Shown here: positions 1 to 64,000 of the stretch, in pieces
Numbering within the stretch: the stretch's first letter is position 1
Layout of the letters: each line of letters opens with the position of its first letter
Virus record (IMG/VR): IMGVR_UViG_3300034691_000044
Location: 1 to 64,000 of that record
Reading direction: 5' to 3' (one strand)
From: a virus
Taxonomy: Duplodnaviria > Caudoviricetes
DNA: 64,000 nt
The notes under the pieces: generated by a model
Databases searched by the model: none
What the model saw: only the letters and a program-made list of their open reading frames with translations
Told to the model about the DNA's origin: nothing
Made by a program: the position numbers and the translations under genes

Positions 1-3000
1 AGTCGGGTTGGACCCGAACATCAGGGCGGTCAGCGGCTTCTTGATGATGTTACGGCCTTTAGAGGTCACGCTGCCTTCGGCAGTTTGCAGTTGGCCAGTA
101 ATGACCGACATAGCGTCGAGCTGGCCTTGCTGGCGGCCTTGTAGCCGGTTCAGTGCCTGGGCAATGTTCGACTCGTACAGGTCAAGGTTACCCTGGGCCT
201 TGTAGTCGTTGAACTGCTGATACGGGCTATCCAGCTCGAAGAAGCCACCTTGGTTCATGGTTTCAAAGCCTTTGGCGCCCAGCATCAGCAGGGACAGCAT
301 AGGGCCGTTGGTTACACCGTCCACTTCACCCATCATCGCGGTTTCGAACGCAGGCTTGCCATCTTGCTCGGCAATGCGTTGTTCAGCCAGGGCAACCAGA
401 GCATCAAAGGAATGGAACTTCTCACCGGCCGCTTTCACAGCGTCAACGATAGCAGTTTCATTCACGGTGCCGTTGTCGCGCAGGACTTCAGCCAACGCGT
501 CTATACCAGCCTGAATTGCAGGGTTGGATACGACAGCGTCGTAGCCGGCCAGCACTTTGGCGGTAGTGGTTGCTTCGGTCTTCTTGCCGAACGCTTCCAG
601 CACACGGAGCTTGAAGTTGTCCATTTCGGCCTTGTTGTCCAGGTGCACGGAGGCATTCCAGGCAGACATGGCCAGCATGTGACGGTGGATCTTCGAGGTC
701 TGTGGGTTGATCACGTTTGCAGTCAAACCAACGCGCTGAGGCTTCCAAACGGAGCGGCCGAAGTACAACGATTGTTCTAGACCCTCAGTCGAGCTGTCGG
801 CGGTCATCGCGTTAACGAATGCGTCGAAGTTGTCTACTTGTTGGATCAGGCCGTCATTCTTCGCCTGACGTGAAGCCAGGTTTTCAACATGAGTTGGTGC
901 GTCGGTGGTCGAGACCACGCCGCCCATTTCATAGAGAGCCTGCTTGCTCAGTTTGCCCCAAACGTGCCACATGTTCTGGCGAACAACGTGAGCTTTTGCG
1001 CCTTCCTTGTCCAGAATCTTGGCCAGGGTTTTAGGCACAGCTTGCCCGGTGCGTTTAGCGAATTCTTGGGTGAATGGGATCGGAGTGTAGCTAGGCTCTA
1101 CGCCAGCAGCCTCTACTGCAAACAGTTTGGCCACAACCGACTGGGAACCCACCGAACGCTCACGAATGCGCTTCACAACCGGTGCCGGTTGCAGTTTGCC
1201 ATCAGCATCGGTCACCGACTTCACAACAACGAAGTTGTGGGTCAGTTTAGGATCGAATTCAGTTTTACCCATCAGCACTTGCAGTTTTTGGTCAGCGAGT
1301 TGGGTACGTTCTACCAGACCCAGCTTGACCATGGCAGCAATAGCGCGCTCGCCGATGGATGATTCCAGTTTGCTCAGTTCGGCACGAGTACCGTTCTGGT
1401 TTACCTGAAGACCCAGGGCTTGCACGATACGACCGCCAAGCTGCGAAGCGACGACCGACTCTCGGGTGCCGATAGCCGATAACGTCGCATAAGCAGCGTT
1501 GGACACTTCATCGTCCAGGTCGCGCATCAGAATAGTGTTGATCGACTCAGGACTGTTACGCAGTTGAGTTGCGTTTTCGTTTGCCCACGAGAACATGCCG
1601 TAGGACACGGCAGTCGCCAGGTTCTCATCAATTTGGCCGTCCGCGTTCTGCATGAACTGCGCCATGTCCCGATAGAAGAAGTCCGGGCGTTTGGCACGAG
1701 TAGCAGTGACCTTGAACTGGTTGCGGATTGCCTGCTCAGAATATTGAGCGAAGTTGAAAAATGCATTGAGTGCAGTGACTTGTGGGGCCGGCAGTGGACC
1801 TTCCTGGGTAAGGAAGTCTTGCACGGTTACTTCACCGGCTTTGATGGCCGAAGCGAAGTCTTTGACAGCTACCAGCGGGCGAACGCTTGCATCGGTGTCA
1901 GAGCCGACCTTTTGGTCGAACAACTCGGAAACCAGATTGACAGAACGGTAGTTGTCCGCGGTTACCGCTTCACCGGTTCGCTCGCCGATTGTGGTGAGCT
2001 GGCCTGCATTTGCAGGAGCCTTCTCGGTCACGCTCGGGGCATCTTCCGGCTTTACCGCAGCTTCTTTGGCAGGTGCAGTCGCAGCAGTCTGTTCAGCGAC
2101 CGGAGCTACCGGTGCTGCGTCAACTGGGGCGTTTGCATCAGCTTTAGGAGTTGCAGCGGTAACTTCACCCTGATCCGCAGTCGGTTGCACAACCGGACGC
2201 GATACAGGAGACGGAGCAGCATTTACGAGAGCTTCGAACGCATCAGCAGTTTTATTCAGTACGTTTACTTCCGCAGCTACACCGTCGCGCAGCTTGAAAG
2301 AACCACCGTAAACTTCCAGACCATTGGCTTGCTTCAGGGCTTTGCCCTTCAGCTGAGTCACACCCCATTCGCCTTGTTCGTTCCGTGCAATGTTGATCGT
2401 TTTATTCGAACCTTTCACTTGCTCATAGGCAGCGGTGATGGCTTGAAGTTTCGACTCATGGCTAGCAGCGAATTTGCGGATGCCATCGACTTGCGAGCGG
2501 GCTGCATTTTCGTTGCCGTCGGCAATAGCCATACGGAGAGCATTGCGATACTGCGAGATACCCTTGAAACCTTCGCCACCAGTGGCAATTTCCGAAGTAA
2601 CACCAGACATGCCCTTCAAGGCATTAGCGGCCACCTGTGCTTCTGTGAAGAGGCGCATGGCGTTACGTTGCGGCTCGGTCAGGGCTTCGCTCTGTGCAAG
2701 AGACTCAGCGACCGAGGTGTCGACGGCTTCAGGGTTGGTCATGGTCAGGGTCAGCAAACGGTCAACCGCTTGTTGATCACCTGTCTGTGCATCGGTTGCA
2801 AGCGCTTGAACATCAGCCTGCTCAGGGCTGGCGTCTACGCGCATGCGCTCGGCGGCAGTGTGAATCTCACTCAGCTGGCTTTGCAGTTGAGCAGCACGAG
2901 TTTCATCAGCCTTACGCTGGGCGGGCGTGTACGACGATACAGCTTCGTGGATCTGGCGCATTTCAGCGATGTCGGCTTGGTCGGAACCAGCGGCTTCCAT

Positions 3001-4437
3001 TTGCTGAACAAGCGCACCGATCTGGGCCACACGCTCAGGCGTAGTGGATTCCATACGGGCTTGGATCGAAGACAGGTCTGCTGTCACGTCTTGCTGAATA
3101 CGGTCGACTTGAGCGAGGTTTTCCTCGGCCTTGGCACCATCTTGCAGATTCATCTGATGCAGTGCTTCAACAGCACGCGCCGGGTTATATGCAGGAGAAG
3201 TGCTGTCGGTCAGGGAAGAAACATCACCGGATTCCACAGCCGCAGTAAATGCGTTTTCTACAGCGCTTTTGTTGGCAGGAACAGCGTCACCTTGGTGACC
3301 CCCGCCAATTGTTGCAGCCAGGTGGAAGTTACCGCCAACCAGCGCACCAATGGTGGCGCCTTCGACAATATCTTCCAACGTGGTGTCTTTCAGCTGAGCG
3401 CGGTTCTCGGCATAGGTTTGGTAGCCTTCAGTCACGCCTTCGCGTGCAGCGGCGCCACCAATGCCCAGTGCAGCACTCATTGCCTTGTTGCCAGAGCCGG
3501 TGCCCGCAGCACGAATGCCTTTGAGCAGCCCAACGTCACCAACTACTTCAGCACCAGCAGCCGATGCAGCGAACAGACCCATGGTCGCACGCTCGTCGGC
3601 ATTCGGAAGCTGGCCATTGTTCTTCTTGGCATAGTCACGAATACCTTCACGGTACGTGTCATAACCGTAGCCGGCGTTGGTGCCGACCAGAATGGATGGG
3701 TTGTAGGCAGCGGCAACGATTTGTGGGACGTTCTCTGCGACGTATTCACCAGCGGCAATCGGAGACTGCAAACCAGCAAGCAAAGCAGGACCGATCGTGT
3801 TGGCCAGGCCCTTAACGCCTTCAGTTGCAGCTTCGAGATATTGGCCTTCGTTGTACGCATCTTTGGCGCCGCGCAGTTGCGCAGTACCATCGCCCGCAGC
3901 TTCACGAATATCGCGGCTCAGACGCTCAGAGCGGGTGGTGTCCACAATGCTGGAGATATCGAAGAAATCACCGACATTCTGTGCAACTTTTTGAATACCT
4001 TGGGTGCCTTGCAGGCGCTCCAGGTAGGTCTGAGGAATACCATCATCAAGCGGTGCGGTCTGGTTCAACAGAGCCATATCCGCGTCACTTGCTTGGTTGG
4101 TTTGCATGCGGTTGAACGCTTGCACTTGTTCTTCGGGAACGGACCCTTGGGCCAGGCCAGAAATCACATCGAGAGGTAGGGTTGCCAGAGTGCCGATAAC
4201 CTGGCCGCTTACACCGGACGCAAAGCGGGCACCATAGTTAGCAATGGTGCCCAGCGTGTCTTCGGCGTCATAACCCATCTTCGCGATAAGAGTCTGCTTC
4301 TTTTCTACAGAAGCTGCCGCAACCGACTCAGCTTTCGCTGGAAGGTCAAAAAGGGGCTTGAATGCCCCTTCTTTTGCAGCAGGCAGGCCGGCAGGGAACA
4401 ATTCGTCAAAACCGAAGTTGTTATCGCCGTTTGCCAT
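1..4437 (-). CDS. Virion-encapsidated RNA polymerase (N4 gp50-like), 5' ~1480 codons; runs off the window edge
   Basis: Absent from the ORF track because it is truncated. ATG at 4437 with GGAG RBS (MANGDNNFGFDELFPAGLPAAKEG...). The long + strand ORFs 250-780, 889-1362 and 1564-4179 are in-register antisense shadows. It lies directly downstream of the N4-type structural block. Confidence 0.85.
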   Translation of the reverse strand, partial: MANGDNNFGFDELFPAGLPAAKEGAFKPLFDLPAKAESVAAASVEKKQTLIAKMGYDAEDTLGTIANYGARFASGVSGQVIGTLATLPLDVISGLAQGSVPEEQVQAFNRMQTNQASDADMALLNQTAPLDDGIPQTYLERLQGTQGIQKVAQNVGDFFDISSIVDTTRSERLSRDIREAAGDGTAQLRGAKDAYNEGQYLEAATEGVKGLANTIGPALLAGLQSPIAAGEYVAENVPQIVAAAYNPSILVGTNAGYGYDTYREGIRDYAKKNNGQLPNADERATMGLFAASAAGAEVVGDVGLLKGIRAAGTGSGNKAMSAALGIGGAAAREGVTEGYQTYAENRAQLKDTTLEDIVEGATIGALVGGNFHLAATIGGGHQGDAVPANKSAVENAFTAAVESGDVSSLTDSTSPAYNPARAVEALHQMNLQDGAKAEENLAQVDRIQQDVTADLSSIQARMESTTPERVAQIGALVQQMEAAGSDQADIAEMRQIHEAVSSYTPAQRKADETRAAQLQSQLSEIHTAAERMRVDASPEQADVQALATDAQTGDQQAVDRLLTLTMTNPEAVDTSVAESLAQSEALTEPQRNAMRLFTEAQVAANALKGMSGVTSEIATGGEGFKGISQYRNALRMAIADGNENAARSQVDGIRKFAASHESKLQAITAAYEQVKGSNKTINIARNEQGEWGVTQLKGKALKQANGLEVYGGSFKLRDGVAAEVNVLNKTADAFEALVNAAPSPVSRPVVQPTADQGEVTAATPKADANAPVDAAPVAPVAEQTAATAPAKEAAVKPEDAPSVTEKAPANAGQLTTIGERTGEAVTADNYRSVNLVSELFDQKVGSDTDASVRPLVAVKDFASAIKAGEVTVQDFLTQEGPLPAPQVTALNAFFNFAQYSEQAIRNQFKVTATRAKRPDFFYRDMAQFMQNADGQIDENLATAVSYGMFSWANENATQLRNSPESINTILMRDLDDEVSNAAYATLSAIGTRESVVASQLGGRIVQALGLQVNQNGTRAELSKLESSIGERAIAAMVKLGLVERTQLADQKLQVLMGKTEFDPKLTHNFVVVKSVTDADGKLQPAPVVKRIRERSVGSQSVVAKLFAVEAAGVEPSYTPIPFTQEFAKRTGQAVPKTLAKILDKEGAKAHVVRQNMWHVWGKLSKQALYEMGGVVSTTDAPTHVENLASRQAKNDGLIQQVDNFDAFVNAMTADSSTEGLEQSLYFGRSVWKPQRVGLTANVINPQTSKIHRHMLAMSAWNASVHLDNKAEMDNFKLRVLEAFGKKTEATTTAKVLAGYDAVVSNPAIQAGIDALAEVLRDNGTVNETAIVDAVKAAGEKFHSFDALVALAEQRIAEQDGKPAFETAMMGEVDGVTNGPMLSLLMLGAKGFETMNQGGFFELDSPYQQFNDYKAQGNLDLYESNIAQALNRLQGRQQGQLDAMSVITGQLQTAEGSVTSKGRNIIKKPLTALMFGSNPT

Positions 4438-4449
4438 ATATCATTGCTC

Positions 4450-5760
4450 CTACTGGAAGTTCATTTCCTGTCCTTTTGGGGGCCAGGAGTCTGGTAAATC
4501 CTCGGCTGCACTTGGCAGGAGGTTTTGGGATGACTTCGAAGAAGTGACCGGTTTTTTGCCTGCCAACTCAGCGAGAGCGCTAACGATACCAGAAGTATCC
4601 AGGGTAGAGCTAGACCCCAATTGCGTTTTCGCCCGTTTAACTGTTTGCATGAAATTGTTCGCAGAGGCCCGAACATCGGCGGCTTCGCGCACTTTTGCAC
4701 GGTTACCCGCACCTTCATTACCCGATAGGCTATTTTTAATTTCAGTCCGGATGTCCTCCATCGGGTTATCCCGGACGTTGTACCGATTACTATTGGACAG
4801 CAGCACCTGTTGCAAGATGGCAGGTGGCACTTTGTAAATCTCACCCTCCACCTCGATACCCTTCGATAGCAGTTCGGTGATGCCGGTCTGCATCTGTTTG
4901 AAGTCAACAGAGTCAGGGTTTGCAAAAGAACTGAACTTGTCCAGGCCTCCGGCAGTTTTCAACAGCACCTGGGTATCCTTCGCCGGGTCGGTCGAGGTGG
5001 TCGCCCATTCGTTGCCTGCCAGCCGCTGATTCAGGATGTCTTTAGCTTGGTTCGATGCATCGTCCAAGATTCGGGCACCCTGTGTGAATGCTCGTGCATC
5101 TTGACGATCAGCCCGGTCTTCCTTGCGCATGATACGGTTTTCCGCCGCAGCTGCCATGCTCTCCTGGAATTGTGCGATCTGACGGCCTTCAGCGCGTCCC
5201 TGACGGGCCTGATCCTCTGCGGCGTAAGTACGTCGGGTGCGAGCATCCAACACGCCCATGAGGTCGCTGTTGACCTTACCTTCGTTCAGGAACTGGGTGT
5301 CGGAGAGCAATTTTTGCACCCCAGCAGTATCCCCGGCGTTAGCCAACTCCAGACCTTTGTCGATCAATCCCCGTTGTTCGCGTTCCGTCGCCTGATCCTG
5401 GAACTGGTTTCCGACCAGGGTCTGCTTCTGAAGTCCGGTGATTCGGCTGTCGATGGCATTGCGTGTTGCATTGCGATCAACTGCGGCACCGAAACCCGCT
5501 CGGAGTGCTTCGAGATCGGCACGCTTTTGGGGATCTTGAAGACCGTTGATATCCGTCGCGTTGACTGCATCAAGGTAGTCCGCCGTGTTATTGGCTGTCA
5601 GTGCTTGCTGATTTTTAGCTTGCAGTTGAGTTTCGTTTTTAAAGATGTCCTGCAAAGCGTTAAAGCTCTGCTGAACCTGCTGATTGCCGAGGGCAAGCAA
5701 AGCGGTGGAGTTGCCTCCACCACCCCCGCCAATATTCCGCCAAGTGATTGGTCCGGCCAT
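4450..5760 (-). CDS. Internal virion/ejection protein (N4 gp51 position)
   Basis: 436 aa, helical and Q/A-rich; N-terminus MAGPITWRNIGG; syntenic immediately upstream of vRNAP. Confidence 0.65.
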   Translation of the reverse strand: MAGPITWRNIGGGGGGNSTALLALGNQQVQQSFNALQDIFKNETQLQAKNQQALTANNTADYLDAVNATDINGLQDPQKRADLEALRAGFGAAVDRNATRNAIDSRITGLQKQTLVGNQFQDQATEREQRGLIDKGLELANAGDTAGVQKLLSDTQFLNEGKVNSDLMGVLDARTRRTYAAEDQARQGRAEGRQIAQFQESMAAAAENRIMRKEDRADRQDARAFTQGARILDDASNQAKDILNQRLAGNEWATTSTDPAKDTQVLLKTAGGLDKFSSFANPDSVDFKQMQTGITELLSKGIEVEGEIYKVPPAILQQVLLSNSNRYNVRDNPMEDIRTEIKNSLSGNEGAGNRAKVREAADVRASANNFMQTVKRAKTQLGSSSTLDTSGIVSALAELAGKKPVTSSKSSQNLLPSAAEDLPDSWPPKGQEMNFQ

Positions 5761-5762
5761 GG

Positions 5763-6260
5763 TTACACCGAGTTCTTCTTGAGGTAGTCGGATACCGGCT
5801 CATAAGCCCCGGCGTTGGATGCCACACGCGCACGCTGACGATCTTCCAGATCAGTGTTGATCGTTTTACGTTGGGCGTTGAAATTCAAGTCAAACTGACG
5901 CACCGATTCTTTGAACTGGTTTTCCGCCAGCTTCGTTGCCTTGTTGCCTTGCAGCGCACCGAACAGGGCCTGGCCCGCGCCGAGGGCAACAGGTGCCCAG
6001 CCTCCGGTAGAAACACCAGTCTTTCCGTTCGTACCACCGAACATGCTCTGTCGGCTAAACAAATCACCGAACATACCAGAGTTGCCAGTATCGCCAATGA
6101 TGTTGCCAGCTTGAGTGCCAAAGCTCAGACCATTTTGCTGACCGCCGCCGCCGCCGAACAGCCCGCTGAGGAAGCTGTTGTTACCGCCATTGTTGTTGTT
6201 GCCCCCACCGAAAAGGCTGCTGAGGTCGAAGGTGAAGGGAGAAGAGCTATTGCTCGCCAT
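5763..6260 (-). CDS. Virion structural/ejection protein (N4 gp52-like)
   Basis: Gly/Asn-rich N-terminus, hydrophobic helix, NAQRKTINTDLEDRQRAR motif; synteny. Confidence 0.7.
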   Translation of the reverse strand: MASNSSSPFTFDLSSLFGGGNNNNGGNNSFLSGLFGGGGGQQNGLSFGTQAGNIIGDTGNSGMFGDLFSRQSMFGGTNGKTGVSTGGWAPVALGAGQALFGALQGNKATKLAENQFKESVRQFDLNFNAQRKTINTDLEDRQRARVASNAGAYEPVSDYLKKNSV

Positions 6261-8538
6261 AATTGAAAGTCTCCTGCGTTTGGTCAAAGGTTGGAAGTTG
6301 AGTTTGTATTGCCACGTAGCTTTCAGTCATTTCTATGCCTAAAACACCAATGTTACCTGCATGCACAGTACGACTGTAGTAGTCCGAAGGATTCTCACCA
6401 AGTACGAACCCTGGCCCCATTTTTACCACATCGAAGGCATTAAGTCCGACAATTGCCGGATTTAACCCTAGCTCTTTCATCTTATCACCAAGACCGTCGT
6501 ACTGGTCTGCCGCCCACGCAGAAAATGCTGTCGCGTCATCCACGATGTTTTGGATGCCCGCAGCAATCTGCTGATTGTTGACGGTTGCCGCTTCGCTTAC
6601 CAGGGAGGCACCGACCTTAACCAGACTCTCTGCCCAGGTTGCGGAGAGCTGTGAGGTGGCCGCGCTGCTGTTCCCGTAGATCACTGCGGCGATAGCCACG
6701 ATCAGTGCAAACTTCGGTCCCGCGACCTTTACAAACAGCTTTACGGCCAGCGATACCAGCACAGCCTGGACGATCATAGTCAACACTGTGATGACCACCG
6801 CTGCTACCCCTAACGATGCCGCGGCCACAATAGACTGCCAGGCTGTACCGGCAGAGAAGATGGTGACCACTACCGCAATGATTAGAAGCACAATGCGGAA
6901 ACCAGCAGAAGCATACCAGGGCGACTTGATCACGATCACCGTGTTCACCATCATGGTCAGAGCGCGGCAAAGTAATTGCTCGCGTGCAGGAACAGAGATA
7001 GTTTTCACGATTGCAGAGTCGATCGGTATCAACAGTTCAGCTGAGTCGGCTCCCGCGGAGAAACCCTTTTTACGGTGTACTTCGTAGAAAGAGCGTAAGC
7101 CATAGACAATAACTTCCTCATAGACTGCATCAGTCACTTGATACTGGTAAACCCAGCCCGGTTGGGAAGACATGGAGTTACCTGTGCCTGCCCCGCCTGG
7201 GGTTTGTGTCAAATAGTACTGACTGTCCTGTGACATGACAGCATATTTGGATTTGTATGATCCTTTTTTGCCAATGTTACCGGCAAGTCGTCGTTTTGTA
7301 ATACCGCTGAATTGTAGAGACATTGCAAAGCGATTGTCACGAATATGCTGCATTTGTGAGGGGGAAGACGTGAAGGCTTCCATCCGTCCTTCAAGTGAAG
7401 GATTCAATGCAGCTTGAGACAATGCGTTAGCATGCAGCACAGAAAAGTGTTTAAACAGGTATTCCTGACATGCTGGATGTTTGTGTCCAGGTTTAATTGC
7501 CATCATCAGGATGCTTTGCTCAACATCGTCAGAATCAGGGTCAGCATGTACCCCTTCGTGCAGTTTGTCGAAACTGACACCTAAAGTGTCACACCATGCT
7601 CGCATCTGGTCTACAGAGTCTTTGTTTTCTACGTCGTATACATCTTCACCTTGCAGACGGAAATACGCCCATGGAAAGTAAGTCCCAAGCGTGGAATTGT
7701 TCAAAGCATAAGCCAGATCAATAGAAGGGTACGTGCCCGCCCCATGCTGGTACGTGAAGAACCCGATCTTCCCAGTTGTGTCCGTGTATCGGCACATATG
7801 GAAATCCGCGGTATTATCATACGCGGCCATGGACACCGTGAGCCCTCGGGTCACAAAAGTACCGTCGGCGTCCACGAATTCATACTGAATCGTCACATAG
7901 TCATCAGTTGCTACATCGCTGACTTCGTATGCAGGTTGCTCTGCATATTGCCCAATACCGGACAACATGTTGAACGGGGCAGATGGACGATAGCCTGAGC
8001 GGGGAGATGGGCCGAGTTGCGCCAGCATTCCTGTGTCATTAGTTTCAACCATCCAATCGAAGTCAGCCCGCAGGTATGTGGCAATCATATCGGTCAAGTA
8101 GCACTTATGGCCGGTAGATGCAGACAAACCTATCAATTCGTTTGTAGCAGCGTTGTAACCCAAGGCATCGTGGCAGTATTGCCAGCCAAAATGCATAGAG
8201 TTCAGCGGACCCATGTAGTAGTACTCAACATCAATCAAACGACCGATATTCGCCTGGATTGCCGCGATTACTTGGTCTTTCGCTTGAATGAATGTGGCAA
8301 CTTGCCCGGATGGGATACCAACAGCGTATGGTCGCTTTTGTGTGTTATACATACCGGTCATTGCACGGATGCCCATGGAACTTGATAGTTCCTCCAGCAT
8401 TGAGGGCACAATGTCGTAGTCCTGCATGATTCCTTTGATAATGCCATTAAGAGCACTAGTCGGGATCTGCGATTCTTCGAATACTGGCTGTACCGTCACA
8501 TTCACGACGTATTTTTTCTTGCTGCTGAACAGTCCCAT
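6247..8538 (-). CDS. Virion structural protein (N4 gp53-like)
   Basis: MGLFSSKKK start, C-terminal transmembrane segments, synteny. Confidence 0.7.
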   Translation of the reverse strand: MGLFSSKKKYVVNVTVQPVFEESQIPTSALNGIIKGIMQDYDIVPSMLEELSSSMGIRAMTGMYNTQKRPYAVGIPSGQVATFIQAKDQVIAAIQANIGRLIDVEYYYMGPLNSMHFGWQYCHDALGYNAATNELIGLSASTGHKCYLTDMIATYLRADFDWMVETNDTGMLAQLGPSPRSGYRPSAPFNMLSGIGQYAEQPAYEVSDVATDDYVTIQYEFVDADGTFVTRGLTVSMAAYDNTADFHMCRYTDTTGKIGFFTYQHGAGTYPSIDLAYALNNSTLGTYFPWAYFRLQGEDVYDVENKDSVDQMRAWCDTLGVSFDKLHEGVHADPDSDDVEQSILMMAIKPGHKHPACQEYLFKHFSVLHANALSQAALNPSLEGRMEAFTSSPSQMQHIRDNRFAMSLQFSGITKRRLAGNIGKKGSYKSKYAVMSQDSQYYLTQTPGGAGTGNSMSSQPGWVYQYQVTDAVYEEVIVYGLRSFYEVHRKKGFSAGADSAELLIPIDSAIVKTISVPAREQLLCRALTMMVNTVIVIKSPWYASAGFRIVLLIIAVVVTIFSAGTAWQSIVAAASLGVAAVVITVLTMIVQAVLVSLAVKLFVKVAGPKFALIVAIAAVIYGNSSAATSQLSATWAESLVKVGASLVSEAATVNNQQIAAGIQNIVDDATAFSAWAADQYDGLGDKMKELGLNPAIVGLNAFDVVKMGPGFVLGENPSDYYSRTVHAGNIGVLGIEMTESYVAIQTQLPTFDQTQETFNYGEQ

Positions 8539-8548
8539 TATTGACTCC

Positions 8549-8575
8549 AAAAGAAAGGGGAACCGAAGTTCCCCT
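8549..8575 (-). terminator. Rho-independent terminator
   Basis: AGGGGAAC-TTCG-GTTCCCCT followed by a T-rich tract on the minus strand. Confidence 0.7.
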
Positions 8576-8592
8576 ATCCTATCACGCTTGGT

Positions 8593-9309
8593 TTAAGCCC
8601 CGACGCCTTCGAGCAAGGCACTTACTGCCCGACCTACGTTGGAGTCTTGTAGTTGGTTTGTGGCATCGGCAACTGTACCCACGTCAGTGGTGCGCCGCAC
8701 GTTCCAAGAGTCGATCATCAGCTTGGCCGCTTTCTGCTCAGCATCGCGGGTGAAGCCGTCGGACTGCGCGGTATACAGAGCAATCTGCTTACCGATGACG
8801 GAACCAACCTCGATACCAATACCAGAGGTTTGCGCCTTCTCAGTCGCCACCTTCTGATTGACCAACGTGGTCTGCGCGATGGTTTGCAGATTGGTCGACA
8901 GTGCAATGTCGTACTGCGCCTTCAGCACACATTCTTCGGCCTTCAGGTTCAGGATCTCTTGCGTGATCTTATCGACCTGCGCTGCAAGCAGTGCTTTGGT
9001 TAGAATCTCACGTTCAAGCTCAGCCTCGGCCAAACGGATCTGCACTTCAGTCAACCGGATCTGGGCTTCAACCAACTGCGCTTTATACGCAGCTTCGTCC
9101 TTTTGAAGCAAAAAACCCACGGCATTTTGCAATACCGGGGTCAGTGCGTTCAGGTAGACGTTGGCATAGTCGGCGCCCCGCAAACGGTTGTCGTCAAACT
9201 CCCGTTCCAGGTGGCCGGCCATTGCACGCATAAGCGTGTCGAAGACACCAGATCCGTCAACCCGGGCTTCTGTAAGCGAAGCCAGTGTGATTGGATCTGG
9301 TAGCGCCAT
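8593..9309 (-). CDS. Virion structural protein (N4 gp54-like)
   Basis: GSGVFDTLMRAM...GADYANVY and GSVIGKQIALY..Q..GF.RDAEQK motifs; synteny. Confidence 0.75.
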   Translation of the reverse strand: MALPDPITLASLTEARVDGSGVFDTLMRAMAGHLEREFDDNRLRGADYANVYLNALTPVLQNAVGFLLQKDEAAYKAQLVEAQIRLTEVQIRLAEAELEREILTKALLAAQVDKITQEILNLKAEECVLKAQYDIALSTNLQTIAQTTLVNQKVATEKAQTSGIGIEVGSVIGKQIALYTAQSDGFTRDAEQKAAKLMIDSWNVRRTTDVGTVADATNQLQDSNVGRAVSALLEGVGA

Positions 9310-9311
9310 GA

Positions 9312-9998
9312 TTATTCACCAGTACCGTTGGCCATGGCTTGACGCTGACCCAGGTCTTTCAGTTCGCCCTTGGTCAGTGGAGGCAGCACAGCGATGTTGA
9401 ACTCGGGGACGCAACGCGGAGTCACGACTTCGATGTTGGCACGGCCGGTCTTCTCGCGGTCGAACACCATGTACTCGCGCTCGGACAGTGCATCGAACAG
9501 CACCTTCTCGATGTGCCAGTCGCGGTTGAACGGAATGAAGCGCTGGATGGTGCCGAAGTTTTTGTTCGACACGCACATCAACTCGCCCTTCATGTTTTTC
9601 TTGGTCGGGTTCATGCAGCTGACGCGAACGCGGACCAGCGCCTGAGCTTCACGGCGCAGACGGTTTTTCTTCTGGCCTTCGGTTTCAGCGGCCAGTTCTT
9701 CCGGCGCCAAGGCGGCGGCAGTTGCAGCAGCGAGACTTGGCATCAAAGTAGGGGCAACAGGAGATTTGATCTCGCCATCGTCTTCTTCCACTGGTTTAGC
9801 TACCGCTACCACAGCAGGTGCGGCAACAGGCGCTGGTGCAGGAGTTACCGCAGGCTTGTCAGCAAGTGCAGCAGCTACGACTTCACGCAGCTTTTCGACG
9901 CCCCAACGGCCGTCAATGGTGATGTTCAGGGCAGCTGCACGTTTTTGCAGCAGTTCCAGTTCAGTTGGTGCTTGATCTTGCGAAGTTTGTTCGGACAT
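9312..9998 (-). CDS. Conserved N4 gp55-like protein
   Basis: LVRVRVSCMNPTKK and LPPLTKGELKDLGQRQAM motifs; downstream of the capsid gene. Confidence 0.7.
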   Translation of the reverse strand: MSEQTSQDQAPTELELLQKRAAALNITIDGRWGVEKLREVVAAALADKPAVTPAPAPVAAPAVVAVAKPVEEDDGEIKSPVAPTLMPSLAAATAAALAPEELAAETEGQKKNRLRREAQALVRVRVSCMNPTKKNMKGELMCVSNKNFGTIQRFIPFNRDWHIEKVLFDALSEREYMVFDREKTGRANIEVVTPRCVPEFNIAVLPPLTKGELKDLGQRQAMANGTGE

Positions 9999-10032
9999 TG
10001 CGTTTCTCCTGGAAACGGTGTGGGTTGTACCC

Positions 10033-10054
10033 AAAAGGGGAGCCGAAGCTCCCC
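10033..10054 (-). terminator. Terminator after major capsid gene
   Basis: GGGGAGC-TTCG-GCTCCCC-TTTT on the minus strand. Confidence 0.8.
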
Positions 10055-10073
10055 AAATGGTATTACTTTGCCG

Positions 10074-11264
10074 TTACAGGCGGGCTACAGTCTTGATCAG
10101 ACCGATGCGCTCGGAACGCAGGGTCATGAAGCCGTAGTACCACTTGATGGCCATGAAGCCCATCTCGCCATACGGGTCCAGACGGTCGGCGGTTTCAACG
10201 CCAGGCATCTTCTTGATGATCTTGAACTTGGTCGACTGGCCGTCGGTTTGGAAGCCGATGGTAGTGAACGAGCCTTGACCGATGCAGAGCATCGGGAACA
10301 CGTCGTACTTCACGCCGTCATCGTGGTTGGAAGCATCACCAACTTCGATGGCCGCGCCAGCGCCAGCCCACTTCAGCATTTCCGGCACGATGATGATGCG
10401 GAATTCATCGATCTGGCCGATTTCGCCGATCAGGGTTTCGCCACCGGCAGCATACTTCTCAACAGAGATGAATGCCGGGTTACCGTGCATATCCTTCATG
10501 CCTTTCAGCGTCGGGATCAGCTCGGAGCCGCAGTGCAGAGGACGGGCGCCCGGGATGGTGCGGGTGTCGGTCAGACGGGTGCCGTTGATCTGCGTGATAG
10601 TGCGCGGGGTACGGTTGTTGGTCAGCTGAATGCCCAGGCGCAGCAGGTCGTCGTAGGTGACCAAGTCATCTTTGCCGATAGTTGCGGTGCTGGTAGCGTC
10701 ACCGGCGTAACGGATCACGCCAGCGGCGTTGATCAGGTCGATTTGCAGAGCCGCTTCGGACATCTGGTGTGCACCGGTCACCATTTCACGGGTGATGTGC
10801 ATATCCAGTTCGGCATCGCTGTCGAAGTCCATCGATTCCTGGGTGAATTCGTCGTAGAAACCGAATTTTTCCAGGGTGCCTTCCAGCTCGATACGGGTGA
10901 AACCCACACGGTTAACACGACCGCCGTGTTCGGTCAGGGCCGGCAGTTTTCCCGGGATCAGACCGATGTCTTTGCTGGAACCGTACAGGTTACCGTTGGC
11001 GATTACGGCGCCGTTCGCATCAATACCCTGGTCGTTGACGTTGCGGTCGTCGAGCAGTGGGATGTAGTGGAACTTGGTGATCTTTTTACCCATGTTCTTG
11101 GGCATGGCGGTCACATCGGCCAGCTGGGTGAAGAACTGTTCACGACGAGCTTCGATCAGGGCTTGTTTCTGGTGAAACTCTTCGTAAGCCTGTGGACCGA
11201 TGCTCGAAGGGGTGCCCGGTGGGGCGTTGTAAGACATCGGTTTATAGACGTTTGGCGCTGCCAT
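10074..11264 (-). CDS. Major capsid protein (N4 gp56 family)
   Basis: YIPLLDDRNVNDQGIDANG, GNLYGSSKDIG, GGRVNRVGFTR, DPYGEMGF motifs; strongly biased codon usage. Confidence 0.95.
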   Translation of the reverse strand: MAAPNVYKPMSYNAPPGTPSSIGPQAYEEFHQKQALIEARREQFFTQLADVTAMPKNMGKKITKFHYIPLLDDRNVNDQGIDANGAVIANGNLYGSSKDIGLIPGKLPALTEHGGRVNRVGFTRIELEGTLEKFGFYDEFTQESMDFDSDAELDMHITREMVTGAHQMSEAALQIDLINAAGVIRYAGDATSTATIGKDDLVTYDDLLRLGIQLTNNRTPRTITQINGTRLTDTRTIPGARPLHCGSELIPTLKGMKDMHGNPAFISVEKYAAGGETLIGEIGQIDEFRIIIVPEMLKWAGAGAAIEVGDASNHDDGVKYDVFPMLCIGQGSFTTIGFQTDGQSTKFKIIKKMPGVETADRLDPYGEMGFMAIKWYYGFMTLRSERIGLIKTVARL

Positions 11265-11278
11265 GTCGGCGTATCCTT

Positions 11279-12424
11279 TTATCGTTTAAGGGTCTTCATA
11301 AAATCCTCGTCGCTCATAGCGAGAAACTTCGGATCTTTTGCTTCTTCAGTTGCAGTCGTTACACCCTTCGACGGGGCAGCAGCGCGACGGCGTTCTTCAT
11401 CAGCTTTTGGGGCTGCGGAAGGTTTTTTGCCCGGAGTTACCAGCTTTGTGACTGGACCCTTCGGGGCCGGGGCGTTAAAGGCGCCAGCAGCAGCCATTTC
11501 CTGGCCGATCTGGTTGTACACTTGCATCAGCGGTACACCTTTAAAGTTACCCAAAACTTGTTGGCGATTGACTTCGTCCATGACTTTGTCATAAACGCCG
11601 GATTCGACCTGTTCAGTGAGCTGAGCCAGCGATTGTGGGTGTTGACCCAACAGAGCTTGGGACTGTGTATCCCAATTCTTCATTTCGCCAACCAAACGAC
11701 CGAAGTGTTCGTTACCTTCCAGGTCACTGACAACTTCTTCGATGGCCATAGTTGCTTCAGACGGTGCCCGAGATTCCGAGCGGTAAGCTGCAACTTTGTC
11801 ATCGTCCAGTTCGTGGATGTCAATCTTGCTGTCTTTCAACAACTTGCCGATAGCTTCGGGCTTTCCAGCGAGCAAGTCAACTGCAAACGACAACTTTTCG
11901 TGGTCGAGCATGCCGTGTTGTTCCAAAACCTTCACATAAGACAGGTTTTTCTTATCGGCCGCACGTTTCTGCGAATAGTTGGCACCCATCTGGATAAGAC
12001 GGATAGCTTCGTCGACGTTCTTGACTTGCATGTCCCGGCCATTGGCCCGGATGGTCCCGAAGATACGTTCAACGCCTTCCGGCAAACCAGTAGAAGCAGC
12101 AGGCTCCGCCGCTACTTTGGGCTTTTCAGCTACGAGGCCATCAACCCCAACGTCGGCATCTTCGCCAAGCGGGTCAGAAAGGTCGTTAGCTGCTTGGCTT
12201 TCAGTACCTTTAACGCTTTCGCCCTGCGTTTCGCCTTCTTGCTCAGCTTCGGCGGTCGCATCAACGTCAGCAGAAACTTCTGTGCCTTCGACGGTGGCAG
12301 GTACTTCGGCAACAACGGTGGGTGCATCATCGGCAACAGCCTCGGAAGCGGCTTGCGCTTCTACTAACTTGGCGGGACCGGCAGACAAGAAGTCCGCATC
12401 AGACATAGAGAGGAAGTCGGCCAC
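11279..12424 (-). CDS. N4 gp57-like protein (scaffold-like)
   Basis: Acidic; ANGRDMQVK...LIQMGANYSQK; MSD.DF at both termini; directly upstream of the capsid gene. Confidence 0.75.
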   Translation of the reverse strand: MADFLSMSDADFLSAGPAKLVEAQAASEAVADDAPTVVAEVPATVEGTEVSADVDATAEAEQEGETQGESVKGTESQAANDLSDPLGEDADVGVDGLVAEKPKVAAEPAASTGLPEGVERIFGTIRANGRDMQVKNVDEAIRLIQMGANYSQKRAADKKNLSYVKVLEQHGMLDHEKLSFAVDLLAGKPEAIGKLLKDSKIDIHELDDDKVAAYRSESRAPSEATMAIEEVVSDLEGNEHFGRLVGEMKNWDTQSQALLGQHPQSLAQLTEQVESGVYDKVMDEVNRQQVLGNFKGVPLMQVYNQIGQEMAAAGAFNAPAPKGPVTKLVTPGKKPSAAPKADEERRRAAAPSKGVTTATEEAKDPKFLAMSDEDFMKTLKR

Positions 12425-12427
12425 GGC

Positions 12428-12769
12428 TTATTCCTCCAATTCTTCGATCAGGCGAAGATGAAGCTCTTCTTCGTGATCTTTCTTGGTGCGGCCTGCTACT
12501 TCACCGGCCAGGCGCACTTTGCGGAAGTAGGCGTTGAGCTGAGCAATGGCAGAGAGGTCGCGCACGACGTTGGTCTGACCCTGGGGAGTTTCACATGCGG
12601 GATCTGCAAGCATGAGGGTAAGTCGGTGCGACTCGCGCTCCATGTAGCCGGTCATGATCAGATCGTTGAAGTCGGGGTTGTTCAGCAGACTTTCGAGCTT
12701 ACGCGCCATTTCGATGCGTTCATTACACTGCTCGATGGTTACTTCGATTTCTTTAGTTGCATTGCCCAT
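12428..12769 (-). CDS. N4 gp58-like protein
   Basis: L..LLNNPDF..LI..GY motif; lies between portal and gp57. Confidence 0.7.
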   Translation of the reverse strand: MGNATKEIEVTIEQCNERIEMARKLESLLNNPDFNDLIMTGYMERESHRLTLMLADPACETPQGQTNVVRDLSAIAQLNAYFRKVRLAGEVAGRTKKDHEEELHLRLIEELEE

Positions 12770-12791
12770 TTGGGGTGCTCCTGAGTGAATT

Positions 12792-12815
12792 AAAGGGGAC
12801 TTCGTTTGAAGTCCC
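12792..12815 (-). terminator. Terminator-like hairpin after portal
   Basis: GGGACTTC-AAAC-GAAGTCCC-CTTT on the minus strand. Confidence 0.55.
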
Positions 12816-12833
12816 GCATATTACCGCTTGTCG

Positions 12834-14993
12834 TTACGCAGCGCCAGGTTTATTCATCTGACTTGCTTCTTGTTGCCGGATAGCTGATTGAACTGCCTGC
12901 AACTGTGCCTGCCCTTGGTGCTGTTTGTCCATAAGCTCCTTATCGCGTTCCTGCTTAACACCGGTCTCCTGTTCCAGGAAGTCGAGGTTGGTTTTGTCGG
13001 CGTTTGCGTTGAGTGCGTTGGCCTTCGCAACTTCAGTGCCCTGCTTGACCTGATGCAGTTGGGCATTGGACCCGAACTGCGCGGCGCGGGCTTGTTCAGT
13101 TACAATCTGCGCCTGCAACAAGGCAAGTTCCAGTTGTGCTTTTTGCTGTGCAACGGGATCAGGTTGTGGTTGATAGTCCTCAATCTTCTTGGCCAAGTCC
13201 GGCATTTTACGCAAGCGTGCAATGTCTGCCAGGATGATTGCGGTTACTTCCCAGCCTACGTTAGGGCCGACAGTTTGCAGCATGAAGGACAGCTCTTGCG
13301 CCTTGGCGTTGTCCTCTTCTGCTGTGGAAATGCCCAGGCTGATGTCGAAGTTACCGGCCAGGTCGTCGCGTCGGATATCCACGAACGAATCGTTGGTCAC
13401 CCGGATAACTTCCTTGTCCTCCAAGAACACTGCGTTCATGGCGATCATCTTGCGGCCTGCTTTCACTACACCGGCAGCGAGCCGTCGCAGAATGCCCAGC
13501 TCCCGCTTCGACGCCGCGTCCAAAGCACCACGCACACCAGTGGCAGTATCGCCCAGCGATGAACCACTCAAGCCAGCAGAGAAAGCCTGGACACCGGTCA
13601 TTGCTTCAGCTTGCTGGTTTTGCGCTTGCAACATCTGCCACGCCGACACAGGAATTTCCTGGAAGGTGTGCATGTGGATCGCCGACCGTGGATCATTGCC
13701 CGGGTTGAACTCGTAGTCACCACCTTCGACAAACTTGCGTTTGTTCGGGGCGTCGAGCGCACCCTTTGCAATACCAGTCTGCCCATTGGCCGACTTGGCG
13801 AACACATCAATCATGCCGCGCTGAATTGCCCCAACAGTCTTCTGGTTTTCGATCAGCAACGAGCCATCACTTTCGCCATACACCGATTCGTAAACCGGAA
13901 GGTAGGGGATTGCAACGAAGGGCAGTTTCTCGTCAGGGAAGGGGTTTGCTTCCATACGGATCAGAACATCACCGACCCAGGTGGCAACAAACGGTTTTAC
14001 TTCTCCGGAGCCGTCAATATCACGGAAGCCCCAGTATTCGTAAGCAACCATTTTAGTACGAGCTTTATCCTCGAAGTTGAAGGTTTTATCCTTCACATTC
14101 ACATCGAAATCAGGCTCGGACAGTGGTTGTGCCTTATCAGTGACAATTTTGTCCAGGTTCTTGTAGCGGCCGTCCTTTTGTAGCTCAGACTTGCTTGTCA
14201 GGAACTTGTGTACGATAAAGCCGGCGTTTTCCAGAATACCCTTGCAGGTTGGATCGACGATTATGTTCTTGTGGGAAATCACCTCCAATGTGGGGTGGTT
14301 CTGAATTACATCCTCTTGTTCCTCCTGAATCTCCCCAACTTGCACAGGAGCATAGGCAACCCCGTCGGTTTCATACGTTTCGTGGGCAAGACGATAGCCT
14401 TCATCCACTTCGTAATATTGCGATGGTGATTCGGCCTTGAGCCGGTCCAGTTCCTGCATGATCTGCATGTATTCAGGATTTTGAGTCAGCTCGTACTGAG
14501 GCACCCAGCGTTTGACCTTCTTGACCTCGCGCAACCAGCCGGTCTTGAGGAACGCCACGCCCGTATCAACAGCGCAGCGTACCATCGTATCGATTAGATG
14601 TTGCTTGTCGATACGGGTGTTCATCTGGTTGTTGAGCAGCAGACCGTTCTGCATAGCAGCGTTCCGATCTTCCCAGGTCACTGGCTTCAGTTCAAAGATG
14701 TCCGGAGACGACAGGAAAGGTTCGGACAATGAGGCATATCGCCACTCTGCCTGCTGACGAATCAGCTTAGGTTGTGCCTTGGACTTGTTCGCCGCCTTTG
14801 GTGCTGCGCCTTTACCCTTGGTGTGGAGATAATCCAACCATTCATCAATCAAGGCCACTTGGCCGCGGTGTGCGGTGGCAGAGTTCTCGACATCGAGTTT
14901 CAGTTCTGCCAAGGTTGGTTCGTGTGACCAATCTGTCAGTTTGTGCTGGTTCAGTGTATCCAGCGGTTGTTGTTCATCTTGTGCCATTTGCAC
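12834..14993 (-). CDS. Portal protein (N4 gp59 family)
   Basis: KLTDW..EPTL, PKLIR.QAEWRY..LSEPFLS, ATGVRGALDAASKRE motifs. Confidence 0.92.
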   Translation of the reverse strand: MQMAQDEQQPLDTLNQHKLTDWSHEPTLAELKLDVENSATAHRGQVALIDEWLDYLHTKGKGAAPKAANKSKAQPKLIRQQAEWRYASLSEPFLSSPDIFELKPVTWEDRNAAMQNGLLLNNQMNTRIDKQHLIDTMVRCAVDTGVAFLKTGWLREVKKVKRWVPQYELTQNPEYMQIMQELDRLKAESPSQYYEVDEGYRLAHETYETDGVAYAPVQVGEIQEEQEDVIQNHPTLEVISHKNIIVDPTCKGILENAGFIVHKFLTSKSELQKDGRYKNLDKIVTDKAQPLSEPDFDVNVKDKTFNFEDKARTKMVAYEYWGFRDIDGSGEVKPFVATWVGDVLIRMEANPFPDEKLPFVAIPYLPVYESVYGESDGSLLIENQKTVGAIQRGMIDVFAKSANGQTGIAKGALDAPNKRKFVEGGDYEFNPGNDPRSAIHMHTFQEIPVSAWQMLQAQNQQAEAMTGVQAFSAGLSGSSLGDTATGVRGALDAASKRELGILRRLAAGVVKAGRKMIAMNAVFLEDKEVIRVTNDSFVDIRRDDLAGNFDISLGISTAEEDNAKAQELSFMLQTVGPNVGWEVTAIILADIARLRKMPDLAKKIEDYQPQPDPVAQQKAQLELALLQAQIVTEQARAAQFGSNAQLHQVKQGTEVAKANALNANADKTNLDFLEQETGVKQERDKELMDKQHQGQAQLQAVQSAIRQQEASQMNKPGAA

Positions 14994-15023
14994 ATCCCCT
15001 AAACCAGTAAAGAGAGCATATTA

Positions 15024-15449
15024 ATGGAAATCGTTAGACTTCACTCGGATTTAATCACACCTATGCGTGGGACCGAAGGCGCCGCAGGTTATGACCTGTT
15101 CATGCCCGCAGCCGGTGACAACATGGGTAGCCCTGCCAAACTTGTCGGTCTTGGTTTTGCTGCCAAGGTTCCTGCCGGTTACGTTGCCTTGATTCTGCCA
15201 CGTTCCAGTGCAGGTGTGAAACATGGCATTCACCTGGGCAATACCGCAGGCGTAATCGACAGCGATTACGAAGGTGAATGGAAAGTGAACGTCCGGGGCC
15301 GGCCAGGTGATGTTGTGCAATGGGCCGCAGGCGAGCGCCTGTTTCAGTTCATCGTAGTACCGATCGGCACACCTGAGCTGGTATTCGTAGACAAGTTCAG
15401 CGAAGCGAGTGATCGCGGTATCGGCGGATTCGGCAGCACCAATAGCTAA
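15024..15449 (+). CDS. dut: Trimeric dUTPase
   Basis: Motifs AGYDL, PRSS, GVIDSDYEGE, RLFQ, RGIGGFGST. Confidence 0.95.
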   Translation: MEIVRLHSDLITPMRGTEGAAGYDLFMPAAGDNMGSPAKLVGLGFAAKVPAGYVALILPRSSAGVKHGIHLGNTAGVIDSDYEGEWKVNVRGRPGDVVQWAAGERLFQFIVVPIGTPELVFVDKFSEASDRGIGGFGSTNS

Positions 15450-15479
15450 AAGAAAGGGGACCGATTGGTCCCCTTCTTC
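15448..15479. terminator. Bidirectional terminator between convergent genes
   Basis: A-rich flank, AAGGGGACC-GATT-GGTCCCCTT stem, T-rich flank. Confidence 0.75.
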
Positions 15480-15480
15480 G

Positions 15481-16146
15481 TTATGCCCAGCCGCCTCGAC
15501 TGTGATGGCCCATGTCCTGTTGGTAACTCAGGTCAAAGCCACCTTCTTCCAGGCGGTTGCACTCCGCATTGAACAACCCGAGGAACGCATTCGTGCGGTA
15601 GGTTCCGTCGGTCAGGCCCACTGGGGTGTGCAACCGGCTGGCCACATACAAACAAAGTGCCCACACGTACATCACCGGCAAGTCCACGTCGATCATTTCA
15701 GGATCAATGTCCCCGTAACAATCCCCAATTTTCTTGGGCAGTGAGCGGTACTGCACTGTCACAACCCGTAGTGGATGAACCTGGCGCAGGTAAGCCGGCA
15801 CCTCCATGAGCATGGCCGAGCGGAAGTTTACGCCGCGGTCAGTGAAGGTGTTCACCGGGATCGTATTGCCACATTCATCCGTTACGTCATGCAGTTGCAT
15901 GAAGCGACCGCGTACCTGGGCGTCGAACTTGCTCAGGTCGTACTCGCCAATGGCCGGGTCGATAGGCACTTCGACCTTACCGATCTGGAATTTGAAGCGA
16001 GTGTTCAAGTCGACCAGCCCTTGGTTCATCACGTCGACGATTGCCTGGTATTTATCCGGACTGATCTTCTTCGTGACCTTATCGATGCAGCTCAGTTGAT
16101 TCAGCTCAGTTGTTTCCATCTGGCTGAAGATGGTCGAGAGTTTCAT
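15481..16146 (-). CDS. Head-tail adaptor/virion protein (N4 gp67-like)
   Basis: N.GL.DL..RF and AL.LYVASR.H motifs; downstream of terminase. Confidence 0.7.
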   Translation of the reverse strand: MKLSTIFSQMETTELNQLSCIDKVTKKISPDKYQAIVDVMNQGLVDLNTRFKFQIGKVEVPIDPAIGEYDLSKFDAQVRGRFMQLHDVTDECGNTIPVNTFTDRGVNFRSAMLMEVPAYLRQVHPLRVVTVQYRSLPKKIGDCYGDIDPEMIDVDLPVMYVWALCLYVASRLHTPVGLTDGTYRTNAFLGLFNAECNRLEEGGFDLSYQQDMGHHSRGGWA

Positions 16147-16153
16147 GTTTACC

Positions 16154-17815
16154 TCACACTAAGTAATTGGAAAGCGGGCTTGCTGTGGATACGTCGTCAT
16201 CATCCCACATTCCGCCGCCCGTGCGATGATCAATCTCCTGGGCAGTCGGGGCAATTGGCTTCATCACCGAGAGCATCGAGATGGTGTCGATGAAGTCGTC
16301 TTTCTTCGACCGGAACCCGGAACTGGAAGCAAGACTGATCTCGTTCATCATTTCCATCATGATCGACCCCGTTTTGTGCTCAAGAGGGAAGTAGATCTTG
16401 TGCAGCTTGAACAGTGGGATCACGGTATTAAACCGGACCATCTTGTTCGTGTTCGGACGAATACCCGGCTTACTGCTGTTCCCTTCGCTGGTCAGGTTGA
16501 AATAGATGTTCTTCTGCATCATCTGGTCCTGAATCCAAGGAATGAAACCAGATTGTTGACCAGACACCTCCACACCCACACCAAGAGGACGCCAACGCGA
16601 AACCAAGGTGAAAAGATCAGTGATGTTGGCCGACATGTCCTGCCGTTTGCAGATACCGTCCACCCAATACCAGTCGCCGTTGTAGTTGTATGCCCACACG
16701 CTGATTACGCTGAAGTCCGCCGATTGCTTCTCGGATGTGGCGAAGTCCGTCGTGATGTAGAAGTTGAAGTTGGATTTGAAGTCCAGCACGTTCTTGTGCT
16801 TGTACCAGCCCACCTCCCCGTCTTGAATCAGCCGATCCTCTTCGGACATGATGCGAAGCATCAGTTCCTGGTTGAATGTGTCGACTTTGCCCACCTTCAC
16901 CGCAGTCTCGTACTTCTTCTTCACGAAGCTGAAGGTGAAACGATCAGCCCATGCTCCGCAGAAGTCTTCCTCTGCACAAGGGAACTGATTGCACACAGGA
17001 TACACGTTGACGCGCCAGGCCCCCGACTCGACCGCTTTATACAGCGGATCTTTGGCGTTGAAGGGTGTACCCGACCAAATGATCATGTTTCGCTCAGGAT
17101 GCAGTGCGTGGTCGACCGCCTTGTAGATTGTGTCTTCAACCGCAGCAATTACCGTCGGAGATCGTGCATCATCATCGGACAGCAAGTCATCGAGTACGGC
17201 CAGGCGTGGCCGCTTGCCCATTTCCTTGGAACCCCGGACACCGGTCTTGGCGCCGTAACCTTTGACGATGAAGATGTCCCCATCCAGGTTGCGGAACTTC
17301 CAGCGCATATCCGTGAACTCGGTGCCATTAGGACAGTCAGGCGCCTTCTTCGGCATGTACTTCTGCAAGAAGTCGCTCTCTTCGTAGCGGAACTCCAAGT
17401 TCTTGCGCATGTTCTTCACGCCGTTCTCCATGGAGTCCGAGACGTATAGAGCCAGCTCAATCCGGCCGAAGTTAGGCAGACCGCCGTACATTCCGATGTA
17501 AAGGAATAGATATTCCCCCATCAGTGTGGTCTTTGCCGCACCCCGGAACACCATGTTCGCCAAGCGGGGGAACTTATTCAGTTCGCCCTTTTCGTCATAC
17601 TCAATGTCGTCAATGTTGTCTAACATCTTCAAGTGGAGCACAGGCGTTTCGTTTTCCTCACCTTGCCCACCATTCACCAGCTTAATGAAGGTCACGAACT
17701 CCAAAGCGAACTGACTTGGCACGTAGCGGGGGTCGATGCTGTAATCGACATTATCCAACCAGCTATCCACCGAACGCTGCACTTCATCGACGGGAACTTC
17801 AACAACGGCTGTCAT
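16154..17815 (-). CDS. Terminase large subunit (N4 gp68)
   Basis: FRGAAKTT Walker A, LAVLDDLL Walker B, nuclease DFATSEK...DDFIDTISML. Confidence 0.95.
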   Translation of the reverse strand: MTAVVEVPVDEVQRSVDSWLDNVDYSIDPRYVPSQFALEFVTFIKLVNGGQGEENETPVLHLKMLDNIDDIEYDEKGELNKFPRLANMVFRGAAKTTLMGEYLFLYIGMYGGLPNFGRIELALYVSDSMENGVKNMRKNLEFRYEESDFLQKYMPKKAPDCPNGTEFTDMRWKFRNLDGDIFIVKGYGAKTGVRGSKEMGKRPRLAVLDDLLSDDDARSPTVIAAVEDTIYKAVDHALHPERNMIIWSGTPFNAKDPLYKAVESGAWRVNVYPVCNQFPCAEEDFCGAWADRFTFSFVKKKYETAVKVGKVDTFNQELMLRIMSEEDRLIQDGEVGWYKHKNVLDFKSNFNFYITTDFATSEKQSADFSVISVWAYNYNGDWYWVDGICKRQDMSANITDLFTLVSRWRPLGVGVEVSGQQSGFIPWIQDQMMQKNIYFNLTSEGNSSKPGIRPNTNKMVRFNTVIPLFKLHKIYFPLEHKTGSIMMEMMNEISLASSSGFRSKKDDFIDTISMLSVMKPIAPTAQEIDHRTGGGMWDDDDVSTASPLSNYLV

Positions 17816-18504
17816 TGGGGGGCCTCGATCTCAAACGGCAAGCGCTGCGCCGCCACATCCTTGGCATTCGCGAACCCGCCTTGGATATGCAACCGCTGCT
17901 GGTCAGCCAGATCCTGCATCTGCTTGCGCACAGCCGCCATGGTGTCGCCCACTTCCTCGGAAACGTCCAGGGTGATCTTGGTCTTCTCCGGCTGCTTAAG
18001 TTGCACCAGCACGCTGTTGAGCGCCTCCACGCGCACCTTCTCGCTGGCAGCATTCATGCCCAGGTCAAATTGAGCGTTCAGCGCCTGCTGATACATGTCA
18101 GCATTGCCGACCCACGCCGGGATCAAAGCCTGCTCCATGATCTTCGTCACGAGCTTCGACTTCTTGAACGCACTCACATAGCTGCTGATATCCTTCTGGC
18201 TTACGCCCCGGTTCACAAAGTCCTGGTACTTCGCCGGGAACGTACCGATATACGCATCAATGTCGCTCTTGTTCATCATCTTCTGCGTGACGAACTTCAC
18301 CGCAGCCAAATAACTCTCCAGCTTGAACTTCCCTTCCCGCAAGACAGACGTGTGCCCAATCATTCGCTCACGATACGCTTCCGCCAGGTTAGGGTCAGCC
18401 AACAGCGCATTGACCCCATCCATGACCTCTTGCGTCACATTGCCCCGGAACTGCGCAGGCAATGCTAGCTTGAAGTCATCGGGGCTCATTACCTCGGTAC
18501 TCAT
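17812..18504 (-). CDS. N4 gp69-like protein (candidate terminase small subunit)
   Basis: YL.AVKFV, SEKVR.EA.NSVL..LK.PE motifs; overlaps the terminase start. Confidence 0.7.
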   Translation of the reverse strand: MSTEVMSPDDFKLALPAQFRGNVTQEVMDGVNALLADPNLAEAYRERMIGHTSVLREGKFKLESYLAAVKFVTQKMMNKSDIDAYIGTFPAKYQDFVNRGVSQKDISSYVSAFKKSKLVTKIMEQALIPAWVGNADMYQQALNAQFDLGMNAASEKVRVEALNSVLVQLKQPEKTKITLDVSEEVGDTMAAVRKQMQDLADQQRLHIQGGFANAKDVAAQRLPFEIEAPQ

Positions 18505-18740
18505 GCAGCACCGCCAGTATGTGCCAAGGCAGAGATCTTCAAGCAGTGCTCAGCACGCTCTACTGCATGCTTTGCCGTATCTCGGCGTGATGTAGCCAAT
18601 GCCAGTGCTTGTTTGGCATGGACCAGCTGTCCTTGTGCCAATGCCTGCGCATCCACAGCATTACGCAGTCCTTGGGCAGCATCTGCCACAGTCAGCGGCA
18701 ACACGTCAGCAAACTCGTTATACGGATCTTTTGTGTTCAT
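18501..18740 (-). CDS. Hypothetical coiled-coil protein
   Basis: ORF coupled by 4-nt overlaps to both neighbours. Confidence 0.6.
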   Translation of the reverse strand: MNTKDPYNEFADVLPLTVADAAQGLRNAVDAQALAQGQLVHAKQALALATSRRDTAKHAVERAEHCLKISALAHTGGAA

Positions 18741-19072
18741 TCTACCCTCTCCCACCCTTTGATGAAGTCTTCGTGCTCAACATGCCAGATGTTGGCCCGC
18801 TCGTAGCCGATTGGCCCATTCACTTCCGCTCGCTGCACGACGACCCAGTCACCTTCCTTCACCTGATCCCAGGCACCGGTAATGAGCTGAACCTCCACAT
18901 TGAACTCCGAATCGAACCTTAGCATACCGGTATTTGCCAAAAGGCGAAACCAATAAGGTAAGGGGTCGAATGCACCGCCGAGTCTTGCCGCGATGTAGGA
19001 ATAGGGCTTGTCTGCCCGCTTGTACTTGTCCGCCATGGGAAAGCCGTCCGTCGATAGAATATAGGGGATCAT
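18737..19072 (-). CDS. Hypothetical protein (GDWVV...F..GWERV type)
   Basis: First gene of the minus-strand block; start may be the internal MADKY. Confidence 0.55.
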   Translation of the reverse strand: MIPYILSTDGFPMADKYKRADKPYSYIAARLGGAFDPLPYWFRLLANTGMLRFDSEFNVEVQLITGAWDQVKEGDWVVVQRAEVNGPIGYERANIWHVEHEDFIKGWERVE

Positions 19073-19214
19073 ATACCGTTCGTCGCAGTGGGTGGGAAAT
19101 TTTCATAGACAGGTGAATGCAGGACATATGTAGTGGCCACAGCCACAGCCGACCACCCCCCCGGGGTCCACTTGCTTTCCATTTTCCTCAATGGCTGCGC
19201 TACTGTGTCTGTAC

Positions 19215-19227
19215 GGGCCTTCGGCCC
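19215..19227 (+). promoter_or_regulatory. Putative vRNAP hairpin promoter 1
   Basis: Template (minus) strand reads GGGCC-GAA-GGCCC, the C-GNA-G triloop hairpin type known for N4 vRNAP promoters; at the start of the early region. Confidence 0.7.
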
Positions 19228-19356
19228 TGTAACGGAGTAATCCTGCTCCTACTCATGAGTACACACTATGTTAGTCGAACTTGTATGCATTGCCCTCGTA
19301 TCTCTGTACGTAGCAGATGTATCACGTACTACCTACAAACTGTGTCGTAAGCACTA

Positions 19357-19367
19357 AGCCTTCGGCT
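19357..19367 (+). promoter_or_regulatory. Putative vRNAP hairpin promoter 2
   Basis: Template strand AGCC-GAA-GGCT, 60 nt upstream of the first early gene. Confidence 0.65.
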
Positions 19368-19426
19368 ATGTGGTGGATACCATACCGGTGTTCACCACTT
19401 TCTTATCCCTAGCTAGGAGTTACACC

Positions 19427-19723
19427 ATGTTCAAGCAAATCTTCGCAATGGTCGCCCAACTGGCACTGATGCTCACCAACCTGTTCACTGCTGGCACCAA
19501 GCTGTCCAATGCTGCTGTTCACACTGCATCCTACGTCGAAGGTGCTGCCGAAGGCTTCAATGAAATCGCTGCCCTGGAACGTAACGAGAAACTCGACGCT
19601 CTCCGTGGCAAATTCGACATCAATGCTCGCATCCGTGCCGTTGAACAACAACTCACCGCTTCGGACGCCGAGTCCAAACTCAAACTGCTCCACGCTGAAG
19701 CCAAGAACACTCAAGCTGCTTAA
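19427..19723 (+). CDS. First early protein (N4 gp1 position)
   Basis: AGGAG RBS, highly biased codons, followed by a TTCG hairpin at ~19733-19750. Confidence 0.75.
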   Translation: MFKQIFAMVAQLALMLTNLFTAGTKLSNAAVHTASYVEGAAEGFNEIAALERNEKLDALRGKFDINARIRAVEQQLTASDAESKLKLLHAEAKNTQAA

Positions 19724-19766
19724 CTCTCCATCGGGGGCCTTCGGGCCTCCATTCAGGTGACACACC

Positions 19767-19853
19767 ATGACATTCGAAACATCACTCGCTATCACATGCT
19801 TCACCATCACTGCACTGCTAGTCGTAGCACTCTGGTACTCATCCCCTAAATAG
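19767..19853 (+). CDS. 28-aa membrane peptide
   Basis: AGGTGA RBS; MTFETSLAITCFTITALLVVALWYSSPK; followed by a terminator. Confidence 0.5.
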   Translation: MTFETSLAITCFTITALLVVALWYSSPK

Positions 19854-19876
19854 GGCTGGGTATCAGTTCTTTTTTT
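19852..19876 (+). terminator. Terminator
   Basis: AGGGCTG-GGTAT-CAGTTCT plus T run. Confidence 0.6.
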
Positions 19877-20232
19877 AAAGCACACACAACAGCACACAAC
19901 AAGAGCACACATCCACGTCAAGAGCGCCAGCCTTTGAGACAGTAGGCCAGGAAGACACCCTTTCCTGCTACTCTTTCCCCTTTCCCGCCGTTAGGGGGAC
20001 TCTGAGGCAGTATTACCACTCATCGGCCAGCAAAGCTGACCGTTGCTGCGCAATCGATGTATATATGTGGGGGGAGTAGAGGGAATTGGAGTGAAACAGT
20101 GAGTTTGTTGTGCCAACAACATGCAGGTTTCCCCTTTCCTGTATCCTATCAACACCATTCGTCATTCCTATACACACCTGTGGTGTATCCGTATCCCTTC
20201 GGGTCTGTTGCGGAATCAATCGAGGTCTGATT

Positions 20233-20472
20233 ATGGAATACATGCTGCTTCGTGATGGGTCTGTGAAGGTTGTACCTGAACTGTCCAATAGGATCTCTGT
20301 TCGCAATGAACTCATACGTTCTGACGGTATTGAGTACTACTGGAAAGAGAACGCTGTAGATTGGTGTTGCATACTGGCTAGTACACCTGCTCTGTCAATA
20401 GACAATGTCGAAGTAACTGTCGATTATGTAGATGTGCCTGATGTAATCAAACTTGCCGCAATGCTGGAGTAA
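20233..20472 (+). CDS. Small early protein, C-terminal VP[ED] motif family member 1
   Basis: GAGG RBS; ends VPDVIKLAAMLE. Confidence 0.75.
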   Translation: MEYMLLRDGSVKVVPELSNRISVRNELIRSDGIEYYWKENAVDWCCILASTPALSIDNVEVTVDYVDVPDVIKLAAMLE

Positions 20473-20475
20473 TGT

Positions 20476-20727
20476 ATGAATATGCATGAATACATGCTAT
20501 TGGCTGACGGTTCTGTACTCCCATTTCCCAATGGTGTGCCAACTGCGCATCAAATAGCATATTTGCTTATTGAATATCGTGGTATAGCCTACTATTGGCC
20601 AGGGGCTATCCAATATCTCGTTGAAGGTTGGTATGTACTGCTTCCTGTATTTGAACACGAAGGAGGCACTCGCATAGATTATGCTGATGTACCCGATCTG
20701 ATCAAACTTGCAATAATGCTTACATAG
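20476..20727 (+). CDS. Small early protein, motif family member 2 (paralog of member 1)
   Basis: Shares EYMLL.DGSV, GI.YYW, DY.DVPD.IKLA.ML with the previous gene. Confidence 0.75.
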   Translation: MNMHEYMLLADGSVLPFPNGVPTAHQIAYLLIEYRGIAYYWPGAIQYLVEGWYVLLPVFEHEGGTRIDYADVPDLIKLAIMLT

Positions 20728-20780
20728 TTCCCCTTCGGGGATGAAATAGGCAATTGCCCCTAACTACAGGAGTTATATCC

Positions 20781-21023
20781 ATGCAATGCAATGTATCTAG
20801 CTTGTCTCGTGCTGATGCTACACATCCTATTTGTAAGTACAGCACTGCAACTGAACGTCGTTTACTCAAGCAATTGAGTACTAAGCGTATGCGTCGTATT
20901 GCTGTACCTGACATTGTTGCTGCCATTCATGATGATCATCGTGAGTGTGAGGTAACTGTCATCAAGCCTCGTATGTTTGCACACATTGTCAATTGTGACT
21001 GTGTGCTGTGCTCTCGCCTTTAA
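20781..21023 (+). CDS. Hypothetical Cys/His-rich protein
   Basis: AGGAG RBS; C-terminal H...CxCxxC. Confidence 0.6.
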   Translation: MQCNVSSLSRADATHPICKYSTATERRLLKQLSTKRMRRIAVPDIVAAIHDDHRECEVTVIKPRMFAHIVNCDCVLCSRL

Positions 21024-21039
21024 TTTAGGAGTCATATCC

Positions 21040-21369
21040 GTGAACAATCAACAACGTAAAACCAGTGATGTAATTGCCCTCGCGGTAAATGATCCACGCT
21101 ACTTGCGTGGCAATGACGGTGAGATGTTCTTGTGCCGCATGCTTGAATGTATGCGCATAGAGGGTGTTATCGCCCATCTGGAATGTCACGCTGCCCGTCA
21201 AACAATTGACGAGGCTATCAACGGCAGCTGCACGCTGTACTCCCACTTGTGGGCGAATGACGTGAAAGGGTTCCGCCAAGCGTGCTCCACGTACAAACGC
21301 CGCAAGAACGATATTCGTGTCCAATTCTGGGCCATGCTCTGCATGCAACTCAAAGCTAAAGGGGAATAA
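21040..21369 (+). CDS. Hypothetical early protein
   Basis: AGGAG RBS, GTG start. Confidence 0.65.
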   Translation: MNNQQRKTSDVIALAVNDPRYLRGNDGEMFLCRMLECMRIEGVIAHLECHAARQTIDEAINGSCTLYSHLWANDVKGFRQACSTYKRRKNDIRVQFWAMLCMQLKAKGE

Positions 21370-21372
21370 CCC

Positions 21373-21579
21373 ATGAACAAGTTTCAAATTGTCATCGGAG
21401 CTTTCGCCATCTATGGAATGCTGACCATAGGTTTCAGCTTCCTGGCCTGGATGAATTCTGCCAGCTTGCATGCTGAAAACAAACCAGATGTTTACTTAGG
21501 TAACTTCTGGAAGTGGGGTGTGATCATTATCCTGCTTATCGTTGTCTTTGCATTCTTTGCTGGCCCTGCTAAACCTTAA
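21373..21579 (+). CDS. Small two-TM membrane protein
   Basis: Two hydrophobic segments. Confidence 0.65.
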   Translation: MNKFQIVIGAFAIYGMLTIGFSFLAWMNSASLHAENKPDVYLGNFWKWGVIIILLIVVFAFFAGPAKP

Positions 21580-21590
21580 GGAGTATTCCT

Positions 21591-21716
21591 ATGCCTTCCA
21601 ACATGAACGATTACAACAGCGGCTATGAAGCATTCATGGACGATGAAGACTTTGACCAGACTCAGTCGCAAGATTGGCAAGATGGTTACCTCGACGCACA
21701 AACTGTAGGAGCTTGA
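21591..21716 (+). CDS. 41-aa highly acidic peptide
   Basis: TAAGGAG RBS; MPSNMNDYNSGYEAFMDDEDFDQTQSQDWQDGYLDAQTVGA; below the ORF-track size cutoff. Confidence 0.65.
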   Translation: MPSNMNDYNSGYEAFMDDEDFDQTQSQDWQDGYLDAQTVGA

Positions 21717-21718
21717 TC

Positions 21719-22015
21719 ATGTTCTCTGCTTACTTCCTTACTTGCATGCTCAGTGCTTCGGGCAACTACGGTTGCAACGTGGCCTTCACTGAAATGACTG
21801 CCGATGTTCAAGAACAAAGCCAGTGTGATGAACTGACTGTGGATATGCATCAGTATGTCCTCGATCAAATCGCATCTGAGTTCCCAAGTATGACTGTGGT
21901 CCGCCAGGAACATGGTTGCTACGCCGGTCCTCTGTCTGCTGGTGAGATTGCCCGCGATGAACATGCAAAGCTCTTGAGTGAGGGCATTGAAGCCTCGCTT
22001 TCAGAAATTCCGTAA
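21719..22015 (+). CDS. Hypothetical protein with N-terminal hydrophobic/Cys segment
   Basis: AGGAG RBS, ATG at 21719. Confidence 0.6.
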   Translation: MFSAYFLTCMLSASGNYGCNVAFTEMTADVQEQSQCDELTVDMHQYVLDQIASEFPSMTVVRQEHGCYAGPLSAGEIARDEHAKLLSEGIEASLSEIP

Positions 22016-22080
22016 CCTATATTCCTTTCAGTGTTTACCTATATATGTGATAGAATATTAATTCACTAGGAGGAGTTGTT

Positions 22081-22719
22081 ATGTTTATTGAAAAACCTAT
22101 AACCATCGAAAAGCCGCGCAAATTGATTAATGGGATTGGCGTTAATGATGCCCCTTACTCAGTAAGCTATCGTGAAGACGGTAAGTTAATTACCTGTCCT
22201 TACTACAAGGCATGGGTAGCCATGTTCCAGCGTTGTTATAGCGCTGCATGGCATGAGCGTTACCCGTCATACGTAGGATGTTCGGTAGCACCTGTGTGGC
22301 ATAAATTCACGAGTTTCCGCGAATGGATGCAGACACAGGATTGGGAAACCAAGCAACTGGATAAAGATATAAAAGTACCGGGCAATAAGGAGTACGGGCC
22401 TACTGTTTGTTTGTGGGTGTCCTCGCAAATCAATAGTTTGTTCAATACAGGGGCTCTAGCTAAAAGCGGCCTGCCTGTTGGAGTAACCAAACACTGGAGC
22501 GGACGCTTTGAAGTAGGCGTGAGCTTTGGCACGAGTAAACGTAGCTACGTTGGCAGTTTCAAAACTGTACGTGAGGCTGCTGATGCTTATGTGAAAGCAA
22601 AGGCAGAAGCTATCGCGTTAGCTGCGGACAAGGAACCTGATCCTATAATTCAGGAAGCTGTTCGAGCTTTCGGTGTGCATTACCTACAAAAGCTAAAAAA
22701 TGCAAATACTGCATTCTAA
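22081..22719 (+). CDS. Free-standing HNH-like homing endonuclease with AP2-like C-terminus (paralog A)
   Basis: GIGVND, W..M..RCY, Y.GCSV...W..F..F..W, LDKDIK..GNK.Y.P..CL.V, LPVGV; AT-rich upstream region with extended -10 TGaTAGAAT. Confidence 0.75.
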   Translation: MFIEKPITIEKPRKLINGIGVNDAPYSVSYREDGKLITCPYYKAWVAMFQRCYSAAWHERYPSYVGCSVAPVWHKFTSFREWMQTQDWETKQLDKDIKVPGNKEYGPTVCLWVSSQINSLFNTGALAKSGLPVGVTKHWSGRFEVGVSFGTSKRSYVGSFKTVREAADAYVKAKAEAIALAADKEPDPIIQEAVRAFGVHYLQKLKNANTAF

Positions 22720-22806
22720 TAATACAGAAAGTGCCATATCCGGCGATGAAAACCATACGCCTGTGTGGCCCTTTTGGGCCTTGGCGGTAAGCTAACTGAG
22801 GTGTCT

Positions 22807-23067
22807 ATGACCACTGCAAAAAAACCTGAATCCTTTGCTTCGCACAACCTGGATCACCTGAAAGTGTTGATTGCGCGTGAGATTCGTAAGCAAATCTCTG
22901 AAAACAACATGAAATACATCGTTGCAACCGAAATCTTCGGATTGAGTGGCGCAGCTGTGTCTCGCATTGTTAATTGCAAGGAACTCAGCATGTCGTTCGA
23001 AACGCTGCACAATGCGGCTGTAACGTCAGGCATGATCGTCAGTATGCAACTGTCTGTGCCCAACTAA
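22807..23067 (+). CDS. XRE-like helix-turn-helix protein
   Basis: ATEIFGLSGAAVSRIVN...MSFETL pattern. Confidence 0.65.
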   Translation: MTTAKKPESFASHNLDHLKVLIAREIRKQISENNMKYIVATEIFGLSGAAVSRIVNCKELSMSFETLHNAAVTSGMIVSMQLSVPN

Positions 23068-23076
23068 GGAGCAATC

Positions 23077-23355
23077 ATGCACCGTTTACGACAAGAACTA
23101 GATTTAACCGATGATTCGTTCAGTTACACCATTTTAGGTGGGCGTGAGCCTCTTTATCGTGTCGATAGCGATGGCTATCTGCATAAAGCAGGTGAAATCA
23201 TCGGTAAATTCAAACTGGGCAACAATCAGTGGCATCTGTACATCGGTGACACTTTGTTCATGGATGGGCCTGAAAATGGCCTATTCATGCTCCCCGAGTT
23301 TGAATTGAAGGCTTTGACTGCGCTGGTAAATCAAAAGCGGCCTTCGGCCCTTTAA
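23077..23355 (+). CDS. Hypothetical early protein
   Basis: TAAGGAG RBS. Confidence 0.65.
   Translation: MHRLRQELDLTDDSFSYTILGGREPLYRVDSDGYLHKAGEIIGKFKLGNNQWHLYIGDTLFMDGPENGLFMLPEFELKALTALVNQKRPSAL
23339..23349 (+). promoter_or_regulatory. Putative vRNAP hairpin promoter 3
   Basis: Template strand GGCC-GAA-GGCC with extendable AAAG/CTTT stem, 59 nt upstream of the gp2-like gene. Confidence 0.7.
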
Positions 23356-23407
23356 AGGCAATTGTGCCAATAAACCTCATCTTTTCCGTTATTCTGGAGT
23401 ATTTCCC

Positions 23408-23740
23408 ATGGCTGTTGAACGTAATGCATCCCGTACTGCCCCTGCTACCTCCACTGCTGCTGATCGTACCGCGAAGAAAACCCTCGGGTTCTTCAACGTG
23501 AACATCGAGACCAAAGCCGGCGCACCTGTGCGTCTGGAAGGTATCCGCTTCATCGAAGGCAACAAGCAGCATGAGCAACTGGCTGCGTACCTCTCGGTGT
23601 CCCAGGCCGTCGACAAAGACTACACGCCTGAACAGGTCGTGGAAGAGAAGGCACGTCGCCTCGGTGTCGTGGCTTCCAAGCTGACCTTCAGCTTCAACGC
23701 TACCCGTACCGACGAAGAGTCGATGCTGGACCTGGTGTAA
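23408..23740 (+). CDS. N4 gp2-like ssDNA-binding activator of middle transcription
   Basis: K..GFFNVNI.TK.G...RL..I pattern resembling gp2; follows a hairpin promoter; highly biased codons. Confidence 0.6.
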   Translation: MAVERNASRTAPATSTAADRTAKKTLGFFNVNIETKAGAPVRLEGIRFIEGNKQHEQLAAYLSVSQAVDKDYTPEQVVEEKARRLGVVASKLTFSFNATRTDEESMLDLV

Positions 23741-23744
23741 TCCT

Positions 23745-23782
23745 CTGGCCATCATCCCATTGGGGTGGTGGCCATCATTTTT
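23745..23782 (+). terminator. Terminator
   Basis: TGGCCATCATCCC-ATT-GGGGTGGTGGCCA followed by a T run. Confidence 0.6.
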
Positions 23783-23794
23783 AGGAGCAAATTC

Positions 23795-24079
23795 ATGAGC
23801 AATACCCCTAAGCTGGCCCCTGGCCTGCACGAGTGCCGCATCGTCTCCATTGACTATGCCAAGCATGAGGATTTCATGACTGGTTGTCTTGCTGCTTTGA
23901 GCAAAGATGGCACTGTCATGATTGAGCATGTGTGGTCGTTGCCCGGTATGGTCGAGCTGAAGCCTCACAGCTACGCTGACATCATCAATATGCCTTATGC
24001 ATTGCCTCGTAAGGGTGATCGTCACCATAAACGCAAACCTCAGCCCAATCGTGGGCCAGTGGGGCGAAACCAGTGGTAA
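23795..24079 (+). CDS. Hypothetical protein with basic C-terminus
   Basis: AGGAG RBS. Confidence 0.6.
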   Translation: MSNTPKLAPGLHECRIVSIDYAKHEDFMTGCLAALSKDGTVMIEHVWSLPGMVELKPHSYADIINMPYALPRKGDRHHKRKPQPNRGPVGRNQW

Positions 24080-24170
24080 AAGACATAGGTAGTATCATGT
24101 GGCGCATTCTTGCGTCTATCCTCGTATTTACCCTCATTGCATTGCAATTTATCCCAAAAGGAGTAACACC

Positions 24171-24890
24171 ATGAACCTGAACGACTTTCTGATGATTCTC
24201 GGCGCAGCTGTGTTCATCTTGCCTATCACTTACATGATTGGCTGGGCTCGCCACCAAAAACAACACGAAGGCTGGGTAGCAGACGCTCGTGAGGGCTACT
24301 TCCAAGAGCGTAATGCTCTACGCAATAGCTACGAGAACGCACTGGCGCAGGAACGTAAGACTGTGCGTGTATTGGAGATTCAACTGCTGAAAGCAAACGA
24401 ATCCATCGAAGTGTTAGATCGTGAGGTAGGTAAGTACCGCAGTCAGTGGAAATACGCTGATAATTACCGTAAAGCTATCGTTGAGTACCTCGTAGTCAAT
24501 CATCTGTGGAAGTTTACTGAACATGGAGATGATCCTATGGCCATGATGGCTGAGATTATCAAATGGGAAACCAAGATGGCGCTGGACCCTGCAATCAGCA
24601 AGCCTGCGAAGAATCTGATCACTCGTGGTGTCCGTAAGGGCGCCAAGGCTGGCCGTGAGCAGATGCGTAAGCTGATGCAGAAGTGCATCGACAACCAGGC
24701 AGCAACCATTCGTCATTATGACCAAGAGTTGACTGCTGCCAATCTTCGCCGTATGCGCTTCACCGAAGCAGTGACCAACGTGCTTGACGACAAGATCGCG
24801 CTTAAAAGCGTCCGTAAGTCTATCAAGCAGGGCATCATTGCGGAACACGGGCGTCTGCACGCTGCTGCCGCGAAGAAGGCTGCACAATGA
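24171..24890 (+). CDS. Membrane-anchored coiled-coil protein
   Basis: N-terminal TM segment, coiled coil, WE.K.ALDPAISK.A motif. Confidence 0.7.
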   Translation: MNLNDFLMILGAAVFILPITYMIGWARHQKQHEGWVADAREGYFQERNALRNSYENALAQERKTVRVLEIQLLKANESIEVLDREVGKYRSQWKYADNYRKAIVEYLVVNHLWKFTEHGDDPMAMMAEIIKWETKMALDPAISKPAKNLITRGVRKGAKAGREQMRKLMQKCIDNQAATIRHYDQELTAANLRRMRFTEAVTNVLDDKIALKSVRKSIKQGIIAEHGRLHAAAAKKAAQ

Positions 24891-25294
24891 ACATGCGTGG
24901 CTCTGCTAAATGGCAGAGTTACGCTGCATATCAAGGCTATCACGCCAACATACAGGTCTTTGACGACGAGGAGGACGATCCGATGGCTATCGGCAACAAC
25001 ACTGTAAAACGTGCATTCATCAAGCAGGAAGTACTGTGTGCTGTCCTGCAAAATGGCGAATCCGTACACTTTGAGTCCCGTTTGGGGTTCAATGGTGCGG
25101 ACTATGCCAAACAGGCTCATAAGAAGTTCGGCCCGTGTCGGGTGATCTTCTATCAAGCCAATGAAGCACAAATGTGGCGTGAAATCCGTTGGAAGAACGT
25201 CAACGTTGGTGCTTTATACAAACGCCCTTCGTTTATCACATTAGGGCCTGATAAGGTGCCTGAAAACCTGCGGCTTGCCGCAATGTTGTTGTGA
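24887..25294 (+). CDS. Motif family member 3
   Basis: Ends VPENLRLAAMLL. Confidence 0.75.
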   Translation: MNMRGSAKWQSYAAYQGYHANIQVFDDEEDDPMAIGNNTVKRAFIKQEVLCAVLQNGESVHFESRLGFNGADYAKQAHKKFGPCRVIFYQANEAQMWREIRWKNVNVGALYKRPSFITLGPDKVPENLRLAAMLL

Positions 25295-25629
25295 TCATCA
25301 CACTGCCCGACGGTACGATACATATTTACGATGCAAAAGGTACTTTGTGCGTTCGTATGGGCAATTTGGATGCGGAGAGCTTTATGTCAAAGATGGCGCA
25401 TTTAACGCTTGATGGTGTGTACATTACCAGCTATGTCATGGACCAAAACTGGTATTTGCCCACCAAAATGCAGAAATTAGCTGCAACTTACGAGCAGCAC
25501 CAGGCTTGGTGTCTGTCAGCAGGGCAATGGTACACAATACCCGTTGCAGGGCTAAGATTCTCTCGTTGGGATACCACAAGAACTGAGGATGTACCTGAAA
25601 TGGTACGAACTGCGGAGATTTTACGATGA
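25291..25629 (+). CDS. Motif family member 4
   Basis: Ends VPEMVRTAEILR; GTGA overlap with the previous gene. Confidence 0.7.
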   Translation: MIITLPDGTIHIYDAKGTLCVRMGNLDAESFMSKMAHLTLDGVYITSYVMDQNWYLPTKMQKLAATYEQHQAWCLSAGQWYTIPVAGLRFSRWDTTRTEDVPEMVRTAEILR

Positions 25630-26063
25630 AACAGGTAATTCGTGGTGACATGATGAGTATCTTCGACAAAGTCGATCATTTCATCATATCTGTCGGCAGT
25701 AAGCTCAGAAGTGAGAACAATGAGCTAATAATGTTAAATGGTCTGGCCGGGGCGTTGGGTCTTAAATACCCTACCCTAAAGGTGAAGATGGGAGCGTGGA
25801 TCGCGGGAGAGTGTGGCAGTGAAGGTGAGTTCTACCTTCGTGTCTCGGGGAAGGTTGGCATGCTACAGCATAGCCAGGCTCCTCGGCAAGGGGTGAGCAT
25901 CTCCATTCTGTCTACTGGCCTGCGCCTGCTGGCAGACGAGGCAGAGGCCAACCCAGAAAAGCAATATGCCCTGGAGTGGCCTGGCACCCAGCAGATCGAG
26001 ACCCTGGTAAACCAGATGCTTGATAGGTTGCCGGCCAACGTCCAGGTGTGGCGCCCAGAGTGA
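25626..26063 (+). CDS. Degenerate macrodomain-like protein (N4-type conserved early gene)
   Basis: IRGDMMS..., ELIMLNGLAGALGLKYP, LPANVQVW resemble the phage macro fold; catalytic motifs divergent. Confidence 0.5.
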   Translation: MKQVIRGDMMSIFDKVDHFIISVGSKLRSENNELIMLNGLAGALGLKYPTLKVKMGAWIAGECGSEGEFYLRVSGKVGMLQHSQAPRQGVSISILSTGLRLLADEAEANPEKQYALEWPGTQQIETLVNQMLDRLPANVQVWRPE

Positions 26064-26302
26064 GCACCATGATCATGTCAGCCCGCTATAACATGGTCTC
26101 CCGGGGGCTGGTGGAAGCGGCCACCTCTTGGGTAGGCCGTCCTGCTCATGATAAGGAACAGACCTTCGCCTTGTTCCACGCGGTCAGCGGTGACCTCAAG
26201 GACACGCGGTGGTACGTCTATGGCATTGCCCATGACGCGATCGCTGTCGAGTACAGCAAACTACCGGAGGCAGTGCGCATGGCGTATCTGTTAATTCAAT
26301 GA
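26060..26302 (+). CDS. Motif family member 5
   Basis: Ends LPEAVRMAYLLIQ. Confidence 0.7.
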   Translation: MSTMIMSARYNMVSRGLVEAATSWVGRPAHDKEQTFALFHAVSGDLKDTRWYVYGIAHDAIAVEYSKLPEAVRMAYLLIQ

Positions 26303-26565
26303 GCAAGTCACTGTTTGATCCTTTCGGGGGGGATGTCAACCCACGTATGCCACCGGCACCTGTACGGGTGAAGTGGGACTATGAAAAGCAGGAGGTGGTC
26401 AGTGATGGTCAGGCCAACCTGTTCGACAACTGCTGGTCCTACTTCTTCTATGGTGCCGATGAGGCATTGCAGTGGGGCTTGTCCCGCTACGAAGGTGATC
26501 ACCTGTTTATTGTAGAGGGCGCTGTCCCAGAAGTAGTACGGCTTGCCGTAATGGTGATGGAATGA
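26299..26565 (+). CDS. Motif family member 6
   Basis: Ends VPEVVRLAVMVME. Confidence 0.75.
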   Translation: MSKSLFDPFGGDVNPRMPPAPVRVKWDYEKQEVVSDGQANLFDNCWSYFFYGADEALQWGLSRYEGDHLFIVEGAVPEVVRLAVMVME

Positions 26566-26777
26566 GCACAAAACGTTTAGGTTGGTGCCGGCTGACAGGG
26601 GAACTCGTGCTTGATGCGCAAATCTTAAACATTCCATATCTTCGTGATGATATGGATGTTTACTCCCACAATGGGGCTATGTGGCTAGTATGGACACCTG
26701 AAAGTCAATGCTATTCATATATAACACTTCTGAATGTCCCCGAACTAATTAAATTAGCAATGGTGATGCTCGAATGA
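26562..26777 (+). CDS. Motif family member 7
   Basis: Ends VPELIKLAMVMLE. Confidence 0.75.
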   Translation: MSTKRLGWCRLTGELVLDAQILNIPYLRDDMDVYSHNGAMWLVWTPESQCYSYITLLNVPELIKLAMVMLE

Positions 26778-27064
26778 GGACTTTCGAACGCGCTGCTCCC
26801 TTCGGGGAGTTCAGCATGGGAACTTTGTTCCTTGTGGTGAACGATATACCGGAAGTATGTCATTGCACATACTATAAGACAAACCTGAAGATTGCCCGTG
26901 AGGCTAAGGATGAAGATCCATTTGCTATTGTGTTTCTGCTTACTGAGCAGGGAACTTGGTTCAAAGGTGACTATTGCTACACAGACGGCAGGCATAAATT
27001 CACTCCTGTGGGTAAGTCAGCTGTACCTCAACTAATCCTGATGATGAACGTGGTGAAACCATGA
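26774..27064 (+). CDS. Motif family member 8
   Basis: Ends VPQLILMMNVVKP. Confidence 0.7.
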   Translation: MRTFERAAPFGEFSMGTLFLVVNDIPEVCHCTYYKTNLKIAREAKDEDPFAIVFLLTEQGTWFKGDYCYTDGRHKFTPVGKSAVPQLILMMNVVKP

Positions 27065-27366
27065 GCGTATTATGGATCGTGCTAAACGACGACAAATCCG
27101 CAGTTATTGAGGTGTTTGAAACTATTGAGGCAGATTCTAAGCCTCACTGGGATAAGTTCTTTGAACACAGGGCCGGTAACGTCTTCTGTCGCAGAATTCA
27201 GGATTTAGCATGGGTAAAGCCAGCGCAGTCAAAAGTAACGTGGTTCGTCAACTATTTCTACTGGGAAGACATGTCCCGTTGGGGATATGGTGACCCAACT
27301 GGAATGGGTTGGTCTGCCTGCATGGCCATACCTGAAATTCTCAAAATGGTGGAATTCCTGGAATGA
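27061..27366 (+). CDS. Motif family member 9
   Basis: Ends IPEILKMVEFLE. Confidence 0.7.
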   Translation: MSVLWIVLNDDKSAVIEVFETIEADSKPHWDKFFEHRAGNVFCRRIQDLAWVKPAQSKVTWFVNYFYWEDMSRWGYGDPTGMGWSACMAIPEILKMVEFLE

Positions 27367-27626
27367 GTAAACAAATAACAGTTGGTTTTCTTGATGGAGA
27401 GATAACTGATGTAACTTCTCAATGGATGACAAGTCAAACGGTGGAAGGTCACTTTAGCGTTGGTGATGTGTATGTTTACACTCAAGAGCCTCATGGTATG
27501 CAATGGCGTGTTCTGCAACGTAGTACACGAATAAATGCTACAACTGGCACTTATGCCGCTTTACTACCCTGCAAAGCTGAGCAAGTTCCTGAAATTGTAC
27601 GAATGGTTGCGCTGATGCGCGAGTGA
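27363..27626 (+). CDS. Motif family member 10
   Basis: Ends VPEIVRMVALMRE. Confidence 0.75.
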   Translation: MSKQITVGFLDGEITDVTSQWMTSQTVEGHFSVGDVYVYTQEPHGMQWRVLQRSTRINATTGTYAALLPCKAEQVPEIVRMVALMRE

Positions 27627-27632
27627 GGAATT

Positions 27633-27866
27633 ATGGGCATTGACGATAGGGTGATAGCTTATATCTTTCGAGGTAAGCTGGAAACCGAGGTAGTAAACCG
27701 CTGGAAAGCCCGGGAACGTATGACTCAGCTGAATAACTGCACACTTGCAGAGATTTACTTCTTTGACCCTGATGGGGAGATTTATGTAATGCATCACAGC
27801 AGGGAATATCGAAAAAAGGCCAAAAGTGTACCAGAAGAGATCAAACTAGCGGCAATGCTGCTATAG
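27633..27866 (+). CDS. Motif family member 11
   Basis: Ends VPEEIKLAAMLL. Confidence 0.75.
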   Translation: MGIDDRVIAYIFRGKLETEVVNRWKARERMTQLNNCTLAEIYFFDPDGEIYVMHHSREYRKKAKSVPEEIKLAAMLL

Positions 27867-27873
27867 GGGACGT

Positions 27874-28110
27874 ATGCGTATATTCATTCTGAAGTTCGAC
27901 AATACCGTCGAGGTTACGGAGTCTTTTTCCGACCACCCGTACTACACCCACAAGAACTACCAGAAAGGTCAGGTATTCTGCGAGAGGCTTGTAGGCAAGA
28001 GTGATTATTGGTGCGTACTGCACCGAGACCACAAAGGTAATGGCCCCTCGTGGGTTCATTCTGTAAAAGTACCAAAAGAAGTGCTATTCGCACGAATGCT
28101 CGTAGATTAG
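27874..28110 (+). CDS. Motif family member 12
   Basis: Ends VPKEVLFARMLVD. Confidence 0.7.
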   Translation: MRIFILKFDNTVEVTESFSDHPYYTHKNYQKGQVFCERLVGKSDYWCVLHRDHKGNGPSWVHSVKVPKEVLFARMLVD

Positions 28111-28120
28111 GAGAAGATCC

Positions 28121-29050
28121 ATGAAACTGACACACATGCTCACTGACGACATGCAAAAGGCAAACGAGTATCGATTTGCCAAACAGCATATCGACAAGTA
28201 CATGCGTGACTACGTGCTGAACGACCCTGAAGTCCTGCCCCTGCTGGACAAAGGCGTGGACTTGCTCACCGCCTGGGTCAATACCGAGTTCAGCTACGCA
28301 TCGAAGAACCTCCGGGTCAGTGCCCTACGGGGTATGGACCTGCGTCAGCTCGTTACTGATCTGATTGTGGCCTCGGCCTTCTGCCAGGTGGAAGAACTGT
28401 TCACCAGCTTCACAGCGCGCATGGCCGGCATCCTCGGCTGGGACGATAAGAAGGCCAGCATCACTACCATCGCGGAAATCACCGCGGTGCTATGCGACAC
28501 CGATCTGTATGACCTGACCCAGGCCAACCGGTTCGGCAGCTGGAACATCATCAGCAACATCACGCTGTCCTTGCAATTGCAGGAGTACATCAGCAACTGC
28601 GCATATCTGCCTCCGCTGGTGCATCCACCGAAGAAGCTGCGCCACAACAAGGACACGCCGTATCTGACCATTGGTCAAGACTCGGTGATCCTGAATAAGG
28701 GTCACCATAACGACGATGTGTGCCTTGATGTACTGGATTCAAAGAATTCCGTGGCATTGAGCCTGGACCTGGACTTCCTCTGCAAAGTAGAGGAAGAATC
28801 AAACAGTGAGTTGGATACTCCCGAAAAGCAAACCATGTGGTTGAACATGAAGCGCCAGTCGCACGAGTTCTACTTGCTCATGGCTGGCCAAGGCAATAAG
28901 TTCTACTTGCATCACAAATACGATAAACGTGGGCGTATCTACGCCAATGGTTATCACATCTCGACTCAGGGTGCGCCCTTCAAAAAGGCATGCTTAGAGT
29001 TCGCCAATAAAGAAGTCGTATCCGACATCCCACAGGAGTTTCAATTATGA
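28121..29050 (+). CDS. RNA polymerase II subunit 1 (N4 gp15-like)
   Basis: FYL.HKYDKRGRIYANGYHISTQG T7-like RNAP motif. Confidence 0.92.
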   Translation: MKLTHMLTDDMQKANEYRFAKQHIDKYMRDYVLNDPEVLPLLDKGVDLLTAWVNTEFSYASKNLRVSALRGMDLRQLVTDLIVASAFCQVEELFTSFTARMAGILGWDDKKASITTIAEITAVLCDTDLYDLTQANRFGSWNIISNITLSLQLQEYISNCAYLPPLVHPPKKLRHNKDTPYLTIGQDSVILNKGHHNDDVCLDVLDSKNSVALSLDLDFLCKVEEESNSELDTPEKQTMWLNMKRQSHEFYLLMAGQGNKFYLHHKYDKRGRIYANGYHISTQGAPFKKACLEFANKEVVSDIPQEFQL

Positions 29051-29487
29051 GCACTGAAAAGCAGCTGTACCTTGCACTGAAGAACATTCTGGAGCCATAC
29101 CGTTCAGGTATGGAATCGGGAGACTGGTGCGGTGAGCCAAATGCCCAGACAAAAAAGGAAATTGCTGACGCTGAGGAAGCATTAGCGTGCTTTGAACTGG
29201 ACCTTGGCCCGTTGCCTGATTGGGCATCTGCCCACAACATTGCACAAGAACCTGTGACATATGCACAGCTTTTCACCCGGAACCCTCGCCGTAATGGCAA
29301 TGCCATGATCTTCTACGTAGGTACTTCCCATTTCGGTGTTATCACCGACATGGGTAACGCTATGACACTGAGTCTTGTGGAGTTGCATCAATTGTACGAG
29401 ATTGGTGACTACATCATGGACGAACGTGGTTATGAGAAGCGTAAGCGCCAACGTGACGATTATATGGTTCCGTTGGAGGCTGACTGA
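29047..29487 (+). CDS. Hypothetical protein inserted between the RNAP subunits
   Basis: AQL.TRN.RRNGNA...VITDMGN motif. Confidence 0.65.
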   Translation: MSTEKQLYLALKNILEPYRSGMESGDWCGEPNAQTKKEIADAEEALACFELDLGPLPDWASAHNIAQEPVTYAQLFTRNPRRNGNAMIFYVGTSHFGVITDMGNAMTLSLVELHQLYEIGDYIMDERGYEKRKRQRDDYMVPLEAD

Positions 29488-29777
29488 TGGCAAGACTGTT
29501 CATTCGGCATAAACCGGTGGATTGCAACGTACAGATGGGCAAGTCCAGCGAAAATATGTTCTTAATGCGTCGTGATGTACTAACTGCGCATGGAATTAGC
29601 CTGGATGCTTACTCAATCGACTGTGCATACGTCTGTGTTGCGCATGAAGGTAAGATATGGGCAGTAAGGAGCTTCGGGGCACACCCTGAAAGCTCCATTG
29701 TCCGTGTGCAGTGCGTTCCTCTAGACGATCAGCCATGTGTGCAACAGATGCTGCTGACTGGCATGATTCTCAATTAA
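29487..29777 (+). CDS. Hypothetical protein, possible divergent motif-family member
   Basis: Ends QPCVQQMLLTGMILN. Confidence 0.6.
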   Translation: MARLFIRHKPVDCNVQMGKSSENMFLMRRDVLTAHGISLDAYSIDCAYVCVAHEGKIWAVRSFGAHPESSIVRVQCVPLDDQPCVQQMLLTGMILN

Positions 29778-29792
29778 TTAAGGTGAATAACC

Positions 29793-31046
29793 ATGCGTAC
29801 ATACACTGCTTTTGAATTTCTGTGCATCGACATAGCGAACCAGAACGACTTAGATAAGAAGCTGTTCGAAGAACGAATCCAGTGGGTGAAAGAGAATTTC
29901 AACCGCCTGCTGTTCCTTCAAACCAGCAAGAAAGAACGTCCGCTGTACCTCAAGGCTGTGAACGCCCTGTACCGCGCCTGCAAGGGCGAGGCTATCGGCC
30001 ACATGGTTGGCCTAGATGCAACCTGCTCGGGCATGAGCATCATGTCCGTAGTCACCAAGTGCTATAAAGGATGCCTGGCCACAAACCTGATCGACCCGGA
30101 CTCCCGGAACGATGCCTACACCATGGTCACCAACGCCGCTGGCGATATGCTGGATGGCGACTTGATCGTCACCCGGCAAGATGCCAAAGACGCAACCATG
30201 ACCACTCTGTACGGTTCCCAAGCCAAGCCGCGTGAGATCTTCGGTACTGATACCGAGGAACTGGATGCTTTCTATGCTGGCTTGGTGGCGACTGCACCAA
30301 AGGCTGTGGAACTGCTGGGTGACCTGCGCATGGCGTGGCAACCCTTTGCCCTGGAACACCGTTGGGTATGCCCGGACAACTTCAACGTCCGCATCAAGGT
30401 GATGCAGAAGGTGGAAGGTGAGCGTGTGGAAGTCGACGAACTCGACGGTGCATCGTTCACCTACGAGTATTACGTCAACGAAGGCACCAAAACTGACCTG
30501 AAGCTAGTGGCCAATGTGACTCACTCACTGGACGCCTACCTGCTCCGTTCTATGGAGCGCCGCTGCAACTACGATCAATCCAAAGTGCAAACTGCCCTAT
30601 ATATCTTGGGCGGGATGCAAGATGGTCGCCGTATGGGCGAGGAAGTCGAACAAGACTTGGGCGAAGCCTCCAACCTTGCACAACAGCTCATTGCTGTGTG
30701 GGGTGGCTGTGAAATGCCTGATGCTCGCTTGCTCAACGAGCTTACTCGTACTGACGTGCAGTTCATGAGTGATAAGCACATTGAGCAGATGATTGCATTG
30801 GCAAACCAGTTGCTGGAACGTGAACCATTCGAAATCGTGACGGTGCATGATGAATTTAAATGCCACGCCAACAATTGCAACTGGATGCGTCTCACTTACG
30901 CACAAATCATGGCCGACCTGGCCCGTGCGCGCGTACTTGAGGACATCTACGAGCAGATCACCGGCATGACGCCGACTTACAAAGACCAAATGGATGGAGA
31001 CGAGCTTGCAGCTCTGATCCTGAACTCAAACTACGCCTTGTCGTAA
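29793..31046 (+). CDS. RNA polymerase II subunit 2 (N4 gp16-like)
   Basis: LDATCSG (motif A), R.DAK.ATMT..YGS (B), ANVTHSLD, TVHDEF (C). Confidence 0.93.
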   Translation: MRTYTAFEFLCIDIANQNDLDKKLFEERIQWVKENFNRLLFLQTSKKERPLYLKAVNALYRACKGEAIGHMVGLDATCSGMSIMSVVTKCYKGCLATNLIDPDSRNDAYTMVTNAAGDMLDGDLIVTRQDAKDATMTTLYGSQAKPREIFGTDTEELDAFYAGLVATAPKAVELLGDLRMAWQPFALEHRWVCPDNFNVRIKVMQKVEGERVEVDELDGASFTYEYYVNEGTKTDLKLVANVTHSLDAYLLRSMERRCNYDQSKVQTALYILGGMQDGRRMGEEVEQDLGEASNLAQQLIAVWGGCEMPDARLLNELTRTDVQFMSDKHIEQMIALANQLLEREPFEIVTVHDEFKCHANNCNWMRLTYAQIMADLARARVLEDIYEQITGMTPTYKDQMDGDELAALILNSNYALS

Positions 31047-31054
31047 GAAGAAGC

Positions 31055-31084
31055 GTGCGGTCCCCGCACTTGGATGATCCTTCC
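31055..31084. repeat. Intergenic hairpin element copy 1
   Basis: GTGCGG-TCC-CCGCAC..TGATCCTTCC; second copy at 35326. Confidence 0.6.
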
Positions 31085-31111
31085 CCTCACGGGGGAGGAG
31101 ATTCTTTTTTT
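31078..31111 (+). terminator. Terminator after RNAP2
   Basis: CCTTCCCC-TCAC-GGGGGAGG followed by a T run. Confidence 0.6.
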
Positions 31112-31141
31112 CTTGAGAAGACGCCCTAGAAGAGGGCTGAG

Positions 31142-31906
31142 GTGAGTAAACCAATGATTAAAGACAAATTCGCAGCTGAGCTTGCTCAAGCTGCCGAGAA
31201 CGTGGCCAACCACACAGTCGAACTGGTTTCGGGTGTTGGCAAGTATGGCACCAATGAAATCTGGCGCTGCACCAACAATGGCAGTTCCTGCTACGGCTTT
31301 GACCTTGTCATCAGCCGCTTCGGCATTGCCATGTATGGCGACGTTGATTCGCTGGTGTTTGGGGTTGGTTCCAGTTATGGAATCGAGTTCCTGGCCCGCC
31401 AGTCAGTCTGTGGGTACATGATCAGCAAACTGGAACCGGAATATCGTGAGAAACGCGAGCTTGACGAAGACAAACTGCGCCAAGTACTAGTTGAGCAAGG
31501 ATGCCAGCTATTGGAAGCGGAGTTTGTGCCTTATGTGGAAGAAGGTCAGGACGACTACAATGGCTTGCCTGAATGGCTCCACAGTGCCGACTACCGTGAC
31601 CAGGATCTGAATAAGGTTCTGGAAGAGCTTAAAAAGCACGCGCCTGAACATCCCCATTGCAAATTCGAGGAATTCTGCGACTGCGTAGAAGAACTGCTAG
31701 AAGATCGTGCCCCTAACGGCCTTCAGGCAGTCGAAGCATTCCTTGCTGAGAACTGCACCGAGTTGTATCTCGGGCCAGAGTGGTATGAGTACGCAATCTC
31801 TAAGCACGACAGTCGTTTGATTCAAAGACTGGAAATGCTGCGCTTGTGTGCATTGAAGATCGCAGAAGTAAAAAAGGCTGGTGATAGCACCGAGGAACAC
31901 GCATAA
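31142..31906 (+). CDS. Conserved phage hypothetical protein
   Basis: GAGG RBS; acidic, 254 aa. Confidence 0.7.
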   Translation: MSKPMIKDKFAAELAQAAENVANHTVELVSGVGKYGTNEIWRCTNNGSSCYGFDLVISRFGIAMYGDVDSLVFGVGSSYGIEFLARQSVCGYMISKLEPEYREKRELDEDKLRQVLVEQGCQLLEAEFVPYVEEGQDDYNGLPEWLHSADYRDQDLNKVLEELKKHAPEHPHCKFEEFCDCVEELLEDRAPNGLQAVEAFLAENCTELYLGPEWYEYAISKHDSRLIQRLEMLRLCALKIAEVKKAGDSTEEHA

Positions 31907-31953
31907 AAAACAAAGCCAGCAATTAAGCTGGCCTTGCCCACCTGCGGGAGCTT

Positions 31954-32835
31954 TTAGCTCACACGAGTGTTGGCCGCGGTCTGAGTACCAGATGCTGCCA
32001 TGGTGCCGCTGTTGAAGATGGTCTGACCTTGACGCACGACTTGAATGTCGTTGGCCAGGTTGCTGACCAGCGCATTCAGCTGAATGATGGCCTGAGTTTG
32101 TTGCTGGGACTGGTTTTGCGCCTGCATTTGCTGCGCAGTAGCAGTGTTGGTGTTCGTGATATTGATTTCAGTCTCACGAATGCGCCCGGTAGAACGTTGC
32201 TCTGCCAGGGCGGCTTCAGCCACAGTCAGCTGACGTTGCAGGTTGGCAGTGTTCTGATCATTCAGCGCTGCCAAGATTTCCTTGGTGCTCGAAGAAATAG
32301 CCACTTGAGTAGCGAACTGCGCGTCTTTAGTAGCGGTGAGGTTGGCAACGCCGTATGCGGCGACAGACTCACGAGTAGCAGCCGCCGAAGACAGGATGTT
32401 GGTGTTGAGGTTGTTTTGACTAGCCAGGGAAGTGGCAATCGCGTCAGAAACGTTTTTGTTGATGGTCGATTGACCCGTCAAGGTAGCCAACAGGTTGGTG
32501 TTCAGCTGGCCAGTAATGGCAGCTTGAGAGCCGGCCAATGCCAGTTGTACCTGACCTTCCGCCAGAGGGATCGACGCTTTAATGTCGCCCAGGCTCTGCA
32601 AGACAGTCGTGCTTTGCAGCGCATCCGTCACACCGGCCAGCCCAGCAGTCAGTTGGGTTGGTGTAACAAAACCTTCACCGGCTGCACGGGCTACTTCAGC
32701 ACCGTTGCCACCCAGGAGACCACGGTTGCCCAGTAGGGCACCGCCCAGAATACCACCCAGAAGCCCGCCGCCCAGGCCAGCGCCGAGACCCGCACCAGCG
32801 CCGCCACCACCTGCCAATTCGATTACGTCAGTCAT
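31954..32835 (-). CDS. Glycine-zipper plus Q/T/N-rich coiled-coil protein, oriented against its neighbours
   Basis: GAGLGAGLGGGLLGGILGGALLG N-terminus; AAGGTG RBS; terminator-like GCCAGC/GCTGGC hairpin with A tract at ~31905-31932. Confidence 0.75.
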   Translation of the reverse strand: MTDVIELAGGGGAGAGLGAGLGGGLLGGILGGALLGNRGLLGGNGAEVARAAGEGFVTPTQLTAGLAGVTDALQSTTVLQSLGDIKASIPLAEGQVQLALAGSQAAITGQLNTNLLATLTGQSTINKNVSDAIATSLASQNNLNTNILSSAAATRESVAAYGVANLTATKDAQFATQVAISSSTKEILAALNDQNTANLQRQLTVAEAALAEQRSTGRIRETEINITNTNTATAQQMQAQNQSQQQTQAIIQLNALVSNLANDIQVVRQGQTIFNSGTMAASGTQTAANTRVS

Positions 32836-33007
32836 TATGTTCACCTTTTCAAACGGTTTTAGATGTACCGCTCAAAAAGCATGAACCATTTTTAGGTGTC
32901 GTAGTTCACACCTCTTTGAATGTAACAGCAGAGTGTTTCCTGCACTGTTTACTCCATTTGGCAATAGGGATATAAGTATTCCGCCAAATGTCACAATGGA
33001 GTGTTAC

Positions 33008-33184
33008 ATGAAAAAATGTGTTATGTGCGGAAGCAAATTGCAGGCATGCTTAGAGTGTGGTGAGTTTTTTCACTCCACGAACGAGAAGCATGTTTATTGC
33101 CGCAGTCGGTGTCGCACACGCAAACATCGGCGGCTGGCAGCAGACAATTTTAAAACCAGTGAAATAGGTGAGCTAAATGGCTGA
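33008..33184 (+). CDS. Small zinc-finger protein
   Basis: CxxC...CxxC...YCRSRCR. Confidence 0.6.
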   Translation: MKKCVMCGSKLQACLECGEFFHSTNEKHVYCRSRCRTRKHRRLAADNFKTSEIGELNG

Positions 33185-33617
33185 TTTAATGGGACTTGTT
33201 GGGCAATACGGTGATGTAGCTGCACAGGTTATCGGCAAAGTATCCGCGCTTAAAAAGCGGCTGGATAATAGCCATTCGACGTACTCCGCTGAGCATGCAG
33301 CCATCTTTGAAGAGATGGGTATTCTGCAAGCAGAAATCAACGAAGTTGCTTCGGTACTCCGCAACCACATCAATATTGATGAAATGGCGCGGGTAGCTGA
33401 GGCGCAAGAATTTGCGTTAGTAGAAGACGCAGTAGTTGAAGAAGCCGGCGAACTCGCCGCAATTCAAACCGAACTGCATGCTGCTGCTTGTGCAGTTTGC
33501 GAAGATGCCCGAGCAACTGTATTACAGATGACGAATACCCAAACGGGTGTTAAACGTCCTCTGATGTTGGTCGATGGCAACTTGATTGAAAAGTTGAGAA
33601 AACACACCTCTTATTAA
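33177..33617 (+). CDS. Hypothetical coiled-coil protein
   Basis: 146-aa ORF followed by a terminator (AGGCGTACT/AGTACGCCT plus T run, ~33632-33662). Confidence 0.65.
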   Translation: MADLMGLVGQYGDVAAQVIGKVSALKKRLDNSHSTYSAEHAAIFEEMGILQAEINEVASVLRNHINIDEMARVAEAQEFALVEDAVVEEAGELAAIQTELHAAACAVCEDARATVLQMTNTQTGVKRPLMLVDGNLIEKLRKHTSY

Positions 33618-33682
33618 CAGCACTTTGTGCAAAGGCGTACTTTTTAGTACGCCTATTTTTTTACCTAAATTAAGGCATTCAA

Positions 33683-33907
33683 ATGATCGCAGATGGCATA
33701 GAAGTTTCCCAAGAAGCAGTAGACAAGGCCACTGTGTGGGCTTGTACCCAATTGCACTTCACCTATGGTGAATTGCAGCACCAGTTGCGGCTGTATCGCG
33801 TACATGATGATGCAATTCATCGTGCCGCTGATCGTCTGCTGCAAAAGTGGAAGAAAGACGGCAAAGTCGTATTCCGTAAGAGCCAGTGGCATTGGCAAGG
33901 TGCGTAA
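33683..33907 (+). CDS. Hypothetical protein (winged-helix-like)
   Basis: RAADRLLQKWKK.GKV.F...W motif. Confidence 0.65.
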   Translation: MIADGIEVSQEAVDKATVWACTQLHFTYGELQHQLRLYRVHDDAIHRAADRLLQKWKKDGKVVFRKSQWHWQGA

Positions 33908-34182
33908 TGCACGCGACAAAGATCATTGAGCAGTACGAATCTATCACAGGGGAATCTTTCCAGGCCGCGTTGAATCGCATGGCCAAAGAGAACCGGACTG
34001 GTACTGAAGCTGCTGAATTTCTTGGTTTCTGCGACAAGCAACGCCTTGACATTGTAATCAAACGTCTTGGCTACGAGCCTGTCGCATTCCGCGGCCGGCG
34101 TATGCCTGGTATGTCCAAATCGGCACAACGTGCCCGGAGAGCAAGACAACGTGAAAAAGATCGGGGAACCCCGTCGGCATGA
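33907..34182 (+). CDS. Hypothetical protein (HTH-like)
   Basis: TEAAEFLGF; TAATG coupling to the previous gene. Confidence 0.55.
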   Translation: MHATKIIEQYESITGESFQAALNRMAKENRTGTEAAEFLGFCDKQRLDIVIKRLGYEPVAFRGRRMPGMSKSAQRARRARQREKDRGTPSA

Positions 34183-34432
34183 GGTCGACGCAGTAGAAGT
34201 TCAACGCATCGCATTCCTCGTTGAGGAGTCGGATGTGGGTAAGACCCAAAAGATGTACTTGGGGCAAACGCCCTACACCTTCCTGCCCGACGACGTAGGT
34301 CGTCTGTTGGAAGTGGTCAAAAACAAATCCCCGGGCTTTATGTCTTGGGGTTTCGGTTCCATCTTCGCGGATCTGCGTGAGCAGTTCCCGAATCCTAAAC
34401 CTTACATGGGGGCGCCCAGCGCCAAGGACTAA
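34151..34432 (+). CDS. Hypothetical protein
   Basis: GTG start after GGAG, within ORF 34067-34432. Confidence 0.55.
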   Translation: MKKIGEPRRHEVDAVEVQRIAFLVEESDVGKTQKMYLGQTPYTFLPDDVGRLLEVVKNKSPGFMSWGFGSIFADLREQFPNPKPYMGAPSAKD

Positions 34433-34434
34433 AT

Positions 34435-34623
34435 ATGCCTGTCATTAAGCATTCGTTCGCCGGTTTGACTGGCGACCCGTTCTCCAATCTGACCGTAGAA
34501 GTGACGGACGATAAAGTTCTGATTTCTTCAGGCAGTTACGAGAAAGAAGTTACTGTTGCTTTAACGCATACGGAAACACAACGTTTGATCCGAACCCTGA
34601 ATAAGGAGTTGGATCGTGCCTAA
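34435..34623 (+). CDS. Hypothetical protein
   Basis: AAGGA RBS. Confidence 0.6.
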   Translation: MPVIKHSFAGLTGDPFSNLTVEVTDDKVLISSGSYEKEVTVALTHTETQRLIRTLNKELDRA

Positions 34624-34798
34624 AATGAAGATATTCAGTGTGGTCTGGATCGACCAAGGCAATTGTGAAATTGCCGAGGTGCGTATCGAGGCTTGCACCA
34701 TCCCCGGGGCATTTGCACCTGCATATAACGGCCTGTCCCGTAAACAATTCGCGGCTGTCCAAAAGGAAGCCGTTTCCGTCGTAGTTAAGGAGCTGTAA
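34616..34798 (+). CDS. Hypothetical protein
   Basis: AAGGAG RBS, overlapping chain of genes. Confidence 0.55.
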   Translation: MPKMKIFSVVWIDQGNCEIAEVRIEACTIPGAFAPAYNGLSRKQFAAVQKEAVSVVVKEL

Positions 34799-35097
34799 TG
34801 ATCCGACAGTACAAACTGTTAAGCGACAGCAAAATTGAACCGCAAGCGGTCAAAGGCTCTGTTGTCTACAAATCTGCGAAGCATGACTACGGTTGTGCTT
34901 CTGATGACACCCGCCATACGGGTATTCAGCATATCAGCGTGACTTTCAAAGCTGATGGCGATTATCCGTTTTTCACCCACCCATTGAACCAACTTGAGGA
35001 AATTCTCAGTGAGCAAGAACAACCAACGCAACCAATCCGAAATCAACCTGGGCAACGAGACCTACAATCGTGGGTATTCCGACGGTTTGGTGGGTAA
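34798..35097 (+). CDS. Conserved phage hypothetical protein
   Basis: HDYGCASDDTRHTGI.HISVT...GDYPFFT motif. Confidence 0.7.
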   Translation: MIRQYKLLSDSKIEPQAVKGSVVYKSAKHDYGCASDDTRHTGIQHISVTFKADGDYPFFTHPLNQLEEILSEQEQPTQPIRNQPGQRDLQSWVFRRFGG

Positions 35098-35317
35098 CCC
35101 CAAAACCATCAAGAAAACTCACCGGCATGCCCATCGTTACCACATCGGCTACCGTCACGGCCAGGATCAAACCAAACGCGCAACCGGTGCCCCGCTGACC
35201 CTGATCAGTGAGAACGTGGCCCATGTTCACCACAAGCTGCCATCTTCTTCGGCGCCGTTGCCTACTGGCAAACCTGCTGGCTTCTGGGCGCGCTTTACTC
35301 GCTGGATGAAATCCTGA
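35009..35317 (+). CDS. Hypothetical protein with Y..GY..G repeats
   Basis: GAGG RBS before GTG at ~35009; overlaps the previous ORF. Confidence 0.5.
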   Translation: MSKNNQRNQSEINLGNETYNRGYSDGLVGNPKTIKKTHRHAHRYHIGYRHGQDQTKRATGAPLTLISENVAHVHHKLPSSSAPLPTGKPAGFWARFTRWMKS

Positions 35318-35325
35318 GTTGAGTT

Positions 35326-35355
35326 CTGCGGTCCCCGCAGTCTGGTGACCCTTCC
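35326..35355. repeat. Intergenic hairpin element copy 2
   Basis: CTGCGG-TCC-CCGCAG..TGACCCTTCC. Confidence 0.6.
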
Positions 35356-35401
35356 ATAATTAAACGCCTGGGTACGCCCAGGCAACAGGAGCATATCCAA
35401 C

Positions 35402-35821
35402 ATGTCCAAAGCACAAAATCTGGCCATCCCCAAGAAGGCCGTGGATGCGTTCATCGCTTCCATGAATGGGAAGATGTCGCCGGCTGAACAAGCCGCTGCG
35501 GCCCGCACTTTGATCGACGCACTGAAGAAGGCATCCGCCCTGGTAGATAAAGGCTACCACCGGAAAGAGCTGACCGTCTGTGACGTGAAGCTGGGCTATG
35601 CCAGCCCGAAAGATGTCGATCGATTCCTGCGTGATGAAATTCCTCGACTAACGGTGTATCGTAGCAAGAAACCCGCCCGAAATATGGGCGTATTCTCGCA
35701 ACGACCGCCAAAGGTCTACAAGGAACGCCAGTCATGCACGACCGAGAAAAAGAGTACCGTCAATACTACTACGGGGACTCGCAAAAGGGCTGCAAAGCCG
35801 AAAGAATCGTCTACGCAGTAG
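35402..35821 (+). CDS. Hypothetical basic protein
   Basis: AGGAG RBS. Confidence 0.6.
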   Translation: MSKAQNLAIPKKAVDAFIASMNGKMSPAEQAAAARTLIDALKKASALVDKGYHRKELTVCDVKLGYASPKDVDRFLRDEIPRLTVYRSKKPARNMGVFSQRPPKVYKERQSCTTEKKSTVNTTTGTRKRAAKPKESSTQ

Positions 35822-36099
35822 CCGACGAAAAGCAAGTCCATATTCACTACATGCGCCATGACAACGTCATGGACGTGGTATCCACCAACGAAACGTCGTT
35901 GTTGCAGATGTTAGCCGCCCATCCGGGCAGTTTCGTCCACAGTAACCGACATATCATCATCCGTAAGCGATTCCTGCTCGGGTACGGACCTCAAGACCAC
36001 AACCCGAAGCAATTCGAGGCACATGTGCGCTTTGTACCACAACCGCTGGAAATTTCCCGGCGCCGTATCCGTTTGGCCAGGGACGCCCTAGTCAAATAG
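35734..36099 (+). CDS. Stand-alone LytTR-type DNA-binding domain protein
   Basis: I.YA.ADEK.V.IH ... SL..M ... FVHSNRHIII ... LEISRRR matches the LytTR pattern (F.R.HRS.IVN ... VSRR). Confidence 0.65.
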   Translation: MHDREKEYRQYYYGDSQKGCKAERIVYAVADEKQVHIHYMRHDNVMDVVSTNETSLLQMLAAHPGSFVHSNRHIIIRKRFLLGYGPQDHNPKQFEAHVRFVPQPLEISRRRIRLARDALVK

Positions 36100-36107
36100 A
36101 GAACTGA

Positions 36108-36317
36108 ATGCTTCGTCCGAAATACATCCGCCATCTGAAAATTCGTTCCGAAAAGCTGCGTGCCATCATGCATGACATGTGGCTTCTCGGGAACGACTCC
36201 ATCGCTTACCCCCATGAGCCTGAAGGTATCGCTGAACGCCGCCAGGTGATCACCGACCGCCTGGTGCTCGAAGGGTACGCAACCCTCGAAGAAATCCCTG
36301 ATCCTCAACCGGAGTAA
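36108..36317 (+). CDS. Hypothetical protein
   Basis: ORF in a tightly packed operon. Confidence 0.55.
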   Translation: MLRPKYIRHLKIRSEKLRAIMHDMWLLGNDSIAYPHEPEGIAERRQVITDRLVLEGYATLEEIPDPQPE

Positions 36318-36321
36318 CGCC

Positions 36322-36654
36322 ATGTGGACTGTCCGTGATTCCGACGGTGCTGAAACGCTGCATTCGATTTACCCGAGCTGGGCAGACAGTCTGGAATACC
36401 TCACGGTGATTCCGTATGTCACCCAGGCCCGCTTTGACGCGGTATCGGCAGAGTTGGTTGAAACCAAAAAGCTGCTGAAAGATGCACAGAAATTCAGCCG
36501 GCGCCATGTGGCCGTGCTGCGAAACAACGCTGAGCGTATGCGAGAAGTCGAAGCGTGCAACAACCGCTACTACTCGGTGCTCCAGCGTTACAACCTCCTG
36601 GGCGCCCTGCCAGAAACTCTGGATGACACCCCAATCATTAGTGTAAAGGTGTGA
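36322..36654 (+). CDS. Hypothetical coiled-coil protein
   Basis: GGAG RBS. Confidence 0.6.
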   Translation: MWTVRDSDGAETLHSIYPSWADSLEYLTVIPYVTQARFDAVSAELVETKKLLKDAQKFSRRHVAVLRNNAERMREVEACNNRYYSVLQRYNLLGALPETLDDTPIISVKV

Positions 36655-36655
36655 T

Positions 36656-37129
36656 ATGTCCTACATTAAAGGTTTGATCCCGGCCGACAAAGTGCCTGAA
36701 TTCCTGCAATTTATCTCCGCTGATGGTTACGACACCCGTCCCGGCGGTTCCACCTGGGAACTGGGTCAAGTGCTCCTTGATGGGCGCTGGACAGCAATTA
36801 CCACCAGCTCCAAAGGGGTAGTAGGTCTTCCTGCCGGCTTGGCCGGTTATGTCAAAGGTTTCATGCGAAATCGGCAAGAACCTGAAGGCATCACCGACAC
36901 CGAACGCCTGAACTTCATGCTGGATAAATGCCGCAAGGTGGTTGTCGAAATTGAAGGCTGGGGCAGTGAAGGTCGTCATTTTGCGGTCTACGTTGAAGAG
37001 GGCTTTATGTCCGATAAAACGTACCAGGCTGTGCGGCTTACCCAAGAAGAACTCGACGGCGCTAGCGAGCAAGGTCGGCAAATCAAACGTGAGGCAATCG
37101 ACCTCGCAATCAACGAAACCAAGGTATAA
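36656..37129 (+). CDS. Hypothetical protein
   Basis: DTERLNF...REAIDLAI motif common in phage proteins. Confidence 0.65.
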   Translation: MSYIKGLIPADKVPEFLQFISADGYDTRPGGSTWELGQVLLDGRWTAITTSSKGVVGLPAGLAGYVKGFMRNRQEPEGITDTERLNFMLDKCRKVVVEIEGWGSEGRHFAVYVEEGFMSDKTYQAVRLTQEELDGASEQGRQIKREAIDLAINETKV

Positions 37130-37133
37130 ACCA

Positions 37134-37934
37134 GTGAAAAAAGCAATCAATAAGCAAGAACGTCACGAGATCCTGCTTGCCGTCGTAGTTGCCTCGGCGG
37201 TCCCCGCTGCACAAAAGATCATCGACAGCCTTACCCAATTGCGCTTACAAGTGCATGGGGTGCTGTTGAACAACTGGGAAGACCAGTACCCTGGCATTTC
37301 CAAAGCTGATCAACTGTCACTGCTCCAAAGCCGCGGGGCTAACAGCCTCAGCTTCCGTCCAAGCATTTATGCGCTCGGTGAGCCGAATTTGGACGGTACA
37401 GAAAGTAAAAAGTGCATCGGGGAGTTCGGCAAAGTGGCCTGGCAAAACAGTGGCACCGATGCTGAAAAACAACGCTTGGCCACCCTGGCTTCACGCCTCA
37501 TGCAAAATTGCACAGGGGCTGCGGGTATCGTAAGCGAAAGCGTGACAAGCGGCTGGAATTCCAGTGTGCAGATCAACCACAGCTACGCCGACATCATTCA
37601 AGGGCACCAACCGGGCTACTTGTATGAAGCCGGCCTGGGAGTGCCTGATGATCTGGACGCAGTAGCAAACGAAGCCTTTGTGTTCCTTAACGAAAAAATT
37701 GCAGGTTTACTGCATGAACTCAAGGATTTGTTCTTTTCCTGCGAAACTGCCTACCAGGCATTGAGTTCGGCCATCGCTCCGGTGAAAACTGCGGCCCGAC
37801 TGGCAGAACTGATGCCAGAAGCTGTGAAGCACTTCCCTGCGTCGTTGATGTATGTCAAACCGACCAAACAACTCGCCGATCCAAAGGCGATCAACGAAAT
37901 CCGCGCCAAGCTCAAGAAGGGCTTGCCGATTTAA
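37134..37934 (+). CDS. Nmad5-like (nucleotide-modification-associated) protein
   Basis: C-terminal VKTAARLAELMPEA..HFP resembles the Nmad5 signature. Confidence 0.5.
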   Translation: MKKAINKQERHEILLAVVVASAVPAAQKIIDSLTQLRLQVHGVLLNNWEDQYPGISKADQLSLLQSRGANSLSFRPSIYALGEPNLDGTESKKCIGEFGKVAWQNSGTDAEKQRLATLASRLMQNCTGAAGIVSESVTSGWNSSVQINHSYADIIQGHQPGYLYEAGLGVPDDLDAVANEAFVFLNEKIAGLLHELKDLFFSCETAYQALSSAIAPVKTAARLAELMPEAVKHFPASLMYVKPTKQLADPKAINEIRAKLKKGLPI

Positions 37935-37948
37935 AACAAGAAGCGATT

Positions 37949-38125
37949 ATGCATCAGGAAATCCCACCTGTGCCAAATCCCGTCTTTCCAACAGCAGATA
38001 GCCTCCATGATGTAGTAATGGAGGCTATTTATGCTTTGGATGACGGGGAACTGTCCACGAACCGTCTACGTCAACTGTTTGGCAGCTATCACAACACGCT
38101 GCTGGCAAAACTCACTATTCAGTAG
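37949..38125 (+). CDS. Small conserved N4-like protein
   Basis: 58 aa, FPT.DSL..V ... SYHNTLL; below the ORF-track cutoff. Confidence 0.55.
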   Translation: MHQEIPPVPNPVFPTADSLHDVVMEAIYALDDGELSTNRLRQLFGSYHNTLLAKLTIQ

Positions 38126-38133
38126 GATCTATC

Positions 38134-38961
38134 ATGTCCATCAAAACCATCGCGCAAGTCCGTCGCATCCTCGATATCCACTACACCTCCCAGGGCATCA
38201 TTCGCCCACACTTCTTCCTGACCGGTCCATCCGGTTCGGGCAAGACGTACAACGTCGAAGGTCTTTGCGACGAGCTGATGATGCCGATGTACGAAATCAA
38301 CTGCGCCCAGCTGACCAAAGAAGGTCTGTCGGGCAACTCGTTGTCCAAAGCCTTGGCGCCAATCGCCAATAGCGCGATGGCACCGGCTGTCGTGTTCTTC
38401 GACGAATTCGACAAGCTGTTCATCCGTGGTAACTCCAACTCTGATCTGGCGGACGATTCGACCACCAGCATCCAGAATGAGTTGCTGAAGATCCTGGAAG
38501 GTCGCACCACCAGCGTGTACACCGGTAAGTACGGCCAGTACGAAGAAATCACCATCAACCATTGCCTGTTCATTTTCGGTGGCGCCTGGAACGGCGAAGC
38601 TGATATCGATCTGGATCGTCTGCGTGCTTTCGGCGTGAAGACCGAATTGCTGGGCCGTGTTGGCCTGGTCTACTCCATGGAGAAGGTGCAGCTCGACGCA
38701 CTGCTGAAGGCAGTTGAAACCAGTGAATTACTGGATAACTACCTGAAAATCTACACCGACGTGGTGCGTGAAGACGTGGTGACCATGGTGCAAGACGTGG
38801 TGCGTGAGAACTACGAACTGAACACCCTGGGCTATCGCCAGATCTCGGCATTGCTCCACCAGTACTTCATCAACGGCACGTTGAAATCGGAGAAGAAGCA
38901 GCCTGTGTTCAAAAAGGCGCTGTCTCTCCCGAAAGCGGACAACCTGTTCGCCGACGCTTAA
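38134..38961 (+). CDS. ClpX/HslU-clade AAA+ ATPase (no zinc domain, no IGF loop)
   Basis: LTGPSGSGKT, VFFDEFDK, IQNELLKILEG, LFIFGGAW, ELLGRV. Confidence 0.8.
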   Translation: MSIKTIAQVRRILDIHYTSQGIIRPHFFLTGPSGSGKTYNVEGLCDELMMPMYEINCAQLTKEGLSGNSLSKALAPIANSAMAPAVVFFDEFDKLFIRGNSNSDLADDSTTSIQNELLKILEGRTTSVYTGKYGQYEEITINHCLFIFGGAWNGEADIDLDRLRAFGVKTELLGRVGLVYSMEKVQLDALLKAVETSELLDNYLKIYTDVVREDVVTMVQDVVRENYELNTLGYRQISALLHQYFINGTLKSEKKQPVFKKALSLPKADNLFADA

Positions 38962-38997
38962 CCCTCAAACCAAATTTTAGAAAAGGTGCAATAAACC

Positions 38998-40065
38998 ATG
39001 GCAACTATGCTCGAAGACTTCCAAATCCCAATGGGCGAAGCAACCACCTACGTCCGTGACATCCTGGCCGCTGGCCTGGTCCCAATGCTGCGGGGTAGCC
39101 CGGGCATCTCCAAATCGGCGGTGATCGCGGAGATCGCTGACGAAATGAACCTGTTGCTGGTCGATAACCGCTTTGCCGGTTTCGACCCTACCGACATGAA
39201 CGGCTTTCCTGGCCTGGACATGGTGGCCGGTGTCGCTCGTTACTACCCGCTGGAAAACTTCCCGCTGGAAGGTGCAGAACTCCCAATCAACCCGAAAACT
39301 GGTCAACAGTATGCAGGTTGGCTGTTGTTCTGCGACGAGCTGACTTCGGCGCCGGAAATGGTCCAAGCGGCCAGTTATAAGTTCTTCCTCGACCGAATGG
39401 TAGGTCAGCGCAAACTTCACCCTCTGGCGCACATTGCTGCGGCCGGTAACCATGACGATGACCAAGCTGTGACAGTTGCAATGTCCACAGCGCTGATCTC
39501 CCGCCTGGTAAACCTGTCGGTCACCGAAGACATGGAACACTGGCTGAAGTGGGCACAGAAAGGCAACATCCGCTCGCTGATCACTTCGTACCTGGAATGG
39601 CGCCCGAACGCCTTCTACACGTTCGACAACAAGAACCCGGACCAGCCTTTCGCTTGCCCACGTTCGTGGGAATTCGTCCACAAGCTGCTGAACGTCTGGA
39701 ACGGCAACCCAGCAGGCAAACTGCCGGTCATTGCTGGCTGTGTGAACGCCATTGCACATGAGTTCGTCGCTTTCGCAATGATGCGTAAGGATCTGCCGAA
39801 AAAGGCCGATGTATTGGCCAATCCAAAAACTGCACCTGTGCCATCGGCTGGTAACCCAGGCCCGTTGTACGCACTGACCGGCGCCTTGGGTGACTGGTTT
39901 GAAGCAGGTAACGCGGCAGCAATGATGGAGTACATCGAGCGCATCCCGGCCGAGTTCCAAATCGTGACCATGCGCAACATCACCCGCCGTCAAGGCATGG
40001 CTGTGTTGGGCAACCCGGCCGTGTCGGCTTGGATGAAAGCCAATGCCGCAGACTTCACTAGCTAA
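38998..40065 (+). CDS. MoxR-like AAA ATPase (N4 gp24-like)
   Basis: GSPGISKS, DPTDMNGFP, LLFCDEL, AAGN, STALISR, CPRSWE. Confidence 0.85.
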   Translation: MATMLEDFQIPMGEATTYVRDILAAGLVPMLRGSPGISKSAVIAEIADEMNLLLVDNRFAGFDPTDMNGFPGLDMVAGVARYYPLENFPLEGAELPINPKTGQQYAGWLLFCDELTSAPEMVQAASYKFFLDRMVGQRKLHPLAHIAAAGNHDDDQAVTVAMSTALISRLVNLSVTEDMEHWLKWAQKGNIRSLITSYLEWRPNAFYTFDNKNPDQPFACPRSWEFVHKLLNVWNGNPAGKLPVIAGCVNAIAHEFVAFAMMRKDLPKKADVLANPKTAPVPSAGNPGPLYALTGALGDWFEAGNAAAMMEYIERIPAEFQIVTMRNITRRQGMAVLGNPAVSAWMKANAADFTS

Positions 40066-40078
40066 ACGGTATCAGGCT

Positions 40079-40552
40079 ATGGCTGCAAAGCACTTCACTG
40101 ACACACGGGGAATTGGCATGGCCACGACAGCAATAGCTTTTAAACCCGAAGACTGCGTTGCAGTACTGGAAGCCCTCAACGTCAAACAAATGCCCCGAAT
40201 TTGGAGTTTGGGCGACATGATGGTAATGCTTCGCTCCGGGCAGGCTGGCCCTATCAGGCGAACTCTGCAAGCACAGGGAATATCGTTCAACTATGCCAGT
40301 TATGGCAATAGTACGGCGATGTCCCCTGGACAAGCAGGACAAGTTCGCTATGGCCATGATGGCACTGAAATGCACCTAAATTTGGTGCCTGACCCACAAC
40401 TTGCAGCAATATACTCTCGACAGTTGCCTGGAGAGAATGCTTTAGACGATGTGAACCGCATGCGGATCTGTTTCGTCTGTTGCGGCCAGGATTCCTGGGA
40501 TGACCGTGAAGCAAACGGGCAGATGCATAAAATGCGCCTGCTACTTACCTAA
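40079..40552 (+). CDS. Hypothetical protein inserted between the AAA and vWA genes
   Basis: ORF fills the gap between the two genes. Confidence 0.55.
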   Translation: MAAKHFTDTRGIGMATTAIAFKPEDCVAVLEALNVKQMPRIWSLGDMMVMLRSGQAGPIRRTLQAQGISFNYASYGNSTAMSPGQAGQVRYGHDGTEMHLNLVPDPQLAAIYSRQLPGENALDDVNRMRICFVCCGQDSWDDREANGQMHKMRLLLT

Positions 40553-40575
40553 TCAACTGCCTTGGAGGCAAACCA

Positions 40576-41742
40576 ATGACACAAATTGAAGAGTTCTGGA
40601 AAGCCATTACCAAGGCACGATTGGATCTCATGCAGATGCCAAAAGCGACGTTTCTGACGACGCTGGCCCTGATGATGAAGCAGAAGGTCGACGATGTGCG
40701 CTGTCAAACAGCGGCCACCGACGGTCTCTGTATCTTTTATAACACCGGCTTCTTCCTGGCTTTGCCTCGGAAGCAGCGGCCGACTGTGATTGCCCACGAG
40801 GCTATGCATGCGGCGCTAGACCACCTGTTCCTGGCCAAGGCACACAATGTGACGCCGGAGCAGCACCTGCGCTTCAACAAAGCAGCGGACTTCGTGATCA
40901 ACGACTTCCTAGTGCAAGCCGGCTTCGAACCGATCCCGGGCTGGTGCCACGACGTGAAGTATCGCGGTATGACAACCATGGCTGTTTATCGGCTATTGGA
41001 GGAAGACGAAGCCAACGGTGGTGGCGGAGGTGCTGGTGATCCTATGGATGACCTCATGGAGCCGGGTTCCTCCGAACCTGGCCTGTCCGAGTCCGAGGTG
41101 AAACAGCAAGTGCAGTCCAACGTGACGGCCGCTGCTGTGGCCACCAAGATGAAAGGCGGCGACATGGCGGGCAATATACCCGCTGACGTGCAAGTCTTCT
41201 TGGACGGCCTCCTGAAGCCCAAGCTGCCTATGGCTGCACACCTGCGTAAGTTCTTCAAGGCTGTAGACAAATCAGACTACAGCTGGAAAAAGCTCAATCG
41301 CCGGTTCCAGCCGCAACTGATGCCCGGGCTCCAGGGTAAAAAACTGGGGCACATCGCTTTCGCGTTCGACATGTCGAGCTCGGTAAGCGATAAGGACATC
41401 AAACGCTACGTCAGTGAGCTGTATGCTGTGGTGCGCAACCTCAAACCAGACCGTATAAGCCTGGTTCAGTTCACTTGTGAGCTGAAGTCGGTGCATCGTA
41501 TCAAGTCTGTCCGCGAGCTGGCTGAAGTGGAACTGCGCGGCCGCGGGGGCACCGATATCGAGCCTCTCATGCAGTGGGCCAAGGAAAACAAACCGACAGC
41601 ACTCTGCGTGTTCACGGATGGCGAATATTCGCATCCTTCCTTCAACCCCGGGTGCCCAATCATGTGGCTCATTCACGGTTATTCGAAAGAACACTTCCAC
41701 TGTGACTTCGGTACAACCATCCTGTTCGATGTGGGGGAATAA
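40576..41742 (+). CDS. Metallopeptidase-vWA protein (N4 gp25-like)
   Basis: TAATDG, HEAMH (HExxH), N.AAD.VIN; MIDAS DMSSS, GGTD, FTDG. Confidence 0.88.
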   Translation: MTQIEEFWKAITKARLDLMQMPKATFLTTLALMMKQKVDDVRCQTAATDGLCIFYNTGFFLALPRKQRPTVIAHEAMHAALDHLFLAKAHNVTPEQHLRFNKAADFVINDFLVQAGFEPIPGWCHDVKYRGMTTMAVYRLLEEDEANGGGGGAGDPMDDLMEPGSSEPGLSESEVKQQVQSNVTAAAVATKMKGGDMAGNIPADVQVFLDGLLKPKLPMAAHLRKFFKAVDKSDYSWKKLNRRFQPQLMPGLQGKKLGHIAFAFDMSSSVSDKDIKRYVSELYAVVRNLKPDRISLVQFTCELKSVHRIKSVRELAEVELRGRGGTDIEPLMQWAKENKPTALCVFTDGEYSHPSFNPGCPIMWLIHGYSKEHFHCDFGTTILFDVGE

Positions 41743-42317
41743 TGCCAAGAACTGTATACGGGGTAGGGATTAATGACGCGAATTACGAAGTTACCAATCC
41801 ACGTTGTCTGCTGTACGCAATGTGGGCAAACATGCTCAAACGATGTTATTACGTACCATACCTTGCAGCCAACCCTACATACCATGGGTGCTCAGTTGTG
41901 GGGGAGTGGCATTCATTCAATAACTTCCGTGAATGGGCAAAACAACATGCATGGATGGGTAAGTGTTTAGACAAGGATATAAAGACGGAAAACTGCAAAG
42001 TCTACTCGCCTGATACGTGTCTGTTTGTTACACAAGAAGTAAATAAACTTTTGAATAAACAGGAGAAAAAACGAGGCAGTTACCCCATTGGTGTAAGTTT
42101 TCACCGACGTGATCAGGTGTTTCACGCTTATATCCGAAAAGATGGCAAGCGTGTTCACTTAGGTTCGTTCAATACACCAGAAGAAGCATCACGTAAGTAT
42201 CTTGCTCATAAAGGGGAGTATGTGATGAAACTGGCTTTGCGTTCCTTAAACCCTGATGAGAAAACCGGCTTGCTTCGTATTTCTCAGCAGATACTCAAAG
42301 GCACTTTTTATGAGTAA
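41742..42317 (+). CDS. Free-standing HNH-like endonuclease (paralog B)
   Basis: VYGVGIND, W.NML.RCY, LDKDIK, Y.PDTCLFV, YPIGV, HLGSFNTPEEA (AP2-like); lower GC than flanks. Confidence 0.78.
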   Translation: MPRTVYGVGINDANYEVTNPRCLLYAMWANMLKRCYYVPYLAANPTYHGCSVVGEWHSFNNFREWAKQHAWMGKCLDKDIKTENCKVYSPDTCLFVTQEVNKLLNKQEKKRGSYPIGVSFHRRDQVFHAYIRKDGKRVHLGSFNTPEEASRKYLAHKGEYVMKLALRSLNPDEKTGLLRISQQILKGTFYE

Positions 42318-43557
42318 ATTTAACCTCACCCCGAGCCAAGAACGGGGGTATGACACATTCCTTCCGTTCTATCTCGACCCAAATCAGACGGTAATGGTGC
42401 TCAAGGGGTATTCCGGCACCGGTAAGACCACCTTGGTCAAATACCTAATAGAACAGCTACCGATGATGGATGAAATGGCGAAGTTGGTGGCCCCTGGCTA
42501 CATTCCACCTGAAATTGTTCTGACGGCAACAACAAACCAGGCAGCTGAAGCATTCTCGCTGGCCGTCGGCTATAAGCCGATAGCTTCAACGATTTACTCG
42601 GCTTGCCAACTGCGTGTGGTCCGGGACTATAAGACACGAGAGTCACATCTCGTTCCATACGGGGACGGCTTGGAAAACAAGCTGGTATTCCTCGACGAAG
42701 CGTCTTTCCTCGACCAAGAGGCATTAGCCAAGATTTTGGCCCAGTGCCGCAAGTGCAAGATCGTCTTTATCGGCGACCCTGCGCAATTGACACCCGTTGG
42801 CTCAGAAAAGATGCCAGTGTTCGAAATGAACGCTTGCGAGATTGAACTGACCGACTTGGTGCGTTTTAACGGTGGCGTGCTGGAAGCCTTTATGGGTTCC
42901 CTGCGTGCTGCCGTTATGGAAGGCAATTGGTCCAGATTCCCGCTCACCCCTGGTGTTATCGACCGCCTTGATCGGCCGGCGTTTAATGCTGAGGCTGTTC
43001 GGTTATTTACCGAGGAAAAAGACAAACATGTCAAAATCCTGGCCTACACCAATGACCGAGTAACCGCGTTCAACAACTACCTGTCAAAGAAGATCCTCGG
43101 GTCTACTGTTCCCCAGGTAGGGCAAAAAATGCTTGTCAACGAGGCGGTGCAAAGCAATGCCTGCCGTTGCACAACAAATGAAGAGGTCACCATCGAGACA
43201 ATCGAGCCAACTGTGGAGTATTCCGTAGAAGGCTACACGATTCGCTTCCTTGGTAAGGGTGGCTACTTCTTCATGCCAAAGGCCCGCGGCGACAAGGACA
43301 AAGCGCACAAGCAAGCTGTGTACGATGACGACTTCCAAGCCATGAAGATAATCCTGGATACCTGGATCGAACTTCGTCCGGCATTCGCCCAAACAATCAA
43401 CAAGTCGCAAGGTTCTACCTACGACATCATCATGATCGACCTGGACGACGTGTGTTCGATGACTCGGACGCTGGAACAGCTCGCACGCCTGCTTTATGTG
43501 GGCTTGAGCCGTGCTCGTTTCAGAATCGTCATGACCGGAGATCTTCGGAGGAATTAA
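42310..43557 (+). CDS. Dda/RecD-like SF1 DNA helicase (N4 gp37)
   Basis: GYSGTGKTT, LDEAS, IGDPAQL, TINKSQGST, LYVGLSRAR. Confidence 0.92.
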   Translation: MSKFNLTPSQERGYDTFLPFYLDPNQTVMVLKGYSGTGKTTLVKYLIEQLPMMDEMAKLVAPGYIPPEIVLTATTNQAAEAFSLAVGYKPIASTIYSACQLRVVRDYKTRESHLVPYGDGLENKLVFLDEASFLDQEALAKILAQCRKCKIVFIGDPAQLTPVGSEKMPVFEMNACEIELTDLVRFNGGVLEAFMGSLRAAVMEGNWSRFPLTPGVIDRLDRPAFNAEAVRLFTEEKDKHVKILAYTNDRVTAFNNYLSKKILGSTVPQVGQKMLVNEAVQSNACRCTTNEEVTIETIEPTVEYSVEGYTIRFLGKGGYFFMPKARGDKDKAHKQAVYDDDFQAMKIILDTWIELRPAFAQTINKSQGSTYDIIMIDLDDVCSMTRTLEQLARLLYVGLSRARFRIVMTGDLRRN

Positions 43558-44081
43558 TGGATCGCCGCACCAAGGCACACTTCAAATTGAAGGTCCGCGA
43601 GGCACTGCTCGATTTTATCTACAGCCCTGTGCTGAAGAGGAATGAATTGCGCCTAAAGGAACTGATTGACGAAAATGACGCCTTGGTTGGCGTTCAGTAC
43701 TTCGGTTTCGTTTACCGCAACAAGTTTCACACGCAGTCGCGTTACGCAAGACCGCCACAAAACATACCCCGCTTGTTTAGCAGTCTTCATGCTCGAATGG
43801 ACGAGATTCTCGACGAAGAGCGCCTCATTGAGCGTGAAGAACGCCCTCTGATCGCGGGCTACTTGCAAAAGTGGCTCAACTCGTCAGACGACGCAGAAGT
43901 TCTCTTTCAGCGATTACCGACGGCACTACGTGCGCCGTTCCAAACGGTTCTGGACACTGAGGGCATGAAATTGGCCGATGTGGACATGGACGACGCTGCC
44001 CATGAAATGGGTATCGGAGAACGGTCATTGGACGCTTTGAAAATTCGTTTAATGACCAACATCATCAGAGGGGACAGCTAA
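43557..44081 (+). CDS. Conserved hypothetical protein (N4 gp38 position)
   Basis: Lies between helicase and DNA polymerase, coupled by TAATG overlaps. Confidence 0.7.
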   Translation: MDRRTKAHFKLKVREALLDFIYSPVLKRNELRLKELIDENDALVGVQYFGFVYRNKFHTQSRYARPPQNIPRLFSSLHARMDEILDEERLIEREERPLIAGYLQKWLNSSDDAEVLFQRLPTALRAPFQTVLDTEGMKLADVDMDDAAHEMGIGERSLDALKIRLMTNIIRGDS

Positions 44082-46729
44082 TGCGTCACCACCTGTTTTT
44101 CGATAAAAATGAGTCAGGCAAATACCCAGTTGCCGTGCTCATGAAGCAGTACACATTCGATCAGAACTTGATCTACAAAAACTACATCGCCCCGCTGGAA
44201 ACCAGAGGGATAAAGAAGGAGGACTGCATTGCCTTTACCCTATCGTATGAAAATGCGAAGAAGGTATCCGCCCAGCAGGTGAAAGAGTATTCCGCACGCT
44301 TGCTGAACGTGCTGGAGCGCACAGGGACCAAGTTCATCTACTGTACCGATGGCACGTACTTCAAGTACCTCACCGGCCAGAAGAAGTCCGAGGTTCACCT
44401 GGGCTACGCACTGCCTTGTGCCGTGAAAGGCTACGAGCACATGCAAGTGGTCCTGGGCGTGAACTATCAGGTGCTGATCTATGCACCGGATAAGCAAGCA
44501 CACATGGATCAAGGTCTGGACGCGTTGTGTGGCAAAGTGCTGGGTAATTACGTCCCGCCTGGCGACAAGATCATCCATTCGGAGTTCTACCCCAAGACCC
44601 CGAACGAAATCCGCAACGCGCTAATGGAACTGCACAAGTTCCCGTACCTGGCCATGGACATTGAGGGCTACAGCCTTCGGTTGGACGAATGTGGTATTGC
44701 CACCTTTGCCTTGGCCTGGACCCATCATGACTTCATTGCATTCCCGGTCGATTTGAACGACCTGGGCGCAAAGGACGAAGATGGGAACTATCACTACCGC
44801 AAGGACAACGCCGAGGTTCGTGAAATACTCAAGGACTTCCTCAAGAAGTACATCGGCGCCAAGCGGTTCCACAGTGCCACGTTTGACGTGAAGCACCTGA
44901 TTTACAACCTCTGGATGCGTGATCCTCTGGATTACGTGAGCTGCCTGGAAGGTCTGGACATCATGTGCAGCAATCTGGATTGCACCAAGATCCTCAGCTA
45001 CCTTTCGGTCAATTCATGCTCGGGTAACACCCTCGGCTTGAAATACCAGTCCCAAGAGTTCACCGGCAACTATGCCGAGGACGACATCAAGGACATCCGT
45101 AAAATTCCGCTGCCAAACCTACTCCGCTACAACGGAGTGGACTGTATGGCCACGAACTTCACCTATGACAAGCATATGCCTGTCGTGGTGCAGGATCAGC
45201 AGCTGGAATTGTACAACGGCCTGATGAAGGATTCCATGAAGCTGATCATCAACGTCGAGTTGGTGGGCTTGCCGATGGACCCGAAGAAGGTCACCGAAAC
45301 CAAGGAAAAACTGGAGAAGATGCAGGAGGAATACCTGCTCGTTATCCAAAGTGATCCGATGGTAGCCAAGCTGAACTATCTGTTGCAGGTCTCTGCAATG
45401 GAAGCGGCCAACGCCAAGTTGAAGACGAAACAGCATCCGCTGGAGAAATTCAGCGATACCGTGTTCAATCCAGGCTCGCCACTGCAATTGGCCCGTTTGC
45501 TATATGAGCTGATGGACTTGCCTGTGCTTGCACGGACACCCACCAAGGCGCCAGCCACCGGTGGCAAGATCATCAAGCAGTTGCTCGATCACGCAGCAGC
45601 AGCCCCTTATAAGGCATTGCTGCAAGCATTGATCGACTATTCGGCGGTGACCAAGATTCTGCAGGCGTTTATGCCCGCGTTTGAAAACGGAATCTTAAAA
45701 GCCGACGGCATGCGCTATATTCACGGTGTCTTTAACATAGGCGGTACAGTATCAGGTCGTTTGTCGTCTTCTGACCCTAATCTCCAGAATTTGCCTGCGG
45801 GCAGTGCTTATGGCCAGTTAATTAAAGAATTGGTTATGGGACCACCTGGCTGGCTGTTCTGTGGAGCAGATTTTAACAGTTTGGAAGATTACATCTCAGC
45901 ACTAACAACAAGAGACCCAAACAAGTTAAAAGTTTACATTGATGGCTATGACGGCCATTGTTTGCGTGCTTACGCATATTTTGGTGATCAGATGCCGGAC
46001 ATCGACCCAACTTCGGTTGATTCTATCAACAGCATTGCTAAAAAGTACAAACATCTTCGCCAAGAGTCAAAAGCCCCTACATTTGCCTTAACTTACCAGG
46101 GTACGTTCGCAACCTTGATGAAAAACCTCGGTTGGTCAGAAGACAAGGCAAAACGGATCGAAGCTAACTTTCACTCCCTATACAAAGCATCAACTGAGTA
46201 TATTCATGACCGTTTGGTACAAGCGACCAAAGATGGCTACGTTACTGTAGCTTTTGGCCTTCGTTTGCGTACTCCGATGCTTGGGCGATCATATGTTGGT
46301 CTTGACTGCACACCCAAAGAAGTTGCGGCAGAGGGTCGCACCGCGGGTAATGCAATGGGTCAATCTTACGGCTTGTTGAATAACCGTGCGGCGGCGGCAT
46401 TCATGAAATTGGTTTGGGCAAGTCCGTTTCGCTACGACATCAAGCCAGTATGTTTAATTCATGACTCAATCTACTTGATTGTGCGTAATGATCCTGTCAT
46501 TGTGGCCTGGGTCAACAAGCACCTGACGGAAGAAATGGCATGGCAAGATTTACCCGAGTTGGAGCATCCAACTGTGAAGATCGGAGCCGAAATGGATGTG
46601 CATTACCAGAACTGGGCACAGCCAGTCACTTTGCCTGTCGATGCTGACGTTGAAACTATTAAACGCCTATGTCGTGAAGGTAAAGCAAAGTATGACGAGC
46701 AAAACCTGCAAAAGCTGTCAGCTGCATAA
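44081..46729 (+). CDS. Family A DNA polymerase (N4 gp39)
   Basis: Exonuclease DIE, GTVSGRLSSSDPNLQNLP, motif A DFNSLE, motif B RQESKAPTFALTYQG, motif C IHDS. Confidence 0.95.
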   Translation: MRHHLFFDKNESGKYPVAVLMKQYTFDQNLIYKNYIAPLETRGIKKEDCIAFTLSYENAKKVSAQQVKEYSARLLNVLERTGTKFIYCTDGTYFKYLTGQKKSEVHLGYALPCAVKGYEHMQVVLGVNYQVLIYAPDKQAHMDQGLDALCGKVLGNYVPPGDKIIHSEFYPKTPNEIRNALMELHKFPYLAMDIEGYSLRLDECGIATFALAWTHHDFIAFPVDLNDLGAKDEDGNYHYRKDNAEVREILKDFLKKYIGAKRFHSATFDVKHLIYNLWMRDPLDYVSCLEGLDIMCSNLDCTKILSYLSVNSCSGNTLGLKYQSQEFTGNYAEDDIKDIRKIPLPNLLRYNGVDCMATNFTYDKHMPVVVQDQQLELYNGLMKDSMKLIINVELVGLPMDPKKVTETKEKLEKMQEEYLLVIQSDPMVAKLNYLLQVSAMEAANAKLKTKQHPLEKFSDTVFNPGSPLQLARLLYELMDLPVLARTPTKAPATGGKIIKQLLDHAAAAPYKALLQALIDYSAVTKILQAFMPAFENGILKADGMRYIHGVFNIGGTVSGRLSSSDPNLQNLPAGSAYGQLIKELVMGPPGWLFCGADFNSLEDYISALTTRDPNKLKVYIDGYDGHCLRAYAYFGDQMPDIDPTSVDSINSIAKKYKHLRQESKAPTFALTYQGTFATLMKNLGWSEDKAKRIEANFHSLYKASTEYIHDRLVQATKDGYVTVAFGLRLRTPMLGRSYVGLDCTPKEVAAEGRTAGNAMGQSYGLLNNRAAAAFMKLVWASPFRYDIKPVCLIHDSIYLIVRNDPVIVAWVNKHLTEEMAWQDLPELEHPTVKIGAEMDVHYQNWAQPVTLPVDADVETIKRLCREGKAKYDEQNLQKLSAA

Positions 46730-47348
46730 ACCAGTAACTGAGTTTTCACTCTCCGTGCGGAATCGCGGAGGGTACGCCACGCTATGCAAATCTTGTGTGG
46801 TTATAAAGAATACTCTGTACTGGCAAACGCCCTATGGCCGTATCAGTTACATACGAAACAGCCAAAAAACTTCATCTAAAACGCGGGGGCATGCATTACC
46901 CACGTACAGCCAAAATGAACTGTTCGACTGGGCCATCGACAACAACTTATTTGCTTTATGTGCTGCATGGGAGGCTTCCGGGTTCAATAAGGACTTGGCG
47001 CCTTCAATCGACCGCAAAGACGTAACTCTCGGATATTCCTTCGAGAATATCCGTCTGGTTACGTGGAAAGAGAACAATGACGCACAGTATGCAGACCGTA
47101 AGACTTGTAAAGTAATTACACGTCAAAACCGTTCTGTTGAACAGCTCAGTATGGATGGTGAGTTAATCGAAGTGCATAAGTCCATTGCGGCTGCTGCCCG
47201 TGCAACGGGGGCGGTACGTACCAACATCAATTGTATGTGTACAGGCACCAACCCTGCCATTAAATCTGTCGGCGGTTTCCTTTGGAGATACGCTGAAAAG
47301 GAGCAAACCAATGCAAGTAATTCTTCAAGTAATACTGAATGTTCCTGA
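46692..47348 (+). CDS. Free-standing HNH endonuclease with N-terminal CxxC and C-terminal NUMOD1-like domain
   Basis: KTCKSC...CKSC, PSIDRKD..LGYSFENIRLVTW.EN, SIAAAARATG...I...C...GGFLWRY. Confidence 0.8.
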   Translation: MTSKTCKSCQLHKPVTEFSLSVRNRGGYATLCKSCVVIKNTLYWQTPYGRISYIRNSQKTSSKTRGHALPTYSQNELFDWAIDNNLFALCAAWEASGFNKDLAPSIDRKDVTLGYSFENIRLVTWKENNDAQYADRKTCKVITRQNRSVEQLSMDGELIEVHKSIAAAARATGAVRTNINCMCTGTNPAIKSVGGFLWRYAEKEQTNASNSSSNTECS

Positions 47349-47478
47349 AGGCTCCGGTAAAGAGCTGACGGGTGACCGGTACGAAGAGCTGATCGATAAT
47401 ATACTGAACAGCGAAGTTGAAGCCGGTAACCTGCCTGGGGTAGCTTTTGCCTCCGTCACATTCGAGGATTGCGTATGA
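47311..47478 (+). CDS. Small acidic protein
   Basis: AAGGAG RBS before the ATG at 47311. Confidence 0.55.
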   Translation: MQVILQVILNVPEGSGKELTGDRYEELIDNILNSEVEAGNLPGVAFASVTFEDCV

Positions 47479-47930
47479 CTCCGCTGCGTGACAAGTATCT
47501 TCAGATGTTCATGTCCCAGGCTTATGCAGCTGAAGCCCAGACTGAAGCCCTACGTGAGCGCGTTGGCTGTGTCATCGTGTCCCCTTCCGGGGCTATGGTC
47601 ACCGGTTGGAATGGACAGCCTGCTGGTCACCACACCAACTGCTGCGAAAACACACCTGTGGCGGAAGATGGCAGAGAGCGGATGAAGACCGATCGTTCTG
47701 TGCTTCACGCAGAAAATAACGCTATGGGCTGGGCTATGCGCAGCGGTACATCACTCAATGGTGCCTGGCTGTTCTCCACTGTAGCACCCTGCGACGTATG
47801 TGCCCGTGCAATCATCCCATCAGGGATTAAGCGGGTTTATTTCCACCGCGTTCACGACGACATGACTGGTATTGAGCTTATAGCTCAAGCTGGTCTGGGC
47901 GTTTTCCAATTGAACTATCCATCGGAGTAA
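47475..47930 (+). CDS. dCMP deaminase
   Basis: VGCVIV, GWNG, HAENNA, PCDVCA. Confidence 0.9.
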   Translation: MTPLRDKYLQMFMSQAYAAEAQTEALRERVGCVIVSPSGAMVTGWNGQPAGHHTNCCENTPVAEDGRERMKTDRSVLHAENNAMGWAMRSGTSLNGAWLFSTVAPCDVCARAIIPSGIKRVYFHRVHDDMTGIELIAQAGLGVFQLNYPSE

Positions 47931-47932
47931 AA

Positions 47933-48388
47933 ATGTCCAAGTCTCTGCACTCACCCGGCCGATTCGGTAACGCACCGGTCAATGGCCGGTATTTCTTCGT
48001 TCATCGTTCCAGCCGCTGCGTGCGGAGCTGGGACATGGACAGCCTGCCGGTCCCCGGCAACTGGGAGCAGGTATCTCTTGAGGAATGGGTTCAATTCCGC
48101 AAAGAGACCCTACTCATTCCACTGAAAAAGCGCAAAGCGCTTCACGCCACCCTCTACGGAGAATTGCCATGCAAGTCCGACTCACAACCATCGTCGAAAC
48201 CATCATCGACATCGATCCCGAAAACACAGAAAACTTCAGCACAGCCAAGGGCGAGATCTACGTCAACAACTACCTCGAAAACGAAGAACTCGACAACATC
48301 GCGGACGACATCAAAAGCGCCCACCAAGACGCGGTCATCTACGACACCGTCCGCGCCCAAAGCGTTACACACTCGTTCGAAGAAGTGA
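47933..48388 (+). CDS. Hypothetical protein; 3' half overlaps the next gene
   Basis: GGAG RBS; the low-complexity S/T/K tail is the alternative frame of 48169-48393. Confidence 0.5.
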   Translation: MSKSLHSPGRFGNAPVNGRYFFVHRSSRCVRSWDMDSLPVPGNWEQVSLEEWVQFRKETLLIPLKKRKALHATLYGELPCKSDSQPSSKPSSTSIPKTQKTSAQPRARSTSTTTSKTKNSTTSRTTSKAPTKTRSSTTPSAPKALHTRSKK

Positions 48389-48393
48389 AATGA
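48169..48393 (+). CDS. Small acidic protein
   Basis: GGAG RBS before ATG 48169; genome-typical codon usage. Confidence 0.6.
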   Translation: MQVRLTTIVETIIDIDPENTENFSTAKGEIYVNNYLENEELDNIADDIKSAHQDAVIYDTVRAQSVTHSFEEVK

Positions 48394-48551
48394 GCGAGGC
48401 TGACGAAGTAGCTGCTTCTATCAAAGAGCAGCACCCCGAATACTTCCCGCTCACTTCCCGGGCGCAGGCTGTTAGCATTGCTACCGGCCAGATGCCCGAA
48501 GAGAGCATCTCAATCATCCAGGCGGTGGCCGACGCCCTTATGGAGCTGTAA
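48390..48551 (+). CDS. Small hypothetical protein
   Basis: ATGA overlap; MSEADEVAASIKEQHPEYFP... Confidence 0.5.
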   Translation: MSEADEVAASIKEQHPEYFPLTSRAQAVSIATGQMPEESISIIQAVADALMEL

Positions 48552-48554
48552 ACC

Positions 48555-49076
48555 ATGCAAGTAACCACCCGTAGTACGCAAGAATATACCATCACTGACG
48601 ACGACGGTTCCCGTGTCGCCACGGTCAGCATGACGGACGAAGCACCCGGTAAAGGCCGATTCTCCGTGGTGTGCAACGGCATGAGCTATTCATGCTATTG
48701 GAACGCCATGGGCGACCGGACTGTACGCGAATTCTTCGCCCTCGCCACTGACGCTTATGTCGTTGGCTGTCTCGACCCTTTCGGCACCTTGTTCCGTAAG
48801 ATCGACCCACAGATCCTGAAAGGGATCATCGCAATGGACATCAGCAAGTCGGAGCAACTGGACGATAATCAAAAACTGGATTTGACCAGTCGTTTGGTGG
48901 AGTTGTCACCGATCTCCGACGTGAACGGTCTTGTTGCCTTGAATGGCCCGCTCATGGCCGAGATCTACGGCCCTATGTGGTCCAATCAGGTGAACGAACG
49001 CTTCCTGGGCCAGCACCCAAGTTACACCGAACTGTTCAAGCGAATTTCCAAAATTCGCAGTGCCCTGGTCGGTTAA
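48555..49076 (+). CDS. Conserved phage hypothetical protein
   Basis: G.SYS.YWNAMG..TV.EFF motif. Confidence 0.7.
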   Translation: MQVTTRSTQEYTITDDDGSRVATVSMTDEAPGKGRFSVVCNGMSYSCYWNAMGDRTVREFFALATDAYVVGCLDPFGTLFRKIDPQILKGIIAMDISKSEQLDDNQKLDLTSRLVELSPISDVNGLVALNGPLMAEIYGPMWSNQVNERFLGQHPSYTELFKRISKIRSALVG

Positions 49077-49084
49077 ATGTTCCG

Positions 49085-49144
49085 CTCCAGTCAAATTGCC
49101 ACTATTATGTGAGCTGTTTCATATTAGGCTAATCTTGACTGGAG
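49085..49144 (+). promoter_or_regulatory. RBS-sequestering hairpin upstream of the holin
   Basis: CTCCAGTCAA (49085-94) is the exact reverse complement of TTGACTGGAG (49135-44), which contains the GGAG RBS. Confidence 0.65.
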
Positions 49145-49150
49145 AGCTGT

Positions 49151-49477
49151 ATGCCTTGGAAAGACGATCCCACCATCACCGGTGCGGTCCTTGCACTACT
49201 TATCAGCCTGGGCACTGGCATTCTGTCAGTAGCGCAGGCACTGGCTACCGGTCACAAATTCTCCATCTTCTGGTTGATTGCACAGCTCCTCGGGGCTGTT
49301 ATTGCAGGATGGCTTGTTTGGGACATGTACCCGGCAATTAATGAAACTGTTCCGGCTTGGCTGACACAGCCAATCGCAACGTCGATTGCCGCGCACTTTG
49401 GTGGCAAGTTGTTCAACATCGCCGAGTTTGTTCTCGGTAAACGGATCGGGTATACGCCTCCCCCATCTGCCAATTAA
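49151..49477 (+). CDS. Putative holin
   Basis: 108 aa with 2-3 TM segments; near the endolysin and spanins. Confidence 0.65.
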   Translation: MPWKDDPTITGAVLALLISLGTGILSVAQALATGHKFSIFWLIAQLLGAVIAGWLVWDMYPAINETVPAWLTQPIATSIAAHFGGKLFNIAEFVLGKRIGYTPPPSAN

Positions 49478-49480
49478 CCA

Positions 49481-49502
49481 GAGCCCCGAAAGGGGCTTTT
49501 TT
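49481..49502 (+). terminator. Terminator
   Basis: AGCCCC-GAAA-GGGGCT plus T run. Confidence 0.85.
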
Positions 49503-49517
49503 ACGCCTGGAGTTTCT

Positions 49518-49901
49518 ATGAAACGAGAGCGCCGCGGGCCTATGAACCTGCTGCATGGTGACATCGTGATTGCCACGGACATTGCCTTCTACACCCATAA
49601 AGGTGCCGAGGGTAAACAGTCCCAGGCGGTAGGCGACATGCTTATCGTCAACAACCCGCATCTCGATGGGGATGTGCAAGGATGCAGCCTTATGCCAGGC
49701 TCTGTGGGGCTCTGCACCGGCCTTGACGCGGGCACTTATCGCATGGCGAAACCAAGTGATAAACACTACGTCATGACCCTTCAAGAATGGGACCGTTATC
49801 AACCGGAGCGGGCCTTGCGAGCGCTGTGGAATATCCCTTTTGCAGTTCAACTTTGGCTGACCGCATTGTCGGCACCATTCATCATCGAGATATTCAAATG
49901 A
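49518..49901 (+). CDS. Hypothetical protein with C-terminal hydrophobic segment
   Basis: GGAG RBS. Confidence 0.55.
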   Translation: MKRERRGPMNLLHGDIVIATDIAFYTHKGAEGKQSQAVGDMLIVNNPHLDGDVQGCSLMPGSVGLCTGLDAGTYRMAKPSDKHYVMTLQEWDRYQPERALRALWNIPFAVQLWLTALSAPFIIEIFK

Positions 49902-50173
49902 GCAATCGTAACGAATTTTTCAGCATTGAGCTGAAAGTGGCAAACCGGGAAAAGTGCGGGGCGTTCCTGGCTCAATTTACCAAGGCCATGGCCGAGGACA
50001 CTGAAGTAGGCGACGGAGCCTTCGAAGTCATCGCCTGCGGTTGGGATGACAAGTGCGGCTCAATGACTGCGTGCGACGCTTACGAACAAGAGCTTGAAGC
50101 CCAAGGCATCAGCGCAAGTCGTGTAATCGACGAATTCTTGGATGCTGAAGAAGAAGACGATCACGATCGGTAA
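49898..50173 (+). CDS. Acidic hypothetical protein
   Basis: ATGA overlap; acidic tail. Confidence 0.6.
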   Translation: MSNRNEFFSIELKVANREKCGAFLAQFTKAMAEDTEVGDGAFEVIACGWDDKCGSMTACDAYEQELEAQGISASRVIDEFLDAEEEDDHDR

Positions 50174-50200
50174 TAAAAAGCCCCCAATCAGGGGGCTTTG
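50174..50200. terminator. Bidirectional terminator at the convergence
   Basis: AAAAAGCCCCC-AATCA-GGGGGCTTT. Confidence 0.7.
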
Positions 50201-50700
50201 TTCAGCGAATTGAGCAGTGAATCATACTGCTTTTCCAGCCCTATTCCACGGGCGTGAGAGTCATCAAAAGCTCTTGCGAGTTCCGATCTTTCAGCGCTAC
50301 AGCTGTCGAGCAATCCGGAGAGCACCATTGCGGCTTTGGTTGCTGCCGGTAGCTGGAATCCAGCGCCGGTACTGCTAGTTGACTGGTTTCGCAGTCGGCT
50401 TTGGAGTGCGGCGAGTTCACCCCGCATGCCGTCAGAAGAAGCGCGGCTGTCAGCAGCAATGCGTTGCAGATCGCCCATTTCTTGATTATGTACATCGGTC
50501 ATCTCTTTGGCTTGCGCGTCAAGCTGACGCTGGTGTTCATTCAATGCAGTTTGGGCATCGGCCCTGGCCGTTGCCAACTGCTCCCGTAAATCTGTGACTT
50601 CCAGCTTCCCTTTCAGTTCCCCGCGGGATACACCGTCAAAGTGTATCCAAGCCAGGAGTGAAAGGGTGGCGACCACAGCCGCCAGCACCTTCCAATTCAT
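50188..50700 (-). CDS. Inner-membrane spanin (Rz-like)
   Basis: N-terminal TM plus coiled coil; directly after the endolysin. Confidence 0.8.
   Translation of the reverse strand: MNWKVLAAVVATLSLLAWIHFDGVSRGELKGKLEVTDLREQLATARADAQTALNEHQRQLDAQAKEMTDVHNQEMGDLQRIAADSRASSDGMRGELAALQSRLRNQSTSSTGAGFQLPAATKAAMVLSGLLDSCSAERSELARAFDDSHARGIGLEKQYDSLLNSLNKAP
50241..50495 (-). CDS. Embedded outer-membrane spanin lipoprotein (Rz1-like)
   Basis: Signal peptide ending in lipobox LLLTAC; Pro/Cys-rich; lies wholly inside Rz in another frame. Confidence 0.75.
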   Translation of the reverse strand: MYIIKKWAICNALLLTAALLLTACGVNSPHSKADCETSQLAVPALDSSYRQQPKPQWCSPDCSTAVALKDRNSQELLMTLTPVE

Positions 50701-51230
50701 TAAACCCCCAATTCCTTACGTGCCTGAGCATAAAAGCCATCCCAAGTTTCGCGGTGAGGCTTGCCCGGGCGCCAAGTGCGTTCAGCGTAGCATTTCCATG
50801 CAGCCTCTTCATCACCGATCTTTGGCAGCGCCTGGGCATCGCACATGAGCAGCAAGCGAGCGAAGCCAGCGGCCAGCACATCGTTGGTCTGAAAGGCCAA
50901 CCAGACAGTCTTTGGATCAGCAGCGATACCCATCTGGCGACAGAACTGCTTGGCGATTGGTCCGACCCGAAAGTGATTGAGGACACCCCAAACACCGCCG
51001 CGACTGGCCTCGTTACCGAGTTCAAACTGCCAGAAGCCGATTGCCGGCCCCTCAGGCACAAGTACCTTCTTGCCATCGACAACCTTGCTGATCAACTGGC
51101 GACGCGAGGTGAAACGCGATTCCTGCAAACCAATGGTAAGAAGGAGTACCCGCACAGCCAAACTGTCATAGTTCGTCGGGAAGTAGCTGAACATCCGATT
51201 AAGGACTTGATTAACTTCTTTGAGTGTCAT
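50700..51230 (-). CDS. Endolysin (lysozyme-like fold)
   Basis: IGLQESRF, GPAIGFWQFE, LAAGFARLLL, Y..TWRPGKPH. Confidence 0.8.
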   Translation of the reverse strand: MTLKEVNQVLNRMFSYFPTNYDSLAVRVLLLTIGLQESRFTSRRQLISKVVDGKKVLVPEGPAIGFWQFELGNEASRGGVWGVLNHFRVGPIAKQFCRQMGIAADPKTVWLAFQTNDVLAAGFARLLLMCDAQALPKIGDEEAAWKCYAERTWRPGKPHRETWDGFYAQARKELGV

Positions 51231-51232
51231 AA

Positions 51233-51586
51233 TTACTCCGGTGCCTGCGGGCGTTTAGTTGCATCGGGGAAATCGACGCTCGATCCTTCAACCCACTTGC
51301 GCAGTGCAATGCGGTAATCCATCCACTGCCGCTTAGTGCCCGGTTCAACATCTGGGTCTTCATCCTCAATCATCAAAAGTTGATTAGCAATACGGGCCAT
51401 CTGCGACTCTCGCCACTGATTTTCGATAAAAGAAAGCTGCTCAAAGGTAGGTGGAGGATTCAAATGAAGATAAACCTCTTCTTCAGTCATAGCAACCATT
51501 GTCTCAGTTATAGCTGAGTCTTGACTACCATCTATTAGAAATGCCCAAACAGCCCCATCAAATTCTCTAAAGTATTTCATGTCCAT
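51233..51586 (-). CDS. Tail fibre assembly chaperone
   Basis: EN.WR...M ... W..YR.ALR.W...FP...RP..P motif; follows the fibre gene. Confidence 0.8.
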   Translation of the reverse strand: MDMKYFREFDGAVWAFLIDGSQDSAITETMVAMTEEEVYLHLNPPPTFEQLSFIENQWRESQMARIANQLLMIEDEDPDVEPGTKRQWMDYRIALRKWVEGSSVDFPDATKRPQAPE

Positions 51587-53796
51587 GCTAGTAACTCCAC
51601 CTGAATTGTACACTGAGAAATAGCCAGTCCTGTAGCCGAGCCTGTAGTACCGAGGATAGTAATACCAGCAGTCCCTACTAAACACTGAAAAGATGAGGAT
51701 GTTATGTTATTAACTTGTACACCATAGTGACCACCTGAACCCCCATAATCCACCACACCTACAAATCGAAATATAGTGCCAATTGGCCAACCTGCAACGG
51801 CTGAGGTCAAAGTTACATATACGTTAACAGCATCTGCTATTACCCCAAGAGTGTGTGTGTAAGTTGTTGGAGTGCTTGGCAAAGATAGATTAACAGAACG
51901 CCACCGATCTACCTTAATGGCATTTAAGGCAGTCTGTAAGTCTGCTTGTGCCGATAGTGTACCGGTGATATTTCCCCACACTGCACTCGAAGATGTTGGC
52001 AGGGACACCCACGTCCCTGCACCACTAAGAACCTTTAACCGGTCAGCTACAGTCGGTGCCGGAACCAATCCCTTAGTCCCATCCACACTAGCCGTAGCAC
52101 CAGTCATTACAGCCGGGGGGGCATAGAAGCTAGCAGGTTGCCCATTAAGCAACGCAGAATCCGCAGCTTTAGCGGTAGAGCCCAGTTTGTTATTGAGCTG
52201 GGCTTGCAGCTTGCCAAGAGCAACAATCAATTTATCCGCTGCGGTTACAGCAGTCGCATCGGTGAGGACAAAGCCAGCTAAGACAACATCACGAATGGCA
52301 GCAGCCAAACCAGTAAGTGAAGAGACATCCTGAGTGCCTGTGTGATTGGCCCGGTTGAGCAGATACGCATCGGTGTTATTGGCAGTAGCATTTGCAGCAA
52401 TGCCGTCAAGTTTGTCCTTGAGCGTATTGGTAAAATCGTTGCTCGACAAATCTTTGCCCGCGACCTTGCTGACCTTGGAAGCCAAGGAATCAGGAAGGCC
52501 GTCTAACTGACTTTTGTAAGAAGCGTCAAAATCATTGGTGGACAGCCCTTTATTGGCAACTTTGTCGACTTTGGTGTTAAGTGCAACTAACTGCAACGAC
52601 GATACAGGTTTGTTGGCATCTGCTGTGTTATCAACGTTGCCGAGCCCTACATCACCTTTTTGTAGGGTAACGTCACCGTCACGCCCATTTACGGTAAGTA
52701 CGCCGGCACCTGTACTACCTTCAGACGAGCCCAAACGATAAAAAATATCATCCACTTTGGAGTAAACCAAAGCGTTGCCGACGGCAAAAATGACACCATC
52801 TACTGTACCGCCCTCGGAAATACGCCAAATAGCACCAGTCAGGGGCTTAGGTGGATAAACACCAGATGCCAGGGAAAGGTTACCCATCTCTGCCATCTGA
52901 GGCTCAAGACTGGCCAACGCTGCTTCAGCAGCCAGGCGCGCCGTCTCTGAGGCTAGGGCACTTGCAGCACTTGCAGCTTCGCTACCCTCCGCGGCAGTTG
53001 CATGTTCAAGAGCCTGGGCAGCAGAGTTATCACTAGCCAATTTGGAAGTTTCAGCAAGCTGAGCAGAGTTTTGCGAGGCCGTAGCATGTTCACTTGCGCT
53101 TTGCGCAGACTGTGCAGCAGCGTCTTTGTGGCCTAACGCTGCAACTGCGCTCTGACCGGCAGCAGTAGCACTGGCTTCAGCTTGAGATGCGTTAAGTGTT
53201 GAGTTTTGCTCACTGAGCCCAGCAGCCTCAGCCGACAGCCCTGCCGCAACTTCACTGGCAGCGGCGCGACTAGCAGCCGCCTCAACTGCTTCTTGTGAAC
53301 CCTCGGACGCAACAGCCGCGGCCTCAGAACGTACAGCCGAGGCTTCGGACGCTTCAGCGGAACTAGCAGAAGCCTCGGCCGACAGTTTAGCATCTACCGC
53401 CGCGTTCAGTGTGGCTACCTTAGCATCTGTGATAACAGATAACGCCACTTCATCCCACGGCCGGGAGAAGACAGGGGTCGTGAAGATCAAGTCTTCTGCA
53501 CGAACAGCAGTAGCACTCTCGGGCACAATAAATTTGTAGCGCAGACCTGCAATACAGCCCTCGCTATCTTCCACCACCCCAGCAGCTGCCATGGTGAGAT
53601 AATAAATGCCATAACCTGGGGCAAGCTCCAGTGTGCATTTACCCTCGGCGTCTGTCAGCCCTTGAACAACCCCAGGCATCAGAATGCCATTAGAAAGCGC
53701 CTCATCGAAGGACGATTTACGCAGAGACACCGTAAAAGGTGTGGCCGCTACCGGCGTGCCATCCGGGTTTTGGAACTTGAAAATAACGGCAGTCAT
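51577..53796 (-). CDS. Tail fibre protein
   Basis: Ala/Ser-rich repeats, VNGRDGDVTL, VGLGNVDNTAD.NKPVS, LSTNDF repeats, RANHTGTQ, DG.KGLVPAP, WG.ITGTLS.Q.DL. Confidence 0.88.
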   Translation of the reverse strand: MTAVIFKFQNPDGTPVAATPFTVSLRKSSFDEALSNGILMPGVVQGLTDAEGKCTLELAPGYGIYYLTMAAAGVVEDSEGCIAGLRYKFIVPESATAVRAEDLIFTTPVFSRPWDEVALSVITDAKVATLNAAVDAKLSAEASASSAEASEASAVRSEAAAVASEGSQEAVEAAASRAAASEVAAGLSAEAAGLSEQNSTLNASQAEASATAAGQSAVAALGHKDAAAQSAQSASEHATASQNSAQLAETSKLASDNSAAQALEHATAAEGSEAASAASALASETARLAAEAALASLEPQMAEMGNLSLASGVYPPKPLTGAIWRISEGGTVDGVIFAVGNALVYSKVDDIFYRLGSSEGSTGAGVLTVNGRDGDVTLQKGDVGLGNVDNTADANKPVSSLQLVALNTKVDKVANKGLSTNDFDASYKSQLDGLPDSLASKVSKVAGKDLSSNDFTNTLKDKLDGIAANATANNTDAYLLNRANHTGTQDVSSLTGLAAAIRDVVLAGFVLTDATAVTAADKLIVALGKLQAQLNNKLGSTAKAADSALLNGQPASFYAPPAVMTGATASVDGTKGLVPAPTVADRLKVLSGAGTWVSLPTSSSAVWGNITGTLSAQADLQTALNAIKVDRWRSVNLSLPSTPTTYTHTLGVIADAVNVYVTLTSAVAGWPIGTIFRFVGVVDYGGSGGHYGVQVNNITSSSFQCLVGTAGITILGTTGSATGLAISQCTIQVELLAWT

Positions 53797-53811
53797 TGAC
53801 TGTCTCCTATG

Positions 53812-53833
53812 AAAAACCGCCCTTATGGGCGGT
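53812..53833 (-). terminator. Terminator
   Basis: ACCGCCC-ATAA-GGGCGGT-TTTT on the minus strand. Confidence 0.65.
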
Positions 53834-53850
53834 ATGGTACAACTTTACCA

Positions 53851-54510
53851 TCAATAGCGTGTAACGTCCGCAAAGAACAAATCTCCGGGAGGGGGCTGAG
53901 GCGAATTTGCGTCACCCAAAGGGCCTTGTCTAACAACAACACGTTGCGCAGCCAAACCAGTAGAAACTCGTAAGCCATAAGACATAATCATGAAAGAGCG
54001 GTATAGACCTTGCATATTAGGCTGCAACCACTGCCCATGTTGGGACATGCCAACAGCTATGGTAGGCACACCTGTGGGCCATGGGTAGTCCTGGTTGTAC
54101 ACCGGATTACGAACACGTCCAGCAAGACGTAACCATTTACCCTGTGCATCAAACGTCACATTACCTGCGGTATCTAAAAATTGAAGACCACAGTTGGAAT
54201 TAGTGATGTTTTTGGCCCCAAAACAATAAAACCACATCCCAGCACGATCAGTAGCAGTAAGATAAAGGGTCTTTACCCCACTACCTTGCACCATTCGCTG
54301 AATAGCTACAACTTGCCCATCCGTAGTGCCCATCATTACAAAAGAAGTATCATTGTGTACATCCAATTGCGCATCATACGACGAGTACGGCGGTGTGTTG
54401 TAATACGTCCAATTAGTGCGATCTATCCAGTAAGCACCAAGAAAGCTGCTTACTTGAGAGTTTTCATCAAGACGTACACGACTTTGGTCTTCTTTCCATA
54501 ATTCAAACAT
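53851..54510 (-). CDS. Tail-associated protein
   Basis: GLQFLDTAGNVTFDA motif typical of genes following central tail-fibre/J-like proteins; AT-rich. Confidence 0.65.
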   Translation of the reverse strand: MFELWKEDQSRVRLDENSQVSSFLGAYWIDRTNWTYYNTPPYSSYDAQLDVHNDTSFVMMGTTDGQVVAIQRMVQGSGVKTLYLTATDRAGMWFYCFGAKNITNSNCGLQFLDTAGNVTFDAQGKWLRLAGRVRNPVYNQDYPWPTGVPTIAVGMSQHGQWLQPNMQGLYRSFMIMSYGLRVSTGLAAQRVVVRQGPLGDANSPQPPPGDLFFADVTRY

Positions 54511-54830
54511 TAATCAGTTCCTAGAATAATATTGCTACTTACTCGTGGGGCCAAGTTACCATTTGAACTAATAGCGTAATCCACGAAAGTCCAGGTAACT
54601 GTGTCATTTGCAATGGAGATACGGGGAATGCAGACTAAATTATTGCCGGGCAACCCAGATATACTAGACATGTACCAATGTTCTGCCCCTGACGTGGTTA
54701 AACCAGGGAAATATGCAGAGCCGTTGGCCGTGCCTGTAGATAGACTACCAAGTACCCGACCGAACAGCGTTGCCGCTGTCAGGGTCACGTTACCATTTTC
54801 ATCGTAGCATTCAAGGTCAGCCTGGGCCAT
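54510..54830 (-). CDS. Tail-associated protein
   Basis: L..YDENGNVTL....GRVLG motif. Confidence 0.65.
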   Translation of the reverse strand: MAQADLECYDENGNVTLTAATLFGRVLGSLSTGTANGSAYFPGLTTSGAEHWYMSSISGLPGNNLVCIPRISIANDTVTWTFVDYAISSNGNLAPRVSSNIILGTD

Positions 54831-56113
54831 TACCAAATCCCCATGCGAATACGCAGGCGGTTATACTGGTCAAAGATTCGAATCAGCGTACTGGTGATAA
54901 CCATGCGCCCTGCACCGCCTGCGCCGTTGATATATACATTACCATCAGCAGCCAACGACCAACCAGAGGTTTCAGCCACATAGTTAGTGGATTGCGCCTG
55001 GCGAGCAACAAGTGTGTCCACCGCCAAGTATTGAGCCTGAATCTTGCCATTGGCAACAACAAAGCTACCGGATTCATCACGGAGCTTGCTGAATACCAAT
55101 TTGTTGATAGCCGCATCATCGATATAGACGACATTGTTATCAATGATAAAAGGTTTTCGCTTGTTGGCACCAGTGCGGCCAATCCAGAACTGATCAACAT
55201 CGAAGCCGGCTTCTACTGTAGTGCCATCGTTATAAACAGCAAAGCCGCCGATCAGCCCATTTACGTTCACTTGTGCTGTGTACAGGGCACCAATAGCGAC
55301 AACTTTGCCGTCGACCACATCAATCTTGGTCTGCATTGTTTGCAGCACCTGGGCCAAGTCCTCACCTACCTGAGACTCCAAGGTGGTCAACTGCTGTGCC
55401 AAAGTCTGCACTTGGTTGGACAGGGCCGTTTGTTGTATTTGAATAGAGGCAATGTTGCCATTCACCTCAGACCACAGGGTGTTAACTGTGGATACGAAGG
55501 CGCTGCCTTGTTCGGTACGTGCCAGCACCTCTTGTTGCAGCAGTGCCCGCGTTTCGCCTGAATAGGCACCTACTGTGGTGATTTCTGCCGCGAGGGCTTC
55601 ATCTTCAACTGCGCGATCAAGAACCTCTTGTGTAATACCCAAGGCGTTCATTTCAATACGCGCAATCTCATTCTTGAGGGCCGGAGCCAAAACACCATTA
55701 TCGATCTGACCTGTCAAATCTTCAATCATTTGTTCGATGCGAGGCTTCGCAACTGCCCAGGTAGGGCCGATCAATTGAGATTTGGTGCCATAAATAGACG
55801 TGAGCATGATCCAGTAGTAGTACCGGGTTGCTACAGCATCTTCGACAGCATCGTAAAAGAAATTGCCGGAGGCAGCTGCAATACGCACAGTAGACGCATT
55901 AAAGTCATCGCCAGTGCCACGATAAATAGTCGTGTACGCGACAGCCTCCGGATAGGTGTCTGGCCATGTCCAGTTCACATCGATACCGCCAAAGGCAGGT
56001 ACTGCCGTCAGCAGAATGTCAGATGTGTTTGGATCGCCAGGCTTCGGGCCAGTCCACTGACCCGTACCACAAACATAGCTACCATCTGCGGTGATTACAC
56101 AAACTTGGCTCAT
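54830..56113 (-). CDS. Tail protein with Fn3-like domain and J-like (DUF1983-type) C-terminus
   Basis: RYYYWI, coiled coil, VNGLIGGF, PFIIDNNVVYIDDAAI, NYVAETSGWSL..DG, RLRIRMGIW. Confidence 0.75.
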   Translation of the reverse strand: MSQVCVITADGSYVCGTGQWTGPKPGDPNTSDILLTAVPAFGGIDVNWTWPDTYPEAVAYTTIYRGTGDDFNASTVRIAAASGNFFYDAVEDAVATRYYYWIMLTSIYGTKSQLIGPTWAVAKPRIEQMIEDLTGQIDNGVLAPALKNEIARIEMNALGITQEVLDRAVEDEALAAEITTVGAYSGETRALLQQEVLARTEQGSAFVSTVNTLWSEVNGNIASIQIQQTALSNQVQTLAQQLTTLESQVGEDLAQVLQTMQTKIDVVDGKVVAIGALYTAQVNVNGLIGGFAVYNDGTTVEAGFDVDQFWIGRTGANKRKPFIIDNNVVYIDDAAINKLVFSKLRDESGSFVVANGKIQAQYLAVDTLVARQAQSTNYVAETSGWSLAADGNVYINGAGGAGRMVITSTLIRIFDQYNRLRIRMGIW

Positions 56114-56245
56114 AAAGCCCCCTTAACATAATTGACCGAGATTCTACACCCCTTTTCCCTAGCAAACACCATCCGTCGTCCCGCCCAATCGAGTGAGCGT
56201 AGCGAACGAGTGCCGGGATGGGTAAGACGGTGGGGGTTTGCGTGC

Positions 56246-56274
56246 TTGACGCAGCTCTATTCCCGTAATACTCT
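56246..56274 (+). promoter_or_regulatory. sigma70-type promoter
   Basis: TTGACG-17 nt-TACTCT. Confidence 0.55.
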
Positions 56275-56280
56275 GCATCC

Positions 56281-56362
56281 ACGGTCAGCAGCAAAATCCT
56301 ATCTTTCTTCTTGAAAATCAGTGCTCTAGACCGAAACCCGCCACTACTCTGGCGGGTTTTTT
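56281..56362 (+). ncRNA. Candidate small RNA (~80 nt)
   Basis: Between the promoter and a strong terminator (AAACCCGCCA/TGGCGGGTTT plus T run); no ORF; ends pair (CGGTC..AGCA / TGCT..GACCG). Confidence 0.5.
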
Positions 56363-56607
56363 GTTGTCTATTTTTTATCTTTTTGGCCTCTCCCTCACCC
56401 GGCTCTCGTGCTCGCGTCGGGTCCGCTGCGCGGCCCTAGCGGCACTTCGCCGGCTCGGTCGAGTCCGTGGGTGGGTGTGGGGGATGAGGGGAGTCGCTCC
56501 CTCCGGGAGCCTTCATGATCGCATAGCGAATCGGGGAGGAGAGTCCCCTCTTATATATATATATATGGGTCCGTTTCGATTGACCAAAAATTAACCACAG
56601 GTGATCC

Positions 56608-57078
56608 ATGAATTTGCAGGATAGCTACCCATCGCTGGCCGCATCATTGGGCCAATCTGGAACGGATCGAGTGAACATGCATTTGCAGCGTGACTACAAG
56701 CCAAGCACCAACCGCGTGCGGTTTCTGCACAACCCACATCACCAGCGATTTGCCTTCTTCCGCTACGTGAACGACAACCCGCTGATCGACAATATCGTGA
56801 CCGGTGTCTGCACCTTGGATCATGGTTCCGGTGGCAACTTGTCACCAACGCGCCTGTTCGCAGTGCTCTCCTATATGGAGAACATCTCAAGCGAGCATCT
56901 GGCCAGCGTACTACGCCTATCTGACCGACAAGCACGCCGGTACATGGCAGCAGCAAAGCTGGTCATCCTCCGTATGACAAAGCACCTAGAGCCGCGCTCA
57001 CTGGTACGTCATGAACCATCGTTGGCTGAACTACGCCAGCGCCACCAACTGAAGAAGGAAATCGCATGCCCAATATGA
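56608..57078 (+). CDS. Hypothetical protein with HTH-like segment
   Basis: ISSEHLASVLRLSDRQARRYMAA; AGGTGA RBS. Confidence 0.65.
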   Translation: MNLQDSYPSLAASLGQSGTDRVNMHLQRDYKPSTNRVRFLHNPHHQRFAFFRYVNDNPLIDNIVTGVCTLDHGSGGNLSPTRLFAVLSYMENISSEHLASVLRLSDRQARRYMAAAKLVILRMTKHLEPRSLVRHEPSLAELRQRHQLKKEIACPI

Positions 57079-57455
57079 TGCAAATTGCAGTACAAGAAGT
57101 GGATACCGTTTCCCGGCGCCTGTTTGAACTAGGTGCCGACGATTTAGCTGAAATGCTTAACGACCGTATGTTGACGCACCGAAATACCCCAGAACCTCCA
57201 AACGACAACGAGGCTCTGCGCTTGGCCGCAGATTACCCGGCGTACTGGAAAGCCCTTCCAGCTCATTGGGCAGCTATCGATACCTACCGTATCGACGACC
57301 TGTTCCCACTGTCTTCGTCCCGCCTATACCACACACGCAAGAAATTGCTGGTGCCCGGGTGCCGCACGGGAGGCAAAACTGTCTACCAAGACCTCAAAGA
57401 AGCCCATCGCACCCTTGGGGCGTGGCTGGCTGAACAACCGGAGCACAACGCATGA
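57066..57455 (+). CDS. Conserved phage protein
   Basis: D.YR...LF...H..KKLL.PG.R.GGK...QDL.EA motif. Confidence 0.7.
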   Translation: MPNMMQIAVQEVDTVSRRLFELGADDLAEMLNDRMLTHRNTPEPPNDNEALRLAADYPAYWKALPAHWAAIDTYRIDDLFPLSSSRLYHTRKKLLVPGCRTGGKTVYQDLKEAHRTLGAWLAEQPEHNA

Positions 57456-58435
57456 AGTACACCAATAACACTGGTTTGTCGCTGTTCGCCCAGGTTTACC
57501 TGGCACATGAAACGTATGACCGGGAAGAGGCCGGCTTGTCGGTAACAGCACTGCTGAAACCAGTAAAGCAAATCATCCTGGCCCGTCGAGTGCCCGAGGG
57601 CATGGCGTCCACCGATGTGGCTGATCTAGCTGCGTCCAGCAATGGCACCGCGATCCACGACGCTTTCGAGGCGGCATGGAAATCGCCCAAGCTGGTAGAC
57701 ACACTTATTCGCCTGGGTTACCCGAAGGGTGTGGCCAGCAAGGTGCGTGTGAACCCCTCTGCCGAGGAAGTAGCCGCAGGCGGGATCATTGCCGTCTACA
57801 CGGAGATCCGCAGCGCTAAGACGGTCCTGGGCGTCCGCGTGACCGGCAAGTTCGACTTCATCGGCGACGGTGCCGTCGAGGACTTGAAGAACACCTCGGT
57901 GTGGAAATTCCTGAACGCCGACTTCGAGCATTACATCTTGCAGGGCAGCATGTATCGGTGGTTGAATCCGACCTTGGTCACCAAGGACTGGATGAACCTG
58001 ACGTTCCAGTTCACCGACTGGAATGGCCGGGACCGCAACATGAATCCTGACAACTACCCACCGGCCCGCATGCATACTCGCAAGCTCCAGCTTATGAGCT
58101 ATGAAGAGACGGATAAGTGGGTGGAACGCAAGGTTCAGCAGCTGATCGACCTTGAACATGCAGATGAGGAGCAAATGCCTCAATGCACCGACAAGGAGCT
58201 GTGGCGCAAGGAAGACACGTACCGGTGGTTCGCCAAACCAGAAAAAGCACATGAGCCTGGTGCTCGTTCCTCCAAAAACTTCACCGACAAAGCTGAAGCT
58301 GACCTGCACGTTGCTACCAAAGGCGGCGTCCTCGTTACCAAGCGAGGCGGTGTAACTGGCTGCAAATATTGCAATGCATTCCTCGCTTGCAAGCAAAAGG
58401 ATTCGCTGATTGCAGCCGGCGACTTAATCCTGTAA
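57452..58435 (+). CDS. PD-(D/E)XK/Cas4-like exonuclease (N4 gp42)
   Basis: SVT.LLKP.KQ, GTAIHD.FE, TGKFDFI.DG.VEDLK.TS, QGS.Y.WL, CKYC....C. Confidence 0.82.
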   Translation: MKYTNNTGLSLFAQVYLAHETYDREEAGLSVTALLKPVKQIILARRVPEGMASTDVADLAASSNGTAIHDAFEAAWKSPKLVDTLIRLGYPKGVASKVRVNPSAEEVAAGGIIAVYTEIRSAKTVLGVRVTGKFDFIGDGAVEDLKNTSVWKFLNADFEHYILQGSMYRWLNPTLVTKDWMNLTFQFTDWNGRDRNMNPDNYPPARMHTRKLQLMSYEETDKWVERKVQQLIDLEHADEEQMPQCTDKELWRKEDTYRWFAKPEKAHEPGARSSKNFTDKAEADLHVATKGGVLVTKRGGVTGCKYCNAFLACKQKDSLIAAGDLIL

Positions 58436-58453
58436 CAGAACCCGGAGAATACG

Positions 58454-60610
58454 ATGATTGCTGTAGAAGACATGCCCTATAACCCTGACGTTGAAGACGT
58501 TGTACGAATTCTGTGTGAAAAGACACAGAGTTCGAACCATCTGTTCTTCCGGGTACTGACCACGTTCCATCTGTGCATGATTGCTTCGCAGATGCGAGTG
58601 CTGATCCGCACACACGACCGCGGTGACATCCCGGTCAACATGTACGCCCTGAACCTGGCAACATCTGGCGCCGGTAAGGGTTTCTCCACGAACATTCTGG
58701 AAAAGGAAATCACCAACCGATTCCGCGAACAGTTCCTGGAAAACTTCCCGTACATCGCCGAACCAAACCTGGAGAAGCTGGCGCTCAAGCGTTCCAGCCG
58801 TGACCAGACGGATTACGACTTTGAACTGGAAAAGACCAAGAAGGAATTCGCTTCCCTTGGTCCTCTGGTGTACAGCTTCGACTCTGGCACCCCAGCAGCC
58901 GTAAAGCAGATGCGCCACAAGCTACTGCTTGCAGACTCAGGTGCATTGAACCTGATCATCGACGAAATCGGGTCTAACCTGACTTCGGCAAGCGAAGTGC
59001 TGACCACGTTCTTGGAGTTGTACGACATTGGTGGCATTCGTCAGAAAATCACCAAAGTCACTGCCGAGAACGTCCGCCACGAGGAAATCAATGGCAACAC
59101 GCCAACGAACCTCATGATGTTCGGCACACCGTCCAAGCTGCTTGACGGTGGCAAGATCGAAGAAGAACTGATGTCGTTGCTGGATACCGGCTATGCACGT
59201 CGTTCATTCTTCAGCTTTGGCAAAGAAAGCACACGCGATCTCTCGTTGTCTGCCAATGAGATCTACGACCGTATGACGAATAAAACTTCGTCCGTGTTTG
59301 TCGATGATTTCAGCGAACGCCTGGGTTACCTGGCTGACGCACACAACATGAACACAGTCTTGACTATGTCCAAGGAAACCAGCTTGCTGGTGATCCAGTA
59401 CAAGATTGACTGTGAGCGCATTGCCGAAGCACTGCCGGAACATGAAGAACAACGCAAAGCGGAAATTTCTCATCGCTACTTCAAGGCTTTGAAAGCAGCC
59501 GGTGCATATGCATTCATCAGCGGTTCCCCGGAACTGTTGCCAGAGCATTTCTACCAAGCTGTGAAGCTGGCTGAAGAAAGCGGTAAGGCTTTCGAGCTTC
59601 TGCTGTCTCGTGAGCGGCCATATGTCAAATTGGCCCGATACCTCGGTAACTGCGGAGCAGAAGTCACCGAGCCCGACCTGATGCAGGATTTGCCTTATTA
59701 CAAGGGAAGTCAGGCTATCCGGGCGGATATGGTCAAGATGGCAATTGCCTGGGGCTACAAGAACAACATCGTCATCAAAAAGGCGTTCACCGACGGGATC
59801 GAATTTATCCGTGGCGAATGCTTGCAGGTCACTGACCTGACGAAGATGATTGTGTCGTATGCCCGCGGCAACCCCGGCGAACACCCGGCACAGGGCTACC
59901 TCAACAAAACTGTGCCGTGGCTCATGCTGGAACGTCTGGTAACAGGAGGCGATCTGCATTGGCTCAACCACCATGTACATGGTGGCCATCGCACCGAAGA
60001 TACGTGCATCCCTGCGTTCAACATGATCGTGTTGGACATCGACGGGACCATGAATCTGGCTACGGCGAAGATGCTGCTGAAAGATTACGCAGCCATCTAC
60101 TACACGACCAAACGTCACACGGAAGCGGAAAACCGCTACCGTATCCTGCTTCCGACGAACTACGTCCTGAAAATGGATGCGAAGGAATACAAGGAGTTCA
60201 TGAAGAACGTGCTGGAGTCTCTGCCGTTCCAAGTGGACGAATCGTGTACGCACCGCAGCAAGAAGTGGATGTCCAACCCGGGTGATTTTGAGCAAACCGA
60301 AGGTGAACTGTTTGACGTACTCCCGTTCATCCCGAAAACCAGCAAAAACCAGGAACGTCAGGATCGCCTGGGCACCCAGCAACAAATGGACAACCTGGAA
60401 CGCTGGATCATCAACAATACTGGCGATGGCAACCGCAACGTTATGTTGCACCGCTATGCCCGTCTGCTGATCGAAGCCGGCAAGAACTGGGCGGAAATCA
60501 AAGACCTCGTGTCGTCTCTCAACGATAAGTTGGCAGACAAACTCACCGAGGGCGAGATTCTTGGCTCAATCATGGTCACTGTTGGCAAAGAGCTGGCAGC
60601 ACGTCCTTAA
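58454..60610 (+). CDS. Primase/helicase-like protein (N4 gp43)
   Basis: SGAGKG Walker A, IIDEIG, LDIDG, TTKRH, GNRN..L C-terminal domain. Confidence 0.88.
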   Translation: MIAVEDMPYNPDVEDVVRILCEKTQSSNHLFFRVLTTFHLCMIASQMRVLIRTHDRGDIPVNMYALNLATSGAGKGFSTNILEKEITNRFREQFLENFPYIAEPNLEKLALKRSSRDQTDYDFELEKTKKEFASLGPLVYSFDSGTPAAVKQMRHKLLLADSGALNLIIDEIGSNLTSASEVLTTFLELYDIGGIRQKITKVTAENVRHEEINGNTPTNLMMFGTPSKLLDGGKIEEELMSLLDTGYARRSFFSFGKESTRDLSLSANEIYDRMTNKTSSVFVDDFSERLGYLADAHNMNTVLTMSKETSLLVIQYKIDCERIAEALPEHEEQRKAEISHRYFKALKAAGAYAFISGSPELLPEHFYQAVKLAEESGKAFELLLSRERPYVKLARYLGNCGAEVTEPDLMQDLPYYKGSQAIRADMVKMAIAWGYKNNIVIKKAFTDGIEFIRGECLQVTDLTKMIVSYARGNPGEHPAQGYLNKTVPWLMLERLVTGGDLHWLNHHVHGGHRTEDTCIPAFNMIVLDIDGTMNLATAKMLLKDYAAIYYTTKRHTEAENRYRILLPTNYVLKMDAKEYKEFMKNVLESLPFQVDESCTHRSKKWMSNPGDFEQTEGELFDVLPFIPKTSKNQERQDRLGTQQQMDNLERWIINNTGDGNRNVMLHRYARLLIEAGKNWAEIKDLVSSLNDKLADKLTEGEILGSIMVTVGKELAARP

Positions 60611-60620
60611 CTCTCACACT

Positions 60621-60640
60621 GGCCCCGTCCCGGGGCTTTT
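60621..60640 (+). terminator. Terminator
   Basis: GCCCCG-TCC-CGGGGC-TTTT. Confidence 0.6.
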
Positions 60641-60664
60641 GTGATCTTACACCTGGAGTTTTTC

Positions 60665-61133
60665 ATGAATGAACATTTGGCACTTATTTGTGGCAAATCC
60701 GGCAGCGGCAAATCAGCTTCTCTGCGGAATCTGCGTGATCCTGAGTCAGTTCTCTATCTGAACTGCGAAGCCGGCAAACGCCTGCCGTTCCCCGCCAAGT
60801 TCGTGCAGCGAACGGTGACCAACCCGCTTCAAGTCCGCGATGCTTTCGCCTGGGCTGAAAAGCAAGACCACATCAAAGTCATCGTCGTCGATACCTTGAC
60901 TTTCTGGCTTGATATGTACATCAGCCAGTTCGTTAAACCGGCAACTGACGGGCGCGCAGCCTGGGGCAACTTTGCTGAGTTTTTCAAGGCAACCATGCAG
61001 GTTGACGTTGCGAAGTCCACGAAGAAGGTGATCTTCCTCGCGCACACGCTCGACGTGTACAACGAAACCGCCATGGTCATGGAAACGGCAATCCCTGTCG
61101 CCGGTTCGCTCAAGAACCAAGGCATCGAAGCGT
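60665..61133 (+). CDS. Sak4-like AAA ATPase (N4 gp44-like), exon 1
   Basis: GKSGSGKS, YLNCEAGKRLPF, IVVDTLTF; interrupted at GIEA|Y by a group I intron. Confidence 0.88.
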
Positions 61134-61919
61134 TGAGAATTGGCGCCCTCTGTCAGTAATGACAGTTGAATAACTTCTCTAATTGCTGGAATCTCTGCCA
61201 AGGTGTGCTAGCATACTTAAACAGACAATCAGCAGCGAAGCAAAAATGGATAAGCGATTAGTGACACAAGCTGAGTTGGCGGAACGCCTCTCTTACAACC
61301 CTGAGACAGGGCATTTAACCTGGATAGCTAAAGGGACTTCACGCAAAGTTGTTGTAGGTAGTAGGGCAGGTTCCGTTTCTAAACGGGGTCATCGCGTTAT
61401 TAACTTAAACGGCTTTCTTTATGCGGAGCACCACATAATCTGGCGTTTACACACAGGGCATTGGCCTATAGGCAACATTGATCACATCGATCACGATGAA
61501 CAGAACAATTGTTTTGTAAATCTGCGAGATGTATCAAAGGCCGTAAACAACAGGAATCAATCCAAGCGCATCGACAATACAACCGGGCATCCGGGAGTTT
61601 GGGTCAGTAAGCGCAACGGGGCGAAGCAATTCATGGCAGATGTGTTCCACGACGGGATTCGTGTTCATCGCTCATCTCATTATTCACTTGACGAGGCTAT
61701 TGCCGCAAGGCAAGCCAAGTTAATTGAGTTCGGTTTCCATTCCAATCATGGGATAGATAAACCGGTTTGAACGTTCAACGACTAGCCTTCGGGCGTAGGG
61801 CCAAGTGGCTCGAAACGGGAAGCACCCTAAAGGGGTGATGATATAGTCTGCTCTGCATGGTGACATGCAGCTGGATTAACTATCCGGGCTACGCTTAACG
61901 ACCGTAGCTGAACATTAGG
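61134..61919 (+). mobile_element. Group I self-splicing intron (IA2-like, with P7.1/P7.2), 786 nt
   Basis: P AATTGCTGGAA (61181), Q AATCAGCAGC (~61227), R GTTCAACGACTA (61773), S GATGATATAGTC (61837); exon U paired to IGS G in P1; terminal G at 61919; splicing restores the frame. Confidence 0.92.
61246..61770 (+). CDS. Intron-encoded HNH-AP2 homing endonuclease
   Basis: L.YNPETG.L.W, EHHIIW, IDHIDHD..NN.F.NLR.V....N..N, NTTGHPGV, EAI.AR. Confidence 0.88.
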   Translation: MDKRLVTQAELAERLSYNPETGHLTWIAKGTSRKVVVGSRAGSVSKRGHRVINLNGFLYAEHHIIWRLHTGHWPIGNIDHIDHDEQNNCFVNLRDVSKAVNNRNQSKRIDNTTGHPGVWVSKRNGAKQFMADVFHDGIRVHRSSHYSLDEAIAARQAKLIEFGFHSNHGIDKPV

Positions 61920-62164
61920 ATTTCTCCCTGGTGCTCATGTGCCAGAAGGTGAAGATCGACGACTTGGTTGAAGGCAGCGATTTGCTGAAAATCACCGACA
62001 AAGAACGTAACGTCGGGTTCAAACACGTCTATCAGACGGAAGTCACGAAGGACACGCTCAATACGCGCATCCGTGGCCCAATGATGATGTGGGCGGACAA
62101 CGAAGTCTTCATCGACAACGACATCCAGCTGGTTCTCGACCGGATGGATCAATACTATAACTGA
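61920..62164 (+). CDS. Sak4-like AAA ATPase, exon 2
   Basis: (Y)FSLVLMCQKV...GFKHVYQT...RIRGPM...FIDND.QLV..R...YY; spliced product 237 aa. Confidence 0.88.
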
Positions 62165-62166
62165 GC

Positions 62167-62195
62167 TTGACTGTGTAGACTGCGGGCACTAGTCT
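62167..62195 (+). promoter_or_regulatory. sigma70-type promoter for the endonuclease gene
   Basis: TTGACT-17 nt-TAGTCT, overlapped by the inverted repeat TAGACT/AGTCTA. Confidence 0.55.
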
Positions 62196-62219
62196 AACCG
62201 CTTACTTAACGGAGGCACT

Positions 62220-62822
62220 ATGACTTTTGTACGTAAACCCGCAGGCGCCATGAGCATCTCCAGGAGAACAGCCGTTTACGGAGTAGGCATCAATGATGCC
62301 TATTACGTGAACCGGGACTGTCCTCTATACGCCCAGTGGAAAGCTGCCTTACAACGCGCTTGCTGTCCCAAGTGGCGGGCCAAGTACCCATGCTACGAAG
62401 GTGTGACTATTGACAATCGCTGGTTAAAATTCTCAGCTTTCCAGCAATGGGCAGACCTGCACAACTGGCAAGATAAGGCTTTGGATAAAGACCTGAAAGT
62501 GCCAGGCAATAAAGTGTATGGCCCTGACTTCTGTCTGTGGGTGCCACAACGTGTCAACTGCATGGTTTCACGGCCTTCTGTAAAGAAAACAGGATTACCC
62601 GTGGGGGTGGACGCCATAAAGAATCGCTTTATGGCCCGCACGCGCATTGACGGCAAAAACATCTACATAGGTTTATACGACACACCCGCTGAAGCGGCCA
62701 TTGCATTCAATGTGTTCAAAGCAAACTTAGTGCGAGAAGTTGCTCAGAAACAAGACACTGATGTAATGACTGCATTGTTGAATGTCGCAAACCTGATCGA
62801 AGCAGGCATCTTCTACACATAA
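62220..62822 (+). CDS. Free-standing HNH-like endonuclease (paralog C)
   Basis: VYGVGIND, W..F..F..W, LDKDLKVPGNKVYGPDFCLWV, LPVGV, YIGLYDTPAEA. Confidence 0.78.
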   Translation: MTFVRKPAGAMSISRRTAVYGVGINDAYYVNRDCPLYAQWKAALQRACCPKWRAKYPCYEGVTIDNRWLKFSAFQQWADLHNWQDKALDKDLKVPGNKVYGPDFCLWVPQRVNCMVSRPSVKKTGLPVGVDAIKNRFMARTRIDGKNIYIGLYDTPAEAAIAFNVFKANLVREVAQKQDTDVMTALLNVANLIEAGIFYT

Positions 62823-62883
62823 GGGCCACCTCCGGTGGCATTTGTGATTTTTAAACACTTCCCTTCCATACTGGAGCAACATC

Positions 62884-63672
62884 ATGAGTCTGAACCCTTT
62901 TGCCAACACCGTTAATACCACGAACGAACAGATCGAAACGGACAGTGACCGTCTCGGTGGTGGTTTCGTCTGGGACGGCGGTGCTTACCCTGTAACCATC
63001 CTGGCTGCATACGCTGGCAAGTCCAAAGGCGGCGCCGGTAGCATGTCTTTCGAAGTCCAAGGCGACGACGGCCGCAAGTTCAAGTTCACCGAGTGGGTAA
63101 CCTCCGGCGATGCCAAAGGCAACAAGCCGTACTACGAACGCGACGGTAAGAAGTCCTACCTGCCTGGTTTCAACAACGTCAACGCGATCTCGATGTTCTG
63201 CGCGAAGAAAGAGCTGAACGCTCTGGCTTTCGAAACGAAAATCCTGAAACTGCGCGACTACGAGCAGAAGAAAGACGTTCCGACCGAAGTGCCAATGGCG
63301 GTCGAGCTGATCGGCAAAAAGTTCATCTTGGGCCTGGAAAAGCACGAAGTGAACAAGACCATCAAGGTCGGCAACGAATACCTGCCAGTTCACAAAGCTG
63401 GCGAGCCTGGCGTACCGGACACCAAGTTCGAAAACCAGATTGGCAAGATCTTCTTCGCCGACAACAATGCGACCATCGCCGAGCTGCGCGAAGCCAAGCA
63501 GAAAGGCCAGCCTGTCGCTGCTGACTTCTACCCGAAATGGGTCGAAGCCAACACCGGTAAAGTCGTGAACAAAGTCAAGGCTGACAAGCTGGTTGCGCCT
63601 GCTGGTGCCGGTGGGCCTGCTGGCACGCCTACCACTGCTGGTGGCGAAGCTGTCGACTCCCTGTTCGACTGA
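62884..63672 (+). CDS. Single-stranded DNA-binding protein (N4 gp45 SSB family)
   Basis: D.LGGG, KSKGGA, GNKPYYERDGKKSYLPGF, C-terminal SLFD. Confidence 0.88.
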   Translation: MSLNPFANTVNTTNEQIETDSDRLGGGFVWDGGAYPVTILAAYAGKSKGGAGSMSFEVQGDDGRKFKFTEWVTSGDAKGNKPYYERDGKKSYLPGFNNVNAISMFCAKKELNALAFETKILKLRDYEQKKDVPTEVPMAVELIGKKFILGLEKHEVNKTIKVGNEYLPVHKAGEPGVPDTKFENQIGKIFFADNNATIAELREAKQKGQPVAADFYPKWVEANTGKVVNKVKADKLVAPAGAGGPAGTPTTAGGEAVDSLFD

Positions 63673-63716
63673 ACACCCCCATGGGTCGGGTAACCGACCC
63701 TTCTCAGGAGCTGTAC

Positions 63717-64000
63717 ATGTCTACCAAAGACGAAGCTGTCACCGAAGCACAGATCCAGGCCCTCGGCCTTACCAAGGCGCCACGGGTCACCCCTGCCGCT
63801 CTGGACGCCATGATCAAAGAGCAGTCCCTGCTCAAGATCGATGGCCTGGGCATGCTGTGCCAAATCACCCTGCACAACGGCTTCTCTGTCCTGGGCAAAA
63901 ACCTGGGCGCGGTCTCGGCCGAGAACTACAGTGAAGAGCTGGCGAAGAAATTCGCCTACGAGGACGCCCGCAACCAACTGTGGCCGTTCGCCGGTTTCCT
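63717..64000 (+). CDS. Gp49-family / Tad1-like protein (partial, runs off the window)
   Basis: AGGAG RBS; APRVT...D, C.ITLHNGFSV.G...AVSAENYSEELAKKFAYEDARNQLWPFAGF. Confidence 0.75.
   Translation, partial: MSTKDEAVTEAQIQALGLTKAPRVTPAALDAMIKEQSLLKIDGLGMLCQITLHNGFSVLGKNLGAVSAENYSEELAKKFAYEDARNQLWPFAGF

Follow-up and report, generated by a model that had tools for sequence, protein, structure and literature searches.

Twelve small genes in the window, a 64,000-nucleotide stretch of phage DNA, represent rapidly evolving copies within a single, hitherto undescribed protein family. These plus-strand open reading frames (ORFs), found between positions 20233 and 28110, end in the motif [VIL]-P-[ED]-x-[IV]-[KR]-[LM]-A-x-[ML]-[LV] followed by one or two residues. 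An earlier note had proposed a constant peptide carried by unrelated modules. This proposal fails: the members are homologous single-domain proteins and, in the predicted structures, the shared "tag" is the last helix of a common fold and not a peptide added to unrelated bodies. We consider it probable that the copies form one old, rapidly diverging paralogue family that would provide diversifying early binders on one scaffold.

The membership given in the earlier note was borne out for the twelve clear ORFs, all of which lie on the plus strand, begin where it had placed them and carry the C-terminal motif, with the proline 11 or 12 residues from the end in 12/12 tails. Its suggested check of motif specificity was run on the whole 73.6-kb genome (102,785 six-frame positions) using an 11-column PSSM. 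The 12 tails score 23.2-34.7 bits and all other sites score well below, the best non-member reaching 13.7 bits. With leave-one-out matrices, 9/12 tails stay above every non-member position, two are outranked by one position each and the tail of the 26774 ORF by 14. A full-length family HMM matches exactly 12 ORFs of the genome with E <= 9e-7, the next match having E = 0.76. Among the copies the tail proline is encoded by CCT, CCC, CCG or CCA and the tail alanine by GCC, GCA or GCG; such synonymous variation indicates conservation at the level of the protein and not of a DNA or RNA element. The last one or two residues after the motif vary (E, T, L, R, Q, P, D).

All genes described here are on the plus strand. 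Members 1 (20233..20472, 79 aa, 31.8 bits, HMM E 9e-18) and 2 (20476..20727, 83 aa, 31.0 bits, E 1.8e-16) belong to the MEYMLL subfamily. Member 3 (24887..25294, 135 aa, 29.9 bits, E 5e-8), the ortholog of phCDa gp39, has a longer N-terminal part. Member 4 (25291..25629, 27.3 bits, E 2e-19) is 112 aa long from the GTG at 25291 and has an alternative ATG start at 25357. Member 5 (26048..26302, 24.6 bits, E 2.9e-10) is 84 aa long from the GTG at 26048, or 77 aa from the ATG at 26069, which agrees with the annotated start of phCDa gp42. Member 6 (26299..26565, 88 aa, 28.8 bits, E 1e-7) shares a 4-nt ATGA overlap with member 7 (26562..26777, 71 aa, 31.0 bits, E 1.2e-10). The most deviant tail, with Q at position 2, M at position 7 and 7.6 bits in the leave-one-out scan, is that of member 8 (26774..27064, 96 aa, 23.2 bits, full-length HMM E 9e-7). 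Member 9 (27061..27366, 101 aa, 26.3 bits, E 3.8e-19) is of a Trp-rich subfamily and is followed by member 10 (27363..27626, 87 aa, 28.8 bits, E 1.7e-9). The tail nearest the consensus is found in member 11 (27633..27866, 77 aa, 34.7 bits, E 1.8e-11), and the body of member 12 (27874..28110, 78 aa, 25.2 bits, E 5.9e-11) groups with MEYMLL.

Within the array lies a non-member (25626..26063, 145 aa) whose product has a weak PHROG 'phosphatase' match (phrog_335, E 5.6e-6), no Pfam match and no PDB sequence match. The arrays of L009, Littlefixvirus and LIT1 likewise enclose a gene whose product shares the conserved C-terminal motif of this protein. Downstream is RNAP1 (28121..29050), the N4 gp15-like small subunit of the phage RNA polymerase II, which served as the anchor to fetch and compare arrays. 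A possible 13th member (29487..29777) belongs instead to another small family, which has a conserved C-terminal motif of its own: it reaches only 8.4 bits with the PSSM, has no family-HMM match, and the profile of its orthologs aligns to the family profile with an hhalign probability of 1.8 % over 11 columns. Its phCDa ortholog, gp52, is not among the BFVD matches listed for either of the structural models described below.

AF2 models were obtained for two of the twelve members, 20233 (pLDDT 92.4, pTM 0.81) and 27061 (pLDDT 87.0, pTM 0.75), which are dissimilar in sequence. Both models have the same order of elements, beta-beta-alpha-beta-beta-(beta)-alpha, the tail being the last helix: residues 70-78 in member 1 (encoded at 20434-20469) and residues 92-100 in member 9. 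This helix has a pLDDT of 93-94 in member 1 and a lower one, 79 and then 65, in member 9; neither model has a low-confidence linker ahead of it. Among the BFVD matches listed, the 20233 model finds models of phCDa gp27, gp28, gp40, gp43, gp46, gp42 and gp44 (TM 0.45-0.95), including the orthologs of member 4 (gp40; Foldseek prob 0.98, TM 0.60/0.45) and member 7 (gp43; prob 0.91, TM 0.56/0.61). The 27061 model finds phCDa gp45, gp48 and gp46, one 98PfluR60PP protein and two Littlefix proteins, all tail-bearing members; gp46, the ortholog of member 10, is thus matched by both. Every phCDa protein among these listed matches is a family member (7/7 and 3/3), and together the two models recover independent models of eight other phCDa paralogues, although TM-scores across subfamilies (0.45-0.66) are modest given how small the proteins are. 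The 27061 model has two further Foldseek matches in phi176, proteins not mapped to genes (93 and 90 aa; prob 0.97 and 0.72). The family has neither a Pfam or PHROG model nor a clear fold match in the PDB. This predicted fold comes close to the outcome that the earlier note itself had named as counting against its proposal, namely one fold with the helix as a structural element.

The bodies had been described as unrelated. The absence of similarity holds for pairwise sequence search and gives way in the family alignment, in some profile pairs and in the predicted structures, all of which point to homology. Outside the tail, a MAFFT alignment of 77 members has a Trp in at least 90 % of sequences together with a majority Tyr and Asp. 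Across 185 non-redundant members, aromatic residues fill one column in 99 %, Trp is conserved in 94 %, and the N-terminal hairpin has D in 64 % and G in 51 %. The near-invariant Trp and the second aromatic column are located in the two central strands. In the same 185 members the tail columns total about 29 bits and the acidic and basic positions of the helix are 87 % and 82 % conserved; conservation extends to the hydrophobic positions 4, 6, 9 and 10 and to a small residue, Ala, at position 7. The tail-helix positions, the Trp and the second aromatic column are shown to be the only features conserved family-wide. When the bodies alone were compared by hhalign, 5 of the 136 real group pairs and 0 reversed controls reached E < 1e-3, the remaining 131/136 profile pairs having no signal at this threshold.

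A search of 1.84 billion proteins with a 77-member profile retrieves 105 representatives at E <= 1e-3, nearly all of them aligned along the whole profile; the family amounts to about 105 clusters at 50 % identity, all from Pseudomonas N4-like phages. A tail scoring above 12 bits no more than 3 residues from the end is present in 119/135 database proteins; the others comprise 15 with weaker or extended tails, as judged by eye, and one 1111-aa match without the tail. Some members continue for 4-12 residues after the helix and one Littlefixvirus paralogue for about 24, which argues against a detachable C-terminal peptide. As the earlier note predicted, the arrays of relatives differ in number and content, with 7-14 members per locus, 17 body groups and presence/absence differences. 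Between the window and its phCDa orthologs the pooled identity is 49 % for bodies and 74 % for tails; that of RNAP1 is 90.9 % to phCDa, 61 % to Littlefixvirus and about 53 % to Litunavirus. The family copies diverge much faster than RNAP1. The GC content is 0.465-0.498 at 20-28 kb versus 0.53-0.56 at 1-20 kb. The array lies directly upstream of RNAP1/RNAP2, like the annotated early regions of LIT1 and CB4, and the RNAPII genes of N4 are early genes. The RNA-library evidence consists of contigs of a relative in one metatranscriptome, where DNA carry-over is possible.

The closest known proteins are phCDa gp27-29 and gp39-48, Littlefix gp49-52 and gp54-56, and those of 98PfluR60PP, true homologues by HMM, hhalign and Foldseek. 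They are syntenic, upstream of RNAP1, of equal size and with the same C-terminal helix; their annotation does not go beyond 'hypothetical protein', and the tail signature of Littlefixvirus differs. Litunavirus LIT1 gp18 occupies the same slot, between the 'phosphatase' gene and RNAP1, and ends in a Pro-capped helix, but its match is borderline (HMM E 0.0036; hhalign E 6e-4 over 29 columns) and it is a single copy, not an array. LIT1 gp20-22, between RNAP1 and RNAP2, are possibly related, with no significant profile match to the family. The best whole-length PDB arrangement match of the 20233 model is the RNase PH-type C-terminal alpha/beta subdomain (for example 8r1o_D, 3hkm_A, 1udn_A), several RNase PH family proteins being listed (Z 4.4, rmsd 2.9 A, 53 residues). 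Z is < 5, the identity is 5-11 % and the matched subdomain is just part of a larger enzyme; the resemblance is probably no more than that of a widespread two-layer arrangement. The T4 antitoxin Dmd (PDB 5hy3_B), a small early phage protein, aligns with both models (Z 3.2, rmsd 2.1 A, 47/57 residues; Z 3.0, rmsd 2.9 A, 51 residues), at Z far below the tool's meaningful level, without sequence similarity and without a C-terminal helix in Dmd. Dmd directly inhibits the host toxins RnlA and LsoA, and would offer an analogy for mode of action, not for membership.

A tentative alternative, which we think rather unlikely, keeps the shared fold and has the conserved helix dock one common partner, phage- or host-encoded, while the variable remainder recruits different targets. 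Its main argument is that each lineage (Shizishan-like, Littlefixvirus, L009) has its own version of the tail across all paralogues. Gly at tail position 11 is found in 4/83 of the Shizishan-like set versus 10/10 in Littlefixvirus, an acidic position 2 in 74/83 versus 2/10, and Ala at position 7 in 59/83 versus 2/10. One 98PfluR60PP member has a body that matches the MEYMLL subfamily (E 4.7e-5; best reversed control 0.11). Littlefixvirus paralogues show no match among themselves (best E 0.035; control 0.025). At least one body, of MEYMLL type, is thus common to the lineages and paralogues within a lineage have no detectable similarity, which points to concerted tail change: at least one paralogue predates the lineage split, yet the tails shift lineage-wide. 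On these comparisons, co-evolution with a shared partner fits better than a passive scaffold. The polar positions 2 and 5 are kept across proteins otherwise 13-20 % identical, and tail codons in the window are not homogenised, which argues against recent gene conversion. However, cross-lineage orthology consists of this one clear pair and two modest pairs (E 5e-4 to 1.2e-3), and the pattern could also have arisen by gene conversion long ago or by expansions that took place independently in each lineage. Poxvirus ankyrin/PRANC (F-box-like) proteins, the C-terminal ClpX-binding peptide of SspB and the targeting peptide of T4 internal proteins likewise place a conserved terminal element on divergent proteins. 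They follow the same logic, with a terminal element common within one genome, but theirs is a separable module or flexible-linker peptide whose partner is known. In the present family it belongs to the domain itself, and the helix, in contrast to known docking peptides, is not preceded by a flexible linker.

Concerted lineage-specific tails would equally suit mutual binding, with the helix mediating homo- or hetero-oligomers among co-expressed paralogues. From 26048 to 27626 the genes overlap by 4 nt (ATGA) at each of six consecutive junctions, a GTGA is shared by 24887/25291, and translational coupling would favour equimolar products; in a helical-wheel reading hydrophobic residues take up more than half of the circumference of the helix. 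We nevertheless judge oligomerisation improbable, as 20233, 20476, 27633 and 27874 do not overlap a following member gene and a fixed assembly would not easily tolerate arrays that vary from 7 to 14 members. A shared degron limiting the lifetime of early proteins would agree with a motif that is C-terminal and hydrophobic, but is weakened because the last 1-2 residues are variable, the conserved part being the helix and not the terminus, and because several members have 4-24 extra residues beyond it; the end is moreover modelled as helix and not as disordered, and we give this explanation very little credence. Still less credible is a nucleotide-level element (ribosome-binding or coupling signal, promoter or recombination site) with the peptide as by-product: the tails adjoin the next start codon in the coupled block and, within a mosaic divergence from L002, nucleotide homology picks up again at the tail starts 26524 and 27827, but synonymous variation at almost every conserved residue refutes it as the main cause, and the motif is also present in uncoupled members and in most of the database proteins.

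The preferred reading is that of diversifying binders on one scaffold. Here the early region of a Pseudomonas phage of the N4-like type (Schitoviridae, Shizishanvirus-like) encodes a family of 71-135 aa proteins, all predicted to fold as beta-hairpin, helix, beta-hairpin, (short strand) and C-terminal helix. This helix and the aromatic strands would pack together as the keystone of a minimal scaffold, leaving the remaining surface free to vary. The conserved acidic and basic positions of the helix are, by helix geometry, probably solvent-facing and a purely structural role does not require them; a common partner may also bind the helix along a conserved edge that includes the acidic position 2 and the basic position 5. 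From their location, small size, lack of catalytic motifs, expansion, turnover and fast divergence, we infer that the copies are made immediately after infection and may bind or inhibit different host proteins stoichiometrically, in host takeover or anti-defence.

The twelve small + strand ORFs between 20233 and 28110 (starting at 20233, 20476, 24887, 25291, 26048, 26299, 26562, 26774, 27061, 27363, 27633 and 27874) most likely constitute a lineage-restricted and strongly expanded family of single-domain early proteins. As the earlier note had described, all twelve ORFs are present and end in a Pro-capped helix, here called the tail, of the form [VIL]-P-[ED]-x-[IV]-[KR]-[LM]-A-x-[ML]-[LV] plus one or two residues; the Pro stands 11 or 12 positions from the C-terminus. 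The expected confinement of the motif to these C-termini also holds across the genome: an 11-column PSSM made from the tails and run over all 102,785 six-frame positions scores the twelve tails at 23.2 to 34.7 bits and the best position elsewhere at 13.7 bits, and a full-length family HMM retrieves these 12 and no others (E 2e-19 to 9e-7), the closest remaining ORF having E 0.76. When each tail is left out of the PSSM in turn, nine of the twelve still score above every non-member, two are beaten by one position and the most deviant, that of 26774, by 14. We define membership by a full-length HMM match, a tail a few residues from the C-terminus and a conserved Trp about 20 residues upstream; on these features the 12 window ORFs belong to the family. 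Neither Pfam nor PHROGs holds a model for this family. Ten members scanned against Pfam-A (all except 27633 and 27874) pass no cut-off, their weak matches being sub-gathering at E 0.017 to 0.09, and the twelve members scanned against PHROGs give nothing at E <= 0.01.

The window covers 64 kb of a 73.6-kb single-contig genome whose 20-30 kb stretch has a sole match in the phage collection, Pseudomonas phage phCDa (84 % identity over 29 % of the query), a Shizishanvirus of the Schitoviridae infecting P. fluorescens. The RNAP1 protein (28121-29050) is 90.9 % identical to that of phCDa, 61 % to those of Littlefixvirus (98PfluR60PP and Littlefix) and about 53 % to those of Litunavirus (LIT1 and relatives). 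Genes for the N4-type RNAPII subunits RNAP1 (28121) and RNAP2 (29793) lie directly 3' of the array on the + strand. In N4 the RNAPII subunit genes are early genes, and the DNA end with the early genes enters the cell first. Early-region genes of N4-like phages (Schitoviridae) are located on the early strand, ahead of the genes for the RNAPII subunits, and the family members have this location; LIT1 and CB4 have their annotated early regions at the equivalent place, and synteny extends to phCDa and Littlefix. The family accounts for 12 of about 28 + strand ORFs between 19.4 and 31.0 kb and for about 3.3 kb, or 4.5 %, of the genome, in a region poorer in GC than the late region. Between 26048 and 27626, six junctions in a row have 4-nt ATGA overlaps, and 24887/25291 has a GTGA overlap. 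Scanning 18800-30000 of the window for sigma-70 promoters gave 7 sites against 13.7 +/- 3.3 expected from shuffles, hence no array promoter signal, a scarcity that transcription of the array by phage polymerases would fit. A 3.5-kb contig from run X3, an RNA-labelled peat metatranscriptome, aligns in four pieces within 23369-27158, matching conserved parts of the early region and skipping the variable cassettes; it comes from a related phage, may reflect DNA carry-over and, being a contig, shows neither transcription nor its level.

The bodies, that is, the proteins without their tails, look unrelated by eye because pairwise phmmer yields almost only orthologs. With the tail removed, phmmer finds phCDa orthologs for 11 of the 12 members (26299 has none), and its cross-links are confined to the 20233/20476 group and one weak match of the 27363 body to phCDa gp47 (E 5.9e-5). 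When 77 members, taken from the window and from seven IMG/VR relatives, are aligned, at least 90 % of the sequences have a Trp about 20 residues before the Pro; some 8 residues ahead of it most have a Tyr, and near the N-terminus D-G comes after a hydrophobic strand. Among 185 non-redundant members the Trp is present in 94 % and one column is aromatic in 99 %. Searched against 1.84 billion proteins, the 77-sequence profile matches 105 cluster representatives (E <= 1e-3), nearly all end to end. In 119 of the 135 database proteins collected, a tail scoring above 12 bits lies no more than three residues from the end; another fifteen have weaker or extended tails, as judged by eye, and one match of 1111 aa is spurious. 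Body-only profile-profile comparison of 17 groups reaches E < 1e-3 in 5 of 136 pairs, against none of 136 reversed controls, with most pairs silent. Thus the earlier description of the bodies as unrelated stands for pairwise search and gives way under family alignment, profile searches and predicted structure.

The AF2 model of 20233 (59-row alignment; pLDDT 92.4, pTM 0.81) comprises strands 2-6 and 11-14, helix 20-29, strands 32-38 and 44-48, a short helix and helix 70-78. That of 27061, a member of the Trp-rich subfamily without detectable sequence similarity to 20233 (25 rows; pLDDT 87.0, pTM 0.75), comprises strands 3-8 and 15-21, helix 27-33, strands 41-49, 56-67 and 81-86 and helix 92-100. 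Element order is identical in both, the tail is the last helix, and it does not follow a low-confidence linker: no residue falls below pLDDT 50, and 10-residue block means before the tail helix are at least 77. The tail helix itself is at pLDDT 93-94 in the 20233 model and at 79 then 65 in the 27061 model. Among the BFVD matches listed are seven phCDa proteins for the 20233 model and, for the 27061 model, three phCDa, one 98PfluR60PP, two Littlefix and two phi176 proteins. By exact-sequence look-up every listed phCDa, 98PfluR60PP and Littlefix match bears the tail, and eight further phCDa paralogues are covered. Cross-subfamily TM-scores are modest (0.45-0.66), and phCDa gp46 is matched by both models. 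From the two modelled members and these matches we conclude that the members share one small alpha/beta fold, with the tail helix probably packed onto the aromatic strands. The earlier note had envisaged a detachable tag on unrelated modules; the shared fold for which it had left room appears, as the same fold order, in both 20233 and 27061 and undercuts the unrelated-module premise, and the tail is better described as the last helix of that fold, with no low-confidence linker. A homodimer prediction with two copies of 20233 scored 0.00, which is no verdict for or against a dimer.

No known fold could be assigned to these models with any conviction. Foldseek against the PDB returned nothing at E <= 1e-3. 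Exhaustive VIA-align comparison with 48,161 chains gave best Z values of 4.4 for 20233 (RNase PH-type C-terminal subdomains) and 5.3 for 27061 (a phage P1 connector chain, rmsd 4.4 A), values that by the program's own warning are common among unrelated chains. The T4 Dmd antitoxin occurs in both lists at Z 3.2 and 3.0 only, again in the range common for unrelated chains, and family members have no Pfam or PHROG match. ESM Atlas look-alikes of 20233 have feature scores of 0.83-0.85, in the chance range, and structure rows with TM below 0.5, the Atlas model having a pLDDT of 0.42. Among the titles and abstracts listed on phCDa, Shizishanvirus, N4-like/Schitoviridae early genes, paralogs and anti-defense none reports the family; the available text of PMC7650795 names phCDa once, in a taxonomy table, and contains none of the terms 'paralog', 'duplicat', 'early genes' or 'C-terminal'.

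Across relatives the array varies in number and content, as had been anticipated. Seven IMG/VR relatives (RNAP1 85-99 % identical) each have 6-15 C-terminal tails in the 10 kb upstream of RNAP1, and phCDa has 14; 84 ORFs (five fragments dropped) fall into 17 body groups with clear presence/absence differences among loci. Between the window and its phCDa orthologs, pooled identity is 49 % for the body and 74 % for the tail, with RNAP1 at 90.9 %. Compared with L002, the locus with 99 % identity in the RNAP1 protein, the array forms a mosaic of nucleotide blocks 77-98 % identical, in which two bodies are without nucleotide similarity and similarity picks up again at the first tail codons, at 26524 and 27827. 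L002 also has a deletion equivalent to window 24896-25545, by which member 3 (24887) and most of member 4 (25291) are lost; a residual 43-aa ORF at L002 7340-7471 still has the member-4 tail at its end. At about 10115-10345, phCDa (L001) encodes a 76-aa member with a near-consensus tail (equal to L007 9283-9513) for which GenBank has no annotation; this ORF overlaps the TTG start annotated for gp47, a protein whose N-terminal end has probably been wrongly called.

Klebsiella phage pKP-BM327-1.2, Pectobacterium phage CB4 and Pseudomonas phage Holyagarpour, which represent three further Schitoviridae genera, have no early-strand C-terminal tail, and the HMM finds nothing in them below E 0.26. 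A degenerate DNA pattern for one tail variant, searched over IMG/VR, gave 9 stretches. Of the four read, three, on related contigs, fall in an unrelated protein and the fourth, on a 43.9-kb contig, is a family member; the remaining five are on contigs that are Shizishan-like by name. In the three related contigs (L016 7780-7808, L018 8744-8772 and L020 9211-9239; 15.8-44.2 kb) a 12-residue stretch reproduces the near-consensus tail of member 11 (27633) bar one residue, internal to a larger protein and not C-terminal, and may be a chance match since the pattern carries, by rough estimate, some 36 bits.

Each of three lineages has its own tail signature. The Littlefixvirus form is P-x-x-[LVI]-[QKR]-M-x-x-L-[IV]-G-x-x, with five C-terminal tails in 98PfluR60PP and six in Littlefix, plus one copy each with about 24 residues beyond the helix; the L009 lineage (RNAP1 67 % identical) has P-K-[ED]-[IL]-x-L-x-x-x-L-L-x-G-[DE]. 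Shizishan-like and Littlefixvirus tails differ in Gly at position 11 (4/83 versus 10/10), an acidic residue at position 2 (74/83 versus 2/10), Ala at position 7 (59/83 versus 2/10) and Met at position 6 (31/83 versus 10/10), differences whose significance the Fisher p-values overstate because the sequences are related. For ORF 2748 of 98PfluR60PP the body has a match in the MEYMLL subfamily, that of 20233 and 20476 (E 4.7e-5; best reversed control 0.11), another pair links to the 26299/26562 groups with E of about 5e-4 to 7.5e-4, and a 92-aa 98PfluR60PP protein is the top non-orthologous Foldseek match listed for the 27061 model (prob 1.00, TM 0.61/0.66). Littlefixvirus paralogues have no mutual similarity (best E 0.035; control 0.025). 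The four tail-bearing ORFs of L009 have bodies without significant match to Shizishan subfamilies (best E 0.0046-0.01), so this locus is unusable as a test of concerted evolution. If the subfamilies are older than the lineage split, their tails changed in concert, a pattern that would be better accounted for by a common partner that co-evolves, by mutual binding or by old gene conversion than by a passive scaffold. The evidence for orthology across lineages is thin, with one clear case.

The constant helix may serve a common interaction, though we judge this less likely than not. Tentatively, the terminal helix might be a co-evolving docking surface, its lineage-specific version plugging a dozen target-recognition bodies into one host or phage hub. 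The logic would be analogous to that of the viral F-box/PRANC adaptor families, here built on a new 75-residue fold. In SspB-type adaptors a flexible linker joins the substrate-binding body to a short docking peptide at the terminus, whereas our models contain no low-confidence segment ahead of the tail helix. An obvious candidate partner is the product of the embedded gene at 25626-26063 (+, 145 aa), which has only a weak PHROG 'phosphatase' match and no Pfam or PDB sequence match.

A shared C-terminal degron, the alternative offered in the earlier note, is unlikely. Degrons of the ssrA-like/ClpX kind have a conserved extreme C-terminus with a free carboxylate, defined last residues and an unstructured end, whereas in this family the last residues vary, extensions of 4-24 residues beyond the helix are tolerated in some members, and the segment is modelled as helical. 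That the tail owes its conservation mainly to a DNA or RNA element is excluded, because conserved tail residues are encoded by differing codons among copies and selection therefore acts on the peptide.

Several neighboring features accompany the array. The candidate thirteenth copy at 29487 (29487-29777, +, between RNAP1 and RNAP2) did not survive: it scores 8.4 bits with the PSSM, has no HMM match and an hhalign probability of 1.8 %, and lacks all three membership features; its phCDa ortholog, gp52, is not among the BFVD matches listed for either AF2 model. It is part of another small family, found in 6 relatives, which has a strongly conserved C-terminal motif of its own; the distant ortholog in L009 ends in a Gly-capped helix of the L009 type. 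A counterpart of the 25626-26063 gene with the same conserved C-terminal motif occupies the same place in L009, Littlefixvirus and LIT1. Between the two family blocks lies a gene for a 212-aa HNH endonuclease (22081-22719, +; phrog_953, E 1.9e-70). The stretch around it (about 21721-22718) lacks a nucleotide match in L002 and, alone within 19.0-31.1 kb, is covered by no contig of three DNA runs; it looks like a mobile insertion particular to the window genome. A 110-aa 'toxin' ORF (23408-23740, +; phrog_6271, E 1.5e-12), at a place where LIT1 and CB4 also have an annotated 'toxin', is followed by the strongest terminator-like site of the region, a hairpin with a 13-bp stem and a T-run (23746-23774). 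Directly 3' of the stop codon of member 2 (20476) stands a GC-rich hairpin (20728-20750) that has a TTCG loop and lacks a T-run.

Returning to the expanded family of single-domain proteins, its constant core would be the terminal helix and two aromatic strands, with the remainder free to diversify. The members' location, size, turnover and divergence, together with their lack of enzyme motifs, lead us to infer that they probably act as stoichiometric binders of host proteins, for takeover or anti-defence. Keeping 7-16 fast-diverging copies of a tiny scaffold at the early-gene end likely reflects use against variable host functions, among which defence systems are the obvious candidates. Should the helix prove to be a docking surface, the array would be a phage-encoded combinatorial adaptor arsenal and a new kind of phage adaptor system; as a structural scaffold, it would be an ordinary, albeit unannotated, ORFan expansion. 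The family offers a compact scaffold in which variable surfaces accompany a defined constant face, and the three lineages with their three tail signatures form a natural comparison set. Scaffold and comparison set make the questions of the targets and of a common partner directly testable in non-pathogenic soil Pseudomonas.
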